Source: a virus. From it: 64,000 bases of DNA. The stretch lies in IMG/VR virus record IMGVR_UViG_3300021475_000010, positions 6,173 through 70,172 of that record. One strand, given 5' to 3'. Shown here one piece after another: positions 1 to 64,000 of the stretch; positions within the stretch are counted from its first letter, which is position 1; every line of letters starts with the position of its first letter. The position numbers and the translations under genes were made by a program. Below the pieces are notes generated by a model. That model worked only from the letters and a program-made list of their open reading frames with translations. It had not been told where the DNA came from and searched no databases.

Positions 1-9
1 GAAAAGACG

Positions 10-201
10 ATGGTCACTGACAAGGCCATCCGCAAATACATCGTCATTACCATCGATGACGAGTTCTGGGACCAGGTCGACACTGACAGACTCATCATCG
101 AAGACAACACCTGGTACTCACCGCAGACATTCGGGTCGTTCGGCGGGGAATGGCACATCGACGGTCCTATCATCCAAATCACTATGGACCCGGAAGATTA
201 G
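10..201 (+). CDS. hypothetical phage protein
   Basis: 63-aa ORF with GC3-rich codons, first of a tightly packed plus-strand run. Confidence 0.6.
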   Translation: MVTDKAIRKYIVITIDDEFWDQVDTDRLIIEDNTWYSPQTFGSFGGEWHIDGPIIQITMDPED

Positions 202-209
202 GAGGCACC

Positions 210-425
210 ATGAACGAGCACGAGGTCGGCGACGCTAAGGATGCAGCGTTCTTCGTGGCGAACGAGGTCGTGAACGAGTACCACGCGTTCCCGGTCGTAC
301 AGCGTGCAGACATCGGCGGGGCGAACGTCATGTTCATCCTGATCAACCAGACATGGTACAAGTTCGAGGTCAAAAAGGTCATGGACCCGGAACTCGTTAT
401 GAAGCTGGAGGCACTCACCCCATGA
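210..425 (+). CDS. hypothetical phage protein
   Basis: AGGAGG RBS before ATG 210 (MNEHEVG...). Confidence 0.7.
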   Translation: MNEHEVGDAKDAAFFVANEVVNEYHAFPVVQRADIGGANVMFILINQTWYKFEVKKVMDPELVMKLEALTP

Positions 426-595
426 GGTCCACTGCAGAGATCGAACAGGAGATGGAGCAAGTCAGGCAAAAGCGAGCTAAGCTGGTGACTGATCAGCCGC
501 CCGGATGGATGGCTGACTACGCCCCGCTGCAAGTAAAGGTCAGCGAACTAGCTGCCGAATGGATGGCAGCAAGGCAGGAGGAAGAAGGCAAATGA
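422..595 (+). CDS. hypothetical coiled-coil protein
   Basis: ATGA overlap with the upstream stop; MRSTAEIEQEMEQ... Confidence 0.6.
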   Translation: MRSTAEIEQEMEQVRQKRAKLVTDQPPGWMADYAPLQVKVSELAAEWMAARQEEEGK

Positions 596-894
596 GCCAC
601 ATCATCCAGAACTACACCGACGAGGCGGAAATCTGGCGCGACGCATGGCGCATCGCTGACCCCGGTGCAGCCAACCCGGTCGCGGTCGCGCGTACGCTGT
701 TCGCGGCGTCGGCGTTCCTGGACCATCAGATCGGCACGGACGGAGTGCGAAAGCATCCCGCGCTTCGGCTCATCGCGGCGCAGCTGGCCTCGCTGTACAG
801 CGTCAATGCTGACGGCGGTGGTATGGGAGACGACGACGACTTCATCAGCATCGTCCAGCGCGAGGCGAAGGCACAGGAGGCGGAAGCACAATGA
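592..894 (+). CDS. hypothetical phage protein
   Basis: ATGA overlap; MSHIIQNY... Confidence 0.65.
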   Translation: MSHIIQNYTDEAEIWRDAWRIADPGAANPVAVARTLFAASAFLDHQIGTDGVRKHPALRLIAAQLASLYSVNADGGGMGDDDDFISIVQREAKAQEAEAQ

Positions 895-1262
895 AGACCA
901 TCACGGTCGACTGCCCGATCTGCAGCGCCAAGGTATCACGTGACCTCGATATCATCGAGCAACCGCTGACTCTCAACCAGGCCGACCTGATCGGCGTCCT
1001 CATGCGAGGAGTCAGTAACAACTCCAAGCTGAACTGGTACCAGTTCGGCAGCCGTGACGCCGACCACCCGCTGACTATGGTGATGCGAGCGTTCACTCAC
1101 GACGGTGGCGGCTTCCTCAGCGAAACCGATGACATCCGCGAGGCGTACGTCTGGTGCTCAGGCTTCATGGAGCGCTGGTTCAGCGTCAGCGACATCATCA
1201 AGGCCCTCGACAACCTCGACGGCAAGCACGGTACGGAAAACCCCATCGCAACGATCGACTAG
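891..1262 (+). CDS. hypothetical protein with N-terminal CxxC
   Basis: ATGA overlap, GGAGG upstream, CPIC motif. Confidence 0.65.
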   Translation: MKTITVDCPICSAKVSRDLDIIEQPLTLNQADLIGVLMRGVSNNSKLNWYQFGSRDADHPLTMVMRAFTHDGGGFLSETDDIREAYVWCSGFMERWFSVSDIIKALDNLDGKHGTENPIATID

Positions 1263-1271
1263 GAGAAAACC

Positions 1272-1550
1272 ATGAACAAGCAGCAGATGACCGATCTGGT
1301 CAGCCTCATCGTGGAACGCGTGTATGGCGACACGGGCAACGTGAGCCTGGGCAGTTCGCCCGGATGCGGACCCGTGAAGCTCCAGATCGGCTTCGTGAAC
1401 AACATTGTCATGCACGACGGCGTCATCATCACCGACGCACCGCCCGTCGTCGCCGAACTGGTGATGGACTGGGTCGGCAAGAATGGTTCCGGGGACGATG
1501 GCCCTCCGGTGGCTGCCTCGCCTGGATATGGCGGTCTGTTCATCCGCTAG
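1272..1550 (+). CDS. hypothetical phage protein
   Basis: AGGAG RBS; ends just before a hairpin. Confidence 0.7.
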   Translation: MNKQQMTDLVSLIVERVYGDTGNVSLGSSPGCGPVKLQIGFVNNIVMHDGVIITDAPPVVAELVMDWVGKNGSGDDGPPVAASPGYGGLFIR

Positions 1551-1561
1551 CTCAGCACGCA

Positions 1562-1599
1562 AGAACGCCCCGGCCTATGCGGGTAGGTCGGGGCGTTCT
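1562..1599. terminator. probable bidirectional terminator hairpin
   Basis: AGAACGCCCCGGCCTA pairs with TAGGTCGGGGCGTTCT (16-bp stem) where plus and minus transcription converge. Confidence 0.75.
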
Positions 1600-1610
1600 G
1601 CGTTGCGGCA

Positions 1611-1657
1611 CCAGTGGCCGGGAATCGAACCGCGGTTACCATGCTGCTTCTCACTGG
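1611..1657 (-). ncRNA. 47-nt tRNA-like element (acceptor stem + D-like loop + T arm, no anticodon arm)
   Basis: Minus strand reads CCAGTGA-GAAGCAGCATGGTAA-CCGCGG-TTCGATT-CCCGG-CCACTGG. Confidence 0.55.
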
Positions 1658-1853
1658 TACCTGGGGCCCCGCAGCAACGTGGAGAGGCCGGGGTCCGACC
1701 CCTGCCGGAAGCACGGCTCAGCGCGAGCCTCCCCTGGTGCAGCCGGTACGTTGCTCAGCTGCAGCTTCAACCTCTTGAGTTGTCAGACCCATTGCGCCGA
1801 GAAAGTCCAGGTGTCGAACAACAGACTCACCTCCATCCGGGCTCGGCCCCGAC
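1658..1853 (-). ncRNA. putative structured non-coding RNA with tmRNA-like terminal segments
   Basis: No credible ORF; -10 TAGAAT at 1860-1865 (minus); several nested stems; GGAGGTGAGTCTGTTGTTCGAC ... CCCGGCCTCTCCA. Confidence 0.4.
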
Positions 1854-1916
1854 GCTACGATTCTATGCACCTGCCGACCACCCCGACCGGGCTTGTACCG
1901 TCCGAAGGGGCGGACG

Positions 1917-1970
1917 TACTAACTAAACGAAGTTAATCCTGCAATGATGATTTAGTTCGTTAAGTTAGTA
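1917..1970. repeat. AT-rich imperfect inverted repeat (operator-like motif pair)
   Basis: TACTAACTAAACGAAGTTAATC at 1917-1938 and the reverse complement TACTAACTTAACGAACTAAATC at 1949-1970. Confidence 0.85.
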
Positions 1971-1983
1971 GGGCCAGCCCTAA

Positions 1984-2220
1984 CTATGTATCCTTACGCC
2001 CGAGCAGGTCGCCGTTGACGCGGTCACGGATCGCGCCGTGTGCATGAGGGATGCCAAACGCCTTGCCGTTCTCCTTGGCCAGACCTTTTCGCTCACGATC
2101 TCCAAGGCCCTCATCCTCGGGCAGTGCAGCGTTCTTGCCAGCGCGGAGGCCATGCTTGTTGATAAGCCGATGCCGAACCTTATTGGCATTCGGGTCATCA
2201 CCGCGACTTGATCTGGACAT
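1984..2220 (-). CDS. hypothetical basic protein
   Basis: Stop/start-coupled ORF chain on the minus strand. Confidence 0.55.
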   Translation of the reverse strand: MSRSSRGDDPNANKVRHRLINKHGLRAGKNAALPEDEGLGDRERKGLAKENGKAFGIPHAHGAIRDRVNGDLLGRKDT

Positions 2221-2459
2221 CAGTACTCCCTGCGGTTGTTCCTTGCTCGCCTACCGCCGGTAGCGGGCTGGCCCGCGTCACGCTTGGCGTTGTTGGTGTC
2301 CTGGCGTGCCTTCTTGGCTGCACTGGTGCGACCGCCACCGACCCTGGCCTTGATCGCACCTTGCGGGTTGTCGGCTTCCCACTGCTGGTGGTTGGCCGTG
2401 CGCCGGTCCATTTCGCCTGACGCTACGAGCGCGTGAAGCGCTCTGCTCAGCTTAGGCAC
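2220..2459 (-). CDS. hypothetical basic protein
   Basis: AAGGAG RBS; coupled to neighbouring genes. Confidence 0.6.
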   Translation of the reverse strand: MPKLSRALHALVASGEMDRRTANHQQWEADNPQGAIKARVGGGRTSAAKKARQDTNNAKRDAGQPATGGRRARNNRREY

Positions 2460-2694
2460 TTGTCGTCACTCCTTGCCGAGGCTGCATGCCCTCGCTGCTA
2501 ATGGTGCGAATGGTTGATATCTCACCTGAGTTCACACTGTCGAACTCGATGCCGAGCATGTTGCCGTGGCCATCCCAGACCAGGGTAACGCCGAACTTGC
2601 GGAACTGATGAGTGTGCTGCGGCTCAACGCCTGGAGGTGTCGGCTCACGCTTTACGTAGACACGTCCGGTGTCCTTGTCGAGTATGACTTCCAC
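2452..2694 (-). CDS. hypothetical protein
   Basis: Coupled ORF; ...LVWDGHGNMLGIEF. Confidence 0.6.
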   Translation of the reverse strand: MEVILDKDTGRVYVKREPTPPGVEPQHTHQFRKFGVTLVWDGHGNMLGIEFDSVNSGEISTIRTISSEGMQPRQGVTTSA

Positions 2695-2969
2695 TAGCTG
2701 CCCCTTCTAGCGCGCATTGCACGTCCTGTTATGGCGATCCTGCCGCTGCCTATCTTGCCGTTGTTTTCGCGTTCAAGCGCATCTATCTCGCGCTGGCCAA
2801 GCCCAGCATTCTCTGGCCTAGCAGATGCACGAGGTGACGCGCCACCTCGATGACGCGTCACCTTGCCGGCCTTGAGCTGCTTGTCAGCGTCCCTGTCGCG
2901 TTTGGCCTGTGCAGACTTACGGGCTTTCTCAGTCCGCGCTTGCTCTGCACGCCTTGCTGCACCAGACAT
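2694..2969 (-). CDS. hypothetical Arg/Lys-rich protein
   Basis: GAGG RBS; TAGTG coupling to the next gene. Confidence 0.6.
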   Translation of the reverse strand: MSGAARRAEQARTEKARKSAQAKRDRDADKQLKAGKVTRHRGGASPRASARPENAGLGQREIDALERENNGKIGSGRIAITGRAMRARRGS

Positions 2970-2978
2970 GACTCGACC

Positions 2979-3137
2979 TCATGCAGCGGCGACCTGCGGC
3001 CTCGTGGCTTCCTGCAGCTTGGCCATGATCACGGCCGCACCGTTGTCGGTGTTCTCCTCAACGAGCGCCCTGGCGGCCCGCTCGTCTCCACCGTTGGTAA
3101 CCATCTCAGCCTCTACGGCTGCGTCCATCCCTGGCAT
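2979..3137 (-). CDS. hypothetical 52-aa protein (not in ORF track)
   Basis: AGGAGGCAGG RBS, MPGMDAAVEAEM..., directly downstream of promoter 3182-3210. Confidence 0.6.
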   Translation of the reverse strand: MPGMDAAVEAEMVTNGGDERAARALVEENTDNGAAVIMAKLQEATRPQVAAA

Positions 3138-3181
3138 GTTCCTGCCTCCTGTAGTTCCGGCACCGTACCGGGTATCGCCCG

Positions 3182-3210
3182 AGTCTATACGAAAAGTCGT
3201 TCGAGCGCTA
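3182..3210 (-). promoter_or_regulatory. putative promoter TAGCGC-N17-TAGACT
   Basis: Member of a repeated promoter family; intergenic and upstream of an operon. Confidence 0.7.
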
Positions 3211-3220
3211 CTGCAAGAAT

Positions 3221-4138
3221 CTAGGCAGCTGCACGCCTGGTCGACTCCGGGTGTGCACGCCTGTAGGCTCGGAGTCCATCGATGGGGATGCGACCGTTAT
3301 GGCCAAGCTTGCCGCCTTGCTCGACCCACCATGCAGCTATCTCCATGTTCTTGGTCGTCGGGCGTGAACGCCTACCTGCAGGCCGTGAGGACTTGGGCCG
3401 GGTACGCGTGCGAGAAACCGAATGCAGGCGCGGTCCGGGTGGGCCCTGCGGCTCTGGGCGAGGCTGAGCCGGCGGCTTGGGCTTCTCAGGCTTGGGCGGC
3501 TTGGGCGCTGGCTCGGGCATGAGCACGGGCTGAGCGTCTTCCTCCAGCTTGAAGCGTGCAAGGTTGCCCTCGGTGATGAAGTCCCTTCGTGCACGAAGAC
3601 CATCGCGGTACTCCCTGAACGTGCCGCCGAGTAGGAGCCAGGTTGCAGGACCGTACCCGGACTTGGCCGAAGGGTGAACGTAGCCGTGCCTGATGAGCTG
3701 CTTCCGGTGAACCCAGCCTAGGTGCAGCTCGTACGCGAGGACGGCTGCGACGGGCGCGGTCGCCCAAACGATCCAGGCGTGTTCGTGCACCCAGAGCGCG
3801 GTGTCGCTGTGGAAGCTCTGCACGAATGCGCCGAGGGCTGCGAACGCGATAACGGTGGCTCGTGCAAGCCATCCGCTGAAACCCTTGCGCCGGTGCTTCA
3901 GGCCGATTCGTGCAGCGAAGAGCGCCACGCCGTCGAACGCTGCAGACATACCGGCTGCGAAGATCGGCGGCACGCCCACCGCCCGAGCGATCGTGTAGAA
4001 ACCGAGCCAGCTGATTGCGAGGATGGGAACGAGGATGCACGCCCACAGGAACTCTCCGGTTAGTGCATCCAGCACTTTCTTAGCTCTGTCCACTTTTCTG
4101 CCTTCCGTCTGGACGAGCTTTAAGCGTAACGCTCTCAC
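3221..4138 (-). CDS. DUF2637-like membrane protein with C-terminal Lsr2-like DNA-binding domain
   Basis: About 4 TM segments (SWLGFYTIARAVG, APVAAVLAYEL), Pro/Arg linker, C-terminal IAAWWVEQGGKLGHNGRIPIDGLRAY; start may be GTG 4075. Confidence 0.75.
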   Translation of the reverse strand: MRALRLKLVQTEGRKVDRAKKVLDALTGEFLWACILVPILAISWLGFYTIARAVGVPPIFAAGMSAAFDGVALFAARIGLKHRRKGFSGWLARATVIAFAALGAFVQSFHSDTALWVHEHAWIVWATAPVAAVLAYELHLGWVHRKQLIRHGYVHPSAKSGYGPATWLLLGGTFREYRDGLRARRDFITEGNLARFKLEEDAQPVLMPEPAPKPPKPEKPKPPAQPRPEPQGPPGPRLHSVSRTRTRPKSSRPAGRRSRPTTKNMEIAAWWVEQGGKLGHNGRIPIDGLRAYRRAHPESTRRAAA

Positions 4139-4367
4139 GGCCGGAAGTCCTAACGTCTGGGAGAAAAGCCTGATCGGACCGGCGAGTCGCGATCCCAGCG
4201 TTACTGCACGCGAGGATCATCGAGGGTAGTCGACCGTAGTCGAGCCAGGGTAGCGGCGAGACATCGTGCAGCGTCGACCGGGTACTTGTGCCAGCAGACA
4301 GACGATGGGCCATAATCGTAGCAGAACAGGATCGGCTTGCCGCATAGCCTGCAGTTCCAGCCGAGGT

Positions 4368-4577
4368 CTAGTCCTTCGATGCACATTGCTCTGCCTCCGG
4401 CGGAATGCGTAGTTGATAGCAGTCGGCGTAGTAGAACTTGTCTGTTCCGACGGTCGGCTGATGTATCTCGATGATCGGCGGCGTTATCATGCCGAATGGG
4501 ACATCGAGTACTGCCCACTTCGAGCTGTCCTGGGTGACGTAGACTACCCTGTTGCGCTCTGGGTCTGGCTGTGACAT
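4368..4577 (-). CDS. hypothetical protein
   Basis: 69-aa ORF with GGAAGGG RBS. Confidence 0.5.
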   Translation of the reverse strand: MSQPDPERNRVVYVTQDSSKWAVLDVPFGMITPPIIEIHQPTVGTDKFYYADCYQLRIPPEAEQCASKD

Positions 4578-4897
4578 AACATACCCTTCCTGTATCCTGG
4601 ATGTGGTTCCTGTGGACGCTTGCGGGTTCGCATCGTAGCTGCCTTGCCTGCCGCTCCCTGACGGCCTGATCGAGTGGCGTGGTGATTAACACATAGTCCG
4701 CGCAAGGCTTCTACACGATGGTCCCAAGGCTCGCCTATGTGATCCGCGTCGGTCGAGCGGTTAGGACAGCGCCCAGGTTCTGCCTGATCTTCTTTGAGGC
4801 TGCCCCACATGCACTGCGGATCACGTGTTAGCACAAACGCGCGTATCTGTCCCCAGTTTGGCGGCAGCGGGACTCTGCGCCAGCTACCGGTCGACAT
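4544..4897 (-). CDS. HNH endonuclease
   Basis: LPPNW..IRAFVLTRD..C...C...DADHI...LRGLCVNHHATRSGRQG, typical small actinophage HNH. Confidence 0.85.
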   Translation of the reverse strand: MSTGSWRRVPLPPNWGQIRAFVLTRDPQCMWGSLKEDQAEPGRCPNRSTDADHIGEPWDHRVEALRGLCVNHHATRSGRQGAAGKAATMRTRKRPQEPHPGYRKGMLCHSQTQSATG

Positions 4898-5039
4898 TCC
4901 GGTCCGTAATCGTGATCAAACGCTTGCCGCTGAATACCTGCCGGCTACGGACTATGATCGGCGCGCAGTAGTGCGGCAAGAACTCACCGCACACTTCGCA
5001 GATGTTCATTGGTATCGCCAGCTCTTCGATTTCAATCAT
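4884..5039 (-). CDS. hypothetical small Cys-rich protein
   Basis: GGAG RBS, ATGA overlap, CEVC. Confidence 0.45.
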   Translation of the reverse strand: MIEIEELAIPMNICEVCGEFLPHYCAPIIVRSRQVFSGKRLITITDRNVDR

Positions 5040-5428
5040 CTCCGCCTCCTTTGCCTCTGCACTAGCGTAGCTGCCTCGCGTACGCATCCGTCGACATCTT
5101 GGAATACCTCCAAGCCGCCGAACCTGATGATATACCAGCCATTGGCCTCTAGCCAACGCTGCCGCCTACGATCGGCCGCAATAGCCTGCGTACTGCTATG
5201 CGTTCGATGGCCGTCTAGCTCTATGCCTATCATTTGCCTGGGCAGAGCAAAGTCGAGACGATACTGACCGACCTTGTATTGATGTACCAGTCCATTGAGA
5301 GGTCGTAGCCGTAGCTTCTGGTGTGCACGCCAGAATGCGTCCTCAATGGGCGAGACGAGCAGTACCGACCTCCGCGCGGGCGTAGGTACTGATTTGAATA
5401 TGAATGGGAATCTGCGATGTTCGGCCAT
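5036..5428 (-). CDS. DUF559 / Vsr-like endonuclease
   Basis: QYKVGQYRLDFA...IELDG..H......D..RQRWLEANGWYIIRF. Confidence 0.85.
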   Translation of the reverse strand: MAEHRRFPFIFKSVPTPARRSVLLVSPIEDAFWRAHQKLRLRPLNGLVHQYKVGQYRLDFALPRQMIGIELDGHRTHSSTQAIAADRRRQRWLEANGWYIIRFGGLEVFQDVDGCVREAATLVQRQRRRR

Positions 5429-5534
5429 GAGTATATCCTACCCCGCGTCACGGGATTCTTTCTGCAACTGAATTGTCAAAACTTGCCTCCGATAATTTTG
5501 CGCCAATCCTACTATTCCGAACCGCGTAAACCCC

Positions 5535-5707
5535 GTACGAGCTTCCCCCTCCGACTTGCCAAGTGAGCTGCCGTAACCCATACAGCTCGTACCGGAAAGG
5601 GCGCTCGTACCGACCTCCCTTCGGGAGGTACGAGCTTCCGGCGTACGAGCATGGGTGTACGGGTCGTACGAGCATGGGTCCTCGGACCGTACGAGCTTCG
5701 TACGAGC
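5535..5707. repeat. GTACGAGC iteron-like array, probable replication origin
   Basis: Six direct copies (5535, 5628, 5643, 5666, 5689, 5700) and two inverted copies (about 5585 and 5603), next to an AT-richer tract at about 5455-5520. Confidence 0.75.
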
Positions 5708-5723
5708 TTGGCAACATAGATTA

Positions 5724-6896
5724 TTAGGCATCTGGATTATAGTCCTTAGCATAGCGTAGCGGAGCTATGTTACTACTACCAGACTGGCCTGCCTTTACTA
5801 GACAGTTGTTCACTACGAGTATCTGAATCGCGGCGCGGACGTGACGCGCTCCTGCGCCCTTGTATGCCTTCTCAATGTCGGCCTTGGCAGCGCCTGTCTT
5901 TCCGACTCGACGGTAGATGTCGAGCACCTTGTCGATAACGGCACGCGGAACGTCCTCGTATTCAGTGCCTTCGCGACGCGCATTGGCTCTATCCTTCACC
6001 ACGCTTCCACGCTCTGGGTGCTTAACGTCGACGCGAAGACTGAATCCATTCTCCTTGTCTCCAGTCGACTTGACGACGAGAGTACCTGCATACATCACGG
6101 TAGGGTCGCGCTCGATGCGAGCGCACTCTGACTTGACGAAGCCAGGCCTGTCCTTAGTCAGGATGATCCTCGACCGACCCACAGCGCCACGGATGATAGG
6201 ATCAATAGCCTCTAGCATATACGCCGCACCAGTGACCCAGTTGAGCTTAGCGATTCCGCCCGCCGCGTAACGAGAACCATTGTTCCTAGCATCAGCATTC
6301 ACCTTGGTGACATGGTCGGTTGTGATCACACATCGGCCTCGCTTCAGCAGAGGCGCGACGAGCGCACGACGGAACATCACAGGTGAGTTCGGGTCGAATA
6401 GCTCCCAGCCGAACAGTCCGTATGCGGACTGGAGCCCATTGAATATGACAAGGTCGCACCGATGCTCGACCGCATCCCACACCGAGTCCTGCGCTGCGTC
6501 GACATCCTCTGGAGTCGAGAACCTGAACAGCCATTGGTCACAGACGGCATCCCTGTCGGCACCCATCTCCCTGAGACGGCTGGCGATGTCTATCTCGTCG
6601 CCTTCCTCAAAGTCGATCCAGCACACAGAGTGCCCGAAGTCTAGCGCTTGCGACACTGTCTCTGCGAGCAGCATGTCCTTGCCCGCCTCGGTCGCGCCAT
6701 AGATAGCATTCTCCTTGCCGGCATAGAACATGAACTGCTTGTCTTCGCGCATACCGAATACAGGCTCTTCACGCTTCTTCTTGCCGTCGAATGCAGCCTG
6801 CATAGAATGCAGCTTGGCTGGCTTACGCCGACGCCGCTTGGCACGCTCGATGATGGAGTCCTCGGCCTGGACGGCGTGCATCTTAGGGGGCGGCAT
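5724..6896 (-). CDS. RecA-like/AAA ATPase, helicase partner of the Prim-Pol
   Basis: YGATEAGKD, WIDFEE, TDHVTK...RYAAGGIAKL, KDRPG motifs; coupled to the Prim-Pol. Confidence 0.75.
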   Translation of the reverse strand: MPPPKMHAVQAEDSIIERAKRRRRKPAKLHSMQAAFDGKKKREEPVFGMREDKQFMFYAGKENAIYGATEAGKDMLLAETVSQALDFGHSVCWIDFEEGDEIDIASRLREMGADRDAVCDQWLFRFSTPEDVDAAQDSVWDAVEHRCDLVIFNGLQSAYGLFGWELFDPNSPVMFRRALVAPLLKRGRCVITTDHVTKVNADARNNGSRYAAGGIAKLNWVTGAAYMLEAIDPIIRGAVGRSRIILTKDRPGFVKSECARIERDPTVMYAGTLVVKSTGDKENGFSLRVDVKHPERGSVVKDRANARREGTEYEDVPRAVIDKVLDIYRRVGKTGAAKADIEKAYKGAGARHVRAAIQILVVNNCLVKAGQSGSSNIAPLRYAKDYNPDA

Positions 6897-7906
6897 CAGA
6901 AGCCCTCCAACTCATCGCAGACCTCATCCTCTGCGGCTACCTCACCCCCATACCTCGCCACCGCTCCTGTCACCAGCGAGCGCCACTCCTGCACCGCCTT
7001 GCCTTCCCCGCGTCGGCGCTGACCCGCGCCACGCTGACCGAGCTTATAGATGAACAGCTCTCGCATCGGAGCGAGTGCAGCGTTGATGCCGACATGCCCT
7101 TCGGCCGCAGCCTTTACCAGCTGAGCGATGCCTAGCTTGGCCGCCTCATGCATCGAGCCGCCATTGCTCATGCCGTCCAGGACCCGCACGCCGATCGACT
7201 CAACATACCTGCACGGCTCGCCGACCCCATAGTCGATCAGCCACTGGCGCGCGGAGCCATCGAAGCTGCTCTCATTCCATCGCTCGTTGTCTCCGCCGGC
7301 CAGCCCGGTGAGGTAGTCGCACCACTCAGTAGGCAGTACCGACATATGCTGCGGAGTAGGCAGCTTGTCGAATGCGCGCATTTCCTTGAACGTATCGACT
7401 TGCCTGTACCAGCGGTACTGCCCGCCATTGCGATGTACCGACGGCGAGCAGATCACATACCGCTCATACCAGGTGATCATGTCGATGTCGACCGCAGCCT
7501 GAGACGGCCACGCACACGACACATAATCACCCGGCACGATGAACAGCCGGATACCGCTCACGCCGTCCGTCCGCGAGGTCGATACGAACGTCCCAGGTAG
7601 CGGGCCCAGCTTATCCTGCAGATCGCCTAGCGAATCGCCGCCATACTTGTCGTCGTACTCGTCTACATCCAGGCCCACGATCCACCGCGGCAGCCTGAGA
7701 GCTATGTTGGATCGGGCATACCTGTTAGCCCACATCCTGTTCGTCGTGTCGTCAGGCCAGACACCTTCGCGCCCGTGATACCCGCGTACCATAGGCTGCT
7801 TGTCCCTGACTCCGCCCTTCCAGATGGGCAGCGCTTCAGGCCATCCTGCCTTCACGTACCTAAGCGCGGCTTGTCCGTACGGACCTGTCCTTTCTTCGAG
7901 GCTCAT
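6896..7906 (-). CDS. bifunctional DNA primase/polymerase (Prim-Pol)
   Basis: ALRYVKAGW..LPI, NIALRL...VGLDVD, STSR..SGIRLF, YVICSPSVH. Confidence 0.9.
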   Translation of the reverse strand: MSLEERTGPYGQAALRYVKAGWPEALPIWKGGVRDKQPMVRGYHGREGVWPDDTTNRMWANRYARSNIALRLPRWIVGLDVDEYDDKYGGDSLGDLQDKLGPLPGTFVSTSRTDGVSGIRLFIVPGDYVSCAWPSQAAVDIDMITWYERYVICSPSVHRNGGQYRWYRQVDTFKEMRAFDKLPTPQHMSVLPTEWCDYLTGLAGGDNERWNESSFDGSARQWLIDYGVGEPCRYVESIGVRVLDGMSNGGSMHEAAKLGIAQLVKAAAEGHVGINAALAPMRELFIYKLGQRGAGQRRRGEGKAVQEWRSLVTGAVARYGGEVAAEDEVCDELEGF

Positions 7907-7910
7907 TCAG

Positions 7911-8156
7911 TTATCTCCTTGTTTGCAGAGCTGCCCTCACAGCCCTGACCCCGGCCCCGGAAAACTCCGGGTAGCGCGCTACTCGAAAGTAGGGTAGAAT
8001 CACGGTAGTGGCACCCCTCCTTAGTAGGTTGCCCAGTCTGCCGGACCCTGCCTTCCGCGCGACTGCACCGTAGGGCCCACCAGGTGTCGCGTTCCCCTGG
8101 TGGGCCCAGGTCGCAATTGAGGCCTGGACCAGCAAGCTGGTTTGGTCATGTCTCAT
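7911..8156 (-). CDS. possible leader ORF upstream of the Prim-Pol
   Basis: 81-aa ORF whose stop lies 4 nt before the Prim-Pol ATG; the protein sequence is unconvincing. Confidence 0.25.
   Translation of the reverse strand: MRHDQTSLLVQASIATWAHQGNATPGGPYGAVARKAGSGRLGNLLRRGATTVILPYFRVARYPEFSGAGVRAVRAALQTRR
7972..8000 (+). promoter_or_regulatory. putative promoter TAGCGC-N17-TAGAAT (antisense to the Prim-Pol leader)
   Basis: Matches the promoter family with 17-bp spacing. Confidence 0.6.
8007..8110 (+). ncRNA. putative ~100-nt counter-transcribed small RNA
   Basis: Lies between promoter 7972-8000 and a perfect 12-bp hairpin GGGCCCACCAGG/CCTGGTGGGCCC (8073-8107). Confidence 0.4.
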
Positions 8157-8181
8157 TCGGGCGAACGGACGTAACCTCCCT

Positions 8182-8210
8182 AGCCTACTACGGACGGGGC
8201 CGCTACGCTA
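8182..8210 (-). promoter_or_regulatory. putative promoter TAGCGT-N17-TAGGCT for the Prim-Pol operon
   Basis: Matches the promoter family with 17-bp spacing. Confidence 0.6.
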
Positions 8211-8217
8211 GACCACG

Positions 8218-9105
8218 ATGAAGGCAGGCATTGTGAGCAACAGCATATACGTCATGGGCGTCGACCCAGGCTTCACTTCCGGGGTCACCATTATCGGTGT
8301 ACCCTATCTCTCCATGTACGGGAACAGCCCGTACCATCGCAGCTACTTCGAGATGTTCGAAGTGTCCGGCAATTACGCCTCTCAGGCCCTCGAAATTGTG
8401 GATGCTACACGCGAGTTCTTCCCGCTCGCACTGGTCGTCGAGTCATTCTATCCGGCCAAGCCAATCACTAGCGAAGAGTACCTCAGCCCCGTCCATGTTG
8501 GCGACCGTATCGCCTTCTGCGTTGAGACTCACTACGTCCTCTGCCCCTTCTTCTGGCAGACGCCATCCCAGGCAATGGAGACGGCACCGGACTCTCGCCT
8601 GAAGCTCTGGAACCTATACAAGCCAGGCCCGGACCACATGAAGGATAGCACACGCCATGTCGTGACCTTCCTTCGACGCTGCCGCGAAGACACTCAGCTC
8701 CGCGACTCCGCATGGGGACCAGCCCAGGCCCGGACGCGCCCTGCAAAGCGGGGTTCCCGTCGCTCCCCGCGTCGGTTATACTTAACGTACGGACGCGCGA
8801 ACGGAAGGCAGACAACAGAGATGCTCCATACGGATAAGACAGACCAGGCACACAGGCTGCTCAGGAGCTACGCCCACACGCCAGGGCAGCAGCAGCAAGT
8901 CGATGAGACGTACGTCGACATCCTTGCTGACACCGACAACGAGGACACAGCGATCATGCACCTGGTCGGCCTCGTCCTCGACGGCATCCGGTTCGGCAAC
9001 TGGTTCTGGAACATGCCGCCTAATGCACAGACGGTCAGGTGCCCGGAGCACGGACACTCACATGCATACGGAGAGTCCCGCAGCCCGCGCAAGGGGCAGT
9101 ACTGA
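8218..9105 (+). CDS. RuvC-like Holliday junction resolvase, in frame with a probable separate downstream gene (8821-9105)
   Basis: MGVDPG..SG, LVVESF, QTPSQAM, HMKDSTRH motifs in the first ~165 aa; true start possibly GTG 8233. Confidence 0.75.
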   Translation: MKAGIVSNSIYVMGVDPGFTSGVTIIGVPYLSMYGNSPYHRSYFEMFEVSGNYASQALEIVDATREFFPLALVVESFYPAKPITSEEYLSPVHVGDRIAFCVETHYVLCPFFWQTPSQAMETAPDSRLKLWNLYKPGPDHMKDSTRHVVTFLRRCREDTQLRDSAWGPAQARTRPAKRGSRRSPRRLYLTYGRANGRQTTEMLHTDKTDQAHRLLRSYAHTPGQQQQVDETYVDILADTDNEDTAIMHLVGLVLDGIRFGNWFWNMPPNAQTVRCPEHGHSHAYGESRSPRKGQY

Positions 9106-9377
9106 TGGTCCGTCCATACATGGTAGCACTGCCCGAAGTGTTCCCCTACCTCATACGTGGTCCTCTCCACTCGATCGAGGGCATCGTCACCATGCTGATG
9201 CGTGGCGGCGTCGGCTGCCCTAACGGCTCATCGTTTGCCCTGACCAGTGAGGGCCCATCTGGCTACCGCTATCTCTACCTCAGCGAGGCCAGCTACAAGA
9301 CGCTGCTCGACGCCCACATCGTGCCCGGCTTGTTCCAGGTCGAGGTCAAGGAGGAAGCTACCAATGGGTCTGACTGA
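9105..9377 (+). CDS. hypothetical protein
   Basis: TGATG coupling. Confidence 0.55.
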   Translation: MVRPYMVALPEVFPYLIRGPLHSIEGIVTMLMRGGVGCPNGSSFALTSEGPSGYRYLYLSEASYKTLLDAHIVPGLFQVEVKEEATNGSD

Positions 9378-9549
9378 AGAGGACTTCAAGTGCATCTGTG
9401 GCGAAGAGTTCGACTCCATGGAGCTGCTCCAAGCGCACTGGGCGGACGTCACAGCCAAGCCTACCGGCAAGCTGCACTACCGACTCATCAGCATGGCCGG
9501 TGAATTCGAGTTCCCGCCCAAGTCAGAGAAGTCCAAGCCTAAGGAGTGA
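9364..9549 (+). CDS. small C2H2-like zinc-finger protein
   Basis: AAGGAGG RBS; FKCICGEEFDSMELLQAH. Confidence 0.6.
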   Translation: MGLTEEDFKCICGEEFDSMELLQAHWADVTAKPTGKLHYRLISMAGEFEFPPKSEKSKPKE

Positions 9550-9767
9550 AGATGAGCGTGGTCCGTGACTGGTGGCTAGACAATCGCAAGTGCTGCTGCG
9601 GTCACGCGCGCTCTCCTCACCGTCACTACCGCTCCAGGAGCAACAGGCTATACCTAGAGTGCTCGACGTGCGACCCTGGCGTATGCGAACACTTCCAATG
9701 GCGACTATTCAAGTGGGTTTACTTATGGACATCTACGGACCGTACGTCGTCACGGCGTACAAGGTAG
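9546..9767 (+). CDS. small Cys/His-rich protein
   Basis: CCCGH...H.H...C..C....C..F pattern. Confidence 0.5.
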   Translation: MKMSVVRDWWLDNRKCCCGHARSPHRHYRSRSNRLYLECSTCDPGVCEHFQWRLFKWVYLWTSTDRTSSRRTR

Positions 9768-9934
9768 ACAGGCAGATCAAGGATGCCGGGCTCCATCACT
9801 TCGGCCCGTTCGAGAGTGAAGACGAAGCCCAGACATTCGCAGACACAGTGGCCTCCCATCCCGAATGGGAGCTGAGCGAGGTCCCAGTCCTCAACAAGCC
9901 AGAGGTATTCGGCACGGGTGAAGAGAGACTCTGA
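9725..9934 (+). CDS. hypothetical protein
   Basis: MDIYG...FGPFESEDEAQTFA. Confidence 0.6.
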   Translation: MDIYGPYVVTAYKVDRQIKDAGLHHFGPFESEDEAQTFADTVASHPEWELSEVPVLNKPEVFGTGEERL

Positions 9935-10326
9935 TGCAACCTGACTGGCCGGCGTGGGCCATGGTCCTCGCCGTAGCACTTGTCCTCACCATAATCTTCT
10001 TCGTCCGACGCGAATACAGGAGGCGTCCCCTTGCTCCCCAAGAGGTTGGACTGGTGGATAGCACACCACCTAGGCGAGGACTTCTACACCTTCCTATGGT
10101 ATCTCCATCTCGTACGCAACGAGCCCCCGCCGACGAAATGCCGTGGAACAGACCGCCAAGGAGATCCACCCGCATGAAGATATATCTCGTCACGGTCGCG
10201 GACCAGGCTGTCATCAATGCTCTCGACGCGGCCATCGAGAGTGATGAGCCGCTCTTCATCGGAGACACGACCAACCACGGCCCGATCGCTGAGATTCAGG
10301 AGTACGTGAATGTCGACAGCCCCTAG
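9934..10326 (+). CDS. hypothetical membrane-anchored protein
   Basis: N-terminal TM helix; possible internal start at 10174. Confidence 0.5.
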   Translation: MQPDWPAWAMVLAVALVLTIIFFVRREYRRRPLAPQEVGLVDSTPPRRGLLHLPMVSPSRTQRAPADEMPWNRPPRRSTRMKIYLVTVADQAVINALDAAIESDEPLFIGDTTNHGPIAEIQEYVNVDSP

Positions 10327-11512
10327 GGCGGGCGTCCTGCTCGACCGCGACGGCACGATCATTGTCGACTATCACTACGTCGGCCACATCGAGCGTGTCC
10401 AGTTCATCCCAGGCGCCATCGAGGCAATTAGGCGCTTCAACGAGGCAGGCATCCCCGTCGCCATTGTCACGAACCAAGGCGGCGTAGCTCGCGGCTTCTA
10501 TCCAGAAGACAATGTCATGGAGGTTCATAGCTACATCCAGCGCATACTAGCGCAGCAGAACGCCTGGATCGACCTGTTCCTGTACAGTCCGTACCACCCG
10601 GACGCTAACACGGACAAGTACAGGGGCAACGACATCTGGCACAAGCCGAACGCTGGTATGGCACGCGCAGCAGCGCGGAGTCTCAGCCTCGACCTCACGC
10701 AATGCTTCGTCGTTGGAGACCGGCCTACCGATGTCGAGATGGCGCGCCGGATCGGAGCCACGGCAATCTACCTCGGCGCGGAGCCTATACCGTTCTACCA
10801 CTACGCTAACGAACAGACCGTATCATTCAAATCACTAGGTGACGCAGCAACCTACATCATCGAGAGGATCACGGGTATGTCTCACAGCGAGTTCCCGACC
10901 ATGCGGTACTCAGGTGTCATCAGCTTCTTCCAGCACTACTCCGACGAGATCACCTCCACGCTCAGCCAGGTCAACAAGTTCGAGGTCGAGCTGGCAGTCG
11001 AGCACCTGTACAAGGCGTACAGCGATGGCTCCGCAGTCTGGGTCGCCGGCAACGGCGGAGCTGCAGCTATCGCGGACCACATGGCGACCGATCACGCCAA
11101 GCACATGGCCGCGACCGACACGCTGTTCCATAACGTGCACAGCCTTGCGGCGAACAACGTACTCTCCACGGCACTCGCCAACGACATCGGCTATGACGCC
11201 GTGTTCTCTTGGCAGCTCGAACAGTTCGGCGTCAAGGGTGACGTGTTCGTCGTGTTCTCCGTATCCGGCGAGAGCAAGAACATCATCCGCGGCCTCCAGG
11301 CAGCCAAAGAGCTAGGCATGGTCTCCATCGCCATCGTCGGCGGCGAGGCCGTCACCATCAAGGACGCGAACCTGGCCAACGTAACCATCACCATCCCGGC
11401 AACGAACTACGGCGTGGTCGAGGATGTCATGTCGATCATCCAGCACGCCCTCGCTCAGTACATCAGACAGACACAGATGACCGACAAGCAGATCCAGTCC
11501 GCTAGGTTCTAG
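10310..11512 (+). CDS. gmhB-gmhA: fused D,D-heptose-1,7-bisphosphate phosphatase (HAD IIIA) / phosphoheptose isomerase (SIS)
   Basis: LLDRDGTI, VTNQGGVARG, KPNAGM, VGDRPTD; then AGNGG...ADH, TALANDIGY..VF..QL, FSVSGESKNII. Confidence 0.92.
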   Translation: MSTAPRAGVLLDRDGTIIVDYHYVGHIERVQFIPGAIEAIRRFNEAGIPVAIVTNQGGVARGFYPEDNVMEVHSYIQRILAQQNAWIDLFLYSPYHPDANTDKYRGNDIWHKPNAGMARAAARSLSLDLTQCFVVGDRPTDVEMARRIGATAIYLGAEPIPFYHYANEQTVSFKSLGDAATYIIERITGMSHSEFPTMRYSGVISFFQHYSDEITSTLSQVNKFEVELAVEHLYKAYSDGSAVWVAGNGGAAAIADHMATDHAKHMAATDTLFHNVHSLAANNVLSTALANDIGYDAVFSWQLEQFGVKGDVFVVFSVSGESKNIIRGLQAAKELGMVSIAIVGGEAVTIKDANLANVTITIPATNYGVVEDVMSIIQHALAQYIRQTQMTDKQIQSARF

Positions 11513-11513
11513 C

Positions 11514-11648
11514 ATGGACGGCCACTGTCAAAAGTGGGCCGCCCTCGGCTACTGGGCTGGCGTCGTAGCGTTCGCAGTATCCCCCAACACCACCGGCCTC
11601 ATCGTCGGCTGGGTCATCTGTCAAATAACCGCAGCAATAGCAGGATAG
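11514..11648 (+). CDS. small membrane protein (not in ORF track)
   Basis: MDGHCQKWAALGYWAGVVAFAV... fills the intergenic gap. Confidence 0.4.
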   Translation: MDGHCQKWAALGYWAGVVAFAVSPNTTGLIVGWVICQITAAIAG

Positions 11649-11655
11649 GATCAAC

Positions 11656-12507
11656 ATGCCTGACGAAGTCATTATCGAGAGCCAGACCATGATGAATGGT
11701 GAGCTTATCATCGACCATGAGAACGGGGTCGCCACGTTCAAGGACGGCTGGGGCCGTACCATACTCCGCGTCACGCACCTGCCGACGCCAGTGCCACTCG
11801 ACGTAGGCATCGACCTTGTAGCGATCAGCAACGTGACCAGCTACACGCCGCTCACGATGCGAGAGCTGGCGCCACCGATAGGCATTCCTCGTCACACCGA
11901 GTCATTCAAGGAGTGGCTGGACGACGGCATCGTGCCGGTCGCACAACACCGGGAAAAGTCAGCGCTGGCAGAGTGGCTGGAACGTCAGAGCGGAGAGGGC
12001 ATGGTCAAGTTCGACCTGCCGTGCCCGATCTGCCGCAAGGCTCACGTCTCGGCCGACTTCACCAAGTGGGGTCCGTACACACTCGTCAAGGATCACGAGT
12101 ACATCATCTGGACCCGGACCAGCCAGCAGAAATACGCGCACCGCGGTCGCATGCAGTTCCTCGGCCAGGGCCCCAGCGACTTCAAGTACCAGCTCACCTT
12201 CAACGCACGCGGCCCGGATCGCTCAACCGATGACCAGTTCGGCGGCACGCAGATGCTCGATGCGCGGAACATCGTCAGGCTGGAAGAGGTCGAGCGCGAC
12301 CCCAGCAAGCGCTACGTCGATGAGACAGACCGAGACATGAAGAGGGAGTTATGTCTAAGAGCGAGGACCCGGAATGGCACAACGACGACATCCACGTCAT
12401 GTGGCGGCCTCCACCTCGCTGCATTACCTGCGGAGGTCACCGAGTGCCCAGCGTTAGAGGCAGGCGTCCGATCGCGACGCACAAGCTCTGGTGCTGGGCC
12501 TGGCTAG
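11656..12507 (+). CDS. hypothetical protein
   Basis: Long GC3-rich ORF; possible internal start at 12001. Confidence 0.65.
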   Translation: MPDEVIIESQTMMNGELIIDHENGVATFKDGWGRTILRVTHLPTPVPLDVGIDLVAISNVTSYTPLTMRELAPPIGIPRHTESFKEWLDDGIVPVAQHREKSALAEWLERQSGEGMVKFDLPCPICRKAHVSADFTKWGPYTLVKDHEYIIWTRTSQQKYAHRGRMQFLGQGPSDFKYQLTFNARGPDRSTDDQFGGTQMLDARNIVRLEEVERDPSKRYVDETDRDMKRELCLRARTRNGTTTTSTSCGGLHLAALPAEVTECPALEAGVRSRRTSSGAGPG

Positions 12508-12668
12508 CAGAGCTACCGATGCGCTGGCTCGCCCGTAGCCTACGCAAGCGTGACTCCCGAACCTGGGACATGGAAGAGGATGTGCCGACAGTTGAGTTCG
12601 GCACCCACATCCATGAACAGCTCGAACAGTACTACAGGGACATGGGCAAGGAACTAGGCCCGGAATGA
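12351..12668 (+). CDS. hypothetical protein
   Basis: GGGGAG RBS; CITC...H...C. Confidence 0.55.
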   Translation: MSKSEDPEWHNDDIHVMWRPPPRCITCGGHRVPSVRGRRPIATHKLWCWAWLAELPMRWLARSLRKRDSRTWDMEEDVPTVEFGTHIHEQLEQYYRDMGKELGPE

Positions 12669-12856
12669 ACAAGACTCAAATCCTCATCCTGCTGCGCGGG
12701 ATACACGAGAAGAATCGCAAGCTCCGCGCCGGCACACGTGACCACTTCAACTCAGGCAGATGGGATTCAGAACAGAACGGCAAGGTGGCCGCCCGCCTGC
12801 TTGACGAGATTATCGACCTCGCGACTACAGCGAGGCAGGAACTTACCTTAGCATAA
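12665..12856 (+). CDS. hypothetical protein
   Basis: ATGA coupling. Confidence 0.55.
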   Translation: MNKTQILILLRGIHEKNRKLRAGTRDHFNSGRWDSEQNGKVAARLLDEIIDLATTARQELTLA

Positions 12857-12876
12857 AACGACCTAAACGGTCCGAA

Positions 12877-12889
12877 CGTACGGTATACT
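12877..12889 (+). promoter_or_regulatory. putative promoter -10 region CGTACGG-TATACT
   Basis: Same extended -10 as 22202-22214, 32697-32709 and 62799-62811; no clear -35. Confidence 0.6.
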
Positions 12890-12960
12890 AGACGCTAGCG
12901 GGACGCGCCCGCGAGGCTGGTCAACGGGACCGGCGGAAGTACCAGGCGAGAAGAGACGAA

Positions 12961-13734
12961 ATGGCATTCAAATGCGGCCATTGTCGAGAGCGACATGACA
13001 CGTTCGCGGAAGGACGCGAGTGTGCCGAGCGCAAGAGGCAGGCAAGGGGCGACGACAGCCCCGCTACACCCGACTTCCTCAAGGAGGATGTCGACGCGCA
13101 GACCGAGCACATGCGGTCGGGCGCGCAGAAGTTCCTTGGCGATCTGCTGAGGCAGTTCGGGCTCGTGCTCACCAATGACATGACCCCAGAGACTATCCCC
13201 TGGCAGGACGGCAAGAAGATACTTGCGGGCCTGATCGACGCGCGGCGTCTCAAGTCCTCAAGCAAGCCCTACTCCCTCCCTGATGGCGTCCTCCATGACC
13301 CCAGGGCCAGAACCGCTCCGGGCAGCGTCAAGCGCCCTACTCAAAGACTCCCTGACTGCGCGCCCGGCTACTACGCCGTGCCTGACTGGACCGGCAAGGA
13401 AGAGCTGAAGTTCTTCTGGGTCAAGGTCAAGAAGGGCACCGGCCCGTACGCGGGCTGGACGTTCATCGACCAAGTTGTCGGCGGTCACGTCGACCAGCCC
13501 TGCCGAGGCAAGTTCGCAGTCCAGGCAATCAACGCCATCCTTGACTTCGGTGTCGAGGACGCCGGTATGCTCTACGCGACCAGGCTAAAGCACTGCTGGA
13601 AGTGTAACAAGCATCTGACCAAGAAGGCGAGCCGCATCCTCAACATGGGGCGGCACTGCGCCTACCAGAACGGCAAGGGCGAAGACTGGGACGCCCTCAA
13701 CGCAACCTACCATGATGAGGACGCAGATGACTAA
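12961..13734 (+). CDS. DUF6011-like zinc-binding protein
   Basis: N-terminal CGHC...H......C; PGYYAV; C-terminal CWKCNKHLT...SR...MGRHC. Confidence 0.75.
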   Translation: MAFKCGHCRERHDTFAEGRECAERKRQARGDDSPATPDFLKEDVDAQTEHMRSGAQKFLGDLLRQFGLVLTNDMTPETIPWQDGKKILAGLIDARRLKSSSKPYSLPDGVLHDPRARTAPGSVKRPTQRLPDCAPGYYAVPDWTGKEELKFFWVKVKKGTGPYAGWTFIDQVVGGHVDQPCRGKFAVQAINAILDFGVEDAGMLYATRLKHCWKCNKHLTKKASRILNMGRHCAYQNGKGEDWDALNATYHDEDADD

Positions 13735-14200
13735 CAACGAGTCAAACACCGAGGCCCGCGACCGTGGCTACAAGGACGGCGAGGCCGGCAGCGAGCCGAC
13801 CCCAGCTCACGACCAGGCCGACCAGCGCCACGAGGCGTACATGGACGGCTACCGCCTCGGCGCTATGGTCTACCGCCATGACCATGAGCAGGACAAGGAG
13901 CTGGACATCATCTGGCCCATCGATGAAGAGGACGTCACCATCAAGGTCACTCGTCAGGCTGGTGACATCTTCGTCATCGATGATGTCAACTCAGATCGGA
14001 AGCTGACCCTGTCATGGAACCATGGCATCGGCAGCGACCCGAGCCGTCTGCTCTTCAACGGCCAGGACATCGAGACTGAGGACTACATGGGTTACCTCGG
14101 CCTCATGGACACGGTAGTTGAGGCACTCGGCGCCAAGGGCGTCGGCACTGTCCTCATGACCGATGAGGCAGTCACCGTTCTCGATGACGTAGAGTCCTGA
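13727..14200 (+). CDS. hypothetical protein
   Basis: GAGG RBS; RGYKDG...AYMDGY motif. Confidence 0.65.
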   Translation: MTNNESNTEARDRGYKDGEAGSEPTPAHDQADQRHEAYMDGYRLGAMVYRHDHEQDKELDIIWPIDEEDVTIKVTRQAGDIFVIDDVNSDRKLTLSWNHGIGSDPSRLLFNGQDIETEDYMGYLGLMDTVVEALGAKGVGTVLMTDEAVTVLDDVES

Positions 14201-14360
14201 TGATTGATGATCCGTTCCCAGGGCACCCAGACCCTCAGTGCAAGCACTGCTATGCCCGAAAGAGTCTGACGGGCAAATGGTACTGGCCCTGGGACGACGA
14301 CCCGAGCGACAGCCATCTCCCAATGGACCACCAGCACGAGGCAAGGGGAGGCGACACGGT

Positions 14361-14567
14361 ATGATACTCCACATCAGCCACGGCGCTGGCGACGGCGACG
14401 GCCATTACGACTGGTTCGTCGTACACCCGCTCGCGGGCGAGACAGAGAAGTCGATCGTCAACACAGACATCACTCACGAGATGGCTCTCGAATCTCTGCT
14501 AGGCGCGGGCCGTGTCGTCTTCGAGGTCGACCTTGTCAACAAGACTGTGACCCAAAAGGTTCGGTGA
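14361..14567 (+). CDS. hypothetical protein
   Basis: GGAGG RBS; MILHISHG... Confidence 0.55.
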   Translation: MILHISHGAGDGDGHYDWFVVHPLAGETEKSIVNTDITHEMALESLLGAGRVVFEVDLVNKTVTQKVR

Positions 14568-14568
14568 C

Positions 14569-16581
14569 ATGACCAGGGCCAAGGTCAAAATCGAGCGGTG
14601 GGGCGATGACCGTATAGCAGCGGTCATCCCCTTTCCGTTCGGCAGAGACGCTCGCACCCGCGTGCCAGGGTCAAGCGCCGTCTGGGATCGCACTGTCTTC
14701 CCCGAGCGGTTCCGGTTCTGGAGCTACCCGCTCACCATGTACACCTGCAGGCGGTTCAGGGAAGTGTTTGAGGATAGCCTCGACATCGGCCCCGAGCTGA
14801 CGGAATGGGCATGGGACAACAGGCGCACTGAAGAGTCGCTTGAAGAACTCCGCGCGGGCGGCGCGGATGTAGACCTGCCTACCGTGCGCGCGGACGCGCC
14901 CGAGCTATGGAATGCTCTGCTAGCGCGCCCATACCAGATAGAGGGCGCAGCGTTCATCATTGCGGGCAAGCGCGTGTGCCTCGGCGACGAACCCAGGCTA
15001 GGCAAAACGTACCAGGCGCTCGCAGCAGCCATCGAGTCCGGGTCAGAGGCAGTCCTCATCGCCTGCCCTCGCACTGCAGTACGCAGCGTCTGGTATCGCA
15101 AGATCAAGGAACTGGTCGGCGAAGAGGCATTCGTTGCGCAAGGCGATCATGCGAAGCGAGAGCTGACCATCAGGCAGTTCCACAAGACACCAGGCCCGCG
15201 CTTTCTCATCATCAACAAGGAGATGATGCGCGTCCGTCGCATGTACCGTTGCAAGCTGCGACCGGATGAGGCCGACGAATGGGTCAAGGTCAAGGGCAAG
15301 CGTAACCCCGTCCCCAAGATCAAAGGAGTCATCGGCTGGCCAGAGCGCGCACAGCGTCCCGCCCACAAGGGCGGCTGCTACAAGAGCCATCCGCACGACA
15401 GCGTTGAGTACCCAGAGTTCCCTGGCCTGTTCAGCAAGCCATTCGACATGATCATCCTCGACGAGAGCCATCACGCCCTGGCGACTACCAAGCACGTCAT
15501 CAGCGGAGGCATCTCGCAGATCAGGCTCGGCGCAATGAAGCTGCCGTTCCATGCGAACACGATCAAGGTAGCTAGCTCGGGCACCCCGTTCCGCAGTAGC
15601 AACCTCAAGGCGTGGGGCACGCTCAACTGGCTATGGCCCGACATCTTCTCTAGCTTCTGGCGATTCGCAGAAGAGCACTGGGGCACTACACCTACAGGAT
15701 TCCAAGGCGCCAAGGTCATCGGCAAGAAGCTCAAGGACGAGGTCAAGTTCCGCGACATGCTCCGGCCCTACTACCTCGCGCGGACCAAGGCCGAGGTCGC
15801 GCCCTATCTCAAGCCGGTCGAGTATGCTGGCACACATCCGCCCGGCCACCCCGACGGGCCTGTCGGTATCTACCTTGACATGGTCACTGAGAGCGGTATG
15901 CCGACACGTCAGGGCAAGGCGTATCTCCAGATGGAGCAGATGGGCCTGACAACACTCGCGAACGGCAGGCGGCTCACGGCCAACGGCGTGCTCGCAGAGC
16001 TGACCAGGCTCAAGCAGTTCAGCTCGGCCTACGGCACCTGGCGACTCGACCAGTTCTACCCGGAGGTCCCAAGCATCAAGCTGGAGTGGATACTTGACTT
16101 CCTAGCCGAACGCGAAGCGCTAGACGGCAAGGTCGTCATAGCCTCACAGTTCACGAAGTTCGTCAAGTTCTACGCCAAGCACATCCGCAAGGCAGGATGG
16201 GAAGTCGTCACAATAACTGGCGAGACAAGCGACCAGCGACGGCTCGACGTGCAGGACCTGTTCATGCAGAAGAATGGACCACGTGTCTGCATCATCAACA
16301 TGTTCGCGGGCGGCGAGGCTATCGACCTCAGCTCTGCCGACGAGATCGTGCTCACAGACGAGCCATGGTCAGCTCACATCATTGAGCAGACCGAGAACCG
16401 CATCCAGAACCTAGCCAAGCGCAACCAGACAACAGTATACCGGCTCCGCGCGGCGGGTACTATCGAGCAGGACATCGCAGGCATGACAAGCGAGCAGCTT
16501 GCAGCGCTACTAGCGGGCAAGCCTGAGGCCCTGGATGAGCTGCTCGATGCACGAGACGCACGCATGGAAGAGGCAGCATAA
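14569..16581 (+). CDS. SNF2-family helicase/ATPase
   Basis: RPYQ, GDEPRLGKT, ILDESH, SGTP, VVIASQF, GGEAIDLS, QTENRI. Confidence 0.92.
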   Translation: MTRAKVKIERWGDDRIAAVIPFPFGRDARTRVPGSSAVWDRTVFPERFRFWSYPLTMYTCRRFREVFEDSLDIGPELTEWAWDNRRTEESLEELRAGGADVDLPTVRADAPELWNALLARPYQIEGAAFIIAGKRVCLGDEPRLGKTYQALAAAIESGSEAVLIACPRTAVRSVWYRKIKELVGEEAFVAQGDHAKRELTIRQFHKTPGPRFLIINKEMMRVRRMYRCKLRPDEADEWVKVKGKRNPVPKIKGVIGWPERAQRPAHKGGCYKSHPHDSVEYPEFPGLFSKPFDMIILDESHHALATTKHVISGGISQIRLGAMKLPFHANTIKVASSGTPFRSSNLKAWGTLNWLWPDIFSSFWRFAEEHWGTTPTGFQGAKVIGKKLKDEVKFRDMLRPYYLARTKAEVAPYLKPVEYAGTHPPGHPDGPVGIYLDMVTESGMPTRQGKAYLQMEQMGLTTLANGRRLTANGVLAELTRLKQFSSAYGTWRLDQFYPEVPSIKLEWILDFLAEREALDGKVVIASQFTKFVKFYAKHIRKAGWEVVTITGETSDQRRLDVQDLFMQKNGPRVCIINMFAGGEAIDLSSADEIVLTDEPWSAHIIEQTENRIQNLAKRNQTTVYRLRAAGTIEQDIAGMTSEQLAALLAGKPEALDELLDARDARMEEAA

Positions 16582-16728
16582 TGGGGAAGCACGGACCCAC
16601 CGCAAAGCTATGGCCAAGCATCCTCGGCCTCGTCGCTGCAGCATGCGCGGTCGCGGCGCTCCTTATCCTGGTCTTCGCTTTTCCGCAATGGCACCCATAG
16701 GTCGCCGGAAAATACCTGGTCGGACGAT

Positions 16729-16757
16729 TCGACTTTCGGCCTAAAGTACGGTAGACT
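16729..16757 (+). promoter_or_regulatory. putative promoter TCGACT-N17-TAGACT
   Basis: Near-identical to 32681-32709 and 22186-22214. Confidence 0.8.
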
Positions 16758-16762
16758 TAGGG

Positions 16763-16784
16763 TACTAACTTAACGAACGAAATA
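16763..16784 (+). promoter_or_regulatory. operator-like motif TACTAACTTAACGAACGAAATA
   Basis: Copy of the 1917-1970 motif at the predicted transcription start. Confidence 0.65.
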
Positions 16785-16805
16785 GGCAAGAGGGAAGGAG
16801 GGCGA

Positions 16806-18128
16806 GTGCCAACATCAAGAGACGAGCTTCTGCGGCCGGTACTACCGGACGACGCGCTGTACGGTCTTCCAGGCAGGGTCGCGCTGAAGCTCGCCGAATC
16901 AACCGGGGCTGACCCGGCTTCGATTCTCGGTATGTTCATGACGAGCTTCGGCAACGCGATAGGCAGGCAGCCGCACGTCATGTTCTACGGCCACGACGAG
17001 CCTGGACTGCTGTTCACACTGATCGTCGGCAAGTGGGCTCGCGGCCGTAAGGGTACGGCGTGGAACGCAGTCAAGAAGCTGTTCGGTCAGGCTGAGCCAG
17101 AGTGGTCAGCAAACCGGATCGAGTCCGGGCTCCAGTCGTCTGAGGCAATGATCGAGGCCGTCGCGGACAGCCCGAACGGTGACCCGAGACTGCTGATCCT
17201 GGAGACTGAGTTCGCCCGGTTCATTGCAGCGATGTCGGCTCAGCGCAAGTTCGCCTCGCGGATGCGTACCGCGTACGACGGCGAGACGCTAGCCGCAAGG
17301 CGGGTCAAGCAGCCACCGCTGATCTCAACGCAGCACATGATCAGCATCATCGGCATGATCACTCCGGGCGAGCTACTCGCCCTGATGAAGATGTCGGGCG
17401 GGCTCGAAAGCAGGATGCTCTATTTCTACTCCGCCCCCGCGCGTAAGACAAGAACCGATCCGTTCAAGGTTGACGAGAGCGAGATCAACCTAGCCGATGA
17501 GGTCAAGGAAGCGATCGGGCACGCGTGGGATAGCATACTGCTAACATGCGGGCCGATCACCGCTGCACTGGCAGAGCTGCGGGGCGTCGCTCCCAAGACC
17601 AAGTTCCCGATCGCCGATGACGTCGCGGAACGGTGGAAGGATGAGATCGAGCCTGCAATCGAGGACATCGCCGACGCTGTAGGCGAGGACTACGAGCGCT
17701 ACACGGCCCGAGCCCAGACGCACGTTGTCCGTCTCGCCCTACTCTACGCGCTCGCGGACGGGGCAAGCGAGATAGACTGGCCGCACATCAAGGCAGCGAT
17801 GGCGCTTACCGAGTTCTGCATGTTCTCGGCGCGGCGTATCTTCTCTGTCCCCGACGATCCCAAGCCGAAGATCAGCCCGCTCCAAGAGGGCAAGGTGTTC
17901 GACTTCCTGCTGGAACTGACGCGGGACGCGGAACTGTCGGGAGACGAGGATGACGCCTGGGCGTCAATCGTCGAGATCACGAACGACGTGCTCAGCAACA
18001 ACACGCCGGGTACGCCGATCCTCGATGACCTCGAAGAGCAGGGGCTCGTGCAGAAGCGGACTATACGGACGGGGAATAAGGGCAAGCCCCGAGTCGAGTA
18101 CCGTGCAGTAATTAGTTCGTTAACTTAG
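16806..18128 (+). CDS. DUF3987/YfjI-like P-loop protein with C-terminal wHTH
   Basis: ALYGLPG, ADPA, LIVG...RGRKGTA, LILETEF, MRTAYDG, ISIIGMITP, RLALLYAL, G..GKP. Confidence 0.8.
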   Translation: MPTSRDELLRPVLPDDALYGLPGRVALKLAESTGADPASILGMFMTSFGNAIGRQPHVMFYGHDEPGLLFTLIVGKWARGRKGTAWNAVKKLFGQAEPEWSANRIESGLQSSEAMIEAVADSPNGDPRLLILETEFARFIAAMSAQRKFASRMRTAYDGETLAARRVKQPPLISTQHMISIIGMITPGELLALMKMSGGLESRMLYFYSAPARKTRTDPFKVDESEINLADEVKEAIGHAWDSILLTCGPITAALAELRGVAPKTKFPIADDVAERWKDEIEPAIEDIADAVGEDYERYTARAQTHVVRLALLYALADGASEIDWPHIKAAMALTEFCMFSARRIFSVPDDPKPKISPLQEGKVFDFLLELTRDAELSGDEDDAWASIVEITNDVLSNNTPGTPILDDLEEQGLVQKRTIRTGNKGKPRVEYRAVISSLT

Positions 18129-18130
18129 TA
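18115..18130 (-). promoter_or_regulatory. operator-like motif, inverted copy
   Basis: Reverse complement TACTAAGTTAACGAAC overlapping the DUF3987 stop codon. Confidence 0.6.
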
Positions 18131-18180
18131 CGACCGCCTCGACAAACCTACTAAGGAAACTAAGGAATAAGGACAAGACC

Positions 18181-18363
18181 GTGAACATAGGCGAAGAAGA
18201 AGAAGCAATTGAGGTTCCGATGCCTCTCGCGCCCGGCAAGCAGCCGGTACACGAGCCCTCCCCGCAGGTCGAGCCCGTTAAGGAGCCTGCTCACGCTCGC
18301 CACCTGCACTTCCACACGAGCGAGGGCAAGATCGAGAAGATGGAGCTGGCTGACAATGGCTGA
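18181..18363 (+). CDS. small Glu/Pro-rich protein
   Basis: MNIGEEEEAIEVPMP...EPSPQVEPVKEPA, preceded by three TAAGGA repeats. Confidence 0.6.
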   Translation: MNIGEEEEAIEVPMPLAPGKQPVHEPSPQVEPVKEPAHARHLHFHTSEGKIEKMELADNG

Positions 18364-19078
18364 CCACATCGGCGACGACATCCTGTCGGACGGCACTCCG
18401 GTGCCGGACGTACCGCAGACCTTCCTCGCGTTCCGTACCTGGAGGCTGAGCGAGAGCAACAGGCTGCTCAGCATCAACGCGCCTAACCTCACGGGCAAGG
18501 CCGGAGGCTCCGGCCAGCAAGGCGTCCGCAAGATCGGATGGATACATCGCCACCTGGCAGACGAAGAGGGCCAGAACGGATGGCCGATCGCGGAACCGCT
18601 TATGGCGCACTGCGGCGTCAAGGGCGCGGCTGCAGAGGCGAACCCCGATCACGGCAAGATTCCGTCCAAGGAATGCTCGTGCGGTATCTACGCGACGACC
18701 GAGATCAAGGTCATCAACAGCTACCTCGGCAACGAGCAGTACATGGGCGTGGCCATCCGGGGTCCGGTGCTCGGCATTGTCGAGATGGGCGGCAAGGTTA
18801 TCCCCGCAACGCAAGGCTACCGCGCCCGGTACGCGCGGGTTGCCGGGATCATCGCCATCGGCGACGTGTTCTCGCTCTCCCACTCGCACTTGCTCCAGAT
18901 CGCGGAGCTATACCAGGTGCCGTTGCTCGACGACATCTCCAAGGACCCCGAAGACTACCGCCAGGCCATCGGCCAGATGCCTGCGGTCACTGATCCCTCG
19001 TCCATCGGCGATGAGCTGGAGGAATGGCTGAAGGGCGAAGAGGACAAGAAGAAAGATGATGAGGAGGGAGGTGAATGA
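18356..19078 (+). CDS. hypothetical protein with C...H..P...CxCG(I)YA motif
   Basis: AFRTWRL, HC, HGKIPSKECSCGIYA, GKVI....GYRARYAR. Confidence 0.75.
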   Translation: MADHIGDDILSDGTPVPDVPQTFLAFRTWRLSESNRLLSINAPNLTGKAGGSGQQGVRKIGWIHRHLADEEGQNGWPIAEPLMAHCGVKGAAAEANPDHGKIPSKECSCGIYATTEIKVINSYLGNEQYMGVAIRGPVLGIVEMGGKVIPATQGYRARYARVAGIIAIGDVFSLSHSHLLQIAELYQVPLLDDISKDPEDYRQAIGQMPAVTDPSSIGDELEEWLKGEEDKKKDDEEGGE

Positions 19079-19338
19079 CCGTGCCAACCACAACTAGGAA
19101 GGGCCATCGCCAAGTGGGTGAGGGAGGTGAGCCGCAGTTCTCGTTCTGGCTGTTCATCGAGGCGCTGCAGGATGCGCGAGGCGGCGAGGGAATGTCGCCC
19201 CTGGAGCTGGCCAATGAGATGGGCGCCAGTCACGAGGCTGTAGCTCGCTGGATGGCCGGGATCGCTGTCCCGAAGGCCGGATACCTCAAGAGAGCATCAC
19301 AGCTCTTGGGCAAGGCCCCTGAAGATTTCTACGAATAG
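19075..19338 (+). CDS. XRE-family HTH regulator
   Basis: GMSPLELANEMGASHEAVARWMAG..VP. Confidence 0.85.
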   Translation: MTVPTTTRKGHRQVGEGGEPQFSFWLFIEALQDARGGEGMSPLELANEMGASHEAVARWMAGIAVPKAGYLKRASQLLGKAPEDFYE

Positions 19339-19341
19339 GTA

Positions 19342-19370
19342 TAGCGTTCTGCCAGAGCGTACGCTATACT
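19342..19370 (+). promoter_or_regulatory. putative promoter TAGCGT-N17-TATACT
   Basis: Matches the promoter family. Confidence 0.75.
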
Positions 19371-19404
19371 CCCGGTAAGGCAGAATAACCCACTAGGAGG
19401 AAAG

Positions 19405-20085
19405 ATGCCAGCACGAGCCCGTGCCGCCCAGACCACCACTCGCCGTCGTCAGCGCGACCCCGAGCCCGAGCCTGAGGTCGAGGAGACCAAGGCCGCGTCC
19501 AACGGTGAGAAGGACTACACCGCCTACGCCGACAAGGACATCACGACCACGATGGAGGCGTTCGCCGACTTCCTGATCGACGAGGTGTACGAGGGCGAAC
19601 TGCCCGAGGACTATGACGAGGAATCGTTCCGCAAGGGCGTGTCCCTCGGCGGCTCCGTCCGCATGGACTTCCAGCGGTCCACCTACTGGGCCGAGGACCC
19701 GCGCAACCGCAAGAACCGCGAGCCCGAGGAAGATGATGAGGAAGAGGCCCCAGCCCCGCGTCGCAGCGGTCGCGCCTCGCGGCGAGCTGCAGAGGCCGAA
19801 GAGGCACCGGCCCCGCGCAGCAGGCGCGGCAAGGGCAAGCCCGCTCCCGACCCCGAGCCCGAGGATGACGACGAGCCCGAGGACATCGATGACGAGGACG
19901 TTGACGACGAGGACGTGGAGCCCGAGCCCGAGCCCGAGCCCGCCAAGCCCGCGCGTCGGTCACGTCGAGGCGCGGCTGCGCCAAAGGGTAAGGTAGCAGA
20001 AACCGAAGCCGAAGAGCCGGCAGCTCCGCGCCGGTCTCGTCGCGGCGGCAAGTCCGCTGAGGCGAGCGGCGCTGCGCCTTACTAG
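19405..20085 (+). CDS. acidic/Arg-block low-complexity protein
   Basis: AGGAGG RBS, own promoter and terminator, very high GC3. Confidence 0.85.
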   Translation: MPARARAAQTTTRRRQRDPEPEPEVEETKAASNGEKDYTAYADKDITTTMEAFADFLIDEVYEGELPEDYDEESFRKGVSLGGSVRMDFQRSTYWAEDPRNRKNREPEEDDEEEAPAPRRSGRASRRAAEAEEAPAPRSRRGKGKPAPDPEPEDDDEPEDIDDEDVDDEDVEPEPEPEPAKPARRSRRGAAAPKGKVAETEAEEPAAPRRSRRGGKSAEASGAAPY

Positions 20086-20094
20086 TGCAGTCGA

Positions 20095-20132
20095 GCGGAC
20101 GCCCCTAGCACCCTACCGCTAGGGGCGTCCGC
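20095..20132 (+). terminator. terminator hairpin
   Basis: Perfect 15-bp stem GCGGACGCCCCTAGC/GCTAGGGGCGTCCGC. Confidence 0.75.
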
Positions 20133-20140
20133 GAACAAGC

Positions 20141-20251
20141 GGAACCCCGTCTGGTATTGACGGTGAGGCTCTCTGAATGCGCGTGGGATGGACTTCGACC
20201 CCCTGTCCCCGACTATGCACAACCTCCCGAAGAATCGCCAGGCGGGGTTCC
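20141..20251 (+). ncRNA. putative rod-shaped structured RNA
   Basis: 14-bp closing stem GGAACCCCGTCTGG/CCAGGCGGGGTTCC, nested inner stems and a T-rich tail. Confidence 0.4.
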
Positions 20252-20270
20252 TTCATTTCTAGGAGCCAAA

Positions 20271-20525
20271 ATGTCAGTAGGATGGTCTCGCCGCAGGCCC
20301 GAAGAGCCCGACCACCCCGAGCACCCGTTCATACTCGCCGTCGTAGGAATCGACCCCGCTAACCCCGACGCGGTATCCGTCGCTAGGGTAGCGCTTCAGC
20401 CGGTACGGTACGCGGCCCCGGACGAATTGCAGGACGGCGTTATCGAGCCGACCGCAGTCTTCAAGCCGTGGCTACCGTTCACCGACTGGGACAATGTAGA
20501 GATCACGGTGGAGTACCATGACTGA
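20271..20525 (+). CDS. hypothetical protein
   Basis: AGGAG RBS before ATG 20271. Confidence 0.6.
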   Translation: MSVGWSRRRPEEPDHPEHPFILAVVGIDPANPDAVSVARVALQPVRYAAPDELQDGVIEPTAVFKPWLPFTDWDNVEITVEYHD

Positions 20526-21156
20526 TATCCTCTCGCTCGATGACCTGTTCCGCATGGAGATGGACCAGCTAGAAAAAGAGCACGGCCGCGACCCCGACCC
20601 TGACTCTTGGCGCTGGAGCCCATCAGACATTCGCCTCTGGGATGAGATGCTACGCACGGCGTACAACTACTACAGAGAAACTGATTCTCATAGCAGAGGG
20701 CCTATCTGCATATGGGAGGCCGGCAGCGGCATCGGCACCAAGCTGTACAGGGCCAAGCACGAGTACAACATGATCGAGTACGGCTTTGAGAGGTTCGACT
20801 ACTATGTCGCAGCCGCCCATGAGCTTGGCGTGGCCTGTGAGCAGCGCGACCTCAGCGACCTCGATGACCAACCGGCCTGGGAAGTGCCGGACATAGTCTT
20901 CACCGCTCGTCCGTTCAAGGATGACCTGCTTGAGGTCAAGTGGGAGCAGCTTATCCAAGACCGGATGCGTCCCGGCACTGTACTGATCTCAACGTTCACG
21001 GCGCGGAAACCATATGGCTGGACGGTGCTCTACCGAGCTACATTCCGTGGTGTTTGGGTTAAGCCCGATACATCACCGGACGAGCCCGAGAGCGTGCAGA
21101 GAGCCGTTACGCGATCGTTATACGTATCCGTCCCGGCCGGTAAACCTACCCGCTAG
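20518..21156 (+). CDS. class I SAM-dependent methyltransferase
   Basis: IWEAGSGIG (motif I), YGFE, DIVFTARPF, MRPGTVLI. Confidence 0.75.
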   Translation: MTDILSLDDLFRMEMDQLEKEHGRDPDPDSWRWSPSDIRLWDEMLRTAYNYYRETDSHSRGPICIWEAGSGIGTKLYRAKHEYNMIEYGFERFDYYVAAAHELGVACEQRDLSDLDDQPAWEVPDIVFTARPFKDDLLEVKWEQLIQDRMRPGTVLISTFTARKPYGWTVLYRATFRGVWVKPDTSPDEPESVQRAVTRSLYVSVPAGKPTR

Positions 21157-21217
21157 GTTAGGCGTCGTATAGGTAGGGCCGGGGAAAAGCCCTTGCCCAA
21201 ACAGCGGAAGGGACGAT

Positions 21218-22033
21218 ATGTCCAGCAAGAAGATGTGGGTCGCCGGTATGGGACTCGTGGCGGGGCTGACGCTCGCGGGATCAACGGCCGCAATGGCCGG
21301 GACGCCCAGTCCGTCTCCGAGCCCGAGCCAGCAGAGCACGTGTACCCCGGCTCCCAATCACACTGACTCGCCGTACGGCAGCCCGGCTGCGACACCGCAG
21401 TTCGGCTACAACCCGTGCCCGACGCCGGCACCCAAGCCGGTGTGCCCTGTCGTGGTCGCGCCGATCCCGCTGCCCATCGTTCCGGGCACGGACCTCCGCA
21501 ACTGCCGGGTCCACCAGCAGGAGTTCGACATCGCGGACACCGCGTTCCAGGTCTTCCCTGGACACCTCCGCGAGACGGACACGGTGCTCGGCTCCGGCCC
21601 CATTCGGTTCGACCTTGGCCGGGACGTCACCCTGACGTCCACGACCGATCGTCTCCGTGACCGCTTCGGCGACTCTGTCGTGATCCACCACGCCGCCCTC
21701 TCTGGCGTGACCGTGGACCGCGCAACCTGCTCTCTCAACATCGACCAGAACGATGTCCCCTGGTGGATCCGTGGAGGCGGAACCGGCATCGACCGCAACG
21801 AGATCGGCGCTGGCCTCTACGACCTGCGCGGAGTGGTCTCGTTCCCGACCCGCAACTTCGTCTGCTCTCTGCCGGTCGGCCTGACCGCCACCCAGGCGGC
21901 GAACGACCTCAACAGCAACACCGGTCTCCCGCTGCCCCTGATGTTCAACATCGGCGTCCAGGCCACCGGCTGGAGCGCCAACCTGCACAGGGACCGCGAC
22001 AACCACGACGTGCTGTCCTCGTACGTCCGCTAA
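21218..22033 (+). CDS. secreted protein of unknown function
   Basis: Sec signal peptide MSSKK...AAMA, Pro-rich linker, paired cysteines. Confidence 0.8.
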   Translation: MSSKKMWVAGMGLVAGLTLAGSTAAMAGTPSPSPSPSQQSTCTPAPNHTDSPYGSPAATPQFGYNPCPTPAPKPVCPVVVAPIPLPIVPGTDLRNCRVHQQEFDIADTAFQVFPGHLRETDTVLGSGPIRFDLGRDVTLTSTTDRLRDRFGDSVVIHHAALSGVTVDRATCSLNIDQNDVPWWIRGGGTGIDRNEIGAGLYDLRGVVSFPTRNFVCSLPVGLTATQAANDLNSNTGLPLPLMFNIGVQATGWSANLHRDRDNHDVLSSYVR

Positions 22034-22069
22034 CCCATCCGCCAGCTAGCCTAGCTAGCTCCTGACGCG

Positions 22070-22168
22070 GGGGCGTCCAGCCGCTGACCTGACTGGGCGC
22101 CCCTGCCCCATGTAAGACCTGTCTCGGGGGCAAGGGCCCAGTGGTGTCGAGGTGACCACTGGGCCCTT
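22070..22168 (+). terminator. three consecutive hairpins (terminator or 3' structure)
   Basis: Stems at 22070-22103, 22104-22132 and 22132-22168 (AAGGGCCCAGTGGT/ACCACTGGGCCCTT). Confidence 0.6.
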
Positions 22169-22185
22169 CCGCATTTCTAGGGGGC

Positions 22186-22214
22186 TAGACTTTCCGCCGT
22201 TCGTACGGTAGACT
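22186..22214 (+). promoter_or_regulatory. putative promoter TAGACT-N17-TAGACT
   Basis: Matches the promoter family. Confidence 0.8.
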
Positions 22215-22250
22215 TAGCCTAGGCGGGAAGTCCAGGCAGGAGTAAGCCAT

Positions 22251-23240
22251 ATGAGTGCTGTACCTATCATCAGCAATAGCGAGCGGAACACCTTCGGCAG
22301 GTGCCCGCAGCGTTGGTGGTGGGCGTATATCGATGGCCTCCGTCCCAGGGCCAAGCCAGCCGACGCACTCTGGTTCGGTATAGGTGTCCATGAGGCTCTC
22401 GCGCTGTTCTATAACGAGGGATTTGAGCGCGGCCCACTTCCTGCCCTAACGTGGAAACAATGGGTTGGCGACGAGATCAGGTACATCAAGGCCAACTACG
22501 CGGATCATGACCGCGAATGGTTTGAGCAGCCCGTGTATGAAGACGCGGGCGATCTAGGCCAGGCAATGCTTGAAGCCTACGTAGGCGAGTATGGCTCCGA
22601 CCCGTACCTTGAGGTGCTGGCCGTCGAGCAGCCCTTCGAGCTAGAGCTTGTACGCGACGATGAGGTCATCGCGATCTTCATCGGAATCTTCGATGGCGTC
22701 GCCATCGACCACTGGTGGAACAACATGGTCCTCCTAGAGCACAAGACTGCCGGGACGATCAAGACCATGCACCTGGGACTGGACAATCAAGCGGGCTCCT
22801 ACTTCTCGGCCGCAACCATCGTACTCAGGCACCAGGGCATCATAGGCCCCAAGGATACCATCGACGGTATCAAGTATAACTTCCTCCGCAAGTCGAAGCC
22901 GGATGAGCGTCCGCGTAACCCCCAAGGTGCTTACCTCAACAAGGACCTCAGCGTTAGCAAGAAGCAACCCGCCAAGGCATTTGTGCGTGAGTTTGTGGAT
23001 CGTCATCCGCGTGAGGTCGGCAGTCAGATGCGACGACTAGCCAACGAGGTCTACGTCATGAACCTCGTACGCAACGGCACTCTGCCGGTCAACAAGGTGG
23101 TCACCGACATGTGCACCTACTGCCCGTTCTTCACGATGTGCACGATGCATGAGCGCGGCGGTAGGGAATGGATGGAATACCGAGACGCGATGTATACACG
23201 AGCCGAGCAATCACCGCTACGCAAGTCGGCGGCAGAGTAG
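22251..23240 (+). CDS. PD-(D/E)XK RecB/Cas4-like exonuclease
   Basis: ISNSE...F.RCPQRW, GIGVHEAL, AVEQPF, GIFDG, LEHKT, C-terminal CTYCPF...C. Confidence 0.9.
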   Translation: MSAVPIISNSERNTFGRCPQRWWWAYIDGLRPRAKPADALWFGIGVHEALALFYNEGFERGPLPALTWKQWVGDEIRYIKANYADHDREWFEQPVYEDAGDLGQAMLEAYVGEYGSDPYLEVLAVEQPFELELVRDDEVIAIFIGIFDGVAIDHWWNNMVLLEHKTAGTIKTMHLGLDNQAGSYFSAATIVLRHQGIIGPKDTIDGIKYNFLRKSKPDERPRNPQGAYLNKDLSVSKKQPAKAFVREFVDRHPREVGSQMRRLANEVYVMNLVRNGTLPVNKVVTDMCTYCPFFTMCTMHERGGREWMEYRDAMYTRAEQSPLRKSAAE

Positions 23241-23249
23241 GAGCACATC

Positions 23250-24137
23250 ATGGCAACCAGGCGTCCATCAGCACCTCGACGGCGAGCGCGGAGCAGTACC
23301 GGTCAAGGCGACGGCAACGTTACCACTCTCCATGCCGTCCGCGAACGGCCCAAGATCACGGTCAAGGTTGAAGAACTCTCTGACTTCAACGAATCGTTCA
23401 ACTGGTGCATCTACGGTGACAGCGGCGCAGGCAAGACGGTGTTCGGATCGTTCGCTCCAGGCGGCTATATCCTTAGCACTGAGAAGGGCGTCATATCGGC
23501 CAAGCGTGTCGGCTCCAAGGCCAAGCTACTCCGCGCCCCGGATTGGGATCATGTTGAGGTCAGCATCGAGTGGGCCGACAAACACCTCGGGCCCAAGCAT
23601 GTACTCATCGTCGACAGCGTCACGAAGATGCAGGACATGGCCCTCGACTGGTGGCTCGGTATCCAGCACGACGAGAACGCCGCGCGGGACAGGGACATAC
23701 CGCAGATTCAAGACCACCAGAAGTGGCAGCGTATGTTCATGAGGTTCATCAACCACCTCATCGACGCCAAGTACAACACCATCTTCATAGCCACGGCGAT
23801 GCGCAAGGAAGATGAAGAGGGCGACGACCTTGTGCTGCCGAACATCGTCGGCAAGGACTACGCCATCGCTCAGAACTTCTGCGCGGCCATGGACATCGTG
23901 TCCTGCCTCCGCGTCAAGAAGCGTAGCAACATGGACGACCCGCGCGAGTCTCTGCTCATCAACGACACGTTCCCGCCGTACTTCGCGAAGGACAGGTTCA
24001 ATGTCCTGCCCCGGTGGGAGACCATACCAGACGGTGAAGACGAAGAGAATGGAGGGTACGACTCGATAGCAGGCATGATCGAAGACATCATGGCGCTAGC
24101 GCCGGAAGAACGACAGGCAGCAAAGGCAGGAAGGTAA
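23250..24137 (+). CDS. AAA_24 / Sak4-like ATPase (recombinase)
   Basis: IYGDSGAGKT, LIVDSVT, FAKDRF; located between the exonuclease and the SSB-like gene. Confidence 0.85.
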   Translation: MATRRPSAPRRRARSSTGQGDGNVTTLHAVRERPKITVKVEELSDFNESFNWCIYGDSGAGKTVFGSFAPGGYILSTEKGVISAKRVGSKAKLLRAPDWDHVEVSIEWADKHLGPKHVLIVDSVTKMQDMALDWWLGIQHDENAARDRDIPQIQDHQKWQRMFMRFINHLIDAKYNTIFIATAMRKEDEEGDDLVLPNIVGKDYAIAQNFCAAMDIVSCLRVKKRSNMDDPRESLLINDTFPPYFAKDRFNVLPRWETIPDGEDEENGGYDSIAGMIEDIMALAPEERQAAKAGR

Positions 24138-24152
24138 CAGGAGGGACACGAC

Positions 24153-25154
24153 ATGGTACGGATGAAGCTCAGTCGAGACGAGTTCGATGCCAAGGCTCTC
24201 GACGTCAAGGTCGAGAAGTCAACATTCAAGCGGTACAGGGGCGAGATACCTCGCAACGGTACCATCCTCATATTCCGCGTCACGCGGATGTGGTGGACCC
24301 AGTCCAAGCAGGGAGACTCGCAGATATACCTGATGGCGTTCGCCGAGGGCAACAAGGGGGCGCTCAAGCAGTTCAACGGACTCCCCGTCCGCGAGTACCT
24401 CACGTTCATACCGGAGGCCGCGTTCAGGTACCAGAACTTCCTACAGAACTTCGGCCTCACGACCAAGGACATCTTCAACAGGATGGATGTCGAGCCCGAA
24501 CCCGACAGTATCGGCGATGTCATCAACTCGATCGGCCCGTGGGTTGTCGGCAGCGACGATGCCCTCTGCAGGATCGCCCTTGTCCGTGACCGTTACGACC
24601 CGGACGAGCTCAAGGCCAAGGTCGACCGCGACGGCTGGCTGCCTCTCGATGAGGACGACGAGCCAGAAGATGTCGACGACGAAGATGACGAGGATGACGA
24701 CGACGATGAGGATGATGAGCCGCCCGCGCGTCCCGCCCGTCGCAGTCGTACCGCCGCCAAGCCCGCCGCTACCAGGTCACGCCGTCGCTCTGAGCCCGAG
24801 CCGGAGGATGACGACGACGAAGATGACGAAGATGACGAAGATGACGACGAGGATGGAGAGGAGGGCGACATAGATGCCGAAGAAGAAGACCAAGAGGAAG
24901 AAGGGCAAGAAGAAGACGACGACGACGAGCCAGACGAGCCGCCAGCACGTACACGTCGATCCCGTGACACGGGGCGGACTGCCGCCAGGACTCGTCCTGC
25001 CGCAAGTGGACGTCGAGGCGCTGGTACGTCCGGTCGCCGAGATGGTGAACGCACTCGGACGAGCCGTGCGTCAACAGCCCGGACTGATCGCACGGTTGGA
25101 CCCCGAGGTAGTAAGGGACGCGATGGCGGCAGCCGCGAAGACCCGCCGTTCTGA
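24153..25154 (+). CDS. probable SSB-like protein with long acidic/Arg tail
   Basis: Position after the Sak4-like gene; folded N-terminal ~165 aa; ends in EDPPF like an SSB tail. Confidence 0.6.
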   Translation: MVRMKLSRDEFDAKALDVKVEKSTFKRYRGEIPRNGTILIFRVTRMWWTQSKQGDSQIYLMAFAEGNKGALKQFNGLPVREYLTFIPEAAFRYQNFLQNFGLTTKDIFNRMDVEPEPDSIGDVINSIGPWVVGSDDALCRIALVRDRYDPDELKAKVDRDGWLPLDEDDEPEDVDDEDDEDDDDDEDDEPPARPARRSRTAAKPAATRSRRRSEPEPEDDDDEDDEDDEDDDEDGEEGDIDAEEEDQEEEGQEEDDDDEPDEPPARTRRSRDTGRTAARTRPAASGRRGAGTSGRRDGERTRTSRASTARTDRTVGPRGSKGRDGGSREDPPF

Positions 25155-25243
25155 ATCGTCCGAGGACACCTGAGCGTCGAAGCCACGCTGCTTAAGCTCA
25201 GGCTCCAAGTAGCCCAGGAACTGAAACGCAGGAGGGAACAACA

Positions 25244-26044
25244 GTGAAGATCGCGGTTATCGGCTGCGGACCGGCAGGACTAGCGGCGGCTCATGCAGCG
25301 CATGGCCTAGGCGCGGGCGTAGTCATCTACTCGCCAGGCGACAAGTCACCGCAGCGCGGACCGCTAGTGCTACAGCGGCCGATACCCGCGATCTCAACTG
25401 ACCACCCGGACGGCTATATCAAACAGCTCGTCATCGGCGGTAGCATCCTCGACTACCGATACAAGCTGTACGGCGACATCAACATCAGCATCCAGGGCAA
25501 CATCCTGCAGGAGGGCTACCACTGCTGGGAGTTCATCAAGACGTATAACAGGCTATGGGAACTGTACATGACGCCGGGCGAGGGCCGGGCTGTCCAGGTC
25601 CTGACGATGATCGGGGCAGAAGACCTCAGCCATATGGTGCATGAGTTCGACCTCGTCATCAACACGGCCCCGCTCAACAAGATCTGCTACCAAGGCCATA
25701 CCTTCCGGTCCAAGGTGGTCGAGATCACGATGGAGCACTCGTATCCGAACCAGCCCGAAGACACAACGATCTTCAACGCCGGCAACTACTACCCGTGGGT
25801 GCGGTCGGCGTGGCTGCTAGGCAACGAGTGCACCGAATGGCTCCCCGGTACAGTACCTGAGGGCCTAGAGTCAATCACGATACGCAAGCCCCTCGGTCAC
25901 AACTGCGACTGCTACCCGGACGTTCTGCTCACCGGACGGTTCGGCGCATGGAAGAACGAAACGTGGGTGGACACCGCGTACTACGACACGCGTGACGCAC
26001 TGATCTCAGTTCTGCGGAAGAGCGGCTGGGACAGGGTCAAGTGA
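25244..26044 (+). CDS. FAD/NAD-binding oxidoreductase-like protein
   Basis: IAVIGCGPAGLAAA Rossmann motif, DLVINTAPL, LTGRFGAW. Confidence 0.85.
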   Translation: MKIAVIGCGPAGLAAAHAAHGLGAGVVIYSPGDKSPQRGPLVLQRPIPAISTDHPDGYIKQLVIGGSILDYRYKLYGDINISIQGNILQEGYHCWEFIKTYNRLWELYMTPGEGRAVQVLTMIGAEDLSHMVHEFDLVINTAPLNKICYQGHTFRSKVVEITMEHSYPNQPEDTTIFNAGNYYPWVRSAWLLGNECTEWLPGTVPEGLESITIRKPLGHNCDCYPDVLLTGRFGAWKNETWVDTAYYDTRDALISVLRKSGWDRVK

Positions 26045-26179
26045 ACAAGGACCTGGAGGATGCCGTACTAGCTATGGCAGACAAGTACGGCGTCCAGGCC
26101 GTCATCGACGCGCTAGAGATGATGGACCAGGATATGCAGGATCGCAAGGCACATCAACCCAAGTAGGCAGGACACGGAA

Positions 26180-27106
26180 ATGGAAAAGCAACTGCTAGCA
26201 TACATGGCGGCTCAGGACATTGAGTTCGGGCCGGATGCCGAGCCAGACGCTCACACCAGGCAGACCTCGCGGAGCATCATCGACTCGACCTGGCACGGCA
26301 CGATCAACCGCAACAGCCGTCGGCTCACGCAGGACATGCGACGTACCGAGTCGCCCAGCAACACCGGGCTTGTCCAGGTAGGCACCGACGGTATCGAGAT
26401 CATCCTGGCCGTCGACTTCGACGACGACAAGCTGGAGGCGTTCTCCAGGTGGGCACAGTCGGCGGGTTCTGGAGCGCCCGAGGAACTTCGCATGAGCAAG
26501 GACCCGGCTGAGTTCCTTGAAGGCGGGCTCGCGATGCAGAGCCTTGAGGACATCCGGTTCGCGTTCGCAGTGCGCGGAGTCTCGCGAGCCGTCACCCACA
26601 TGATCGTCCGTACCCGCGCGGCGGCGTTCAAGCAGCAGTCGCAGCAGGACACCTGGCAGGGTGACTACCCTGAGTTCAGGATGCCGGAGAGCATCTGGGT
26701 CGATCGCAACCTCCGCGCGGAGTGGATCAGGGTACTCATCGAGTGCCACAAGGCGTACAATCTGGCGATCGACGCCGACGTTCAGTACAAGGACGCTCGC
26801 TACATCCTGCCGGAGGGTACGACCACCTTCATCTTCTGCGAGTACAGCCTGCGTACGTTCCTGGAGATGTACGCCTACCGCGCGTGCGTCATGTTCCAGG
26901 AGGAACTGGTCCACGTCACTCGTGAGATGGGCAGGCTCCTGGTCGAGGCTCACCCGTACTTGGAGCCACACGTCAAGATCAGCTGCGAGAAGATCAAGAA
27001 GTGCACGTTCCAGGGCCCAGAGCGCGTCGAGGAAACATGCGAGTTCCCCTGGGCCAGGGAAGACAACCGGGTGTTCCGCCAGGGCAAGAGCGGGTTCGAC
27101 AAGTGA
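26180..27106 (+). CDS. thyX: ThyX-like flavin-dependent thymidylate synthase
   Basis: FAFAVRGVSRAVTHMIVRTR...F.QQS, DARYILP, R(A)C...Q.E. Confidence 0.85.
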   Translation: MEKQLLAYMAAQDIEFGPDAEPDAHTRQTSRSIIDSTWHGTINRNSRRLTQDMRRTESPSNTGLVQVGTDGIEIILAVDFDDDKLEAFSRWAQSAGSGAPEELRMSKDPAEFLEGGLAMQSLEDIRFAFAVRGVSRAVTHMIVRTRAAAFKQQSQQDTWQGDYPEFRMPESIWVDRNLRAEWIRVLIECHKAYNLAIDADVQYKDARYILPEGTTTFIFCEYSLRTFLEMYAYRACVMFQEELVHVTREMGRLLVEAHPYLEPHVKISCEKIKKCTFQGPERVEETCEFPWAREDNRVFRQGKSGFDK

Positions 27107-27660
27107 GCCCCGAGCCGATGTCCGGCCTGCCAGACCTGGACCCCAACGCTCTCAAGGCCCTGGGGTTCGGCAAGCTAGACAAGGAAACCATCCAGCGAAT
27201 ATGCGATCTGCGTAGCGCCACGCGGGGCGACCCTGATGCCTGGCGTCACCCTGACCTGACTGACGTACTCCCTGACCGGGAGGAAGTCAACATGGCCGCG
27301 CCGATGCCGGTCGAGTATGAGGCCGCGCACGAGTTCATGGCCAAGCTGTTCGGCCCAGAGGGCTACACGCCAGACTCGGTAGGCCAGCTAGTCCAGGTGT
27401 TCGTGCCGTGCCTCCGCATCATGGTCGAGCGCGGCTACGAGCCCCATGGACGTCTCTGGCAGAGGGCAGGCGTACTCGGAACCATCTGGGACGTGCGCAA
27501 GAAGTTCGAGAGGTTCTGGTTCCGAACCTGGACACTCGGCGTCCGACACGACGACAGCGGCTTCGACCTGATCAACCACACAGGGTTCACGATGCGCGCC
27601 GACCCTGACAGCAGGTTCGGGGACGCGGGCGAGCCGGCCATGCCGAAGGTCGAGTCGTGA
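27103..27660 (+). CDS. Nmad1/DUF1599-like all-alpha nucleotide-modification-associated protein
   Basis: ERGY...G.LW...G..G....V.KK.ER......DDS.FDLINH pattern. Confidence 0.55.
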   Translation: MSPEPMSGLPDLDPNALKALGFGKLDKETIQRICDLRSATRGDPDAWRHPDLTDVLPDREEVNMAAPMPVEYEAAHEFMAKLFGPEGYTPDSVGQLVQVFVPCLRIMVERGYEPHGRLWQRAGVLGTIWDVRKKFERFWFRTWTLGVRHDDSGFDLINHTGFTMRADPDSRFGDAGEPAMPKVES

Positions 27661-28400
27661 CATTCAACATCGACATGTATCTCGAACTGCTCAAGCGTAC
27701 GCTCACGGGCATGATCTACGAGGACCCGGCCATACCAGTGCGATGGCGACCACTGAACACCTTCAACCTCAGCGAACGCCTTAGAGGCAGGGACTGGCCG
27801 CTCAACGCTCACACCATGATCGGATACAAGCGACTGGAGAACATCCAGAACTGCATGGAGATGATCATCGCCGACGGCATACCGGGTGACGTCATCGAGA
27901 CGGGAGTCTGGCGCGGAGGCGCTTGCATCTTCATGCGCGGCGTACTAAGCGCACACCACATAACCAATCGTGTCGTCTGGGTCGCTGACTCGTTCGACGG
28001 GTTCCCGCCGTTCGCAAAGCGAGCTGACGACAACGAGCTACTCGCTCAGCCCGAGCAATCGCACCTAGCCGTACCGATGCAGGATGTACGGCACAACTTT
28101 CAGCTATACGGGCTCATGGACAAGCAAGTCAAGTTCATACCAGGCTGGTTCAGCCAGACGCTACCCGGCCCGGTCAAGCGGCTCTCGCTGCTACGGCTCG
28201 ACGGCGACCTGTACGAGTCCACCATGGACGCGCTAACCGCGCTCTACCCTCTGCTTGAGCCGGGCGGCTTCTGCATCATCGATGACTGGAACGTCCCGAT
28301 GTGCAGGAAGGCCGTCTGGGACTACCTGAAGCTGCACGTGATCGACGTTCAGTTCACCGACATCGACGGGCACAGCATATACTGGAGGAAGGATGCCTGA
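27657..28400 (+). CDS. TylF/MycF/NovP-family O-methyltransferase
   Basis: DWP..AHTMIG..RL.N, PGDVIETGVWRGG, ADSF.G, GWF..TLP, LRLDGDLYEST, IIDD. Confidence 0.95.
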   Translation: MTFNIDMYLELLKRTLTGMIYEDPAIPVRWRPLNTFNLSERLRGRDWPLNAHTMIGYKRLENIQNCMEMIIADGIPGDVIETGVWRGGACIFMRGVLSAHHITNRVVWVADSFDGFPPFAKRADDNELLAQPEQSHLAVPMQDVRHNFQLYGLMDKQVKFIPGWFSQTLPGPVKRLSLLRLDGDLYESTMDALTALYPLLEPGGFCIIDDWNVPMCRKAVWDYLKLHVIDVQFTDIDGHSIYWRKDA

Positions 28401-28680
28401 GGTAACTCCAGAAGCAATACGACGCTCGTCAGAGAGCGAGCTACAAGCCCTGGCCGCCGAGCTGAATGCTCTACGCGACGAGAATGACTCTCTGCGGCAG
28501 GAGTCCCAAGAGCTGAGGGCAGAAAAGAAAGAGCATGAGGACTTCATCGAAGAGATAAGCAGCCTGATGCCTCCGTCATATGACGCGGACGAGGCCGTGG
28601 AGGCAATCATCCTCGGCTTCGTCAAGGACATGTCCGAGGTCGGCCGTATCGTCGCCAAGCTAACGGCCGACTACAGATGA
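28393..28680 (+). CDS. coiled-coil hypothetical protein
   Basis: GGAGG RBS; heptad pattern. Confidence 0.65.
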   Translation: MPEVTPEAIRRSSESELQALAAELNALRDENDSLRQESQELRAEKKEHEDFIEEISSLMPPSYDADEAVEAIILGFVKDMSEVGRIVAKLTADYR

Positions 28681-28934
28681 GCCGCCGACTGGTTGGTTTC
28701 ATATCAGCGTACTGGAAGCGCCCCGATCCTGCCCGGCTGGCGCTGACCGTATTGATCGTGGCGCTCCTAGTGATCGCGATCAGTACATGGTACGTGGTCC
28801 GGTACGGCACCCCCGCTCCAAACACCGTACCGAGGGGAACCAACCAGTCGGCCTGTCCTAGCCCACCGCCAGGCTTCTCGCCTTGCGATCCAACTCCTAC
28901 CAACACGGGTTTCCAGACAGGAGACGTAGGATGA
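28677..28934 (+). CDS. small membrane protein
   Basis: One TM helix and a Pro-rich tail; ATGA coupling. Confidence 0.6.
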   Translation: MSRRLVGFISAYWKRPDPARLALTVLIVALLVIAISTWYVVRYGTPAPNTVPRGTNQSACPSPPPGFSPCDPTPTNTGFQTGDVG

Positions 28935-29089
28935 TCTTCATCGTAGTAGCACTATTCATAACAACGTACCTGTTCATGCGTCCGGTCTTCGGGCGCAAGC
29001 TCACCCGCAAGGAAACATCAGTACTGTTCGTCATCTACCTATCCGTCGGACTGATCGTCCGCACGATCCTCTTCATGTTCGGGATGTGA
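28931..29089 (+). CDS. small membrane protein
   Basis: Two hydrophobic segments; AGGAG RBS. Confidence 0.55.
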   Translation: MIFIVVALFITTYLFMRPVFGRKLTRKETSVLFVIYLSVGLIVRTILFMFGM

Positions 29090-29090
29090 C

Positions 29091-29318
29091 ATGGACTTCA
29101 TCATCAGCATGTGGCGTAGCACCTGGCTCAAGGTTTTGATCTACGTCGTCATCGGCATCGGCGTCAACACCGCCGCTCCGCACTACCCGCAGTTCGGGCA
29201 GAACTTCGGCCCTGGTGTTCTGCTCCACTCGCTCGTACAGTATATTATCTCGGTCATGCTCTGGCCGCTCAGCCTCTGGAGCCCGACCTTTACTGTCGGG
29301 AAGTGGACGGGGCTCTAG
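29091..29318 (+). CDS. small membrane protein
   Basis: Two hydrophobic segments, ...LWPLSLW. Confidence 0.6.
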   Translation: MDFIISMWRSTWLKVLIYVVIGIGVNTAAPHYPQFGQNFGPGVLLHSLVQYIISVMLWPLSLWSPTFTVGKWTGL

Positions 29319-29479
29319 ATGCAACGCGCTAGGATCGCCTCTAAGGCTCCGAACGGGCCGACCCTAGCCGCGCTACTCCCTAGCGCTAGAAAACGCCGCT
29401 ATCGCGCCCCGGTAGCTTTGTAGAGGCTATCGGGCGCGCGGTAGAGTCGAGCTAGGACCGATCGAGGCAGGCCGGGACA

Positions 29480-32400
29480 ATGCCAAAGGCAGTAAGTCTA
29501 CACCACCATACGACGTACAGTTTCCTGGACGGGCACGGTACGCCGGAGCAACACCTGCAGCGAGCAGCCGACCTCGGCTACACGCACCTCGCGTTTACCG
29601 AGCACGGCAATACTTCGTCACACTTCCGCGCGGAGAAAGCCGCCAAGAAGATTGGGGCCGTCACACCCATCTTCGGTATCGAGGGCTACACTGCGCCCGA
29701 CGACGAGATGGATCGGCAGACCAAGTACCACCTCACTATGCTGGCGATGAACCAGCGCGGGTATCGCAACCTGAACCTCTCTGTCACGCGGAGCTTCAAG
29801 CAGCACAAGTGGCACCCGACGATAACAGGCTCGGACCTGGTAGAGTTCAATGACGGGCTCATCGTCCTGTCCGGTTGCTCCGGTAGCCGCCTCGCGTGCG
29901 AGATGATCGGCGGCAAGGGTATCCCCGCGCCAGAGACTACGAAACAAAAATGGGCAGCGTTTGAGAAATGCGAAGGCATCGCGACCAGGTTCGCTAAGTC
30001 GTTCAACGACGGCCGGTTCTACATCGAGGTACAGGCGTTCCCAGAGCTAGAGTCGACGCGCAAGATCAACACGGCGTACGCGAAGCTGAGCAAGGTTACC
30101 GGCATACCGCTCGCAATGACTCTCGACTGCCACTACGTACTCCCGACCGATAACGAGATGCAGGTTATCCTGCACGCCTGCGGTCCGCAAGGCCGAGGCA
30201 TGGCTACCGCCGATGAGATGCTGCGACGCTGGAACTACGACGTACTGCTCACGCTGCCGACATCTGATAAGATAATCGTCAAGAAGCTAATCGACACCGG
30301 CATTCCGCGTGAACAGGCATGGGAAGCCGTCATGAACACGGCCGACATCGCCGCTCGCTGTAACGTTACACTGCCCAAGGCTGAGCGACTCCAGTACCCC
30401 TGCCCGGACGGATGGACAGCTGAGGAGCTGATCTGGGAATGGCTGCGCGAAGGGTGGCGCTACCGCAACATCGGTAACCGCTCGCGTAAGGACCAGGACT
30501 GGTTCGCTGAGCGAGTCCAGTACGAGATGAAGCATATCACTGAGAAAGACTTCATCGACTTCTTCCTGGCCACCGCGGACGTGATCCGCTGGTGTAAGCA
30601 CGACGGTAACGGCGTCCCCATTCCGGTCGGACCCGGCCGAGGTAGCGCGGCCGCATCCGTTGTATGCTGGCTGCTGGAGATTACCGAGATTGACCCGGCC
30701 CGGTATCCGGGCATGATCTTCGAGCGGTTCATCGACACGACGCGAGTCGACCCGCCCGACATTGACCTGGACTTCGCCGACGACCGCCGTCATGAAGTGC
30801 GCGAGTACCTGGAGAGGAAATATGGTGTTGACTGTGTGGGCACTATTGCTAACTTCATCCGCTATCGAGGCAAGAACGCTCTGGTCGATGTCGCTAGGGT
30901 GCATAGCGTACCAAAGGCTGCCAAGGATGTCGTCTCCAACCTCATCATCGAGAGGTCTGGTGGTGATTCACGGTTCGATGCTTCCCTGGCGGATACGGCC
31001 GAGATGTTCCCTAACGCTAAGGCAATCTTCGATGCCTTCCCTGCGCTGTGGCTGGCTACAAGACTCGAAGGCGGCGTGCGCGGAATGTCCGTTCATGCGG
31101 CCGGACTGGTTGTCGCCAACTCGCCGCTCACAGATGTATGCGCCGTATATGAACGGGACGGACGACGAGTCCTAAGCATTGACAAGTATGACGCCGAGTA
31201 CGCGGGCATGCTCAAGATGGACTTCCTTGGGCTGACTACCATGGGCATGATCGCCCGGTGCCTGGAGCTGACCGGCCTGACGCTGAAGGACCTCTATGCG
31301 ATTCCAGATGACGATCCAGATACGCTCCGTGTATTTCAGCTCAATGATGTGGTCGGGATATTTCAGTTTGCGGGTCGCGCTACGAGGATTGTCTGTCGGG
31401 ACGTACATCCAGACAACTTCGATGAAGTGGCTGCTGTCAATGCGCTATCACGACCAGGACCGCTGTTTTCGGGTACGACTGCGACGTATTGCGATGTCAA
31501 GCATAAGCGGGAAAAGGCTGTACGTTACCATCCCCTGGTTGACGAGATCACATCAAATACCTTCGGCCAGATCATATACCAGGAACAAATCCTGAAGATA
31601 CTTCAGGTGATAGGCGGCTTCGAGTGGACGGACCTCAATGAGATTCGGCGCATCATTGCGAAGAAGATTGGCCAGGCTGCGTTCCAAGTCTCAATGCAGA
31701 ACTTCATCGACGGCGCAAAGAGACTGCATGGCATGGACGCTAAAACTGCTGAGGAAGTATGGAAGCATCTAGTCACGTCGGGGACATACGCATTTAACAT
31801 TGCCCACGCCGTCAGCTACTCAGTCGTGGCATGGTGGTGTGCCTACCTCAAGACGCACTACCCTGTCGAGTTCTACGCCTCGTCTCTCTCCAAGGCCGAG
31901 CCCGGCAAGGAAACTGAGTTCAAGCTGATGCGCGACGCAGTGGCCCATGGCGTCCCAGTCCGCGCGCCGAACTGGAACAGCGGCCCAACCTGGCAGCCTG
32001 CCCAGGGCAAGAACGGACCCTACCTTACCGCTGGCCTAACCGTAGTGCCCGGTATCGCAGACAAGACCGCGGCCTCCATCCTCAACGCGCGGAAGGAACA
32101 GCCCTTCACCGGATGGGCCGACATGATCCGCGCGCACGGCGTCGGGCCCAAGACTGTCGAGTCGATGAAGCAGTTCGCGGATGACGATGACCCGTTCGGG
32201 CTAGAGCGAGCGCGGAGGATCATTGATAAGGTCACTGCCGCTATAATCGAGAAAGAACTGAAGGCTCCGATCCCAACTCACAACGGCGACGACGTATCGA
32301 AGATCATACCGCCGAAGTGGATGACGCATAACAAGGGCGAGACGGTCGTATATGTCGGTATCGTCAAGGGCCGGTACTATCAGGACATCGTAGAGAACAT

Positions 32401-32665
32401 CCATTCGAGGACAGGCAAGGACGTTGATGAGATTCTAGAAACGCTCAAGGACAAGAACCTGCGCAAGTATTGCACGCTCCAGTGCTACGACGATAGCATC
32501 GAGGAAGTCTACGGCCGTATCACTCGGTACGCATTCCCCAAGCTGAGGTCGCTACTGGAGCTAATCGAGGTCGGTCATGATGTCGTGGTCATGCGTGGCC
32601 GCAAGACTCCATTCTTCGGCAATAGTATCGCGATAGATGATCTGTGGGTAGTCGACCCGGACTAG
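29480..32665 (+). CDS. dnaE: DNA polymerase III alpha subunit (DnaE-like)
   Basis: PHP motifs HHHTTYSFLDG and TEHG; GPGRGSAA, FERFI, PDIDLDF, SVHAAG, KMDFLGL, YQEQ, YAFNIAHA. Confidence 0.97.
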   Translation: MPKAVSLHHHTTYSFLDGHGTPEQHLQRAADLGYTHLAFTEHGNTSSHFRAEKAAKKIGAVTPIFGIEGYTAPDDEMDRQTKYHLTMLAMNQRGYRNLNLSVTRSFKQHKWHPTITGSDLVEFNDGLIVLSGCSGSRLACEMIGGKGIPAPETTKQKWAAFEKCEGIATRFAKSFNDGRFYIEVQAFPELESTRKINTAYAKLSKVTGIPLAMTLDCHYVLPTDNEMQVILHACGPQGRGMATADEMLRRWNYDVLLTLPTSDKIIVKKLIDTGIPREQAWEAVMNTADIAARCNVTLPKAERLQYPCPDGWTAEELIWEWLREGWRYRNIGNRSRKDQDWFAERVQYEMKHITEKDFIDFFLATADVIRWCKHDGNGVPIPVGPGRGSAAASVVCWLLEITEIDPARYPGMIFERFIDTTRVDPPDIDLDFADDRRHEVREYLERKYGVDCVGTIANFIRYRGKNALVDVARVHSVPKAAKDVVSNLIIERSGGDSRFDASLADTAEMFPNAKAIFDAFPALWLATRLEGGVRGMSVHAAGLVVANSPLTDVCAVYERDGRRVLSIDKYDAEYAGMLKMDFLGLTTMGMIARCLELTGLTLKDLYAIPDDDPDTLRVFQLNDVVGIFQFAGRATRIVCRDVHPDNFDEVAAVNALSRPGPLFSGTTATYCDVKHKREKAVRYHPLVDEITSNTFGQIIYQEQILKILQVIGGFEWTDLNEIRRIIAKKIGQAAFQVSMQNFIDGAKRLHGMDAKTAEEVWKHLVTSGTYAFNIAHAVSYSVVAWWCAYLKTHYPVEFYASSLSKAEPGKETEFKLMRDAVAHGVPVRAPNWNSGPTWQPAQGKNGPYLTAGLTVVPGIADKTAASILNARKEQPFTGWADMIRAHGVGPKTVESMKQFADDDDPFGLERARRIIDKVTAAIIEKELKAPIPTHNGDDVSKIIPPKWMTHNKGETVVYVGIVKGRYYQDIVENIHSRTGKDVDEILETLKDKNLRKYCTLQCYDDSIEEVYGRITRYAFPKLRSLLELIEVGHDVVVMRGRKTPFFGNSIAIDDLWVVDPD

Positions 32666-32680
32666 CTCTCAGCTCGCGAT

Positions 32681-32709
32681 TCGACTTTCGGCCGTTCGTA
32701 CGGTAGACT
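32681..32709 (+). promoter_or_regulatory. putative promoter TCGACT-N17-TAGACT
   Basis: Matches the promoter family. Confidence 0.8.
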
Positions 32710-32752
32710 TAACGGGTAGGGCGGGAGCGCGCCCGGTGCAGGAAGGCAGAGG

Positions 32753-32998
32753 ATGGAATGCCCCAGATGTCATTCCGCAAATACCAGAGTTACCGACTCC
32801 AGACCAAGAGCCGGAACAATTCGGAGACGCCGTGAATGCAATGAATGCAGCTTCAGGTTCTCCACTGAGGAAATCGTAATCAATTCGAGGACACGGGCAG
32901 GCAATGGGAACAGTAACTCCGATCGTAACAGAACTCGCGCGCCAGCAGTGGCTCGCAAAGTACCCCGCGCGCTTTACAGCGTGCCGACAGGGCCATAA
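32753..32998 (+). CDS. NrdR-like N-terminal zinc ribbon, no ATP cone
   Basis: MECPRC....TRVTDSR.....IRRRREC..C..RFST.E. Confidence 0.85.
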
Positions 32999-33308
32999 CT
33001 TCCCCAAGCTCATCCCAGGACAGCGCAAGCTGACCCGTACCTGGATCGACCTGGACGAAGACCATGGCCGCATCATCAGCCAGCGTTGCACATGTGGGCG
33101 CGTCAGGTGGCGTCCTCTCAACCCGAACAACACCCTCGGCGGCAAGGGGTGGAAGTACAAGGACCCCGACGGCTATGCTCAGCCTCCCGGCTACGGCTTC
33201 ACTCGCGCGGACTTCGCGAACGTGTACTGGCCGGCCATCGTCGAGGACATCGAGCAGTCGGAGCAGGACATGGCCGCCGCTCTCAAGGAGCACAACGGCG
33301 ATGGCTGA
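32904..33308 (+). CDS. hypothetical zinc-binding protein
   Basis: CR..GH ... RCTCG..R ... Y..PDGY. Confidence 0.7.
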
Positions 33309-33492
33309 AATGGTAGTGGCATACTACATGCCCCACAACGACGGCGTTGAGTCGGGTATCCTGGATGGGCCAGGCCAGGACAGCGGGCTCGACCTAGTGG
33401 ACCTGTACGAGGTCGATGGCGTAATCAAGACGTTCGCCAACAGGACCGAAGCAGACGAATGGCTGAGCAGTAAGGGTGTAAGCAATGCGTGA
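33301..33492 (+). CDS. hypothetical protein
   Basis: AAGGAG RBS. Confidence 0.55.
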   Translation: MAEMVVAYYMPHNDGVESGILDGPGQDSGLDLVDLYEVDGVIKTFANRTEADEWLSSKGVSNA

Positions 33493-33835
33493 CCTCAACC
33501 TCGGACCGGATAGCCGGAAGCTCATTGACAACTTCAACACGCTAGAGGCTAAGCGCCGCGCGGATGACGGCGCTGCCTACACCGAGAACACCGGCAACAT
33601 AGCAGCGTGCGCAACGGCTATGGCCGCTATGCTACAGCGCTGGATCGAGGTCGCCTGGTGCTGGCCCGATGCATGCCCCTCGCAGATATGCGGAGGCCCA
33701 CACGTCAAGGTAAGGTACGACTTCGACAAGACCGTCGAGGTCATGGAACCGGCAAACAGAGTAGGGGAGACGTTCCCAGATGCCAAATACACCGTCGTCA
33801 CCACTGCCACCGGGCTCACCCGGCGAACCGACTAG
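33485..33835 (+). CDS. hypothetical protein
   Basis: Member of an overlapping operon. Confidence 0.6.
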   Translation: MRDLNLGPDSRKLIDNFNTLEAKRRADDGAAYTENTGNIAACATAMAAMLQRWIEVAWCWPDACPSQICGGPHVKVRYDFDKTVEVMEPANRVGETFPDAKYTVVTTATGLTRRTD

Positions 33836-34226
33836 CGGCTGCAAGGACTGCGACGTGCATCCCGAGCGCCTATGCGACGCCTACCCGAACTGCCCGCGTG
33901 GCGAGGCCGAGGTCGAGTTCGCCAAGCGCATCTCCACTCCGCGCGGCATCATCACGCCGCACGGTATCATGGAGATCATCCCGGCCACCCCATTCCGGCC
34001 CGACCTGCTGGAGCCGATGTCCGATGAGGAGCGGCGCGAGGCCACCCAGCGCTACATACTGGAGAAGTACGCCAAGACGATGCGAGAGCAAACCCTGGAG
34101 CCAGGGGACATCGACCCGACCGACATAGAAGGGGCAAGCGTCAAGAGCATCGCTCATTACTACGACAGGATGATCAGCCGTAGGACGGACGGATCGGACC
34201 CGCTAGTTCAAGAGCCGAAGGACTAG
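33780..34226 (+). CDS. hypothetical protein
   Basis: GC3-rich frame; CKDC...C....C. Confidence 0.55.
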   Translation: MPNTPSSPLPPGSPGEPTSGCKDCDVHPERLCDAYPNCPRGEAEVEFAKRISTPRGIITPHGIMEIIPATPFRPDLLEPMSDEERREATQRYILEKYAKTMREQTLEPGDIDPTDIEGASVKSIAHYYDRMISRRTDGSDPLVQEPKD

Positions 34227-34228
34227 TC

Positions 34229-34564
34229 ATGAACGATGGCCTACCGCATCAGATGCCGCCGCGACCAGGGCCGCCAACGCCACCAACACGGCTGCATCCA
34301 ACCACCCGAGTCCCACGCGTCTTTAGCCTACCAGGAACGATCGTGTACGCGGGATGCAGCCTCACCGCCCTGATCTTCATGATAGGGACGGGGTTCGGCC
34401 TACAGACGCCATGGTTCGTCATCCTTCCGTGCTTGCTCTACGTCTTCATCAGCTCCGGCATCATCGCATACGGACGGATCGAAAGCAACCGGGACTCCAA
34501 GGTCTACCTCCGATCGCTCCAGAGAGTAAGCGAAGCGAACAAGCGCATGAGGAAGATGAACTGA
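34229..34564 (+). CDS. membrane protein
   Basis: Two TM segments. Confidence 0.6.
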   Translation: MNDGLPHQMPPRPGPPTPPTRLHPTTRVPRVFSLPGTIVYAGCSLTALIFMIGTGFGLQTPWFVILPCLLYVFISSGIIAYGRIESNRDSKVYLRSLQRVSEANKRMRKMN

Positions 34565-34699
34565 TGAAGTGGCCGCCATGTAACGCCAGGTTCTTCACGA
34601 AGGAAAGCGCCGACTGGGCTGTCCAACCCTACATATGGAGGAAATGTAACCGTCCATGGGGCCACTGGTTCGCCGGTCTCAATCATGAAGGGCCGGTGA

Positions 34700-35023
34700 T
34701 TGAAGATGCCGATGCCTGACCCGGTCATGGTGGTCTGCGTCGATGGCCCGACGCGGGGTCGGCTCCGCGCCGTCACGAGCGGAGAGAAGACAAGGTTCCA
34801 CGCCTACGACATGTCAGCTGTAACAGCGACAAGAGTCGAGGACTCACATGACCTCGTCTTCGACGCGCTGACCTATCACGTACATCAGATCGCATTCCTC
34901 GGCTTCTGCGTCAGGGTAGCGTCGATGCAGATAGACCCAGCCAACATCGACCCGTACGATGTCATCTCGTCCCTGTTCAATGAGGCCGGGCGCCAGGCGA
35001 CCTACAGAGTGAACAGTGAGTAG
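34700..35023 (+). CDS. hypothetical protein
   Basis: VCVDGP..G motif; start probably 34706 or 34712. Confidence 0.6.
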   Translation: MKMPMPDPVMVVCVDGPTRGRLRAVTSGEKTRFHAYDMSAVTATRVEDSHDLVFDALTYHVHQIAFLGFCVRVASMQIDPANIDPYDVISSLFNEAGRQATYRVNSE

Positions 35024-35237
35024 ACTACCAGACGGCATGTCGGCAAGGACAGTCGGCTCGCTCGTCAATCGGAGCGAAGCCATCGTCGCCATGTTCGACG
35101 CCGAGACCAAGGATTACGCATTCGGCGACTCCGGCGACGCAGAGAGCTACGCAGCCGAGATGGCCGACATTCTAGAGAGATGGATACAATCATACAGGGC
35201 TAGCCTCGATAGGCACCCGAGCACGAGCAAGGAGTAG
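35016..35237 (+). CDS. hypothetical protein
   Basis: Operon member; MADILERWI echoes MAAMLQRWI of 33485-33835. Confidence 0.55.
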   Translation: MSRLPDGMSARTVGSLVNRSEAIVAMFDAETKDYAFGDSGDAESYAAEMADILERWIQSYRASLDRHPSTSKE

Positions 35238-35239
35238 TC

Positions 35240-35680
35240 ATGGCAGGACTACGGACGGCAGTGAAGCCTCCAAGCGCAAAGCCGCCAGTAATCATCGTCG
35301 CGGATAGCGAAATGGACACACCTACATTCGCCGCTCATTTTACGAAGCGACACAAGAGCAGCCTGGCCGGAATGCCCGAGCTACCAGCCAGTATAGACTT
35401 CGGCATGGAGCAGAGCTATCGGGCATTCCACAGACGGCTACATGGGCTCCGCAGGTACAAGCACGAACACGAACCTGACGCGCCTGAGGTCGGCATCGAC
35501 CGCGCGCTCGAATGCCTCTTCGAGAACCACAACTGGGGGTGGAAGCAGCTAGCTGGTATCGATGCACTGGTCGCAGTGTTCCCAACCGGCGACATAGCCG
35601 TCAAGGCCAAGGGCTATAAGATCCAGCACTTTAACGAGATAGACGAAGCAACGGACTACCTACTCAAGTTCTCCCTCTAG
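35240..35680 (+). CDS. hypothetical His-rich protein
   Basis: AAGGAG RBS; HF..RH, FHRRLH, HEH. Confidence 0.65.
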   Translation: MAGLRTAVKPPSAKPPVIIVADSEMDTPTFAAHFTKRHKSSLAGMPELPASIDFGMEQSYRAFHRRLHGLRRYKHEHEPDAPEVGIDRALECLFENHNWGWKQLAGIDALVAVFPTGDIAVKAKGYKIQHFNEIDEATDYLLKFSL

Positions 35681-35702
35681 CAGCAGCCAAAGGCAGGGCA
35701 GC

Positions 35703-35972
35703 ATGGAGATACAAACCTTCGCGTGGGCCGCTCCTATCCCGCGCCACCTGTACCTCGACAAGGAAGCTCTCTACTCGATCATCATGGGCGAGTTTGAGGG
35801 TCGGCTACGTGACGAGGGCGGCACCAGGGTTCCCGGCCCGATACGAATGAGGTTCCTCGGCTTCGGCTACATCGACGATGACAGCATGCAGGAGGTCATG
35901 GTCAAGACGGAGCTAAGCCCACTCTGGACATACGCGGTATGTCACGTATCATGTCCGGCGGTGAAGGGATGA
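35703..35972 (+). CDS. hypothetical protein
   Basis: AGGCAGG upstream of ATG. Confidence 0.6.
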   Translation: MEIQTFAWAAPIPRHLYLDKEALYSIIMGEFEGRLRDEGGTRVPGPIRMRFLGFGYIDDDSMQEVMVKTELSPLWTYAVCHVSCPAVKG

Positions 35973-36364
35973 AGTCAGCTACCGTCGAGCTACCGCCTCT
36001 CAAGCGAATGCCCGAGCGCCTGGGTGGACACGTCATCTATGCTACCGGTGAGGAGAGCTTGTGCCCAGAGCATCAGTTCTGCTGCTACACCGGAGACGAG
36101 AAGCGCAGGTGCCATGTCTGCCATAGCAATACACACCTCACCGACGACCATGGCGACCTACCGCCAGAACGCCTCGCGCCATGCCTATGCGGCAAGTGCG
36201 GAGAGCTGTTCACCAGCGTGACAGGATTCAACATGCACTTCGGCCGGGGCTACAAGTGTCGCAACCCCGAGAAGCGCGGACTGATCCTCGTCAGGCAGAA
36301 GGACAAGTATGGTACAGTGTGGCAGCTCTGGGCAAAGCCCGGCTCTAGACCCGAAGACATCTAA
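35969..36364 (+). CDS. zinc-binding protein (FDXHR-like C-terminal domain)
   Basis: CGKCGELFTSVTGFNMH.....CRNPEKRGL. Confidence 0.65.
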   Translation: MKSATVELPPLKRMPERLGGHVIYATGEESLCPEHQFCCYTGDEKRRCHVCHSNTHLTDDHGDLPPERLAPCLCGKCGELFTSVTGFNMHFGRGYKCRNPEKRGLILVRQKDKYGTVWQLWAKPGSRPEDI

Positions 36365-36605
36365 CCGGTAGCGCGCTAGACCGCGCGGATAGGTCGACCC
36401 CTACTCGATACCCTAGAACCGTACGCGAGGACCGGAGCGTGGCTCCAGTCCTCTTGCGTGGCACCTAGCCTCTCCCCGCCTATCGCGGCAGGTACTGCCA
36501 TTGGTCTAGACGCAGCCGTCCGATCGGCGTATCGTCCTAACCGGCAGCCGTCCGAAAAGCACCCCCGCAACCTGTGTAGGACGGACCTTCAAGGAGACGA
36601 CCATC

Positions 36606-37241
36606 ATGCCCGTCTTGGCCGTAAAGGCAGCAGCCCTGCTGGTAGCAGCAACAGGCCTGCTTGCCGGAGGCAAAGCGGAACTGGCCGGTCACGAGCAGGC
36701 TAGCTCCGCGCAAGTGGTCAAGGTCATCTACATCGTCAAGCCCGGCGACACGCTAAGCAGAATCGCCGGGTACTTTTGCCACAACCCGTCCAAGTACCGG
36801 GAACTGGCATCAGCCAACGGGATTAGCAACCCCAACGTCATCGACGTGGGCCAGCGCATCTGGCTTGCCTGCGGCGGTTCCGGCGGCGGCAGTAACAGCG
36901 CATCTAGCTCCGCGCGCTCCGGCTCTATCAGCGGCTCCAGCTACGCGCAAGGCTCAGCGGTCGTACCAGGCACGTCGGTCGTGTACAGCGAGGCTGGTCT
37001 AGCTCGCCTGTGGGTCGCGGCTGGAGGCTCAGGCGGTACGGCTTGGCACGCGGCCTGCATCGCGGAGCACGAGTCGTCCGGTCGTACATGGGTGGTCTCG
37101 CCCACCAACGACTGGGGCCTCTGGCAGATTCATGATGGAGGCTACTCGATGCTCAACGCGTTCGCCAACGCACAGAGAGCCATCTCCATGTCCAGCAACG
37201 GCAGGGACTGGAGTCAATGGTCTACGCGCGGCGACTGTTAG
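36606..37241 (+). CDS. secreted LysM + lysozyme-like (Rpf/transglycosylase-type) protein
   Basis: Signal peptide; YIVKPGDTLSRIA...NGISNPNVIDVGQ; IAEHESSG, GLWQI, DWSQWST. Confidence 0.9.
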   Translation: MPVLAVKAAALLVAATGLLAGGKAELAGHEQASSAQVVKVIYIVKPGDTLSRIAGYFCHNPSKYRELASANGISNPNVIDVGQRIWLACGGSGGGSNSASSSARSGSISGSSYAQGSAVVPGTSVVYSEAGLARLWVAAGGSGGTAWHAACIAEHESSGRTWVVSPTNDWGLWQIHDGGYSMLNAFANAQRAISMSSNGRDWSQWSTRGDC

Positions 37242-37251
37242 CTCCACAAGC

Positions 37252-37296
37252 GAACGGCCGGCCAGGCTCTCCCGAGACAGGACTGGTCGGCCGTTC
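37252..37296. terminator. terminator hairpin between the convergent genome arms
   Basis: GAACGGCCGGCCAG pairs with CTGGTCGGCCGTTC. Confidence 0.75.
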
Positions 37297-37335
37297 CCTT
37301 TGCCTAGATGTTCTCGACCGTCACATCCCCGACGG

Positions 37336-37788
37336 TCACGTTGACCGTCTCGTTGGTGGACTGGTCGACGTAGGTAATGCCGCCAGCCTCTCCGATCGCA
37401 TCGGCCGTCTTGGTGGCGGCCTCCATGTTCTCGAAGTTCTTGAGGCGGATGAGTACGTCGGCCATAACGGCCTCTTGTTCTCTGTCTGGCTGAGCTGCTG
37501 CCGTAGCAGGTAGCCCTCCAGCTCCCAGATCTTGTCGCGGGCCTCCGCACGTGCGATGTCCCGGCCGATGCCCTCGTCAAAGTTCTCCGGGCTAGCAGCG
37601 GCCGAGCTACCGGTCACGACGAACCCGTTGACGAGCGTGAGCGCAGCCACGGTCACTGTGGTGCCTGGGAAGACGTAGAACTGCTCGTTCACGATCTTGG
37701 CGTCAATGTCCCCAGGCGTGACACGCGGAGCGTCCAGGCGCTTGGCTCGCACTGCCTCTTCGATCGCGCTCTCGTCCATTGTGCTCAT
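37336..37788 (-). CDS. Phage_gp49_66 family protein
   Basis: APRVTP..I...I, L.NGF.V.G.SA..SPENFD..IG..IA...A..KIWELEGYLL. Confidence 0.85.
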   Translation of the reverse strand: MSTMDESAIEEAVRAKRLDAPRVTPGDIDAKIVNEQFYVFPGTTVTVAALTLVNGFVVTGSSAAASPENFDEGIGRDIARAEARDKIWELEGYLLRQQLSQTENKRPLWPTYSSASRTSRTWRPPPRRPMRSERLAALPTSTSPPTRRST

Positions 37789-37908
37789 GACTGCTACTTC
37801 TTCTTTCTCTTGTCCGGCCTCCTGGCCGGGTCTGGTAGGTCAACTTCGACCTGGACTGGGTACTCGACGCCGCCAACCGTGACAACGCCGGTGATGACGG
37901 CGATCATA

Positions 37909-38187
37909 TCACGGCACGACTGCGGTGAACTCCGCGTCGCTCGCGCCCTGCACGAACGTCAGGCCGTCGCACGTCGGGACTCCGAACGTGACGTCAGCAG
38001 CCGGTGTGCCGGGGAGCGTGATGTCTGTGGACACGTTGTAGGTCTGCCCAGCGACCACGACCGTACCGCGTACAGTCGCACCCTGCGGGTCGATGGGATC
38101 GTTGCCGTCCACCTGGTAGGTAACGATCAGGGTATCGCCGTGATCCGGCGCGGTAGGGGTTGCGTTGATATCGCACGAGACTGGCAT
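37909..38187 (-). CDS. hypothetical beta-rich protein
   Basis: GGAGAG RBS; 92 aa. Confidence 0.65.
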   Translation of the reverse strand: MPVSCDINATPTAPDHGDTLIVTYQVDGNDPIDPQGATVRGTVVVAGQTYNVSTDITLPGTPAADVTFGVPTCDGLTFVQGASDAEFTAVVP

Positions 38188-38200
38188 CTTTGTTCTCTCC

Positions 38201-38273
38201 GATTTACTTCGTTTCGTTCGTAGGTTTGCCGGGTAGGGGTCCGGGTACTAACTTAACGAGCTTAATCCTGCAA
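38201..38273. promoter_or_regulatory. divergent pair of operator-like motifs
   Basis: TACTAACTTAACGAGCTTAATCCTGCAA (38246-38273) matches 1917-1944; reverse complement TACGAACGAAACGAAGTAAATC at 38201-38222. Confidence 0.7.
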
Positions 38274-38286
38274 GCCCGTTAACTCT

Positions 38287-38469
38287 TCACGCTCGCGGAG
38301 TGACTACCGGGAACGTCCAGGCCGTCGCGGCGATAGCGCACGAGCAGAGCCCGGCCGGTTCTAGCCAGTCGGGGAGCCCGCTGAGAGTGAACGCGAGCTT
38401 GAGGACGGCGAGGAAGAGCAGGATGGCGCCCGCAAGGAAGAACAGCCATGCCGCTCGTCTTGTGTTCAC
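38287..38469 (-). CDS. small 2-TM membrane protein (holin candidate)
   Basis: Follows the endolysin with GTGA overlap. Confidence 0.55.
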   Translation of the reverse strand: MNTRRAAWLFFLAGAILLFLAVLKLAFTLSGLPDWLEPAGLCSCAIAATAWTFPVVTPRA

Positions 38470-39278
38470 TTGGCGTCTAGGTCGTAGGTAGACCAGCCCC
38501 ACTTACCGCCGACGGGCTGGGTGTACTTGCAGAGCTTGCCTCCCTGGTTGGTGTAGGTGATGACCTTCGTCCCGTTGGCCTGATTGATATCGAGGCCCAC
38601 ACCGCTCTTGGCATTCGAGCCGGGGTCCACGACTCCGCCGTTCATGCAGACCTTGCCGTCCGGCCTGATGTAGGCGTAGTATTCCTTGCCCTCGTAGAAG
38701 GCGATTGCCGATGACACTAGGAGTCCTCCTGTCGGTGCTGGTGTTGAGCCGCCCCCGGAGCTGCCGCCCTTGGCGCGCTTGATGACCTCGTCGAGCGGGA
38801 AGCCTGACCCCGCGTCGTGGTGGCCGGAGCCCATGGAACCGAAATTGACATGCTGGCAGATGCCCTTGACGGTTCCTGACTGGGCTTGCGAGTTCGATAG
38901 GACCGTGTACGGGATCTTGTACTTCTCGCACAAGTACCGTAGCCAGTCGGCCGAGTTGTTGAGCAGAATGTTCTTGCTCATCCAGGTCGAGCGCGACCAC
39001 GATGCGTAGGCGCACATCTCCAGGGAGAGGCAGTAGTTGTTTGCGTTGCCCTGAGTCCACGCCTTGTGGTTCTCATAGACGTAAGCTCCGAGCAGCCCGG
39101 CCGACGAGTTGTCCGCGCCGTGATGGCTGGAACACCCCGCGCTCGGGTTAGCGAACCACGAGCCCAGAGACTCGATAGTCATCGCGCCCTCGGTCGTGTG
39201 GAACGCGATGACGTTGTACGGTCCGCGCGAAGACGAGTAGTGCGGCGACGGCATCCACTTCTCTTTGATCGATGCCAT
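38466..39278 (-). CDS. endolysin, N-acetylmuramoyl-L-alanine amidase
   Basis: IAFHTTEG, SSH, AWTQGNAN, SLEMC, CQH, HHDAG..FP. Confidence 0.92.
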   Translation of the reverse strand: MASIKEKWMPSPHYSSSRGPYNVIAFHTTEGAMTIESLGSWFANPSAGCSSHHGADNSSAGLLGAYVYENHKAWTQGNANNYCLSLEMCAYASWSRSTWMSKNILLNNSADWLRYLCEKYKIPYTVLSNSQAQSGTVKGICQHVNFGSMGSGHHDAGSGFPLDEVIKRAKGGSSGGGSTPAPTGGLLVSSAIAFYEGKEYYAYIRPDGKVCMNGGVVDPGSNAKSGVGLDINQANGTKVITYTNQGGKLCKYTQPVGGKWGWSTYDLDAK

Positions 39279-39643
39279 TACTCGGGAACCTCCTCAGGCC
39301 CATCGTCGGGCGGATCGTCGTGATGTTCCTCACGCCACTGGCGCAGGAAGTCACGGTACTGGCGCAACCGCTCGCGGGTCTCGCCAGTCTGCGGCTTGTC
39401 GGACTCGCCCCACGGCTCGCTGGCTTCGTCCGAGCCCGACTGGTCCTCGTCTGGGTCCACGTCCTCCAGGACAGCCTCGCCGCTCTCCAGCTTGGCCTCG
39501 TCGACGATATCACCCCACCGCACACGGATTGCGTCTATGCGCTCGTGTCGCCGGTCGCGCCTGTCACGCCGTCCTTGCCTCCTTTCCACCCGCTGTTCAT
39601 GCCTGGATTCGACACCCTCGGCTATCTCCTTGAAACTAACCAT
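39278..39643 (-). CDS. hypothetical charged protein
   Basis: AGGAGG RBS; TAATG coupling to the endolysin. Confidence 0.65.
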   Translation of the reverse strand: MVSFKEIAEGVESRHEQRVERRQGRRDRRDRRHERIDAIRVRWGDIVDEAKLESGEAVLEDVDPDEDQSGSDEASEPWGESDKPQTGETRERLRQYRDFLRQWREEHHDDPPDDGPEEVPE

Positions 39644-39664
39644 CGTGCACCTCCTATCCCTATT

Positions 39665-39922
39665 CTACTCCTTGGGCGGTTCTGGCGGTCTCCCGCCCCT
39701 ATTCGTGCCTATGTACGCGCCTAGCAGGCCGGTTAGTCCTCCCGTCGCGGCTATGAGTACCTGCGTAGCGTTCTCTGATAGCTTGACCTGCGGAAAGCTG
39801 CTGTTAATGATCTGAACTGTAGTGGCAATAAGGATCATGAGAATTGACAGGCTAAGGCCGAGTGCGAGGACTAGCGCGACCAGATCAACCGGCCGCCACT
39901 GCACAGGATTCTTTCTAGACAT
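39665..39922 (-). CDS. 2-TM membrane protein (holin candidate)
   Basis: AAGGAGG RBS; two TM helices; in the lysis cassette. Confidence 0.65.
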   Translation of the reverse strand: MSRKNPVQWRPVDLVALVLALGLSLSILMILIATTVQIINSSFPQVKLSENATQVLIAATGGLTGLLGAYIGTNRGGRPPEPPKE

Positions 39923-40158
39923 CACGCCTCCTTCTCTTGCTCGGCTAGCTTCTTGGCCGCCCGCTCGATGCGCCAATGCTCAATCATTCCACCGGCTATC
40001 GACAGGAGAGCAGTCCATATCGTAGACAGCGTATCCTTGATATCTGGGGGCAAGTTCATGAGCGGCCGGTAGTGTATGATAAGGAATACTGACGTCGTGC
40101 CGACGATAGCGCCTAGGGCTGATCCTATTACAGTCCTTGGTATTCCCCACATAGTCAC
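39922..40158 (-). CDS. 2-TM membrane protein (holin candidate)
   Basis: Two hydrophobic segments and a charged C-terminus. Confidence 0.6.
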   Translation of the reverse strand: MTMWGIPRTVIGSALGAIVGTTSVFLIIHYRPLMNLPPDIKDTLSTIWTALLSIAGGMIEHWRIERAAKKLAEQEKEA

Positions 40159-40159
40159 C

Positions 40160-40999
40160 TCACGACTGTATGAATCCGAACTGGTCGTCCAGCGGGAACC
40201 GGCCGCCTATGCCGATCTGTGTTGTTGCGAGCGGGTTCGGCAGGTAGTTAAAGCTCATGGTTCCATTCGCATTGATGGAAACGATCGGAGAGGCCGCTCC
40301 ATCTGCTACATCAGTGACGAGATACCTCTGGGCAAGCTGTGGCCGGTAGTTTGTTGGGAAGGTAAAGAACACAACGTTGTTCATGTTCCCGGACGTGTTG
40401 TTGGTCTGGACCTTGCCGGCCACCTCTACCGCTGTTAGGTCCTGGCTGAATCGGTACTGAGGCGGTGTCATGCCGGCAACAGTGCCGGCCCAGTTAGCTG
40501 CCGAGAGCGGCCGCATGTCGTGCCACGGGTCATTCGTCATCCGGCGCTGGTCGACCAGAGTCGTGATGGCCCCGGCCGAGGTCGAAGTCCACGAACAGAC
40601 AGGGACATCCCATATGCCGGTCGAAGTCTGAACTATAGGAGGCATGACCGGAGAGCCAGAAGGCGTACCCGTAATGACAGTTGGTACCACGACGGTCGCG
40701 CTCGTAGTTGCGCCCCGCGTCAGGCGTAGGACTAGCCGGTCAATCCTGTTCTGCGCGGACGCGGCCGGAATGGGAGTGCTCACTGGGGCGTCACAGCGCC
40801 ATAGCTGACCCTTAATCGCGACCACACCGTCAGCGATCACAGCATTGCGCCCGCCGGTATCGAGCGACGGAACCATGGCGCTACCGACCGATGCGTCAAT
40901 GGCAGTGACTGCGCCGATCGCAGTGTGTAGGTATTCCCACTCGCCGGTCGTCGTCATCTGGGTGAAAGCGCTAGGGCGCGCGTCATATGTAACCATCAT
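40160..40999 (-). CDS. minor tail protein
   Basis: RIDRLVLRL...VITGTP....P..P...Q...G.WDVP pattern; position. Confidence 0.85.
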   Translation of the reverse strand: MMVTYDARPSAFTQMTTTGEWEYLHTAIGAVTAIDASVGSAMVPSLDTGGRNAVIADGVVAIKGQLWRCDAPVSTPIPAASAQNRIDRLVLRLTRGATTSATVVVPTVITGTPSGSPVMPPIVQTSTGIWDVPVCSWTSTSAGAITTLVDQRRMTNDPWHDMRPLSAANWAGTVAGMTPPQYRFSQDLTAVEVAGKVQTNNTSGNMNNVVFFTFPTNYRPQLAQRYLVTDVADGAASPIVSINANGTMSFNYLPNPLATTQIGIGGRFPLDDQFGFIQS

Positions 41000-41002
41000 T
41001 CC

Positions 41003-42295
41003 TCACTTCGTAGCTAGTGCTTGCTCCAGCGCCCGTATCCGCGAGGTCAGCTGGCCTATGATAGTCTGATCAGTATTTGTAACATTAGCGTTTTGCCCGA
41101 TAGTAGGAACAACTGTTATCTCCGGGCTCTGTGTCGGGTCCGCAGTCAGCAGGACACTGGTCACAACGTCCGAATACACCACACCCGGCCTAACCTCAAC
41201 CGAAACTAGGTCACCTAGGTAGTAGTCCCGGCCGAACGTCAGGAACGGGATATCAGTAGCGGTTACGCCCATCGTAGGACCGGCCTGGCCTGATAGCAAG
41301 GCATCGTTAGCCGTTGTTTGCAGGTTCGCAACTACCGTCTCGGACGAGCTATCATTGAATACCTCGACCGCATTCCATATTGTACGGCCAGCCGCTACCG
41401 CCTGGATGAAACTCGTGCCCGCGCCCTGGACGAGAGAGTCGGTACACGTCGGGTCAACGATATTGAAGTTGATCGCCGTTATATTGCCTAGCTGCTCACT
41501 GAACCAAGCCTTGCCAGTCAGGTTGCGCGGAATGAAGACATCGAACGTCAGGTTGTGTGTCGACGGGTTCCTGACTATCTGAACTCCCATCGCGTTACCA
41601 TTGCCGGTCGAATTGATCAGCGCGCGGATCACGTCCATCAGGTTGAGGTCGACTCCGCTGCCGAACTTGACCGTGTACGTTACATTCGTTCCGCGACCGA
41701 GACTAGCGGCAATGTTTAGCGAGCTATTCCTGCGAGAGGCAACAGCGCCAGAGCCTATGTTATTGACGACATAGTGCTTGATGGCCGACTCTAGTGGCGT
41801 GTTGGTGACCGGATCGGACGCTGCGGCCGTCTGCGCATTCCATGCCGCGCCTGGGCTCGGGTAGCATATGCGATTAGCAATCAGGCCTAGCCAGTCCGCG
41901 CCGGTCAGGATTATGAACGGCCCAGCGCCGGTAGCTCCGACCCCTGCCGCGCCAGGTACAGAGTCCTGATAGCCTGGGTTCTCGCACTTACCGCCGAACG
42001 TGAATAGCCCTCGCCAGTTGACATTGACGAAAAAGTCCCCGGCCATCATAATGTTCCAGAGCGCATTCGTGTACGGTACAGTAATGGTCCATGAGCCAAC
42101 AGCGTTGTAATAGAGCTGAGCCTGAATGTTCAGGAACTGGACCGGCCCCTGGCTAACCAGGTTCTTGTCGAGTATCTCTACCCATATTTGATCGGTCGAT
42201 CCGGCAGACGGGAAGATATACACGGCAGAAGGCTTGAGCGTGCCAAACGCCTGTGAGCGATGGACTGTGTAGGCATTAACCGGTAGTACAGCCAT
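41003..42295 (-). CDS. minor tail protein (Tal/Gp37-like hub)
   Basis: YNAVGSWTI, FGRDYYLGDLVSV, RIRALE; follows Dit. Confidence 0.85.
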   Translation of the reverse strand: MAVLPVNAYTVHRSQAFGTLKPSAVYIFPSAGSTDQIWVEILDKNLVSQGPVQFLNIQAQLYYNAVGSWTITVPYTNALWNIMMAGDFFVNVNWRGLFTFGGKCENPGYQDSVPGAAGVGATGAGPFIILTGADWLGLIANRICYPSPGAAWNAQTAAASDPVTNTPLESAIKHYVVNNIGSGAVASRRNSSLNIAASLGRGTNVTYTVKFGSGVDLNLMDVIRALINSTGNGNAMGVQIVRNPSTHNLTFDVFIPRNLTGKAWFSEQLGNITAINFNIVDPTCTDSLVQGAGTSFIQAVAAGRTIWNAVEVFNDSSSETVVANLQTTANDALLSGQAGPTMGVTATDIPFLTFGRDYYLGDLVSVEVRPGVVYSDVVTSVLLTADPTQSPEITVVPTIGQNANVTNTDQTIIGQLTSRIRALEQALATK

Positions 42296-43203
42296 TATGC
42301 CCTATTCCACCTGTTCACCCATTGGACGCCGACCGACGTGTTAGCCGACGAACCCGCCATCGCGATGTTTACCTGATTCGGTCCGGCCATCAATGACCAG
42401 AGGTTACTCAGCGTGCCTCCTAGTACGAGCTGATCCCAGACGTTAGTCGAGGTCGTCGTGTTCACAGCCATCTGCTGTCCCGGCTTCGTGACAACCTGTA
42501 CTACTTGCCCGGACGGGATAGCGGCGTTCAGCGACCATTGCCGTCCAGTACTCAAGTTCTGGAGCGTCGGCGTACCCGGCCCAGTGATAGTCCACACCGG
42601 CCAGGCCTGAGCGCCGCCTGTGTTCACAATGGTCGATGACCCAATGATAGAGGCTCCGGCGAGCGGTACGGGCAAGAGAGGCAGGATGCCAGTCGAGGTG
42701 TTGATCTTGAATATGAGCGACTGAGCGATCAAGTCCTGCCAGTACGGGTCAGGCGTCTGCATCGTGAACGAGAACACGCTGTAATCATTGATCGCTACAT
42801 CAGGACTGTTCGGACCACCTGTCGTATACACGGCAATCTGCCTGCTCGTACCGTCGGGCCGCTGAACCTGTATGTAGCCAGGCTTCGGGGCCTCGTTGCG
42901 ACGATGGAAGAATGCGCGCGATACCCGGTCAAGCAAGCCGTAGTAGTCGTTCTCATCCTGACTTGCGGGCATACCGACTAGCATGCCAATGTTTATCGTT
43001 CCCGGCTGAGGCAGATAGAAGCTAGCATATGCCGTGCCGTCGAGCAACGGTATTGTCTGGAGCGCTATGCTCAAGCCCTCGATACCTGTGATGCCAGTGC
43101 AGACGTAACCGTCCGCCATCGTCAGATCACTGAGGTTCCAGTCATTGCCGTCAGGATCAATGTAGTCGATCTGGAGCGGCGACGGTGGTGCTGGCATCAC
43201 CAT
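42295..43203 (-). CDS. distal tail protein (Dit)
   Basis: PDPYW, N.G...AWPVWTITGP, LWSL..G.N; follows the tape measure gene. Confidence 0.88.
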   Translation of the reverse strand: MVMPAPPSPLQIDYIDPDGNDWNLSDLTMADGYVCTGITGIEGLSIALQTIPLLDGTAYASFYLPQPGTINIGMLVGMPASQDENDYYGLLDRVSRAFFHRRNEAPKPGYIQVQRPDGTSRQIAVYTTGGPNSPDVAINDYSVFSFTMQTPDPYWQDLIAQSLIFKINTSTGILPLLPVPLAGASIIGSSTIVNTGGAQAWPVWTITGPGTPTLQNLSTGRQWSLNAAIPSGQVVQVVTKPGQQMAVNTTTSTNVWDQLVLGGTLSNLWSLMAGPNQVNIAMAGSSANTSVGVQWVNRWNRA

Positions 43204-46200
43204 TATGACCTCCTGCCTGCGCGGTTAAGCGCACCCTGTTGCAACGACATGGCCTTGAACGCCGTGACCACATGCGCCTCGATCGCAGCGCCGGTCAGCC
43301 CGTCGAAGTGAGCGTGATACGAATCGCCATCGCCTCCGCGAGCACCAGCTTGTCCCTCTGGCAGGACGTACTCGCGACCCTGCTCAGCGAACGTGTAGAA
43401 CGCTCCGGTATACATGCCAACGCCGCTGACCGGCTCGTTGATCCAGCCACCACCCGCGTACCCGTACGGACGCCTATTGGCAGGAACGTGCATCCACCTG
43501 ATAGCTTCCTCGCCGAGCACCTTACCCAGATGCTTGAATTGCGCATTCAAGGCGCTCTGCTGTGACTTCAACCCTGCGATGAAGTTAGCGCCAGTGTTGT
43601 ACGCGCCTCCCGAGACTACCGACGCTATCCCGCGCGAGGTGCCCAGGGTAGCCGACGCTAGCGCGGCCTCAGTACTCTTGACCTGCTTCAGGACGGAAGG
43701 CCCGGCTGCCTGTATAGCATTTACGTAGGCGAGCGCCGCATCCGGCCCAAGCGCGACGAGCTGATTGATCATTTCGGGCGCGAGCTTCATCGCGTGCATC
43801 TTGTTCAGGGCACTGATCATCTTGCGAGCGTAGACAGTACCGCTAGCCGGGTCCATCGCCGCAACCGTCTTGAGCAGGGCCTGCGACCCTCCTGCGCGGG
43901 ATAGGTCCCTGACTGCATAGCCGAAGTTGCGCATGCTGGTTAGCTGCGAGGTAAGCCCAGACAGGATAGACCGTCCGCCAGCCGCGCCTACGCCCTGAAT
44001 GCCGATCGCGCCGATACCGCCGGTCGACTGGAGATGCGCTAGCTCTTGCTGCTGGAAGGCCGTGGCATTGGCGATGTTAGTAGACAGCGTCTTCATGTGA
44101 GCCTGGAGACCCTGCATCTCCTTGATCTGGTTAATCACTAGCAGCGACCGGGACTTAGCTACACTCGGACTGAAGTAGAGCCTGAGGTCAGCCAGGAACT
44201 TAGCCTGATCACTCGCGAACACCGATGCCGTAGTCGTCGGAGTGATCTTGGCTAGCGTTGCCGCGAGGCTCGTACCTACGCTCACCATCTTGTTATAGGC
44301 CGCAATTGCCGCAGCCGACGCCCTACGGCTTGCGGTAGCCGCCGCTATCAACGCCCTGTTGTGAGCAGCCAGCGCCTCGGCCGCAGACACCGTACCGCTC
44401 GCGAAGCCCATCAGGCCACCGGTCGGCACTACAGTCTCGCCGCCCATAAAGTTGACTAGCTCTGGCCCGCGCTCTCCGACCCAGGCCCAGCCCGGTGACG
44501 CCCCTCCGGTTCCGGTTGCGTACCCATGACCGGAGCCCATGCCCATGCCTCCGCGCATCAGGGAAGGCCCGTAGGTATGGACAGCATAGTTGATAGCGGC
44601 CGCAATGTTAGCGAGCGGGTCATATATGTTACTGCTCGTACCAGGCACGTGATATGCAGCGAACGTCGAGCCGATAGTCTGGAGCAATCCGCGTGACGGG
44701 TCGCCGTGCTGTGCGTTGATGTCAGTCAGGTTGATGGCGTTCGGGTTACCGCCAGACTCTGTCTGCATCTGGTAGAGGACTTGCGGCAACAGCGAGGACG
44801 GAAGGTGGAGCATACCTAGGGCCTGCAGTACCGTAGGCGCCCAGCGCTGAACACCCGCACCGGCCGGTCCGCCATGGAACAGGTTGGAGAAGAAATGACC
44901 GATCTTCCCGCCCAGACCACCAAGGAGCTTGAGCGCGCTCGCGGGCAGCTTCTCCAGGGCGATCAGGCCCTTGCCCACTATAGCGCCCAGCGCGTTCGGT
45001 ATCGAGCCAAATATCTTGAGAACAACCTTGCCCACGTTTGGAGCGCTGGTCATGAGACCCTTGAGCAGGCCCTCGATGAGGCTCAGTCCGAGCCCAGCCA
45101 TAAGAGTCGATGGCGACGAAATCCCAAAGTGGTGCTTCACCCAGTTGACGATCGGGTCTACGACAATCGACTTGACGAAGCTGCCGATACCTCCCATGGC
45201 AGACTTCATGCCGTTCTTCAGGCCCTCAATGATGAGGTTGCCGGCATTGCTAAGCCAGTTAACTGCGTCGTGGAACCAGTTGATGACATCTTGCTTGATA
45301 CGGTGGAAAATGTCCAGCAGGTCGTGATATCCGCGTTCCGCGCGCCCGATCGTATTGTTCCAGACAGTATCCCAGATGGATGCTACGTCGTGCCTGAATA
45401 TGTCATATGCGTTCGCGATATTGTGTAGGCCGTCGGAGATGAGCTGCTGAAGGTGCCTTTGAGCATTGACTGTACGGCCAACCGTATCCGACCACATCAA
45501 ATTCCATTGTGCTGCGACCAGATGACGGCCTGAGTCGAACCAGTGGGCAATATTGTGAAGCCAATCGTTGATCAGTATCTGGAGGTGACGCTGAGCGCTT
45601 ACCGTACGGGTGACGGTATCTGACCACATCAAGTTCCATTGCTGGATAACGACGTGGTTGATAGCTGCAAACGTCTTCTCGATAATGGTCGCAAAGTCTG
45701 ACAGGTAGGCAATAGTGTTCAGAAGCAGAATGCCGAGCTGGAAGACAAAGTTCAGGAAGTCAGCGAATGCCTTGGGGTTCTTCGACACGGACGCAGCTAT
45801 CCTCTCGATAGCGTCCGCGAACGAATTGATGATGCCAGGGATGTCAGGCGTGAACGCCTTCATCACATCTGTGAACGCCTTGGTTACGGCTGTGATAGAT
45901 GACGTTACCTGCGGGTCCTTGAACGACTTGATAATGGTGTCAGAGAAGACTTCAAACGGACCGGATATGGTTGAAACCGCACCCTTGAATATCGGCGTCA
46001 AGAACTTCATCGTCTTGTCGACAGTGTCAAGGATGTTCTTCATGACCGGCGCCATAGGCGCACCGATCTCAGACAGGCTCTGCTTAGCGTCCTGGGCAAG
46101 GTTCTTGAATGACTGGCGCACAGACTCTTGTCCGGCCGTAATCTGGTCGGCCTGCGCCTTCTGGTAAGCCTGGCTAGCCTTAGACTGAGCAGCCCGCGCG

Positions 46201-47285
46201 GATGCTAGCGAAGCCTCAGCCGACGCTAGCTGAGCCGTCGAAGCCTTGCCTGTAGTTCGCAGCTTGTTTATACGGTCCTGCGCGCTCGCGACCGAAGCCT
46301 CAGCGCTGAGGATAGAAGCGGCTGACGTGCCTCCGCGCGCCGTCGTCAGTCTCTCCTGCGCAGCGGCTAGCCGGTCACCAGCGGCTGTGGCTGCAAGCGC
46401 GCTGGGTCCGCTTCCCGCCCCTAGACCGGCGAGCCTAGCCTGAGCCGCGCGGACCCTCGCGTTAGCGGCCTGAGCCGCTGCCCGAGCCTGAGCAACCTGT
46501 GCCTGGGTCGTCCCGCCGACGCCGAACGCGCCCGCGATGCCAAGTCCAGCAATAGCGCCGCCGCCTAGCGCGGGAATGACCCCGGCTAGCATCTGGCCTA
46601 GGAACGGGAGGACCGCGGCAGCTACAGCACCAGCGCCTATCAGGACTGGGGTAGGCACAGCCGAGATGGAACCTGACGTGCCGCCTGGCAGCGCCTTGAT
46701 CAGGGCATTGATTCCTCCGATGAAGCCTGCGCCACCAGCGGCCTCAGCAGCACCTCCGGTTCCGCCGCCACCGCCGCCACCTCGGCCACCACCGCCGAGA
46801 TTGACATTGACGCCGCCACCAAGGGAGTCCCTGATCTCGGCCTTGGCTCTGGCCAGAGAAGCCTTGTTCAGGTCGACATCTACCTTGGCCTTGATACCCT
46901 TGAGCGCGTCGTCAAGCCCCTGACGGAATGCCCTGCCGTAGGTATCGCCTAGGTCCTTACCGGCCAGCCGCGCGACCGGCTTTGCCTTCCTGGTAGCGTC
47001 GACTATGATCTTGCCGATGTCGAAAGTATCCGCTACGCCCTTGGTTAGCTCCTTCCCCATCTCCCGGCCCATAACCCTGGCAGCGGCCGTGGCCTTGGGC
47101 GTAGCGTCCTTCACTATCTTGGGGAAGTCGAGACCGGCGATTATGCCCTTGGTCATCTCCTTCCCCATGTCCTGACCGATGCGGTTGGCGGCAGGTATTA
47201 GCTCTGCCCGCATACGGTCATTGAAGCCACGAAGATCAGGGACGACACCAACTGAGACGCTGCCTACGAAGATGTCGTCAGCCAC
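43203..47285 (-). CDS. tape measure protein with SLT-like transglycosylase domain
   Basis: 1360 aa, Ala/Gly-rich; FGISSPS; TESGGNPNAIN...SRGLLQ...TF; WVGERGPELV. Confidence 0.95.
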   Translation of the reverse strand: MADDIFVGSVSVGVVPDLRGFNDRMRAELIPAANRIGQDMGKEMTKGIIAGLDFPKIVKDATPKATAAARVMGREMGKELTKGVADTFDIGKIIVDATRKAKPVARLAGKDLGDTYGRAFRQGLDDALKGIKAKVDVDLNKASLARAKAEIRDSLGGGVNVNLGGGGRGGGGGGGTGGAAEAAGGAGFIGGINALIKALPGGTSGSISAVPTPVLIGAGAVAAAVLPFLGQMLAGVIPALGGGAIAGLGIAGAFGVGGTTQAQVAQARAAAQAANARVRAAQARLAGLGAGSGPSALAATAAGDRLAAAQERLTTARGGTSAASILSAEASVASAQDRINKLRTTGKASTAQLASAEASLASARAAQSKASQAYQKAQADQITAGQESVRQSFKNLAQDAKQSLSEIGAPMAPVMKNILDTVDKTMKFLTPIFKGAVSTISGPFEVFSDTIIKSFKDPQVTSSITAVTKAFTDVMKAFTPDIPGIINSFADAIERIAASVSKNPKAFADFLNFVFQLGILLLNTIAYLSDFATIIEKTFAAINHVVIQQWNLMWSDTVTRTVSAQRHLQILINDWLHNIAHWFDSGRHLVAAQWNLMWSDTVGRTVNAQRHLQQLISDGLHNIANAYDIFRHDVASIWDTVWNNTIGRAERGYHDLLDIFHRIKQDVINWFHDAVNWLSNAGNLIIEGLKNGMKSAMGGIGSFVKSIVVDPIVNWVKHHFGISSPSTLMAGLGLSLIEGLLKGLMTSAPNVGKVVLKIFGSIPNALGAIVGKGLIALEKLPASALKLLGGLGGKIGHFFSNLFHGGPAGAGVQRWAPTVLQALGMLHLPSSLLPQVLYQMQTESGGNPNAINLTDINAQHGDPSRGLLQTIGSTFAAYHVPGTSSNIYDPLANIAAAINYAVHTYGPSLMRGGMGMGSGHGYATGTGGASPGWAWVGERGPELVNFMGGETVVPTGGLMGFASGTVSAAEALAAHNRALIAAATASRRASAAAIAAYNKMVSVGTSLAATLAKITPTTTASVFASDQAKFLADLRLYFSPSVAKSRSLLVINQIKEMQGLQAHMKTLSTNIANATAFQQQELAHLQSTGGIGAIGIQGVGAAGGRSILSGLTSQLTSMRNFGYAVRDLSRAGGSQALLKTVAAMDPASGTVYARKMISALNKMHAMKLAPEMINQLVALGPDAALAYVNAIQAAGPSVLKQVKSTEAALASATLGTSRGIASVVSGGAYNTGANFIAGLKSQQSALNAQFKHLGKVLGEEAIRWMHVPANRRPYGYAGGGWINEPVSGVGMYTGAFYTFAEQGREYVLPEGQAGARGGDGDSYHAHFDGLTGAAIEAHVVTAFKAMSLQQGALNRAGRRS

Positions 47286-47772
47286 GGCCTCTCACCCCAT
47301 CCAAAAACGCTTGGGCCTCGTCTGGCTCCATTCCGCGCAGACGCGGGTCGATCTTCATAGCATCCTCAAGCGTCATGAGCTTACCGCGACGGCCGGTCAC
47401 GCCAGGACGGCGAATGGGCTCTGGCTTAGTTACAGTCTGCTCAGAGTGGACCTGCACGTAGGCCCAATTGCCCATTCGTATCTCATCCAGGATGGACGCA
47501 AGCATTGAATCAGTGGCACTCCACCTACCCCGTGCGGGGTCGGACTGAGCGCTACCTCTGGCCAGCTCGCTTTCTGACGCGTCGTTCCGTATCGCGGTAT
47601 TCAAGGCGCTCTCCGGCGGAAGGTGTCGAAGCAGGACCACCAGGCGACGCCACGTAAGCTTGGTATCAGGCAGGAACAAGTCCCTGAAATCCAGGCCGTA
47701 GTATCGCTGTAGGTCTACCTCTATTTCCTCCGCATACGTGCTCGTGAGCCAGAGCGCCTCTGAGATTTTCCC
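47278..47772 (-). CDS. tail assembly chaperone, frameshifted extension (GT)
   Basis: IEVDLQRYYGLD..DL.....LTWRRL..LL.HLP.ESA; reached by a -1 shift. Confidence 0.85.
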   Translation of the reverse strand, partial: GKISEALWLTSTYAEEIEVDLQRYYGLDFRDLFLPDTKLTWRRLVVLLRHLPPESALNTAIRNDASESELARGSAQSDPARGRWSATDSMLASILDEIRMGNWAYVQVHSEQTVTKPEPIRRPGVTGRRGKLMTLEDAMKIDPRLRGMEPDEAQAFLDGVRGRG

Positions 47773-48110
47773 ACCGTCAGTCGGGCTTTCTCCCCGCACT
47801 TCTGGAAGACGGCCTCGATCTGGTAGTTCTCCAGGTCAAGCTCCCACCACAGCTTGAGTTCGTCGGGGTCATCAATAACCCCTTGAGCCCAAACGTCCCA
47901 GTCGCCCTGGCCGGCCCCTCGCATAGCTGAGGCAGGCCAGGCCCCTGGATGGAGAATGTGGATAACGTGTCCACCTACCCTGACGGTGATTGGATTCCCG
48001 ACGCGCTCCTGGCGTAGCTGATCTCCTTCAAGATCGAGGTCGAGATCAACACTCTCGTTGTCCTCGGGCGTGTCTTGAAGTTCCGGGTCTTCTTGCATCT
48101 CGGCTACCAT
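47721..48110 (-). CDS. tail assembly chaperone (G)
   Basis: Between the major tail and tape measure genes; contains the slippery site. Confidence 0.85.
   Translation of the reverse strand: MVAEMQEDPELQDTPEDNESVDLDLDLEGDQLRQERVGNPITVRVGGHVIHILHPGAWPASAMRGAGQGDWDVWAQGVIDDPDELKLWWELDLENYQIEAVFQKCGEKARLTVGKSQRRSGSRARMRRK
47766..47772 (-). other. programmed -1 frameshift site G GGA AAA
   Basis: GTG GGA AAA TCT in frame G becomes GGG AAA ATC TCA in frame GT. Confidence 0.88.
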
Positions 48111-48128
48111 GGCGGGCTCTCCTGCCTA

Positions 48129-48851
48129 TCAGGTGAAGTAGGAGGTCATGGACTTGCCGTAGTTCACGGCCCGCTGAGCCACGCCGGTCGCGGCACCGAT
48201 GGTGCCGGGGTAGAACGTGAACGTCAGGTCGGTCGTTATGATGTCTCCCTGCTGCGCCTGGCGGTTCCCGCGAGCGGTTACCTTGGCGAACGGAGCGTAT
48301 AGGCGCTCCTGCTTTGCGCCATCGATGCTGTCGAAGATCAGGCCGTAGCGATTGTCGGCCGGAGGGTCGGGGATGATGTAGACCGCGGAATGGAGCGGCA
48401 GCGCCGAAGTCGACGTGGTGCTGTCCTTGAGAGGAGACGTGGCGGTGGGGAATACTGGCACGTCGTCGTACAGGGCCAGAACGGCCGGGTTCATGCCCTC
48501 CAGGAAGGTGGCCTGGGCCGTCTTGCTTCCGCCGGTTAGGATGGAGCGGACGGGCGTCAGGACCCCGGCAGCTGGGATGTCCTTGATCGTCTCGTCGAGC
48601 TTGAAGATGTAGCCGGATACGTCGACCCAGCCTAGGCAGTGGTAGGTCGCTGCCACGATGGTGCTTGGGTCCTCGAAGCCCAGCGGCGCTCCGACGTTCG
48701 GGAGTCCCACCCAGCACACGACGTCACCGGCCGCGTAGAGCAGCGTGTTGTCCTTGTACGGTCCTGTTGCCGGGACGGGGAGCCCGAACAGGCTGGGGTT
48801 GTCTGTGAGCACTTGCGGGTTACGAGCTACGGCCTTGGTGTCGTCAGGCAT
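48129..48851 (-). CDS. major tail protein
   Basis: LGWV...G, TFLE.MN, FDSIDG, DLTFTFYP; position and codon bias. Confidence 0.88.
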   Translation of the reverse strand: MPDDTKAVARNPQVLTDNPSLFGLPVPATGPYKDNTLLYAAGDVVCWVGLPNVGAPLGFEDPSTIVAATYHCLGWVDVSGYIFKLDETIKDIPAAGVLTPVRSILTGGSKTAQATFLEGMNPAVLALYDDVPVFPTATSPLKDSTTSTSALPLHSAVYIIPDPPADNRYGLIFDSIDGAKQERLYAPFAKVTARGNRQAQQGDIITTDLTFTFYPGTIGAATGVAQRAVNYGKSMTSYFT

Positions 48852-48859
48852 TGCCTCTC

Positions 48860-49273
48860 CTATGGGTGGATTCGCACTAGGTACGATGCGTTACTGCGGA
48901 CTAGGTTCTGATTCAACTCCGGTACGAATTTGGGTCCACTAATGACGGTGACGTGCTGTATAACTCCGTTCATGACTTGGGCGCTCATCAGGCTCTGCAT
49001 GTCGGCCTGAATGTTCCGCGCGGCTTGTGATACATCGGTTGAGCTGTAACCCTTGTTTGTCTGTCCCCAGATATCAATGTCTACTACCGGATGGTCCATC
49101 CAGATGTGAGCCCCGACCGTCCCGCTCACGCGCCTGATCCGCGCCGTCAGCGAGGGAAGGTCGCCGGCAGGCATTACAGTCACGAACCGGATGTCCGGCT
49201 CCATCGGTACGAGCGCGAATAGTAGCGCCGCCTCGACGTCAGGTAGCGGGGTGACCATCCGGGTAATAGGCAT
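48860..49273 (-). CDS. tail terminator
   Basis: PDVE..L, RIRRVSG, D.P.VDIDIW; position. Confidence 0.8.
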   Translation of the reverse strand: MPITRMVTPLPDVEAALLFALVPMEPDIRFVTVMPAGDLPSLTARIRRVSGTVGAHIWMDHPVVDIDIWGQTNKGYSSTDVSQAARNIQADMQSLMSAQVMNGVIQHVTVISGPKFVPELNQNLVRSNASYLVRIHP

Positions 49274-49274
49274 G

Positions 49275-49601
49275 TTACATCCTTAGCTCTCGCGCCGCGC
49301 GTAGAAGTGTATGGTACGGCTCAAGACCTCGGTGTCCATACTCGACGAACTTGGCCTCAGGCGAGTAGTTCTCCACGATCGCCTCGACCCTGTCTCCGGT
49401 AGCTCCACCGAACCGGTGGGACCGGACGCGGAAGCTAGCCTTGTATCGTCCTGCGTGCTCGTCGCCCAGAGGACTACCGATCGGAGCCATCACGATCGCG
49501 CGCTCCATGATCTGAGTTGCCGTGCGCTCGACTACGCGCATCAGCATCTCGGAGTTCAGGAACTCACGCATGCCCGGCTCGTTTCTTGTGTAGTCGCTCA
49601 C
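49275..49601 (-). CDS. HK97 gp10-like neck protein
   Basis: API.....GRYKAS, AKFVEYG, TLLRA. Confidence 0.8.
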   Translation of the reverse strand: MSDYTRNEPGMREFLNSEMLMRVVERTATQIMERAIVMAPIGSPLGDEHAGRYKASFRVRSHRFGGATGDRVEAIVENYSPEAKFVEYGHRGLEPYHTLLRAARELRM

Positions 49602-49948
49602 GGCGATGCTCCCTTCACGATCTGTCCGCTGACGCGGATCGGGGACGTATGCCCAGAGAACGGGGACATCCATCGGTCTGGTTCGCCTATTACTTCGTAC
49701 TCAACGCCGTCGACTATCATAGCGTCGAGATAACCGACATCCGTTCCGTAGGGCACGAACACGAGGATGTTCGTTGCTACTTGATCTGTGAAGTTCACTG
49801 CCTCCCGGCTGGTAGTTTGCTGGACTGAACAGGGTCCGACCTTCACCTCGGTGAATGAGTAGGTATCGTTGTTGTATTCGTCCTGACCTGCTACTACGCG
49901 ATGCCGAAGCGTCACGTACTGACCATGCGGTAGCGCTGGAAACATCAA
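49598..49948 (-). CDS. head-to-tail stopper
   Basis: DEYNN, VDGVEYEVIGEP..W.SPF. Confidence 0.85.
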   Translation of the reverse strand: MMFPALPHGQYVTLRHRVVAGQDEYNNDTYSFTEVKVGPCSVQQTTSREAVNFTDQVATNILVFVPYGTDVGYLDAMIVDGVEYEVIGEPDRWMSPFSGHTSPIRVSGQIVKGASP

Positions 49949-50631
49949 CTACGCCTAACTGCTATTGATCCCACCTTGAATCTGTAGTCCCCTAGTATCT
50001 CGTCCATGCCGAAGTCGCGAAGTGCCGCGTAAAGCCCGGCCATTGCTCCGCCCCCTGTACCACCCCCGCTATAGCTTCTCCGCATGCTATAGCTATACGC
50101 ACCGATAGATTCACTCTGAAGGGTAGCCGACATCGTTGGAGTCGACAACTCCGATATGATCGCAGAGCACAGAAGGCCCTCGATGTCTGCCGGTACATTG
50201 CGGTAGCCGTGCTCGTATTCTATGTCGTACGAGTGGCTGTACCACGCCGCATTGTACCAGAACGTAGGTAGGTTGATGATGCCGGAATAGCGCGGCTCCG
50301 GTATGGTGACGGTGTCCACGCCGTCGAAGATGAACCAGGTTATCGGGATGCTTGGTATTGACCCGACGCCCGCCCGAGCTATGACCGTAATGACCTGGTA
50401 TATCGGTCGTCCGGGCAGGACGATGAGACCATCAGGCGCAGCCATGGTAATGGTGTCTGTTGCCTCATAGATGAACGTGTTCCGCGCTCGCCTGCGGATG
50501 ATAGCGCTACCATCCTTGAGCATAGCGTCGACACGCGCTGCCTCAACCTGGTTCAGGTTCCTACCCAGCCTGGCTATAATCGCATCTGGATCAGCCAAGC
50601 TGGGTAGCGAACCATCAGTCGGATAGATCAC
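49945..50631 (-). CDS. head-to-tail adaptor
   Basis: ARLGR.L...E..R...L.D.S..IR, YEHGY..VP, ESIGAYSYS. Confidence 0.85.
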   Translation of the reverse strand: MIYPTDGSLPSLADPDAIIARLGRNLNQVEAARVDAMLKDGSAIIRRRARNTFIYEATDTITMAAPDGLIVLPGRPIYQVITVIARAGVGSIPSIPITWFIFDGVDTVTIPEPRYSGIINLPTFWYNAAWYSHSYDIEYEHGYRNVPADIEGLLCSAIISELSTPTMSATLQSESIGAYSYSMRRSYSGGGTGGGAMAGLYAALRDFGMDEILGDYRFKVGSIAVRRS

Positions 50632-50634
50632 CGA

Positions 50635-51870
50635 CTACTCCTTGTTGTCGCGCTCCCTGGTTGCGGCCCTGCGCGCGGGACGCGTGCGCTCCTGGCGACG
50701 GTGGGCTGCGGTCTCCAGACCCTCGCGCGCCTCGGACTCGACCTGCTCCGCGTACTCGCGCTGGGCGAGCATGGCGTCCGTCTCCTGCTCGTTGTCCAGG
50801 TCCACCTCGGACGCCGCGCCCTCGACGGCATAGCTGCCGACGTACGGGTACGGCGGTGCCTGGATGACGCTGATCGCTGCGGCTGCTGGCGGGGTCGCGC
50901 CGACAGGAAGGATCGCGCCGAACGGCCAACGGTTGTTGGGCGGGGGAGTACCGGTCATTGGCTTGGTCGGCTCCATGATCGTGACCGGGTTGACCGTCGC
51001 GTACGCGAGACGCATCGTCATACGCATGGCGACCGTGTCCTGCTGCATCAGGTTCAGGATGACCTGGCCGGAGTCGTTGGAGATGACGCCCTCGGTGAAC
51101 ATCTTGAAGCTGATGTCGCGCCGGATACCGATCATGGCCTTGGTGAAGTCCCCGGCGAGCATAACCGCGCCGCCGAGCCCCATCTGCCACGAGCCGTTGT
51201 TGATCTCGTTCATGCCGTAGCCGTACAGGACTCCGCCCGGCCGACCGGTCATGTCCGGCTGATAGATCGGGACGCCCTGCGCGGAACGCAGACCGGCGAG
51301 GTTCCAGCTCGTACCCGGCATGGCCGCGAAGCCGTTGACGGTGTAGCCGGTCGTCGCCATCATCGCGCCGAGCTTGGTCACGTCCTGGCCGAGGTCGACG
51401 CCAGTACCCTGGACGACGAAGTGCTGGGACTTGGCCGCACCGGGGAAGACAGCCTCGCCCCAGGTGGACGGCTTGTTGATGCCCCAGAGGACGGCGAGGT
51501 CGATCAGCTGTCCGACAGCCTCTGTGATACGCGGCTGGACCTGGCCCCAGAGCGGGACATCCGCGTCGTCCAGATATGCCTCAGGGATGGGAACGATGCA
51601 GGCGATCTCTTCGACCACCAGCACAACGTTCTTCCACTGCTGCATGGTCGTCTGCTTCATGCCGGTGTCGCCGCCAACCCAGTAGGCGACGGGCAGAACG
51701 TCCAGGACCGGCATGCGCTGGGTCTTGGAGGATAGGGGCGTACTCGCCATCAAGCTCAGCGCCGCGCTAGCCTTGGGGGCTTCCTGAATGATAGCTGTCG
51801 CCAGCGGCTCAGGAACAAGCGGGTCCGAGCCCGTCGTAGTACGCCCGACATGGGTGTTGTACGTGGGCAT
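50635..51870 (-). CDS. major capsid protein (HK97 fold) with C-terminal extension
   Basis: LVPEP, PVL..LP.AYWV, EEIACIVPI, GDF, NLMQQD.VA.R. Confidence 0.95.
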   Translation of the reverse strand: MPTYNTHVGRTTTGSDPLVPEPLATAIIQEAPKASAALSLMASTPLSSKTQRMPVLDVLPVAYWVGGDTGMKQTTMQQWKNVVLVVEEIACIVPIPEAYLDDADVPLWGQVQPRITEAVGQLIDLAVLWGINKPSTWGEAVFPGAAKSQHFVVQGTGVDLGQDVTKLGAMMATTGYTVNGFAAMPGTSWNLAGLRSAQGVPIYQPDMTGRPGGVLYGYGMNEINNGSWQMGLGGAVMLAGDFTKAMIGIRRDISFKMFTEGVISNDSGQVILNLMQQDTVAMRMTMRLAYATVNPVTIMEPTKPMTGTPPPNNRWPFGAILPVGATPPAAAAISVIQAPPYPYVGSYAVEGAASEVDLDNEQETDAMLAQREYAEQVESEAREGLETAAHRRQERTRPARRAATRERDNKE

Positions 51871-51916
51871 GGGTGCTCTTTCCGCGCGGACGCGGCGTTA
51901 CTGCTTGGCGCTCGCG

Positions 51917-52558
51917 CTAACTGTCGTCTCCGTGGACGAGCTGCCGGAACAACTGTTCAGGACCCGTAAGGCTGACGCCAGTGGCGGGTGATGACCCGGT
52001 CCGCATCGTACCGACTGGAGCCTGACCACGGACAGTAGGGCGTCCGTTGTTGGTGCCAGTAGGCTGCTTAGACCGCGCCTCAATGCGACTGGTGATTTCT
52101 TCCTCAATGAGCCTTGACAGCGTTGCTGCCCGATCGCCAATCTCCTCAGCGGTTCCATCACCGAGGTACTCGATCAGGTCGGGTGACAGGTCATTCGCGG
52201 CGGCAGCGAGCATCCGGTTCTGCTGAGTCGCCAAGGCGTCTCGCTCTTGTTCAGCAGCTATCCGGGCCTCTTGTGCCCTCTCCAGCTCGGACTTGTTGGC
52301 ATCCTGCTGCTCGCGCCAGTTCTTGGCAGCGGCAGAGTTATCCCGTGCGGTCTTTTCGTGCCGCTGGGCCAACTTCTTCCAGCGTGCTAGCTCCTTGTTC
52401 AGCTCATCAGGGTCCTGCTGCTGCATGACCTCGTGAAGCTGCTCTTCGGCCGCCTGGTCTTCAGGATGGCCTTCTTGCGTGGAGTCAGCACCGCCGGTGG
52501 GGTCGACCACTCCGGTGTCGCCAGCTAGTCCTTCAACTGCAGATTCGCTCATTCCCAT
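51917..52558 (-). CDS. capsid scaffolding protein
   Basis: WKKLAQRHE..A, ANKSELE, L.G.T.EEI; upstream of the capsid gene. Confidence 0.88.
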   Translation of the reverse strand: MGMSESAVEGLAGDTGVVDPTGGADSTQEGHPEDQAAEEQLHEVMQQQDPDELNKELARWKKLAQRHEKTARDNSAAAKNWREQQDANKSELERAQEARIAAEQERDALATQQNRMLAAAANDLSPDLIEYLGDGTAEEIGDRAATLSRLIEEEITSRIEARSKQPTGTNNGRPTVRGQAPVGTMRTGSSPATGVSLTGPEQLFRQLVHGDDS

Positions 52559-52573
52559 TCCTTGCTCGCGTAG

Positions 52574-52602
52574 ATTATAGCTGATCCGCGTCGTTTCGTC
52601 TA
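52574..52602 (-). promoter_or_regulatory. putative promoter TAGACG-N17-TATAAT for the scaffold/capsid operon
   Basis: Matches the promoter family, with a consensus -10. Confidence 0.75.
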
Positions 52603-52640
52603 GTCCCGTCGCGGACGCTCTATATACGGGGCAGCGTTGT

Positions 52641-52877
52641 CTACTGCTCCGAGGGTGCATGACCAGGCCTGAACCCGGTCGCGCGCTGATGTAGATTCGA
52701 GCACAGGCCCTTGACTATCTCCTGGCTCACGTACTTGCTGAGAAGCGCCTCGCACCTGTAGAAGTCGTCCTTCGTACCCCAGCCGATCTTGGCCGCGCCT
52801 GGCCCCTCGGCCCAGTACCGCATAAGCCGTTCTGTATCCTCTACGTCCTGTGCCGACGCTTCGCGCCCAGCTACCAT
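52641..52877 (-). CDS. small phage protein
   Basis: RYW..G.GAAKI.WGT..DF.RC...L.KY......GLC.NLH..ATG..PG, a motif I recognise from phage head regions. Confidence 0.7.
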   Translation of the reverse strand: MVAGREASAQDVEDTERLMRYWAEGPGAAKIGWGTKDDFYRCEALLSKYVSQEIVKGLCSNLHQRATGFRPGHAPSEQ

Positions 52878-52878
52878 A

Positions 52879-53205
52879 TCACACCGCCTCGATGAGCAGA
52901 GGACCCTGGCTAGCGGTCCTCACGTTGTCGAACGGGTCGAAGACCCTGACCTTCCACCACCAGGCTCCAGTCACCTGGGTGTCAGCAGACGGGATGGCAA
53001 ACGTGGAGAGCGTAGCGCCCAAGTTGTCGGGGTCGTCTAGCACTTCGCTATCGTACTTGATCACTTCTGGATCAGTGTCAGGTATCGTCTTGTCATCCTT
53101 GACATAGAATGTAGCCGTCATGCCCGTGCCGTCTGATATCTCAGGGAACCGCGCGGTCACGACGATGTCGTCTCCCTGCTTGAAGAACAGCGCTATCATG
53201 TCCAT
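52879..53205 (-). CDS. hypothetical beta-sandwich virion accessory protein
   Basis: QGD, F.VK, IP.ADT...G.WWW.V. Confidence 0.65.
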   Translation of the reverse strand: MDMIALFFKQGDDIVVTARFPEISDGTGMTATFYVKDDKTIPDTDPEVIKYDSEVLDDPDNLGATLSTFAIPSADTQVTGAWWWKVRVFDPFDNVRTASQGPLLIEAV

Positions 53206-55316
53206 TATGTCACCTCTGCAGATATTTCGTTAGTTTCGATAGTAGCGGCGGCTGTATCGGACTCAACCGCCGCAACGACACTGTCTGCTACGACCGACGC
53301 CGAGAGCACGTTCACGCTTAGCTCCGCGCCAAGCTCATTACTAACCCAAACGATAGCCGTGACCTCTTCGGGCAGCGAACCCGCCACAAACGGCAAGCCT
53401 ATCCAGCCACTCGCTTGACTCTGAGATAGCGCCAGTCCGGTGATTACTTCAAGCCCGGCCAGATAACCATCAGCGCTGCTATCCGTCTCCGCGCTACCGG
53501 ACACGCTCATCACGAGGACGACCCCACCCAAGCCTACCGATACCGCGCGGGAGGTCCCTGAGAGCGCTCCCTGGGAACTTATACTACCGGACGCCGAGGA
53601 CGCGTTAAAAGCCGTACCGGAGAGCATCATAACCGATACGACCGCGCCGCTTGCCGTCGACACGGTAGCTGAGAAGCCTGCAATAGTCAGAGGCGGCTTG
53701 CCAACTATAGTAACATCGCCAGAGCCCTGGCTAGCTGTGGCGCTGGTCCCGGAGATTGCAGCCTCAAGCCCCAACCAACCGGTAGCACTCGATTGCGTCG
53801 ATGCCGAGCCCGACATCGGTCCACCAGCTAGCCAGCCGTCTCCCTTGCTCGACGTGGCCGAAACACCGGCGACCACCCCGGCCAGCATAATGGAGCCCGC
53901 AGCAACACTGGCCGAGGTGGCCATACCAGTGACAGCCCCGACCAGTTGGATGGAGCCCGTAGCACCACTGGCCGAGACCGCACTGCCGGCTAGCACGCCC
54001 AAACGCGTCAACGCGCCGGTCGCTGCCGACGCACTAACTGACATGCCAGCCAGAGCCGCGAAGAGGGACACGGTTCCATTCGCGGCGCTCTGCGTAGAGG
54101 CTACGCCATTCACATCATAAGTGATAGCCCCTACATGAATAACCACCGCGCCAGACGCAGAGCTGATTGCGGCAGAAGAACCCGCAACGGGCGACAGTCT
54201 GCCGAGGGTGCCTGACGCGGTGGAGGTTGTGGAGGACGACCCCGCGCAGGCCAGGGTCATAGTAATAGAGCCAGATGCAGCAGATGCGGTCGAGGCCGAG
54301 CCAGATACTATGTCCTCTCCGCCAATTGCCCCAGTAGCAGAGGACGCGGTAGCGGACGAACCTGACAGAACAAGTATAGCGACCACCGCGCCTGAGGCAG
54401 CGCTAACCGTGGTGGCGGTCCCACTGATTGGAGAAAGCGTGCCGAGGGAACCTGACGCGGTGGTCGCGGTCGAGGACGTACCCGATACGGAACCGATCAA
54501 AACCACGGCACCGTTAGCCTGGGACGCGGTGGCGGATTGCCCAGCCATCGGAGAGAACCGAGACACAGACCCGGAGGCTGTACTCATTGTGACGGACGAA
54601 CCCGCCACCGCGCCGATCAACACTACTGAGCCCGCTGCGGATGACGCAGTAGACGAGTAACCAGATATGGCAGCAGCTGTAAATGCACCGGTAGCAGATG
54701 AGGAGGATGCGCCTGACCCCGCGCAGGCAAGTATCTGGGCTATCGTTCCTGACGCGGCCGAGGTCGTTGTGGCGAAACCGTTAATGCCGCCGAGACCAGA
54801 AATGGTGCCGAACGCTGACGAAGCAGAAAGCGCGGTGCCTGAAATGACGCCTATGCGTACAACTGTGCCTGACGCCGACGAGGTAGTCGAGGCCGAGCCG
54901 TTGATCGAACCAAGCGCACTGATGGAGCCCGTAGCGGTCGATGTGCTCGACGCGGAGCCCGCAATGCGCATCGTAGTAGTGATGGCACCGGTCGCGGATG
55001 ATGATGAAGCGCTAGAGCCTGATATGACGGCGGTTCGCCCGAGCGAGCCGGTCGCGGATGATGTGCTAACCGCTAGGCCGTCAAGCTCCTGACCGGGCAG
55101 CCATACCGGAAGCACTGGCAGAACGCCCCAGGACGCCGGGAATGGTACTATCTGGTCGTCTGTGATAACACCTGGGTATGAATGCGATAGCGGCTGAATC
55201 TCGGCAAGAATACTAGGCGGGGGAGTTACGGCAATGGCAGGACGTGTGCCGAATCCCGGCACGGTGTTGCCCCAGGGCTTACCGGCCGGAGTGACCTGGT
55301 ACGGGTCCTGTGCCAT
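53205..55316 (-). CDS. Ser/Ala/Gly/Thr-rich 20-aa repeat protein (fibre-like)
   Basis: Roughly 25-28 repeats of (I/V)xGx(S/A)xxxSxAxGx(I/V/L)xxxx. Confidence 0.85.
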   Translation of the reverse strand: MAQDPYQVTPAGKPWGNTVPGFGTRPAIAVTPPPSILAEIQPLSHSYPGVITDDQIVPFPASWGVLPVLPVWLPGQELDGLAVSTSSATGSLGRTAVISGSSASSSSATGAITTTMRIAGSASSTSTATGSISALGSINGSASTTSSASGTVVRIGVISGTALSASSAFGTISGLGGINGFATTTSAASGTIAQILACAGSGASSSSATGAFTAAAISGYSSTASSAAGSVVLIGAVAGSSVTMSTASGSVSRFSPMAGQSATASQANGAVVLIGSVSGTSSTATTASGSLGTLSPISGTATTVSAASGAVVAILVLSGSSATASSATGAIGGEDIVSGSASTASAASGSITMTLACAGSSSTTSTASGTLGRLSPVAGSSAAISSASGAVVIHVGAITYDVNGVASTQSAANGTVSLFAALAGMSVSASAATGALTRLGVLAGSAVSASGATGSIQLVGAVTGMATSASVAAGSIMLAGVVAGVSATSSKGDGWLAGGPMSGSASTQSSATGWLGLEAAISGTSATASQGSGDVTIVGKPPLTIAGFSATVSTASGAVVSVMMLSGTAFNASSASGSISSQGALSGTSRAVSVGLGGVVLVMSVSGSAETDSSADGYLAGLEVITGLALSQSQASGWIGLPFVAGSLPEEVTAIVWVSNELGAELSVNVLSASVVADSVVAAVESDTAAATIETNEISAEVT

Positions 55317-55750
55317 TACTCCTCGTAAGTAGCATACCCGCCAAACACGGAAGTTGACGCACCTATGTTCCAGACCACAAGCTCGGCAGGCCCGGACGGG
55401 ATAACCAGTCCTCTACCCCAGCTCCAGACGATACCCGCGCCTAGGGTAGCAGGCATACCGAACCGTCTCATGAAGTTAGCCGGGGATGTCGGCTTGGTCG
55501 TTGCCGCGACAGCTCCCATGCAAGCAGCAGCAGCAGCCGACGTGTCCTGCGGCTGCGGCGTTAGTGCGGTAGGCGTAACCGAGACAGCTGCCGGTCGTCC
55601 CAGGCCGACAACCGAGGCAGCCGCTGTTCCCGATTCAAGGAACACACCCATCTCGAACAAGCGCATATCCTTGCCCGCTGTGCTCCTGAGCCAGAATAGC
55701 GCGGATGCGGAAACTCCAGTCACCGTCCACGCGACGTCATATAGAGCCAT
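55316..55750 (-). CDS. hypothetical virion accessory protein
   Basis: TAATG coupling on both sides; beta-rich. Confidence 0.75.
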   Translation of the reverse strand: MALYDVAWTVTGVSASALFWLRSTAGKDMRLFEMGVFLESGTAAASVVGLGRPAAVSVTPTALTPQPQDTSAAAAACMGAVAATTKPTSPANFMRRFGMPATLGAGIVWSWGRGLVIPSGPAELVVWNIGASTSVFGGYATYEE

Positions 55751-56031
55751 TACGTAAACCTCATCGGTTCCGATAGCAGGGTTAGGACGACAGGAACAAC
55801 GCCGCCTGCTTTAGCGCACTCCTGACAGATGGCGCCACCGCAGGCCGCGATCGTCGCGTGTATAGGACATAGCCATATCTTCCGGTCATGCCCGACTACG
55901 CCACAGTACCTCTGGTACAAGGCCGCCGGAGTGGCTCCACACTCGACGCCCACGTCCACGATAGCGCTACACGGATACGCCCGCACTACCTTGAGGTCTG
56001 GAACAACCGGGCTGATCGTAAAGATTGTCAT
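55750..56031 (-). CDS. Cys-rich hypothetical protein
   Basis: C...CG...C...H....LCPIH...C....CQEC. Confidence 0.6.
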   Translation of the reverse strand: MTIFTISPVVPDLKVVRAYPCSAIVDVGVECGATPAALYQRYCGVVGHDRKIWLCPIHATIAACGGAICQECAKAGGVVPVVLTLLSEPMRFT

Positions 56032-56032
56032 G

Positions 56033-56500
56033 TCACACCTGGCAGAGGAAGCCCACACCCGCGCTGCCAGTACCAGCAGCAGCCTGGAGGCTGTCTCCGA
56101 TTGCCGGGGTACGCGACGACGCGAGTAGGAATGCTGCGATGGGATGAGCAGCGCCACCAGACACCGCGTCGGTAGCAATGCCCCAGTTGGCCGTGCCTGG
56201 CGCGGACGTGAACGGTCCCCAAGTGATCAGGGATGTGTTGTAGATGACCGAAGGGCTCGCGCCAGTAGCGGCCACGGGGCCATACGCCTGACGCGCGTAC
56301 GCGCTCGCGGTAGGCAGCTCATTGATACTGGCCCCGGACATGAGCACCTCGGTCGAGTTGAGCACACCCGAGGTCGCTGCGCTTGACAGCGCCAGGTAGG
56401 TCGCAGCTACGGCAGGGCTCTGGGCCTTCAGGAACACTGCGTTGAGGGCCTGCTGCTGCGCGTACTGCATGAGCTGGCCGGCTGATAGGAGAGTCATCAT
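56033..56500 (-). CDS. putative fibre-base / virion accessory protein
   Basis: LNAV, YLAL, E.....AYARQ, N...ITW, GI.TDA.SGG, GDSL. Confidence 0.7.
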   Translation of the reverse strand: MMTLLSAGQLMQYAQQQALNAVFLKAQSPAVAATYLALSSAATSGVLNSTEVLMSGASINELPTASAYARQAYGPVAATGASPSVIYNTSLITWGPFTSAPGTANWGIATDAVSGGAAHPIAAFLLASSRTPAIGDSLQAAAGTGSAGVGFLCQV

Positions 56501-56751
56501 GCCTCCACTAGCTGGAAGGTGCTGTCGAATATGTCTGGTTCAACCGTTGTGATACGGTTGATACCGGTTCCGTCGGTCCACTCGATGATGGGCCATTCTG
56601 AGTCCTCATCGAATGCGATCAGGGTGACCTCTTGTCCATCCTTGAGGTCAAGTTCCCTCATCTCTGCGGTCAGGGGCTCGCCCTTGGCCAGCTCGCCGAA
56701 GCCAAGGCCGTCCGCATGACCGAATGCGTACCTCTCGCCTACGTTTGCCAT
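56497..56751 (-). CDS. hypothetical protein
   Basis: Coupled ORF. Confidence 0.65.
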   Translation of the reverse strand: MANVGERYAFGHADGLGFGELAKGEPLTAEMRELDLKDGQEVTLIAFDEDSEWPIIEWTDGTGINRITTVEPDIFDSTFQLVEA

Positions 56752-56927
56752 TACTTCTTGCCTCGCTTCTTTGCGACCATCTCTCGGAATGCGTCCTCAC
56801 GCTTCTGCGCGTCGGACTTGTTGCTGTCGTCCTCCTGCTCTTGATCCTCGTCGTCGCCCTTGTCGTTCTGGTCTTCTGCGTCGTCGGCCTGCTTGGCCTT
56901 TGCCTTCTTACTCGTTGTTCCGGCCAC
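56751..56927 (-). CDS. small charged protein (not in ORF track)
   Basis: GTG start coupled to the upstream TAG; MAGTTSKKAK...KKRGKK. Confidence 0.55.
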   Translation of the reverse strand: MAGTTSKKAKAKQADDAEDQNDKGDDEDQEQEDDSNKSDAQKREDAFREMVAKKRGKK

Positions 56928-57187
56928 TAGCTTGTACTCCCGTCTGAGTTCCAGTTGTCTGGGATGAGGTTCCGCGCGTTCAGGGCGTTAGCACGCCTGA
57001 TCAGGTAGCGCCTGATCACCGAGTGATCGCCCTTGCCACGTCCGACAGCGCGGATTGCCTTCTTGAGGTACGCCACGTTAGGCGTCGGGTAGCGCGGAGC
57101 CCCACCGCTCTTGCTGGGCAGTGCTGCGCCCTTGCTGGCCGCTGCCTTTCGCCCGGCTGCCGTCTCATGAACTGGTGTCGTTGCCAT
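56927..57187 (-). CDS. small basic protein (DUF6582-like)
   Basis: R..AA.KG.ALP....RYP.....L..AI.AVGR......IRR.LIRRA..L.....IP.NW. Confidence 0.7.
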   Translation of the reverse strand: MATTPVHETAAGRKAAASKGAALPSKSGGAPRYPTPNVAYLKKAIRAVGRGKGDHSVIRRYLIRRANALNARNLIPDNWNSDGSTS

Positions 57188-58070
57188 GTTCTCTCCAGTA
57201 TTGATCCCAGGCAGCTCTCGCTTCCTTGCCGGTGAATGTCTCTGTTATACGGTTCCACTCATCTCGCAGTCCCGCATTCGGGCTCTCATCGCTCACTCCG
57301 CGCAACACCGGCTTAGCCAGACAGCTACAGTAGTCGTGAGCGCGGAAGCTGGTATTGCCGGACTTGAATGGTCCCTTCGCAGCCTGTGCTGCGCAATACG
57401 AACACGCGGTCGGACTAAGCAGCCTTTCCCAGCCCGTCGCGAGCGGGTCGCGAGCTACGGCCGCAGTCACTGTATTCCGTGCGCCGTTCAGGGCGAACCG
57501 GGCACCAGCGCCAGAGAGGGTGTTGCGCGCTACCTCCGATGCTCTGCCCGGTTCCTCTCCCTTCGTGTTCAGATGATGGTAGAAGGTTCCGTTTGCTACG
57601 GAGCCCGTCATCCGGTGGAGATGCTGAGCATTGAACGGTGCTGTCCGTACGACCGGGAAGTCGAGGCCATGGACAACATGTAGGTTGCGGTAATACTCAG
57701 CAGCGTTAGCGGCCGATCCAGCGTAGGCCTGAGCAATCAGTATCTTGAGGATCGGCCCCATGTCCTTCCAGCTCGCTGAGAACCGCTCCGGGTCGATATG
57801 CGCATCCCACATCGCCCGGATGGAGTTCTTGACGTATTCGCCGAGGGCACCCTGATGGCTCTGATGATGTGCATGAAGCGCCCGTGGAGGGTTCGGCGCG
57901 ATAGCCGCGAGAGGACCCGACGTGCCAGTGAATATAAACCGGCGCGCTCTAGGGGCTCTTGAACTAGGGTTCCGGCTAGTCGTCCCAGGGTCCGGCTTTT
58001 CGCGACCTCTAATCGCGTCCCGGTCGGTTTGCGGCTTCCGGTCGAAGGTCGTGTCTTGGTTAATGGACAT
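57165..58070 (-). CDS. MuF-like / capsid maturation-associated minor head protein
   Basis: A.EYY, NGARNT, GWER......ACSYC, FRAHD.C.C.A.P; follows the portal. Confidence 0.8.
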   Translation of the reverse strand: MSINQDTTFDRKPQTDRDAIRGREKPDPGTTSRNPSSRAPRARRFIFTGTSGPLAAIAPNPPRALHAHHQSHQGALGEYVKNSIRAMWDAHIDPERFSASWKDMGPILKILIAQAYAGSAANAAEYYRNLHVVHGLDFPVVRTAPFNAQHLHRMTGSVANGTFYHHLNTKGEEPGRASEVARNTLSGAGARFALNGARNTVTAAVARDPLATGWERLLSPTACSYCAAQAAKGPFKSGNTSFRAHDYCSCLAKPVLRGVSDESPNAGLRDEWNRITETFTGKEARAAWDQYWREHGNDTSS

Positions 58071-59676
58071 TCACGCCTCCGCCACCAGTAGCTGGCCGGG
58101 CCGACCGCGAGCCGGTCGTCTTGGTGATGTCGCCCTGAGTCCCGGCCGGTATCTGAACGGGCACGGTTGCCTCGACCCCAGTGCCGGCAACGTTCGATGT
58201 GAGACTGGAGTACTGAGGCTGAGACTGCATGGCTGCGGCCACGGCGTCCTTGACAACATCCTTGGCCTGGTACTCCTGCTTCGCGCGTACCCAGGACGTG
58301 ACGTCATCGGCGGTCGCGCCAGGGATGAGTCGCCATAGCTCTTCAACCGGGATACCGAGCATCTGGGCAGCCTTGCCGAGCCCGTCGATCGTGGCGCTGA
58401 ATGCCCTCGCGCTAGTGTCTCGCCAGACGACCTCGCCGTTGAGGTCATTCCAGCCCTTCTTGTCGCCAGAGGCGAGAGCGTTGAGCCGGAAGCTGTTCCG
58501 CCAGGGGTCGGTCAGAATGGCCTGTAGTTCCTCGACCTTCCGGTCTAGACCATCCCGCGCGGCGGCCAGCGCTTCTGCCGACAGGTTCGCAATCTGCCCA
58601 AGGAGGTGATACGGCGGCACCTGCGAGATAGTAGACATGTGCCGGATACCAGCCTCGCGACTGTCGATGTACGGCTGCAGATGCGTCTCATTGAACTCAC
58701 CGAACTTGCTGGTCGGGTCCTCGGCCGCCCAGACACGATCGACGCCTGGCTGGAACGGAATCTTGGGGCGTCCTGACTCGTCAGACGGCGCCATGCCCGT
58801 GACCCAGCGCTGCTTGAACGCTTGATACTGCTCGGCCATCATCAGGTTAAACGTAGTAGCGTTGATCTGGTCCTGGACCGGGATGAGCGGCTCGACCTCG
58901 CCTGAGCAGTCAGTCTCGCCGTCGAGGTCGGCCTCATAAAGGAACCGGACCACCGGGCAGATACCAAGCCCGTGATTCATGATCGGGCTCACACCGTTGA
59001 GGTACGGGTCATTGGGATCGGCCATCTGGAGGCTGAGATGAGAAACGTTCGTCACGATGCCGCTCTGCTTGCTGACCAGGATGTATCGCATCATGTCGTC
59101 GTACAGCGTTACTATCACGCGCTGTTCACTCGGCCGCATCGGATTACCTGTGACCCGCGCCTCGATCGCTACCTGGGGCCACTCGTCGTCAACGTCGTCA
59201 GCATAGAAGGCCGTCATTCGACGCGGGCTGACCGGACGCATAACCGGTACATTGTCAGCCTCTAGCTCTTCGTCCCGCGCCATCTCGCCGGGCAGCACCA
59301 CTATGTACGCAGACCCGTACTTGCTGACAGACCGGTGAACGCCGTGCTGGCGGGATATCATCCGGTTGGCGCGGAACACGTTCCAAGAGTCTTCAGGGTC
59401 GGTACTGGATGCTGTCTCAACGGTCGTCGTCCCTGACGGCTTGTAGCCATCTACGTGTAGGTTCTCCGAGATGACCGAAACGACGAGCGGCAGAAAGTTG
59501 CGCTTGGCCTTCGACATGATCCAGCGGTACTCAGCATTGACGCCCTTGGGCGCGTACGGCTTGGCATGGTTGCCCACCATGTACCGAGCGATCTTGTCAA
59601 GTCGAACCTGCTCCATGCCCCGGAGCTGCATCATCTGCTCGGCCAGGGTACCAACCTCTGCGATATCAACTATCAT
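58060..59676 (-). CDS. portal protein
   Basis: NFLPLVV, L.VDG, HGLG.CPVVRF, GEVEPLI..QD.IN, NLSAEAL, WRD. Confidence 0.95.
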   Translation of the reverse strand: MIVDIAEVGTLAEQMMQLRGMEQVRLDKIARYMVGNHAKPYAPKGVNAEYRWIMSKAKRNFLPLVVSVISENLHVDGYKPSGTTTVETASSTDPEDSWNVFRANRMISRQHGVHRSVSKYGSAYIVVLPGEMARDEELEADNVPVMRPVSPRRMTAFYADDVDDEWPQVAIEARVTGNPMRPSEQRVIVTLYDDMMRYILVSKQSGIVTNVSHLSLQMADPNDPYLNGVSPIMNHGLGICPVVRFLYEADLDGETDCSGEVEPLIPVQDQINATTFNLMMAEQYQAFKQRWVTGMAPSDESGRPKIPFQPGVDRVWAAEDPTSKFGEFNETHLQPYIDSREAGIRHMSTISQVPPYHLLGQIANLSAEALAAARDGLDRKVEELQAILTDPWRNSFRLNALASGDKKGWNDLNGEVVWRDTSARAFSATIDGLGKAAQMLGIPVEELWRLIPGATADDVTSWVRAKQEYQAKDVVKDAVAAAMQSQPQYSSLTSNVAGTGVEATVPVQIPAGTQGDITKTTGSRSARPATGGGGVNVH

Positions 59677-61337
59677 GAGAAGCTCCAGACTTGCCTCTTT
59701 GAAGCACGCTCGGCCTCTTTCTTCTGCTCCTTGAAGTTCTTGCTCGACAGGACCAGTCGGCGAGCGTGACGAGCTATGATCATAGCTACACACGCGTCAA
59801 TCTTGCGTGATGACTTCGGGCTCTCCTTGGCGATGCTGATACCCCAGCGGTTCGGCCGACGCCGAGCGTTGATAACATGGCGGCCGAGGAAGCTGTCGCC
59901 GTCGTGTACGAACGTTCCCGACTCAATCTCGCCGAGCACCATCTCACAGGCCATTGTGAACTCGGCGATGTGAGAGCGCATGTCCCAGGCTACCGGCTGA
60001 GGGTCGCGACCGGCTGGTACCGCCCAGACCGGCAAGTCTTCCTCGAACAGGTCACGCCAGGTAATCTTGGTGTGCTCTTCCCACTCGTTCACATCGGCGA
60101 AGAATGCGCACACGTTCCAGCGCTTGGCTGCGGCCTCGACGGCTGCGTTTACCTCCGCGACAGGGATAGGGCGTCGCCCATCATCAGTCTCCCATACGCC
60201 TAGGCTGAATGTAAATCCGGTCTTAATGTGACAGCCGATCAGAGCGGTGGCATCATTGATGCGACTGCCGTCAAAACCCATGGTGATATCATCACCGTCA
60301 GCAATATAAAAAGCTGGATCAGCGAGCTTAGACCAGAGCTGCTGCGTAGTCCATGCATCCTCGGCCGCCTCCGGCCAGTTCAGATAGTACCGCTTCGAGA
60401 CATCGAGCGGGTTCTTTGGAGACAGTATGCGGTTCTGTACGATATCATCCACGTCGACCCAGTAGGCGTCACCGTAAGCGTGCTGGACACCTCGCTCAAT
60501 CGACTTGTCATCCTCAAAGTCAGTATCAGGCGGAGCCATACGAGAGTCGTAAAGAATGCGGCCACGTCCGCGCAGCCGTCCCTCTTCTTGAGCGACCCAA
60601 GCATCAAAAGTAGACTCAGCCACTGATTCCTTGCCGGGCTCCCAGGCATTGCTCGTCTCCAGTAGTCGACTGCCGGACTTGCCGACGTTGCGGTCGAGGA
60701 CCTCGCTCAGCGCCTTGCCACCGTTGACGGGCAGGAAGCTCTCGGTCTGGTCTAGGATAGCAAAAGTGACCAGGGCGCCTTCCTCAGTGACCGGGCTTGA
60801 CGTGATGACCATGAGCTGCCCACCACCCGGTATGTGGAACACAGTCTTACCTGTCTCGACATCATAATCTCCACGTATGCGGGATTTGGGAGGCAGAAGT
60901 GCGCGTACCATACGCATTGTATTGACATTTGCCTGGTCATGACTGGTAGCGGCAATTTGCACGAGGGGCATGCCAACGGGACGTCCAACGCACCCTCCGA
61001 GCACACGATTATCAAAGTCCTTGAGCCTAACTGGTGCGAGTAGCTCGATCAGGCTCATCACCGCTGCAAATGGTGACTTGCCAGCGCCTTTTGGGTAACG
61101 ACGCACTCCATGGTAGAAGAGCCAGCGCCCGTTCTCATCGAGGGCATACCACCACAGGATAAACCTGACCTGGCTCTCGATGAACTCCCAGCGCTGACCT
61201 GTGTACTGGCCGTCGGGCTGGCGCAGGTACTTGCTGGCCCAGTGAATGGCCTCCCAGCCGAGTGTCAGCTCTGGGATACCGTCGGGTATTGTCACCGTAC
61301 GATCGCGCGGAGCTATCAGCTGGATGTCCTGTCTCAT
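59673..61337 (-). CDS. terL: terminase large subunit
   Basis: TLGW, Q.RFILWWY, PKGAGKSP, GFDGS..NDATAL, KESPKS.RKIDA. Confidence 0.96.
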   Translation of the reverse strand: MRQDIQLIAPRDRTVTIPDGIPELTLGWEAIHWASKYLRQPDGQYTGQRWEFIESQVRFILWWYALDENGRWLFYHGVRRYPKGAGKSPFAAVMSLIELLAPVRLKDFDNRVLGGCVGRPVGMPLVQIAATSHDQANVNTMRMVRALLPPKSRIRGDYDVETGKTVFHIPGGGQLMVITSSPVTEEGALVTFAILDQTESFLPVNGGKALSEVLDRNVGKSGSRLLETSNAWEPGKESVAESTFDAWVAQEEGRLRGRGRILYDSRMAPPDTDFEDDKSIERGVQHAYGDAYWVDVDDIVQNRILSPKNPLDVSKRYYLNWPEAAEDAWTTQQLWSKLADPAFYIADGDDITMGFDGSRINDATALIGCHIKTGFTFSLGVWETDDGRRPIPVAEVNAAVEAAAKRWNVCAFFADVNEWEEHTKITWRDLFEEDLPVWAVPAGRDPQPVAWDMRSHIAEFTMACEMVLGEIESGTFVHDGDSFLGRHVINARRRPNRWGISIAKESPKSSRKIDACVAMIIARHARRLVLSSKNFKEQKKEAERASKRQVWSFS

Positions 61338-61513
61338 AGGACACCTCGGCGCACGCGATGAGCCCCGCGCGGGATGAGCATGTGGATGAGCAGTATTGTC
61401 CATCCGAAGAACAGTGAAGCCACGAATAGGCATGACAGTGCGAGCGCACACGCCATGTCAAAGGTACTGTCGCCCCAGCGCATACCTCGACCCTTCCCTG
61501 CGAACGGTTGAGG

Positions 61514-61864
61514 CTAAAAACCCCTGGTCAGTTCGTTCGGGTGTTCCAGAGTGTAGTCGCCTAGATCACTCGCTGGGACTATGGTCTTCTTGTCCTCTGC
61601 CAGGACCATGGGCACGAGCCCATCGTCTCCCGCCTGGAATGTGACGACGAGCGACATTGCGCCGTCCTTCCAGTTGACGTACCATCCAGTGCTGTTCATT
61701 TCCAGCCCTCCACCTGATCCGCTTTCCCCTGGCAGGCCTGCTGAGCCTGTGTCGCCCTTTGGGCCTTGTGGCCCTGTAGCGCCCGTAGCTCCGGGCGGTC
61801 CTTGCGGTCCTTGTGGCCCCTCTGGGCCTGGAGGTCCTTCTGGTCCTGGAGGTCCCTCAGTCAT
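61514..61864 (-). CDS. collagen-like repeat protein
   Basis: GXY run GPPGPEGPP...GPKGDTG; AGGAG RBS. Confidence 0.75.
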   Translation of the reverse strand: MTEGPPGPEGPPGPEGPQGPQGPPGATGATGPQGPKGDTGSAGLPGESGSGGGLEMNSTGWYVNWKDGAMSLVVTFQAGDDGLVPMVLAEDKKTIVPASDLGDYTLEHPNELTRGF

Positions 61865-61917
61865 TGTCTCTCCTAATTGTGCGTGAATTGAACCGACCTT
61901 GCCGTGAATGGGTAAGG

Positions 61918-62232
61918 CTACGGGATGCACAGAACAATCGAAGAGAGACCATTGCCGAGAGCGCCTGCGCCGCCTGCTCCCAGAGCAGTAACGTTCGCGC
62001 GGGCTGCGCGGATCTTGACGTCTGACGCGGCGGTAATCCAGCCGTCGCCGGTGACACTTCCGCGAGCGGTCCAGGTGGTGTTATCCGGGCTCGTCTCTAG
62101 AGCCACGACACTGTCAGGGACAGGGCTGCAGACACGCAGCGTGAATGTCCTGAATGTATTACCCGCCCCCGCGTCATGCTTAACGGTTCCCGGCCCTGTC
62201 GCAGCATGTACGTTCTGCGCATAGTTGGTCAT
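61918..62232 (-). CDS. hypothetical virion-associated protein
   Basis: GGGAG RBS; V.LE.S.D...W. Confidence 0.65.
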   Translation of the reverse strand: MTNYAQNVHAATGPGTVKHDAGAGNTFRTFTLRVCSPVPDSVVALETSPDNTTWTARGSVTGDGWITAASDVKIRAARANVTALGAGGAGALGNGLSSIVLCIP

Positions 62233-62249
62233 GGTGTGCTCCCATTGCC

Positions 62250-62693
62250 CTATGCCGATGGGACAGAGTGCAGACGGCCTTGCCATCCTTGGACTGCCTC
62301 ATCAGCTGCCTTCTCATCCTCATCTTCTTGTACGGGCTCTACCAACTCTACGCGGCTGCGCTTACGGTCGGCAAGGGTAGCACCGAGCCGTTCACTCAGA
62401 CGCACAAACTGCGCCAGGATACTGGCGTTGTGTGTTCTCAGGAATACGTTGTAGGCATCAGCCGCAGCGACGGCTGTTGCCCAGTCGGACGGTTCCCAGA
62501 ACTCTGATTGCCCGGAAATGCGGAGCGAGTTGTACCAGCTCCGAGCTTTCGGGTGCCAAGCCTTATCGGCTGTCGGGATTGGGAAGTCTCTGCCAGATGA
62601 CGATCCGCTCGTCACCTTGATGAAACGTGGGTCATCGCCGTGGCCTGATCCAGCACCCGTCCGGTCTGCTGGCCTCTTCCTCGGCGTTGGCAT
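62250..62693 (-). CDS. terS: terminase small subunit
   Basis: P.A...WHP.A..WY.SL..SGQ..FWEPSDW.A...LGAT..DR.R.R.E. Confidence 0.88.
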   Translation of the reverse strand: MPTPRKRPADRTGAGSGHGDDPRFIKVTSGSSSGRDFPIPTADKAWHPKARSWYNSLRISGQSEFWEPSDWATAVAAADAYNVFLRTHNASILAQFVRLSERLGATLADRKRSRVELVEPVQEDEDEKAADEAVQGWQGRLHSVPSA

Positions 62694-62711
62694 TAACTTC
62701 CCTCCTGTACG

Positions 62712-62791
62712 GTGCTAACCTGGTGACCCTCGGCGTCCACACTGTATGTGAGGGGCAGCGTGACCACTTGGCAAGATCACCAGGTCAGCAC
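62712..62791 (-). promoter_or_regulatory. long leader hairpin between the promoter and the terS RBS
   Basis: 17-bp stem GTGCTGACCTGGTGATC/GGTCACCAGGTTAGCAC. Confidence 0.6.
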
Positions 62792-62798
62792 GTCGGCT

Positions 62799-62828
62799 AG
62801 TATACCGTACGAGCGTCCGCGAGGTCTA
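62799..62828 (-). promoter_or_regulatory. putative promoter TAGACC-N18-TATACT
   Basis: Promoter family member with the CGTACGG extension. Confidence 0.75.
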
Positions 62829-62872
62829 GACCAGGCGTGATGGCCCTCGCGCGATACCGCGCGTACGCGCGC

Positions 62873-63478
62873 CTAGATGACGCGGGTTTTGATATGCCCG
62901 GCCTTGACCGCGGTGTCGATATATAGCTGGTATCCGACTGAGCGCGCTCGACGGCAGAACGTGAAGTCCTCGCCGAACAGCTGGGTTCCCTCAAACTCGT
63001 GCTGGAACCAACGGTAGGGTGTATTGCCTGGTATCTTCTCGAACACCTCGCGGTGGATGAGTAGGCATCCCGCGCCAGTCGCATCTGCCTGTACCAGCTC
63101 TCCTGGCTCCCACTTGTCATTGACAATGTACTGGCCTGCGCCACCGACCCCGAAGTCAGCGATCTTGTTGTATATCTGCGGAAAGATGGGATCGGCAGCT
63201 ACATAGATGAGTGCGCCGATGAGCTTCTGTCTCCGCGCCAGCAGTCTCTGGACTACGAGTTCGGGCAGAATGATGTCTGTGTCGACGGAGAGAAACCACT
63301 CGTAGCCGGTGGCCAGGAACTTGTCGACCAGCCAGTTGCGTGCAAGGTCCACGTGCGGCTCTGAGTACTTGCCCTGGACTACGGCCCCGGCTCTGGTCGC
63401 CTCCAGAAACACAGACTCCATGAACTCGCCGTGTACCATCGTCGGCCTGACGTAGCCGATCATCACACCGCCGGTCAT
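62873..63478 (-). CDS. GT-A fold (GT2-like) glycosyltransferase
   Basis: ARN.LV..FL, WFLSVDTD, DATGAGCLLIHR.VF, GEDFTFC.R....G....DT.V..GH. Confidence 0.88.
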   Translation of the reverse strand: MTGGVMIGYVRPTMVHGEFMESVFLEATRAGAVVQGKYSEPHVDLARNWLVDKFLATGYEWFLSVDTDIILPELVVQRLLARRQKLIGALIYVAADPIFPQIYNKIADFGVGGAGQYIVNDKWEPGELVQADATGAGCLLIHREVFEKIPGNTPYRWFQHEFEGTQLFGEDFTFCRRARSVGYQLYIDTAVKAGHIKTRVI

Positions 63479-63617
63479 GATATGATCCCTGCTGCTACGG
63501 CATCCCTGACTGCTTCCTCGACCAGGTCAAGCCATTGCTGGCGTCCGTCCTCTGGGACTCCGAAAGCCCAGCCTGCCTGGACACATGTGAGTGAAGCCAG
63601 CTTCTGCTGTAGAGGCG

Positions 63618-63809
63618 TCACGTGGCCCGCTCCTTGTCCTTGATCTGCGTATAGATGGGGTCTGCTACCAGTCTGACGTTCGTAAGGCCAGTCATGGCCG
63701 GGTCCTCGATGACCTCGCGCACGGTCTCATGGTCCAGAACACTGGTGACGTAGTCCTTCATGCCTGGAGCGCAGTATGCGACCACGGCGCTGTTTGGATC
63801 GATGACCAT
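63618..63809 (-). CDS. hypothetical protein
   Basis: GAAGGGG RBS, MVIDP... Confidence 0.55.
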   Translation of the reverse strand: MVIDPNSAVVAYCAPGMKDYVTSVLDHETVREVIEDPAMTGLTNVRLVADPIYTQIKDKERAT

Positions 63810-63831
63810 GATGCCCCTTCTGATAGATAGA

Positions 63832-63899
63832 GACAAGGCCGGGAGTCCAGCGCATCGTTCAGCGCACATGCAACGCGGATGATAGGTCCCGACCTTGCC
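63832..63899 (-). promoter_or_regulatory. leader hairpin
   Basis: 13-bp stem GGCAAGGTCGGGA/TCCCGGCCTTGTC directly after the promoter. Confidence 0.5.
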
Positions 63900-63907
63900 A
63901 TGAGCCT

Positions 63908-63936
63908 AGTATAGCGTACCCGCGACACGCAGATAA
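63908..63936 (-). promoter_or_regulatory. putative promoter (GTACGC-TATACT)
   Basis: Same extended -10 as 19359-19370; weak -35. Confidence 0.6.
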
Positions 63937-64000
63937 CAGGCAGGCGGGTGCATGTGCAGAGCATGCAAAATTGCATCAACTTTCACACAGCCGCAGCTTC

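Follow-up and report, generated by a model that had tools for sequence, protein, structure and literature searches.

A conserved structured RNA candidate antisense to the Prim-Pol leader of an uncultured phage

In plasmids, the control of replication initiators at the RNA level is textbook knowledge. The counter-transcript CopA of plasmid R1 (IncFII), an RNA of ~100 nt (about 90 nt), is transcribed from a promoter that lies within the replication-gene leader; its target lies well upstream of the replication-gene start, and a short leader open reading frame (ORF), tap, ends at the start of repA. In ColE2, the antisense RNA RNAI inhibits translation of the Rep primase. Small phage-encoded RNAs that carry a terminal hairpin and act by pairing to repress a neighboring gene include lambda OOP, P22 sar, P1/P7 c4 and P4 CI, the last of which limits the operon holding the P4 primase gene. 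The prgQ/prgX pair of pCF10, together with Anti-Q, forms a convergent-promoter switch. To our knowledge, RNA-level control of initiators is barely documented in phages of Actinobacteria, a group in which early regulation in general is poorly understood. For pMV158, RNAII is described as an antisense RNA that inhibits translation of the initiator gene repB (PMC4485353). The divergent Streptomyces coelicolor genes scbA and scbR are described as having face-to-face promoters (PMC3134472), and RnaG/icsA as a convergent-promoter switch with an antisense RNA (PMC2879508). Our literature searches yielded no relevant account of a phage antisense RNA directed at Prim-Pol.

Here, we analyzed the gap between a Prim-Pol gene and a RuvC-like resolvase gene in the genome of an uncultured soil phage. 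Judging from its sequence and that of its relatives, a conserved stretch of ~108 bases in this gap most likely makes a small antisense RNA that limits Prim-Pol production. An initial annotation of the region had likened it to the CopA/tap layout. From that proposal, the facing promoters and the RNA unit proved to be conserved, and both the plus-strand wobble pairs and the anti-Shine-Dalgarno motif CCUCC speak for it, but an 81-codon leader ORF as a gene, the closing hairpin as a canonical terminator and a trans target were not supported. The likeness to CopA/tap is therefore partly supported.

Gene context and face-to-face promoters

The window, that is, the whole 64-kb stretch of DNA analyzed here, belongs to a 70-kb phage record that is 100% complete according to CheckV. 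Within it, a 311-nt gap separates the leftward Prim-Pol gene (6896..7906, minus strand; 336 amino acids; Pfam PF09250, E = 1e-16), which has 54 metagenome homologues, from the rightward gene for a RuvC-like resolvase (8233..9105, plus strand; phrog_1981). The start of the latter was placed at GTG 8233, which is kept among the aligned relatives and is preceded by the ribosome binding site (RBS) GAAGGCAGG at 8220-8228, whereas ATG 8218 is not kept as a start. Searches of Pfam, NCBIfam and PDB sequences with the RuvC-like protein were all blank, and its identity derives solely from annotated actinophage homologues: the matching phage records are without exception phages of Actinobacteria (215/215), many of them with the protein annotated as a RuvC-like resolvase. 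The rightward genes form a block of ~29 kb that lies on one strand and contains internal hairpins. No member of the Phage_integrase, Resolvase (serine recombinase), ParB_N and CbiA/ParA families was found in the 70-kb record, an absence that speaks against a life style like that of a plasmid. With no integrase or partition genes detected in this phage, control of dosage or timing is a likelier role for the candidate RNA than control of copy number.

For comparison, we used seven unique metagenomic relatives, whose Prim-Pol proteins are 57-85% identical, together with the window, giving eight unique sequences, five of which are mutually close. Among deposited phages, megablast found no close DNA relatives and blastn found a single 104-nt Prim-Pol patch in three Gordonia phage records. 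Scanning IMG/VR with Prim-Pol recovered one distant, differently organized locus (L002); scans with the RuvC-like protein, the Prim-Pol alignment and the core motif returned zero matches each, and a scan with a class-2 promoter 15-mer returned nine single matches, which were left out of the comparison. When the core motif was searched in 185,579 species genomes, three matches were found, which have the 18-19 nt alone in common with the locus. The search for sequencing runs containing this phage listed no RNA run.

The gap appears to carry two promoters of one phage-specific type, TAGCGY-N17-TAGRMT. The initial annotation had pointed to both of them, and both were found in place and kept among the relatives. 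The putative rightward promoter, P_right (7972..8000, plus strand), consists of a -35-like TAGCGC at 7972-7977, a 17-nt spacer and a -10 TAGAAT at 7995-8000, with an expected start at ~8007. Its leftward counterpart, P_left (8182..8210, minus strand), consists of a -35-like TAGCGT at 8210..8205, a 17-nt spacer and a -10 TAGGCT at 8187..8182; transcription from its expected start at ~8175 would give a leader of ~269 nt up to the Prim-Pol ATG. P_right lies within this predicted leader in the opposite orientation, as a counter-transcript promoter inside the leader of a replication gene would, and since the two promoters point towards each other, their predicted transcripts overlap by ~170 nt.

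The motif TAGCGY-N17-TAGNNT occurs three times in the 64-kb window, against 0.14 occurrences expected, and none of 100 shuffles reached three. The third copy (3210..3182, minus strand) is intergenic and lies upstream of a minus-strand ORF. At the -10 of P_right, T1, A2, A4 and T6 are present in all eight unique sequences (TAGAAT in six, TAGACT and TATACT in one each), and the -35-like TAGCGC stands at 17-nt spacing in six of the eight. The substitutions are found at hexamer positions 3 and 5. In an overlapping leader ORF, these correspond to first and second positions of codons; the changes thus avoid the codon wobble positions, which suggests a promoter-type constraint on P_right. The -10 of P_left matches TANNNT in 7/7 unique sequences that extend that far, with a TAG-initial hexamer exactly 17 nt upstream in 6/7. 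For both promoters, the spacing of the hexamers is constant and the spacer sequences are variable across relatives with Prim-Pol proteins of the divergence given above. A generic sigma-70/terminator scan called neither promoter at this locus.

A three-stem unit and the strand that probably carries it

Just past P_right begins a conserved unit of ~108 nt (8007..8114, plus strand), a candidate counter-transcript that folds into three stems according to RNAalifold and pair counts and finishes with a hairpin. SL1 (8010-8033) presents CCUCCUU, and the loop of SL2 (8040-8058) presents CUGCCUUCC. SL3 (8059-8114), a long two-part stem of 17 bp that closes the unit, combines an outer helix (8059-8063 with 8110-8114) with an inner hairpin at 8073-8107 that has a perfect 12-bp stem and an 11-nt loop. 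This hairpin had already been singled out in the initial annotation and exceeds what chance would give; perfect stems of at least 9 bp with a 3-12-nt loop occur at just four loci in 64 kb, all four of them intergenic. The minimum free energy of 8007-8114 is -51.1 kcal/mol (z = -3.1).

In the four close relatives, the unit is 88-95% identical to the window, compared with 82-83% for Prim-Pol DNA, and directly past 8117 the identity falls to 23-59% over 8118-8181. The spacer between SL3 and P_left (8115..8181) is not conserved and varies in both length and sequence among the relatives. Over the whole structure, pairing is seen in 96.2% of the 239 cells and compensatory changes in 8 of the 30 pairs, a combination matched by 0/500 shuffles; sliding the partners by 1-3 columns lowered the paired fraction to 32-55%. 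The hairpin and the outer helix are 100% paired across the relatives, with seven compensated pairs. SL1 and SL2 are without covariation support in these eight unique sequences. An Rfam scan of 7000-9000 at E values up to 10 gave no match in 8001-8120, and the sole match nearby was RT-13 (7925-7981, minus strand), whose 21.6 bits fall short of the gathering score of 69.1. With a covariance model derived from the eight sequences, searches of the window and of 25 loci turned up no additional copy.

The RNAalifold consensus energy is the same on both strands (-38.15 versus -38.17) and thus shows no strand preference, and two sequences, the window and L016, have a perfectly palindromic SL3 hairpin. 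The wobble pairs of SL3 are one-sided: 10 cells are G-U on the plus strand and would be A-C on the minus strand, and the reverse case does not occur. On the plus strand, the energy of SL3 is -33 to -36 kcal/mol in all eight sequences; on the minus strand, it is only -26 to -30 kcal/mol in the three divergent relatives L015, L020 and L014, which is 6-8.5 kcal/mol weaker. In this small sample of eight sequences, both wobbles and stability indicate RNA-level selection on the antisense strand, and because the wobble cells pair on the plus strand alone, they point to a plus-strand RNA antisense to the Prim-Pol leader.

Predicted pairing targets, leader reading frames and a possible 3' end

Complementarity between the candidate RNA and the Prim-Pol leader is complete. 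Two motifs that had been highlighted as complements of RBSs, CCTCCTT (8016-8022) and CCCTGCCTTCC (8046-8056), are both present. As RNA, CCUCCUU (8016..8022) lies in and beside the loop of SL1, occupies invariant columns and is the complement of a minus-strand RBS, AAGGAGG. The second motif, CCCUGCCUUCC (8046..8056), occupies the loop of SL2, contains an invariant CUGCC and is complementary to the RuvC-like RBS. On the leader, the RNA covers AAGGAGG and reaches to 4 nt before the start of a short leader ORF.

The leader had been described as containing an 81-codon ORF (7911..8156, minus strand). This ORF is present and its stop does end 4 nt short of the ATG of Prim-Pol (7906), but we rejected it as a gene. 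It scores -0.19 per codon in the phage codon model, where 15 confident genes reach +0.08 to +0.47; ATG 8156 has no Shine-Dalgarno sequence at a usable distance; its N-terminal two thirds fall in the variable spacer; and 1-nt indels occur in L015, L016 and L019. The frame is not conserved, and the part upstream of 8003, an indel-rich stretch, is unsupported as coding. A better candidate is formed by its last 30 codons (7911..8003, minus strand), from GTG at 8003..8001 to TAA at 7913..7911. This GTG sits 12 nt past the invariant AAGGAGG, and a start codon occupies the homologous place in seven of the eight unique sequences (five GTG, two ATG; GCG in L012/L021). Conservation of the start codon and of AAGGAGG is confounded, since both overlap the promoter and the RNA of the opposite strand. 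In six unique sequences, the short ORF runs on without a stop to a position -28..+5 from the Prim-Pol start; openness of this extent is expected in 33-50% of shuffles and is not significant alone. Its peptide frame is not conserved, being shifted in L016 and L019, and its RBS-to-start spacing of 11-12 nt is long. In L015, a distant relative, the homologous start codon is that of Prim-Pol itself, in frame, and the -10 of P_right falls within codons 2-4. Coupling of this putative leader ORF to Prim-Pol is thus weakly supported.

Two hairpins are predicted in the minus-strand leader between P_right and Prim-Pol. Hairpin B (7926..7947) has an 8-bp stem; 5 nt separate it from AAGGAGA (7920..7914), the Shine-Dalgarno sequence of Prim-Pol, which follows downstream. 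Compensatory changes affect three of its nine predicted pairs, and one pair is G-U on the minus strand in three sequences and a mismatch on the plus strand; such minus-strand-only pairs indicate that a minus-strand leader RNA crosses the region. Hairpin A (7956..7971), which has a 6-bp stem and directly adjoins the P_right -35, is weakly supported, and one compensated variant was seen (L013).

The closing hairpin of the unit had also been read as the end of a ~100-nt RNA. The SL3 stem and the conservation boundary at ~8114 would fit such a 3' end, but a canonical terminator is not borne out: no U-tract follows the stem in any of the eight sequences, and a scan of 7000-9200 called zero terminators. 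Mycobacterial RNA polymerase is described as requiring a U-tract (PMC3993855), and a discrete 3' end at ~8114 is therefore not assured. Similar perfect hairpins lacking U-tracts were seen at operon ends at 20095-20132, 22132-22168 and ~37250-37300. Between SL3 and the RuvC-like gene, no other conserved promoter was found in the aligned relatives, and it is therefore probable that some rightward transcription reads through from P_right into the RuvC-like operon.

Proposed control of Prim-Pol, rival readings and described systems

We propose, with about even confidence, that the phage makes an antisense RNA over the Prim-Pol leader that lowers expression of the Prim-Pol operon. P_right would give rise to an RNA whose first ~108 nt (8007-8114) fold as the three-stem unit. 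Pairing between this RNA and the leader, probably begun loop-to-loop at SL1, would block translation of the leader ORF, which would otherwise pass through the two leader hairpins and stop just before the Prim-Pol ATG. The same pairing would create a long duplex exposed to cleavage, and polymerases from P_left and P_right would collide. Block, cleavage and collision together would leave less expression of the Prim-Pol operon. In L015, the RNA would lie directly over the RBS and start of Prim-Pol itself, which makes translational repression of Prim-Pol the common denominator of the two arrangements.

P_right may instead simply be the promoter of the RuvC-like operon and the 108 nt its structured 5' leader, any antisense effect on Prim-Pol being incidental, an explanation that we consider unlikely but serious. 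The 108 nt would then serve as a cis-regulatory, stabilizing or processing element, or as a put/nut-like antitermination RNA, and the CUGCCUUC loop may mask the operon's own RBS. Such a leader would suit the long one-strand block with its internal hairpins, the absence of another conserved promoter before the gene, the missing U-tract of SL3, and a second hairpin of 13 bp that L012/L021 carry on the same path to a gene that must still be expressed. The 9-nt complementarity of 8047-8055 to 8220-8228 is likewise kept, at 7-9 nt, in 7/7 relatives, but the energy of the duplex between the RNA and the RuvC-like RBS is no better than that of shuffles in 5/7. Conservation, moreover, ends sharply at ~8114-8117, at least ~100 nt before the gene and ahead of a spacer of varying length, and in L015 the unit stands exactly over the Prim-Pol start region. 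Since P_left is conserved as well, the overlap with the Prim-Pol leader is itself a conserved feature.

It is improbable, in our judgment, that the minus strand alone matters, with the block being the Prim-Pol mRNA leader, perhaps the site of an autoregulatory protein, and P_right a by-product. The invariant AAGGAGG with its start codon in 7/8 sequences, the minus-strand-only G-U pairs of hairpin B and the equal consensus energies would agree with this, but the wobbles of SL3 favor the plus strand by 10 cells to 0 and the minus-strand hairpin is weaker in divergent relatives. In addition, the -10 substitutions fit a promoter pattern and not codon wobble, and P_left and 3210..3182 carry further copies of the bipartite motif. 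The -10/-35 pattern kept at fixed spacing also counts against an element acting at the level of DNA, which we hold to be decidedly improbable; this could be a replication origin or single-strand initiation hairpin for Prim-Pol, or operators of a regulator, for which the candidates are a 12-bp palindrome, GTAGCGCGCTAC, at 7971-7982 and the hairpin arms. The element does adjoin a primase gene, its hairpin forms a perfect palindrome in the window, and another hairpin, similar at the start of its stem and of its loop, occurs at 22132-22168. A hairpin in single-stranded DNA of one strand would likewise agree with the strand-biased tolerance of G-T. The 12-bp palindrome, however, is lost in L016-L020, and the hairpin arms vary freely with pairing kept, which is a misfit to a sequence-specific site in duplex DNA. 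Highly improbable is an RNA acting mainly in trans, its CCUCC and CUGCCUUCC loops binding the RBSs of other phage or host mRNAs. Both loop motifs are among the invariant columns and AAGGCAGG stands upstream of several phage genes, but the cis partner explains the motifs, and the covariance model finds no second copy or target-like element. The trans target suggested at the outset, an exact 13-nt complement of 8018-8030 at 18145-18157, is the sole long match outside the locus. This match is located 25-37 nt ahead of GTG 18182, the likely start, and is at chance level: when the RNA was shuffled with its composition preserved, 73 of 300 shuffles reached at least 13 nt elsewhere in the window.

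Returning to the antisense RNA over the Prim-Pol leader, a more far-reaching version is conceivable, if doubtful, in which a family of apparently lytic soil actinophages adopted the plasmid scheme of a counter-transcript with leader-ORF coupling to control Prim-Pol. The ~108-nt RNA would double as the leader of the recombination operon, and the facing promoters with their RNAs would form a mutually exclusive switch that orders replication versus recombination during infection. If true, this would be an RNA family not recorded so far, acting in cis both as an antisense RNA and as a leader. Apart from this, the locus represents a compact, conserved element that is supported by covariation and has no Rfam family; it offers a testable prediction, namely, an antisense RNA over the leader RBS before Prim-Pol, and the consensus TAGCGY-N17-TAGRMT would help to annotate this uncultured phage group.

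Compared with OOP, sar, c4 and P4 CI, the candidate RNA has no Rfam match (E up to 10), comes from a phage of a different host phylum and would target a leader RBS before Prim-Pol. With pCF10, coliphage 186 pR/pL and, as far as they are described in the sources cited above, scbA/scbR and RnaG/icsA, the locus shares divergent genes, facing promoters and overlapping 5' leaders, and as in those switches both polymerase collision and antisense pairing are possible across the ~170-nt overlap. It differs from them in being flanked by replication and recombination genes, and not by a lysis-lysogeny or signaling pair, and in having no known repressor; its sense leader showed no attenuation at a terminator.

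Parallels also exist with plasmid replication control. As in R1 CopA/CopT/tap/repA, the promoter of the candidate counter-transcript, of roughly 100 nt, lies in the leader, the RBS of the putative leader ORF is covered by or beside the target, the target is far upstream of the replication-gene start, and the putative leader ORF ends at that start. Unlike R1, the locus has no sequence or Rfam relationship to the CopA-like family, its phage has no detected plasmid-maintenance or integration genes, and its replication gene is Prim-Pol; the 3' stem lacks a U-tract, P_right may also feed the whole divergent operon, and leader-ORF coupling is weakly supported. The arrangement in L015, where the RNA would cover the RBS and start of Prim-Pol, fits the simplest form of such control, that of ColE2 RNAI/Rep and of pMV158 RNAII/repB as described. 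The window lineage differs from these two in having ~95 nt, two hairpins and a leader ORF between the target and the Prim-Pol start, and there is no homology to either. Ranging from direct overlap with the Prim-Pol start in L015 to a relay through the leader ORF in the window lineage, these natural variants could show how such circuits evolve.

Genes and likely host of the phage

The IMG/VR virus record is 70,172 bp long and is rated 100% complete by CheckV; the window spans its bases 6173-70172. Its Prim-Pol (primase-polymerase) gene is leftward (6896..7906, −, start at base 7906; Pfam PF09250, E = 1e-16), and a rightward RuvC-like gene lies to its right. All 215 of the 215 matching phage records with homologues of the latter were phages of Actinobacteria, many of these homologues being annotated as RuvC-like resolvase, and the DnaE-like polymerase was nearest to mycobacteriophages of the PBI1 type (46.6%). 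Based on these two affinities, an actinobacterial host is likely. We searched the record for integrase, serine recombinase, ParB and ParA families and found none; the phage looks lytic.

Prim-Pol is a stand-alone protein of 336 aa (6896-7906, −). A 440-aa protein encoded 9 kb away on the opposite strand (16806-18128, +) has similarity only to the C-terminal half, the helicase side, of the phage “DNA primase” families phrog_10514 and phrog_3022, and a distant IMG/VR locus (L002) carries a fused counterpart of 849 aa. From these comparisons, a gene that other actinophages carry as a fusion seems to have been split in this phage, with its parts under separate regulation. An unusual metabolic gene (10310-11512, +) also lies within the early and replication block; its 400-aa product joins a HAD-type phosphatase to a domain of the SIS sugar-isomerase type (Pfam SIS_2, 1e-17; Hydrolase_like, 6e-11). 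Elsewhere, the phage encodes a 305-aa protein (3221-4138, −) that weakly matches DUF2637 and, at its C terminus, resembles Lsr2, also weakly (phrog_1223, E = 0.0024), a hint that it is of the nucleoid-associated type known from Actinobacteria.

Facing promoters and a conserved block

Searches of deposited phages and IMG/VR for relatives returned nothing useful. Metagenomes contained 54 Prim-Pol homologues, and one scan of JGI metagenome contigs provided 11 loci, 10 with upstream DNA. Two pairs of loci were identical (L012 = L021, L017 = L018); seven unique relatives covered the candidate RNA (L012, L014, L015, L016, L017, L019 and L020), with a fragment added by L013. Their alignment revealed a conserved block with sharp boundaries: in four close relatives, identity to the window was 88-95% over 8007-8117, 82-83% over the first 450 nt of Prim-Pol and 23-59% over 8118-8181, a segment that also varies in length among relatives.

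Every motif listed for this region by the initial annotation was found in its place. A rightward promoter (P_right, 7972-8000) and a leftward promoter (P_left, 8210..8182) face each other, and with starts expected near 8007 (+) and 8175 (−), their predicted transcripts would overlap by ~170 nt. The window contains three matches to TAGCGY-N17-TAGNNT where 0.14 would be expected, and none of 100 shuffles contained as many. The −10 hexamer of P_right occupied the same column in 8/8 unique sequences (TAGAAT in six, TAGACT, TATACT), and TAGCGC was kept 17 nt upstream in six of the eight. Hexamer positions 3 and 5 vary; they coincide with the first and second positions of codons in the overlapping minus-strand ORF, whose wobble positions are invariant, a substitution pattern predicted by promoter constraint, not coding constraint. 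For P_left, the TANNNT hexamer, an actinobacterial −10, was kept in 7/7 sequences, and six of these have a hexamer beginning with TAG at exactly 17 nt upstream; the spacers are unrelated.

The third copy (TAGCGY-N17-TAGRMT; 3210..3182, −) lies in an intergenic gap upstream of a minus-strand 52-codon ORF (2979..3137), whose ribosome-binding site AGGAGGCAGG mixes both types present in the phage. A second promoter-like motif, with TTCGAC or CTAGAC, then TTTCGGCC..., then CGTACGGTAGACTTA, has three nearly identical copies (16728-16757, 22185-22214 and 32680-32709, all +), each intergenic and before a rightward replication-block gene (helicase-like 16806, exonuclease 22251, gene 32904); the motif probably marks middle-class promoters. 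L012/L021 carry an extra ~70 nt immediately ahead of the RuvC-like start, in the interval from P_left to the ribosome-binding site of that gene; the insertion contains a perfect 12-bp hairpin along with CAGG/CAGGCAGT-like repeats in tandem.

A predicted structured RNA and the Prim-Pol leader

RNAalifold predicted three stems on the + strand: SL1 (8010-8033), SL2 (8040-8058) and SL3 (8059-8114), the last comprising a 12-bp hairpin inside a 5-bp outer helix of GCGAC with GUCGC, which accounts for GUCGC being conserved downstream of the hairpin. Perfect stems of at least 9 bp occur at only four loci in the 64 kb, all intergenic, the hairpin at 8073-8107 among them. Of 239 cells, 96.2% were paired, and 8 of 30 pairs had changed on both sides, values reached by none of 500 shuffles; when partners were slid, paired cells fell to 32-55%. 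Both parts of SL3 were 100% paired, with compensation in 6/13 pairs of the hairpin and 1/5 of the outer helix; SL1 and SL2 showed little covariation.

An 81-codon leader ORF (7911..8156, −) proposed initially did not hold up: it scored −0.19 per codon, compared with +0.08 to +0.47 for 15 genes, and is unconserved, its first two thirds falling within the variable spacer and the core showing 1-nt indels. On the same strand, AAGGAGG (8022..8016, −) is invariant and is followed 9-12 nt on by a start codon in seven of eight unique sequences (GTG in five, ATG in L014 and L015; GCG in L012/L021). In the window this gives a short leader ORF of 30 codons (GTG 8003 to TAA 7911, −) whose stop lies 4 nt short of the Prim-Pol ATG; another five relatives have its end at −28 to +5 of that ATG, frame-shifted cases included. 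Per lineage, an open frame by itself would be expected in 33-50% of shuffles, the spacing from ribosome-binding site to start is long, and the AAGGAGG and start positions are shared with the promoter and RNA on the other strand.

In L015, the ATG after AAGGAGG shares the Prim-Pol frame and is most plausibly the start of Prim-Pol itself; the P_right −10 falls in codons 2-4 of that frame, and the candidate RNA would lie over the gene's own start codon and ribosome-binding site. The called N-terminus of another metagenomic Prim-Pol homologue (P0016, 372 aa) reaches 36 residues into a leader open in frame with Prim-Pol; this extension begins right after AAGGAGG and reads the same conserved DNA in a different frame.

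A candidate antisense module and its alternatives

The leading explanation, at about even odds, is that the locus forms a conserved module for cis-antisense control. A structured RNA of ~108 nt would be made from P_right and, by pairing with the Prim-Pol leader, cover the ribosome-binding site of the short leader ORF or, in L015, that of Prim-Pol itself; such pairing would limit Prim-Pol expression, with collision of the converging polymerases adding to the effect.

The consensus energy was equal on both strands. SL3 contains 10 wobble cells that are G-U on the + strand and would be A-C mismatches on the − strand, with none in reverse; over all helices the count favoured the + strand by 17 to 3, in a structure itself derived on that strand. 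On the + strand, the folding energy of SL3 was −33 to −36 kcal/mol in 8/8 sequences, and on the − strand it was 6-8.5 kcal/mol weaker in the three divergent relatives. The one-way wobble pairs and the weaker minus-strand SL3 favour a plus-strand RNA that is antisense to the Prim-Pol leader. Hairpin B of the minus-strand leader (7926-7947) adjoins the Prim-Pol Shine-Dalgarno sequence and in three sequences carries a G-U workable only on the − strand, which points to a leftward leader RNA also crossing the region. That only this leader matters has a slim chance, marginally above that of a DNA-level origin or operator, which is improbable.

The element might also be merely the leader of the RuvC-like operon, which is unlikely though not negligible. 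The alignment of relatives revealed no other conserved promoter before the RuvC-like gene (conserved start GTG 8233, ribosome-binding site GAAGGCAGG), so some read-through from P_right is likely. The SL2 loop is complementary to this ribosome-binding site in 7/7 relatives, with predicted duplexes no better than shuffles in five. No U-tract follows SL3 in any sequence (8 unique aligned; terminator scan of the locus), and mycobacterial RNA polymerase is reported to require one (PMC3993855). Other perfect or near-perfect long GC-rich hairpins without a U-tract sit at operon ends (20095-20132, 22132-22168 and ~37250-37300), which suggests that such stems mark 3′ ends in this phage; the hairpin at 22132 and that at 8073-8107 have a common stem start, GGGCCCA, and a common loop start, TGTCG. 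An unusual ribosome-binding-site-like motif, AAGGCAGG (8220-8228, 35690-35697, 571-578 and 24123-24130, all +), stands before several start codons, including those of the RuvC-like gene and gene 35703. A mainly trans-acting regulator is very improbable: the 13-nt complement proposed at 18145-18157 exists, 25-37 nt before a likely start codon, but does not exceed chance, 73 of 300 shuffles reaching 13 nt.

A literature search for such an element found no description. As a cis-antisense module, it would work like the plasmid counter-transcript systems ColE2 RNAI and R1 CopA/tap. The likeness extends to RNAII of plasmid pMV158 (PMC4485353). By Rfam, the candidate RNA is not a member of the R1 CopA, pMV158 RNAII or ColE2 RNAI families, and, unlike these plasmid systems, it is carried by a phage that looks lytic.
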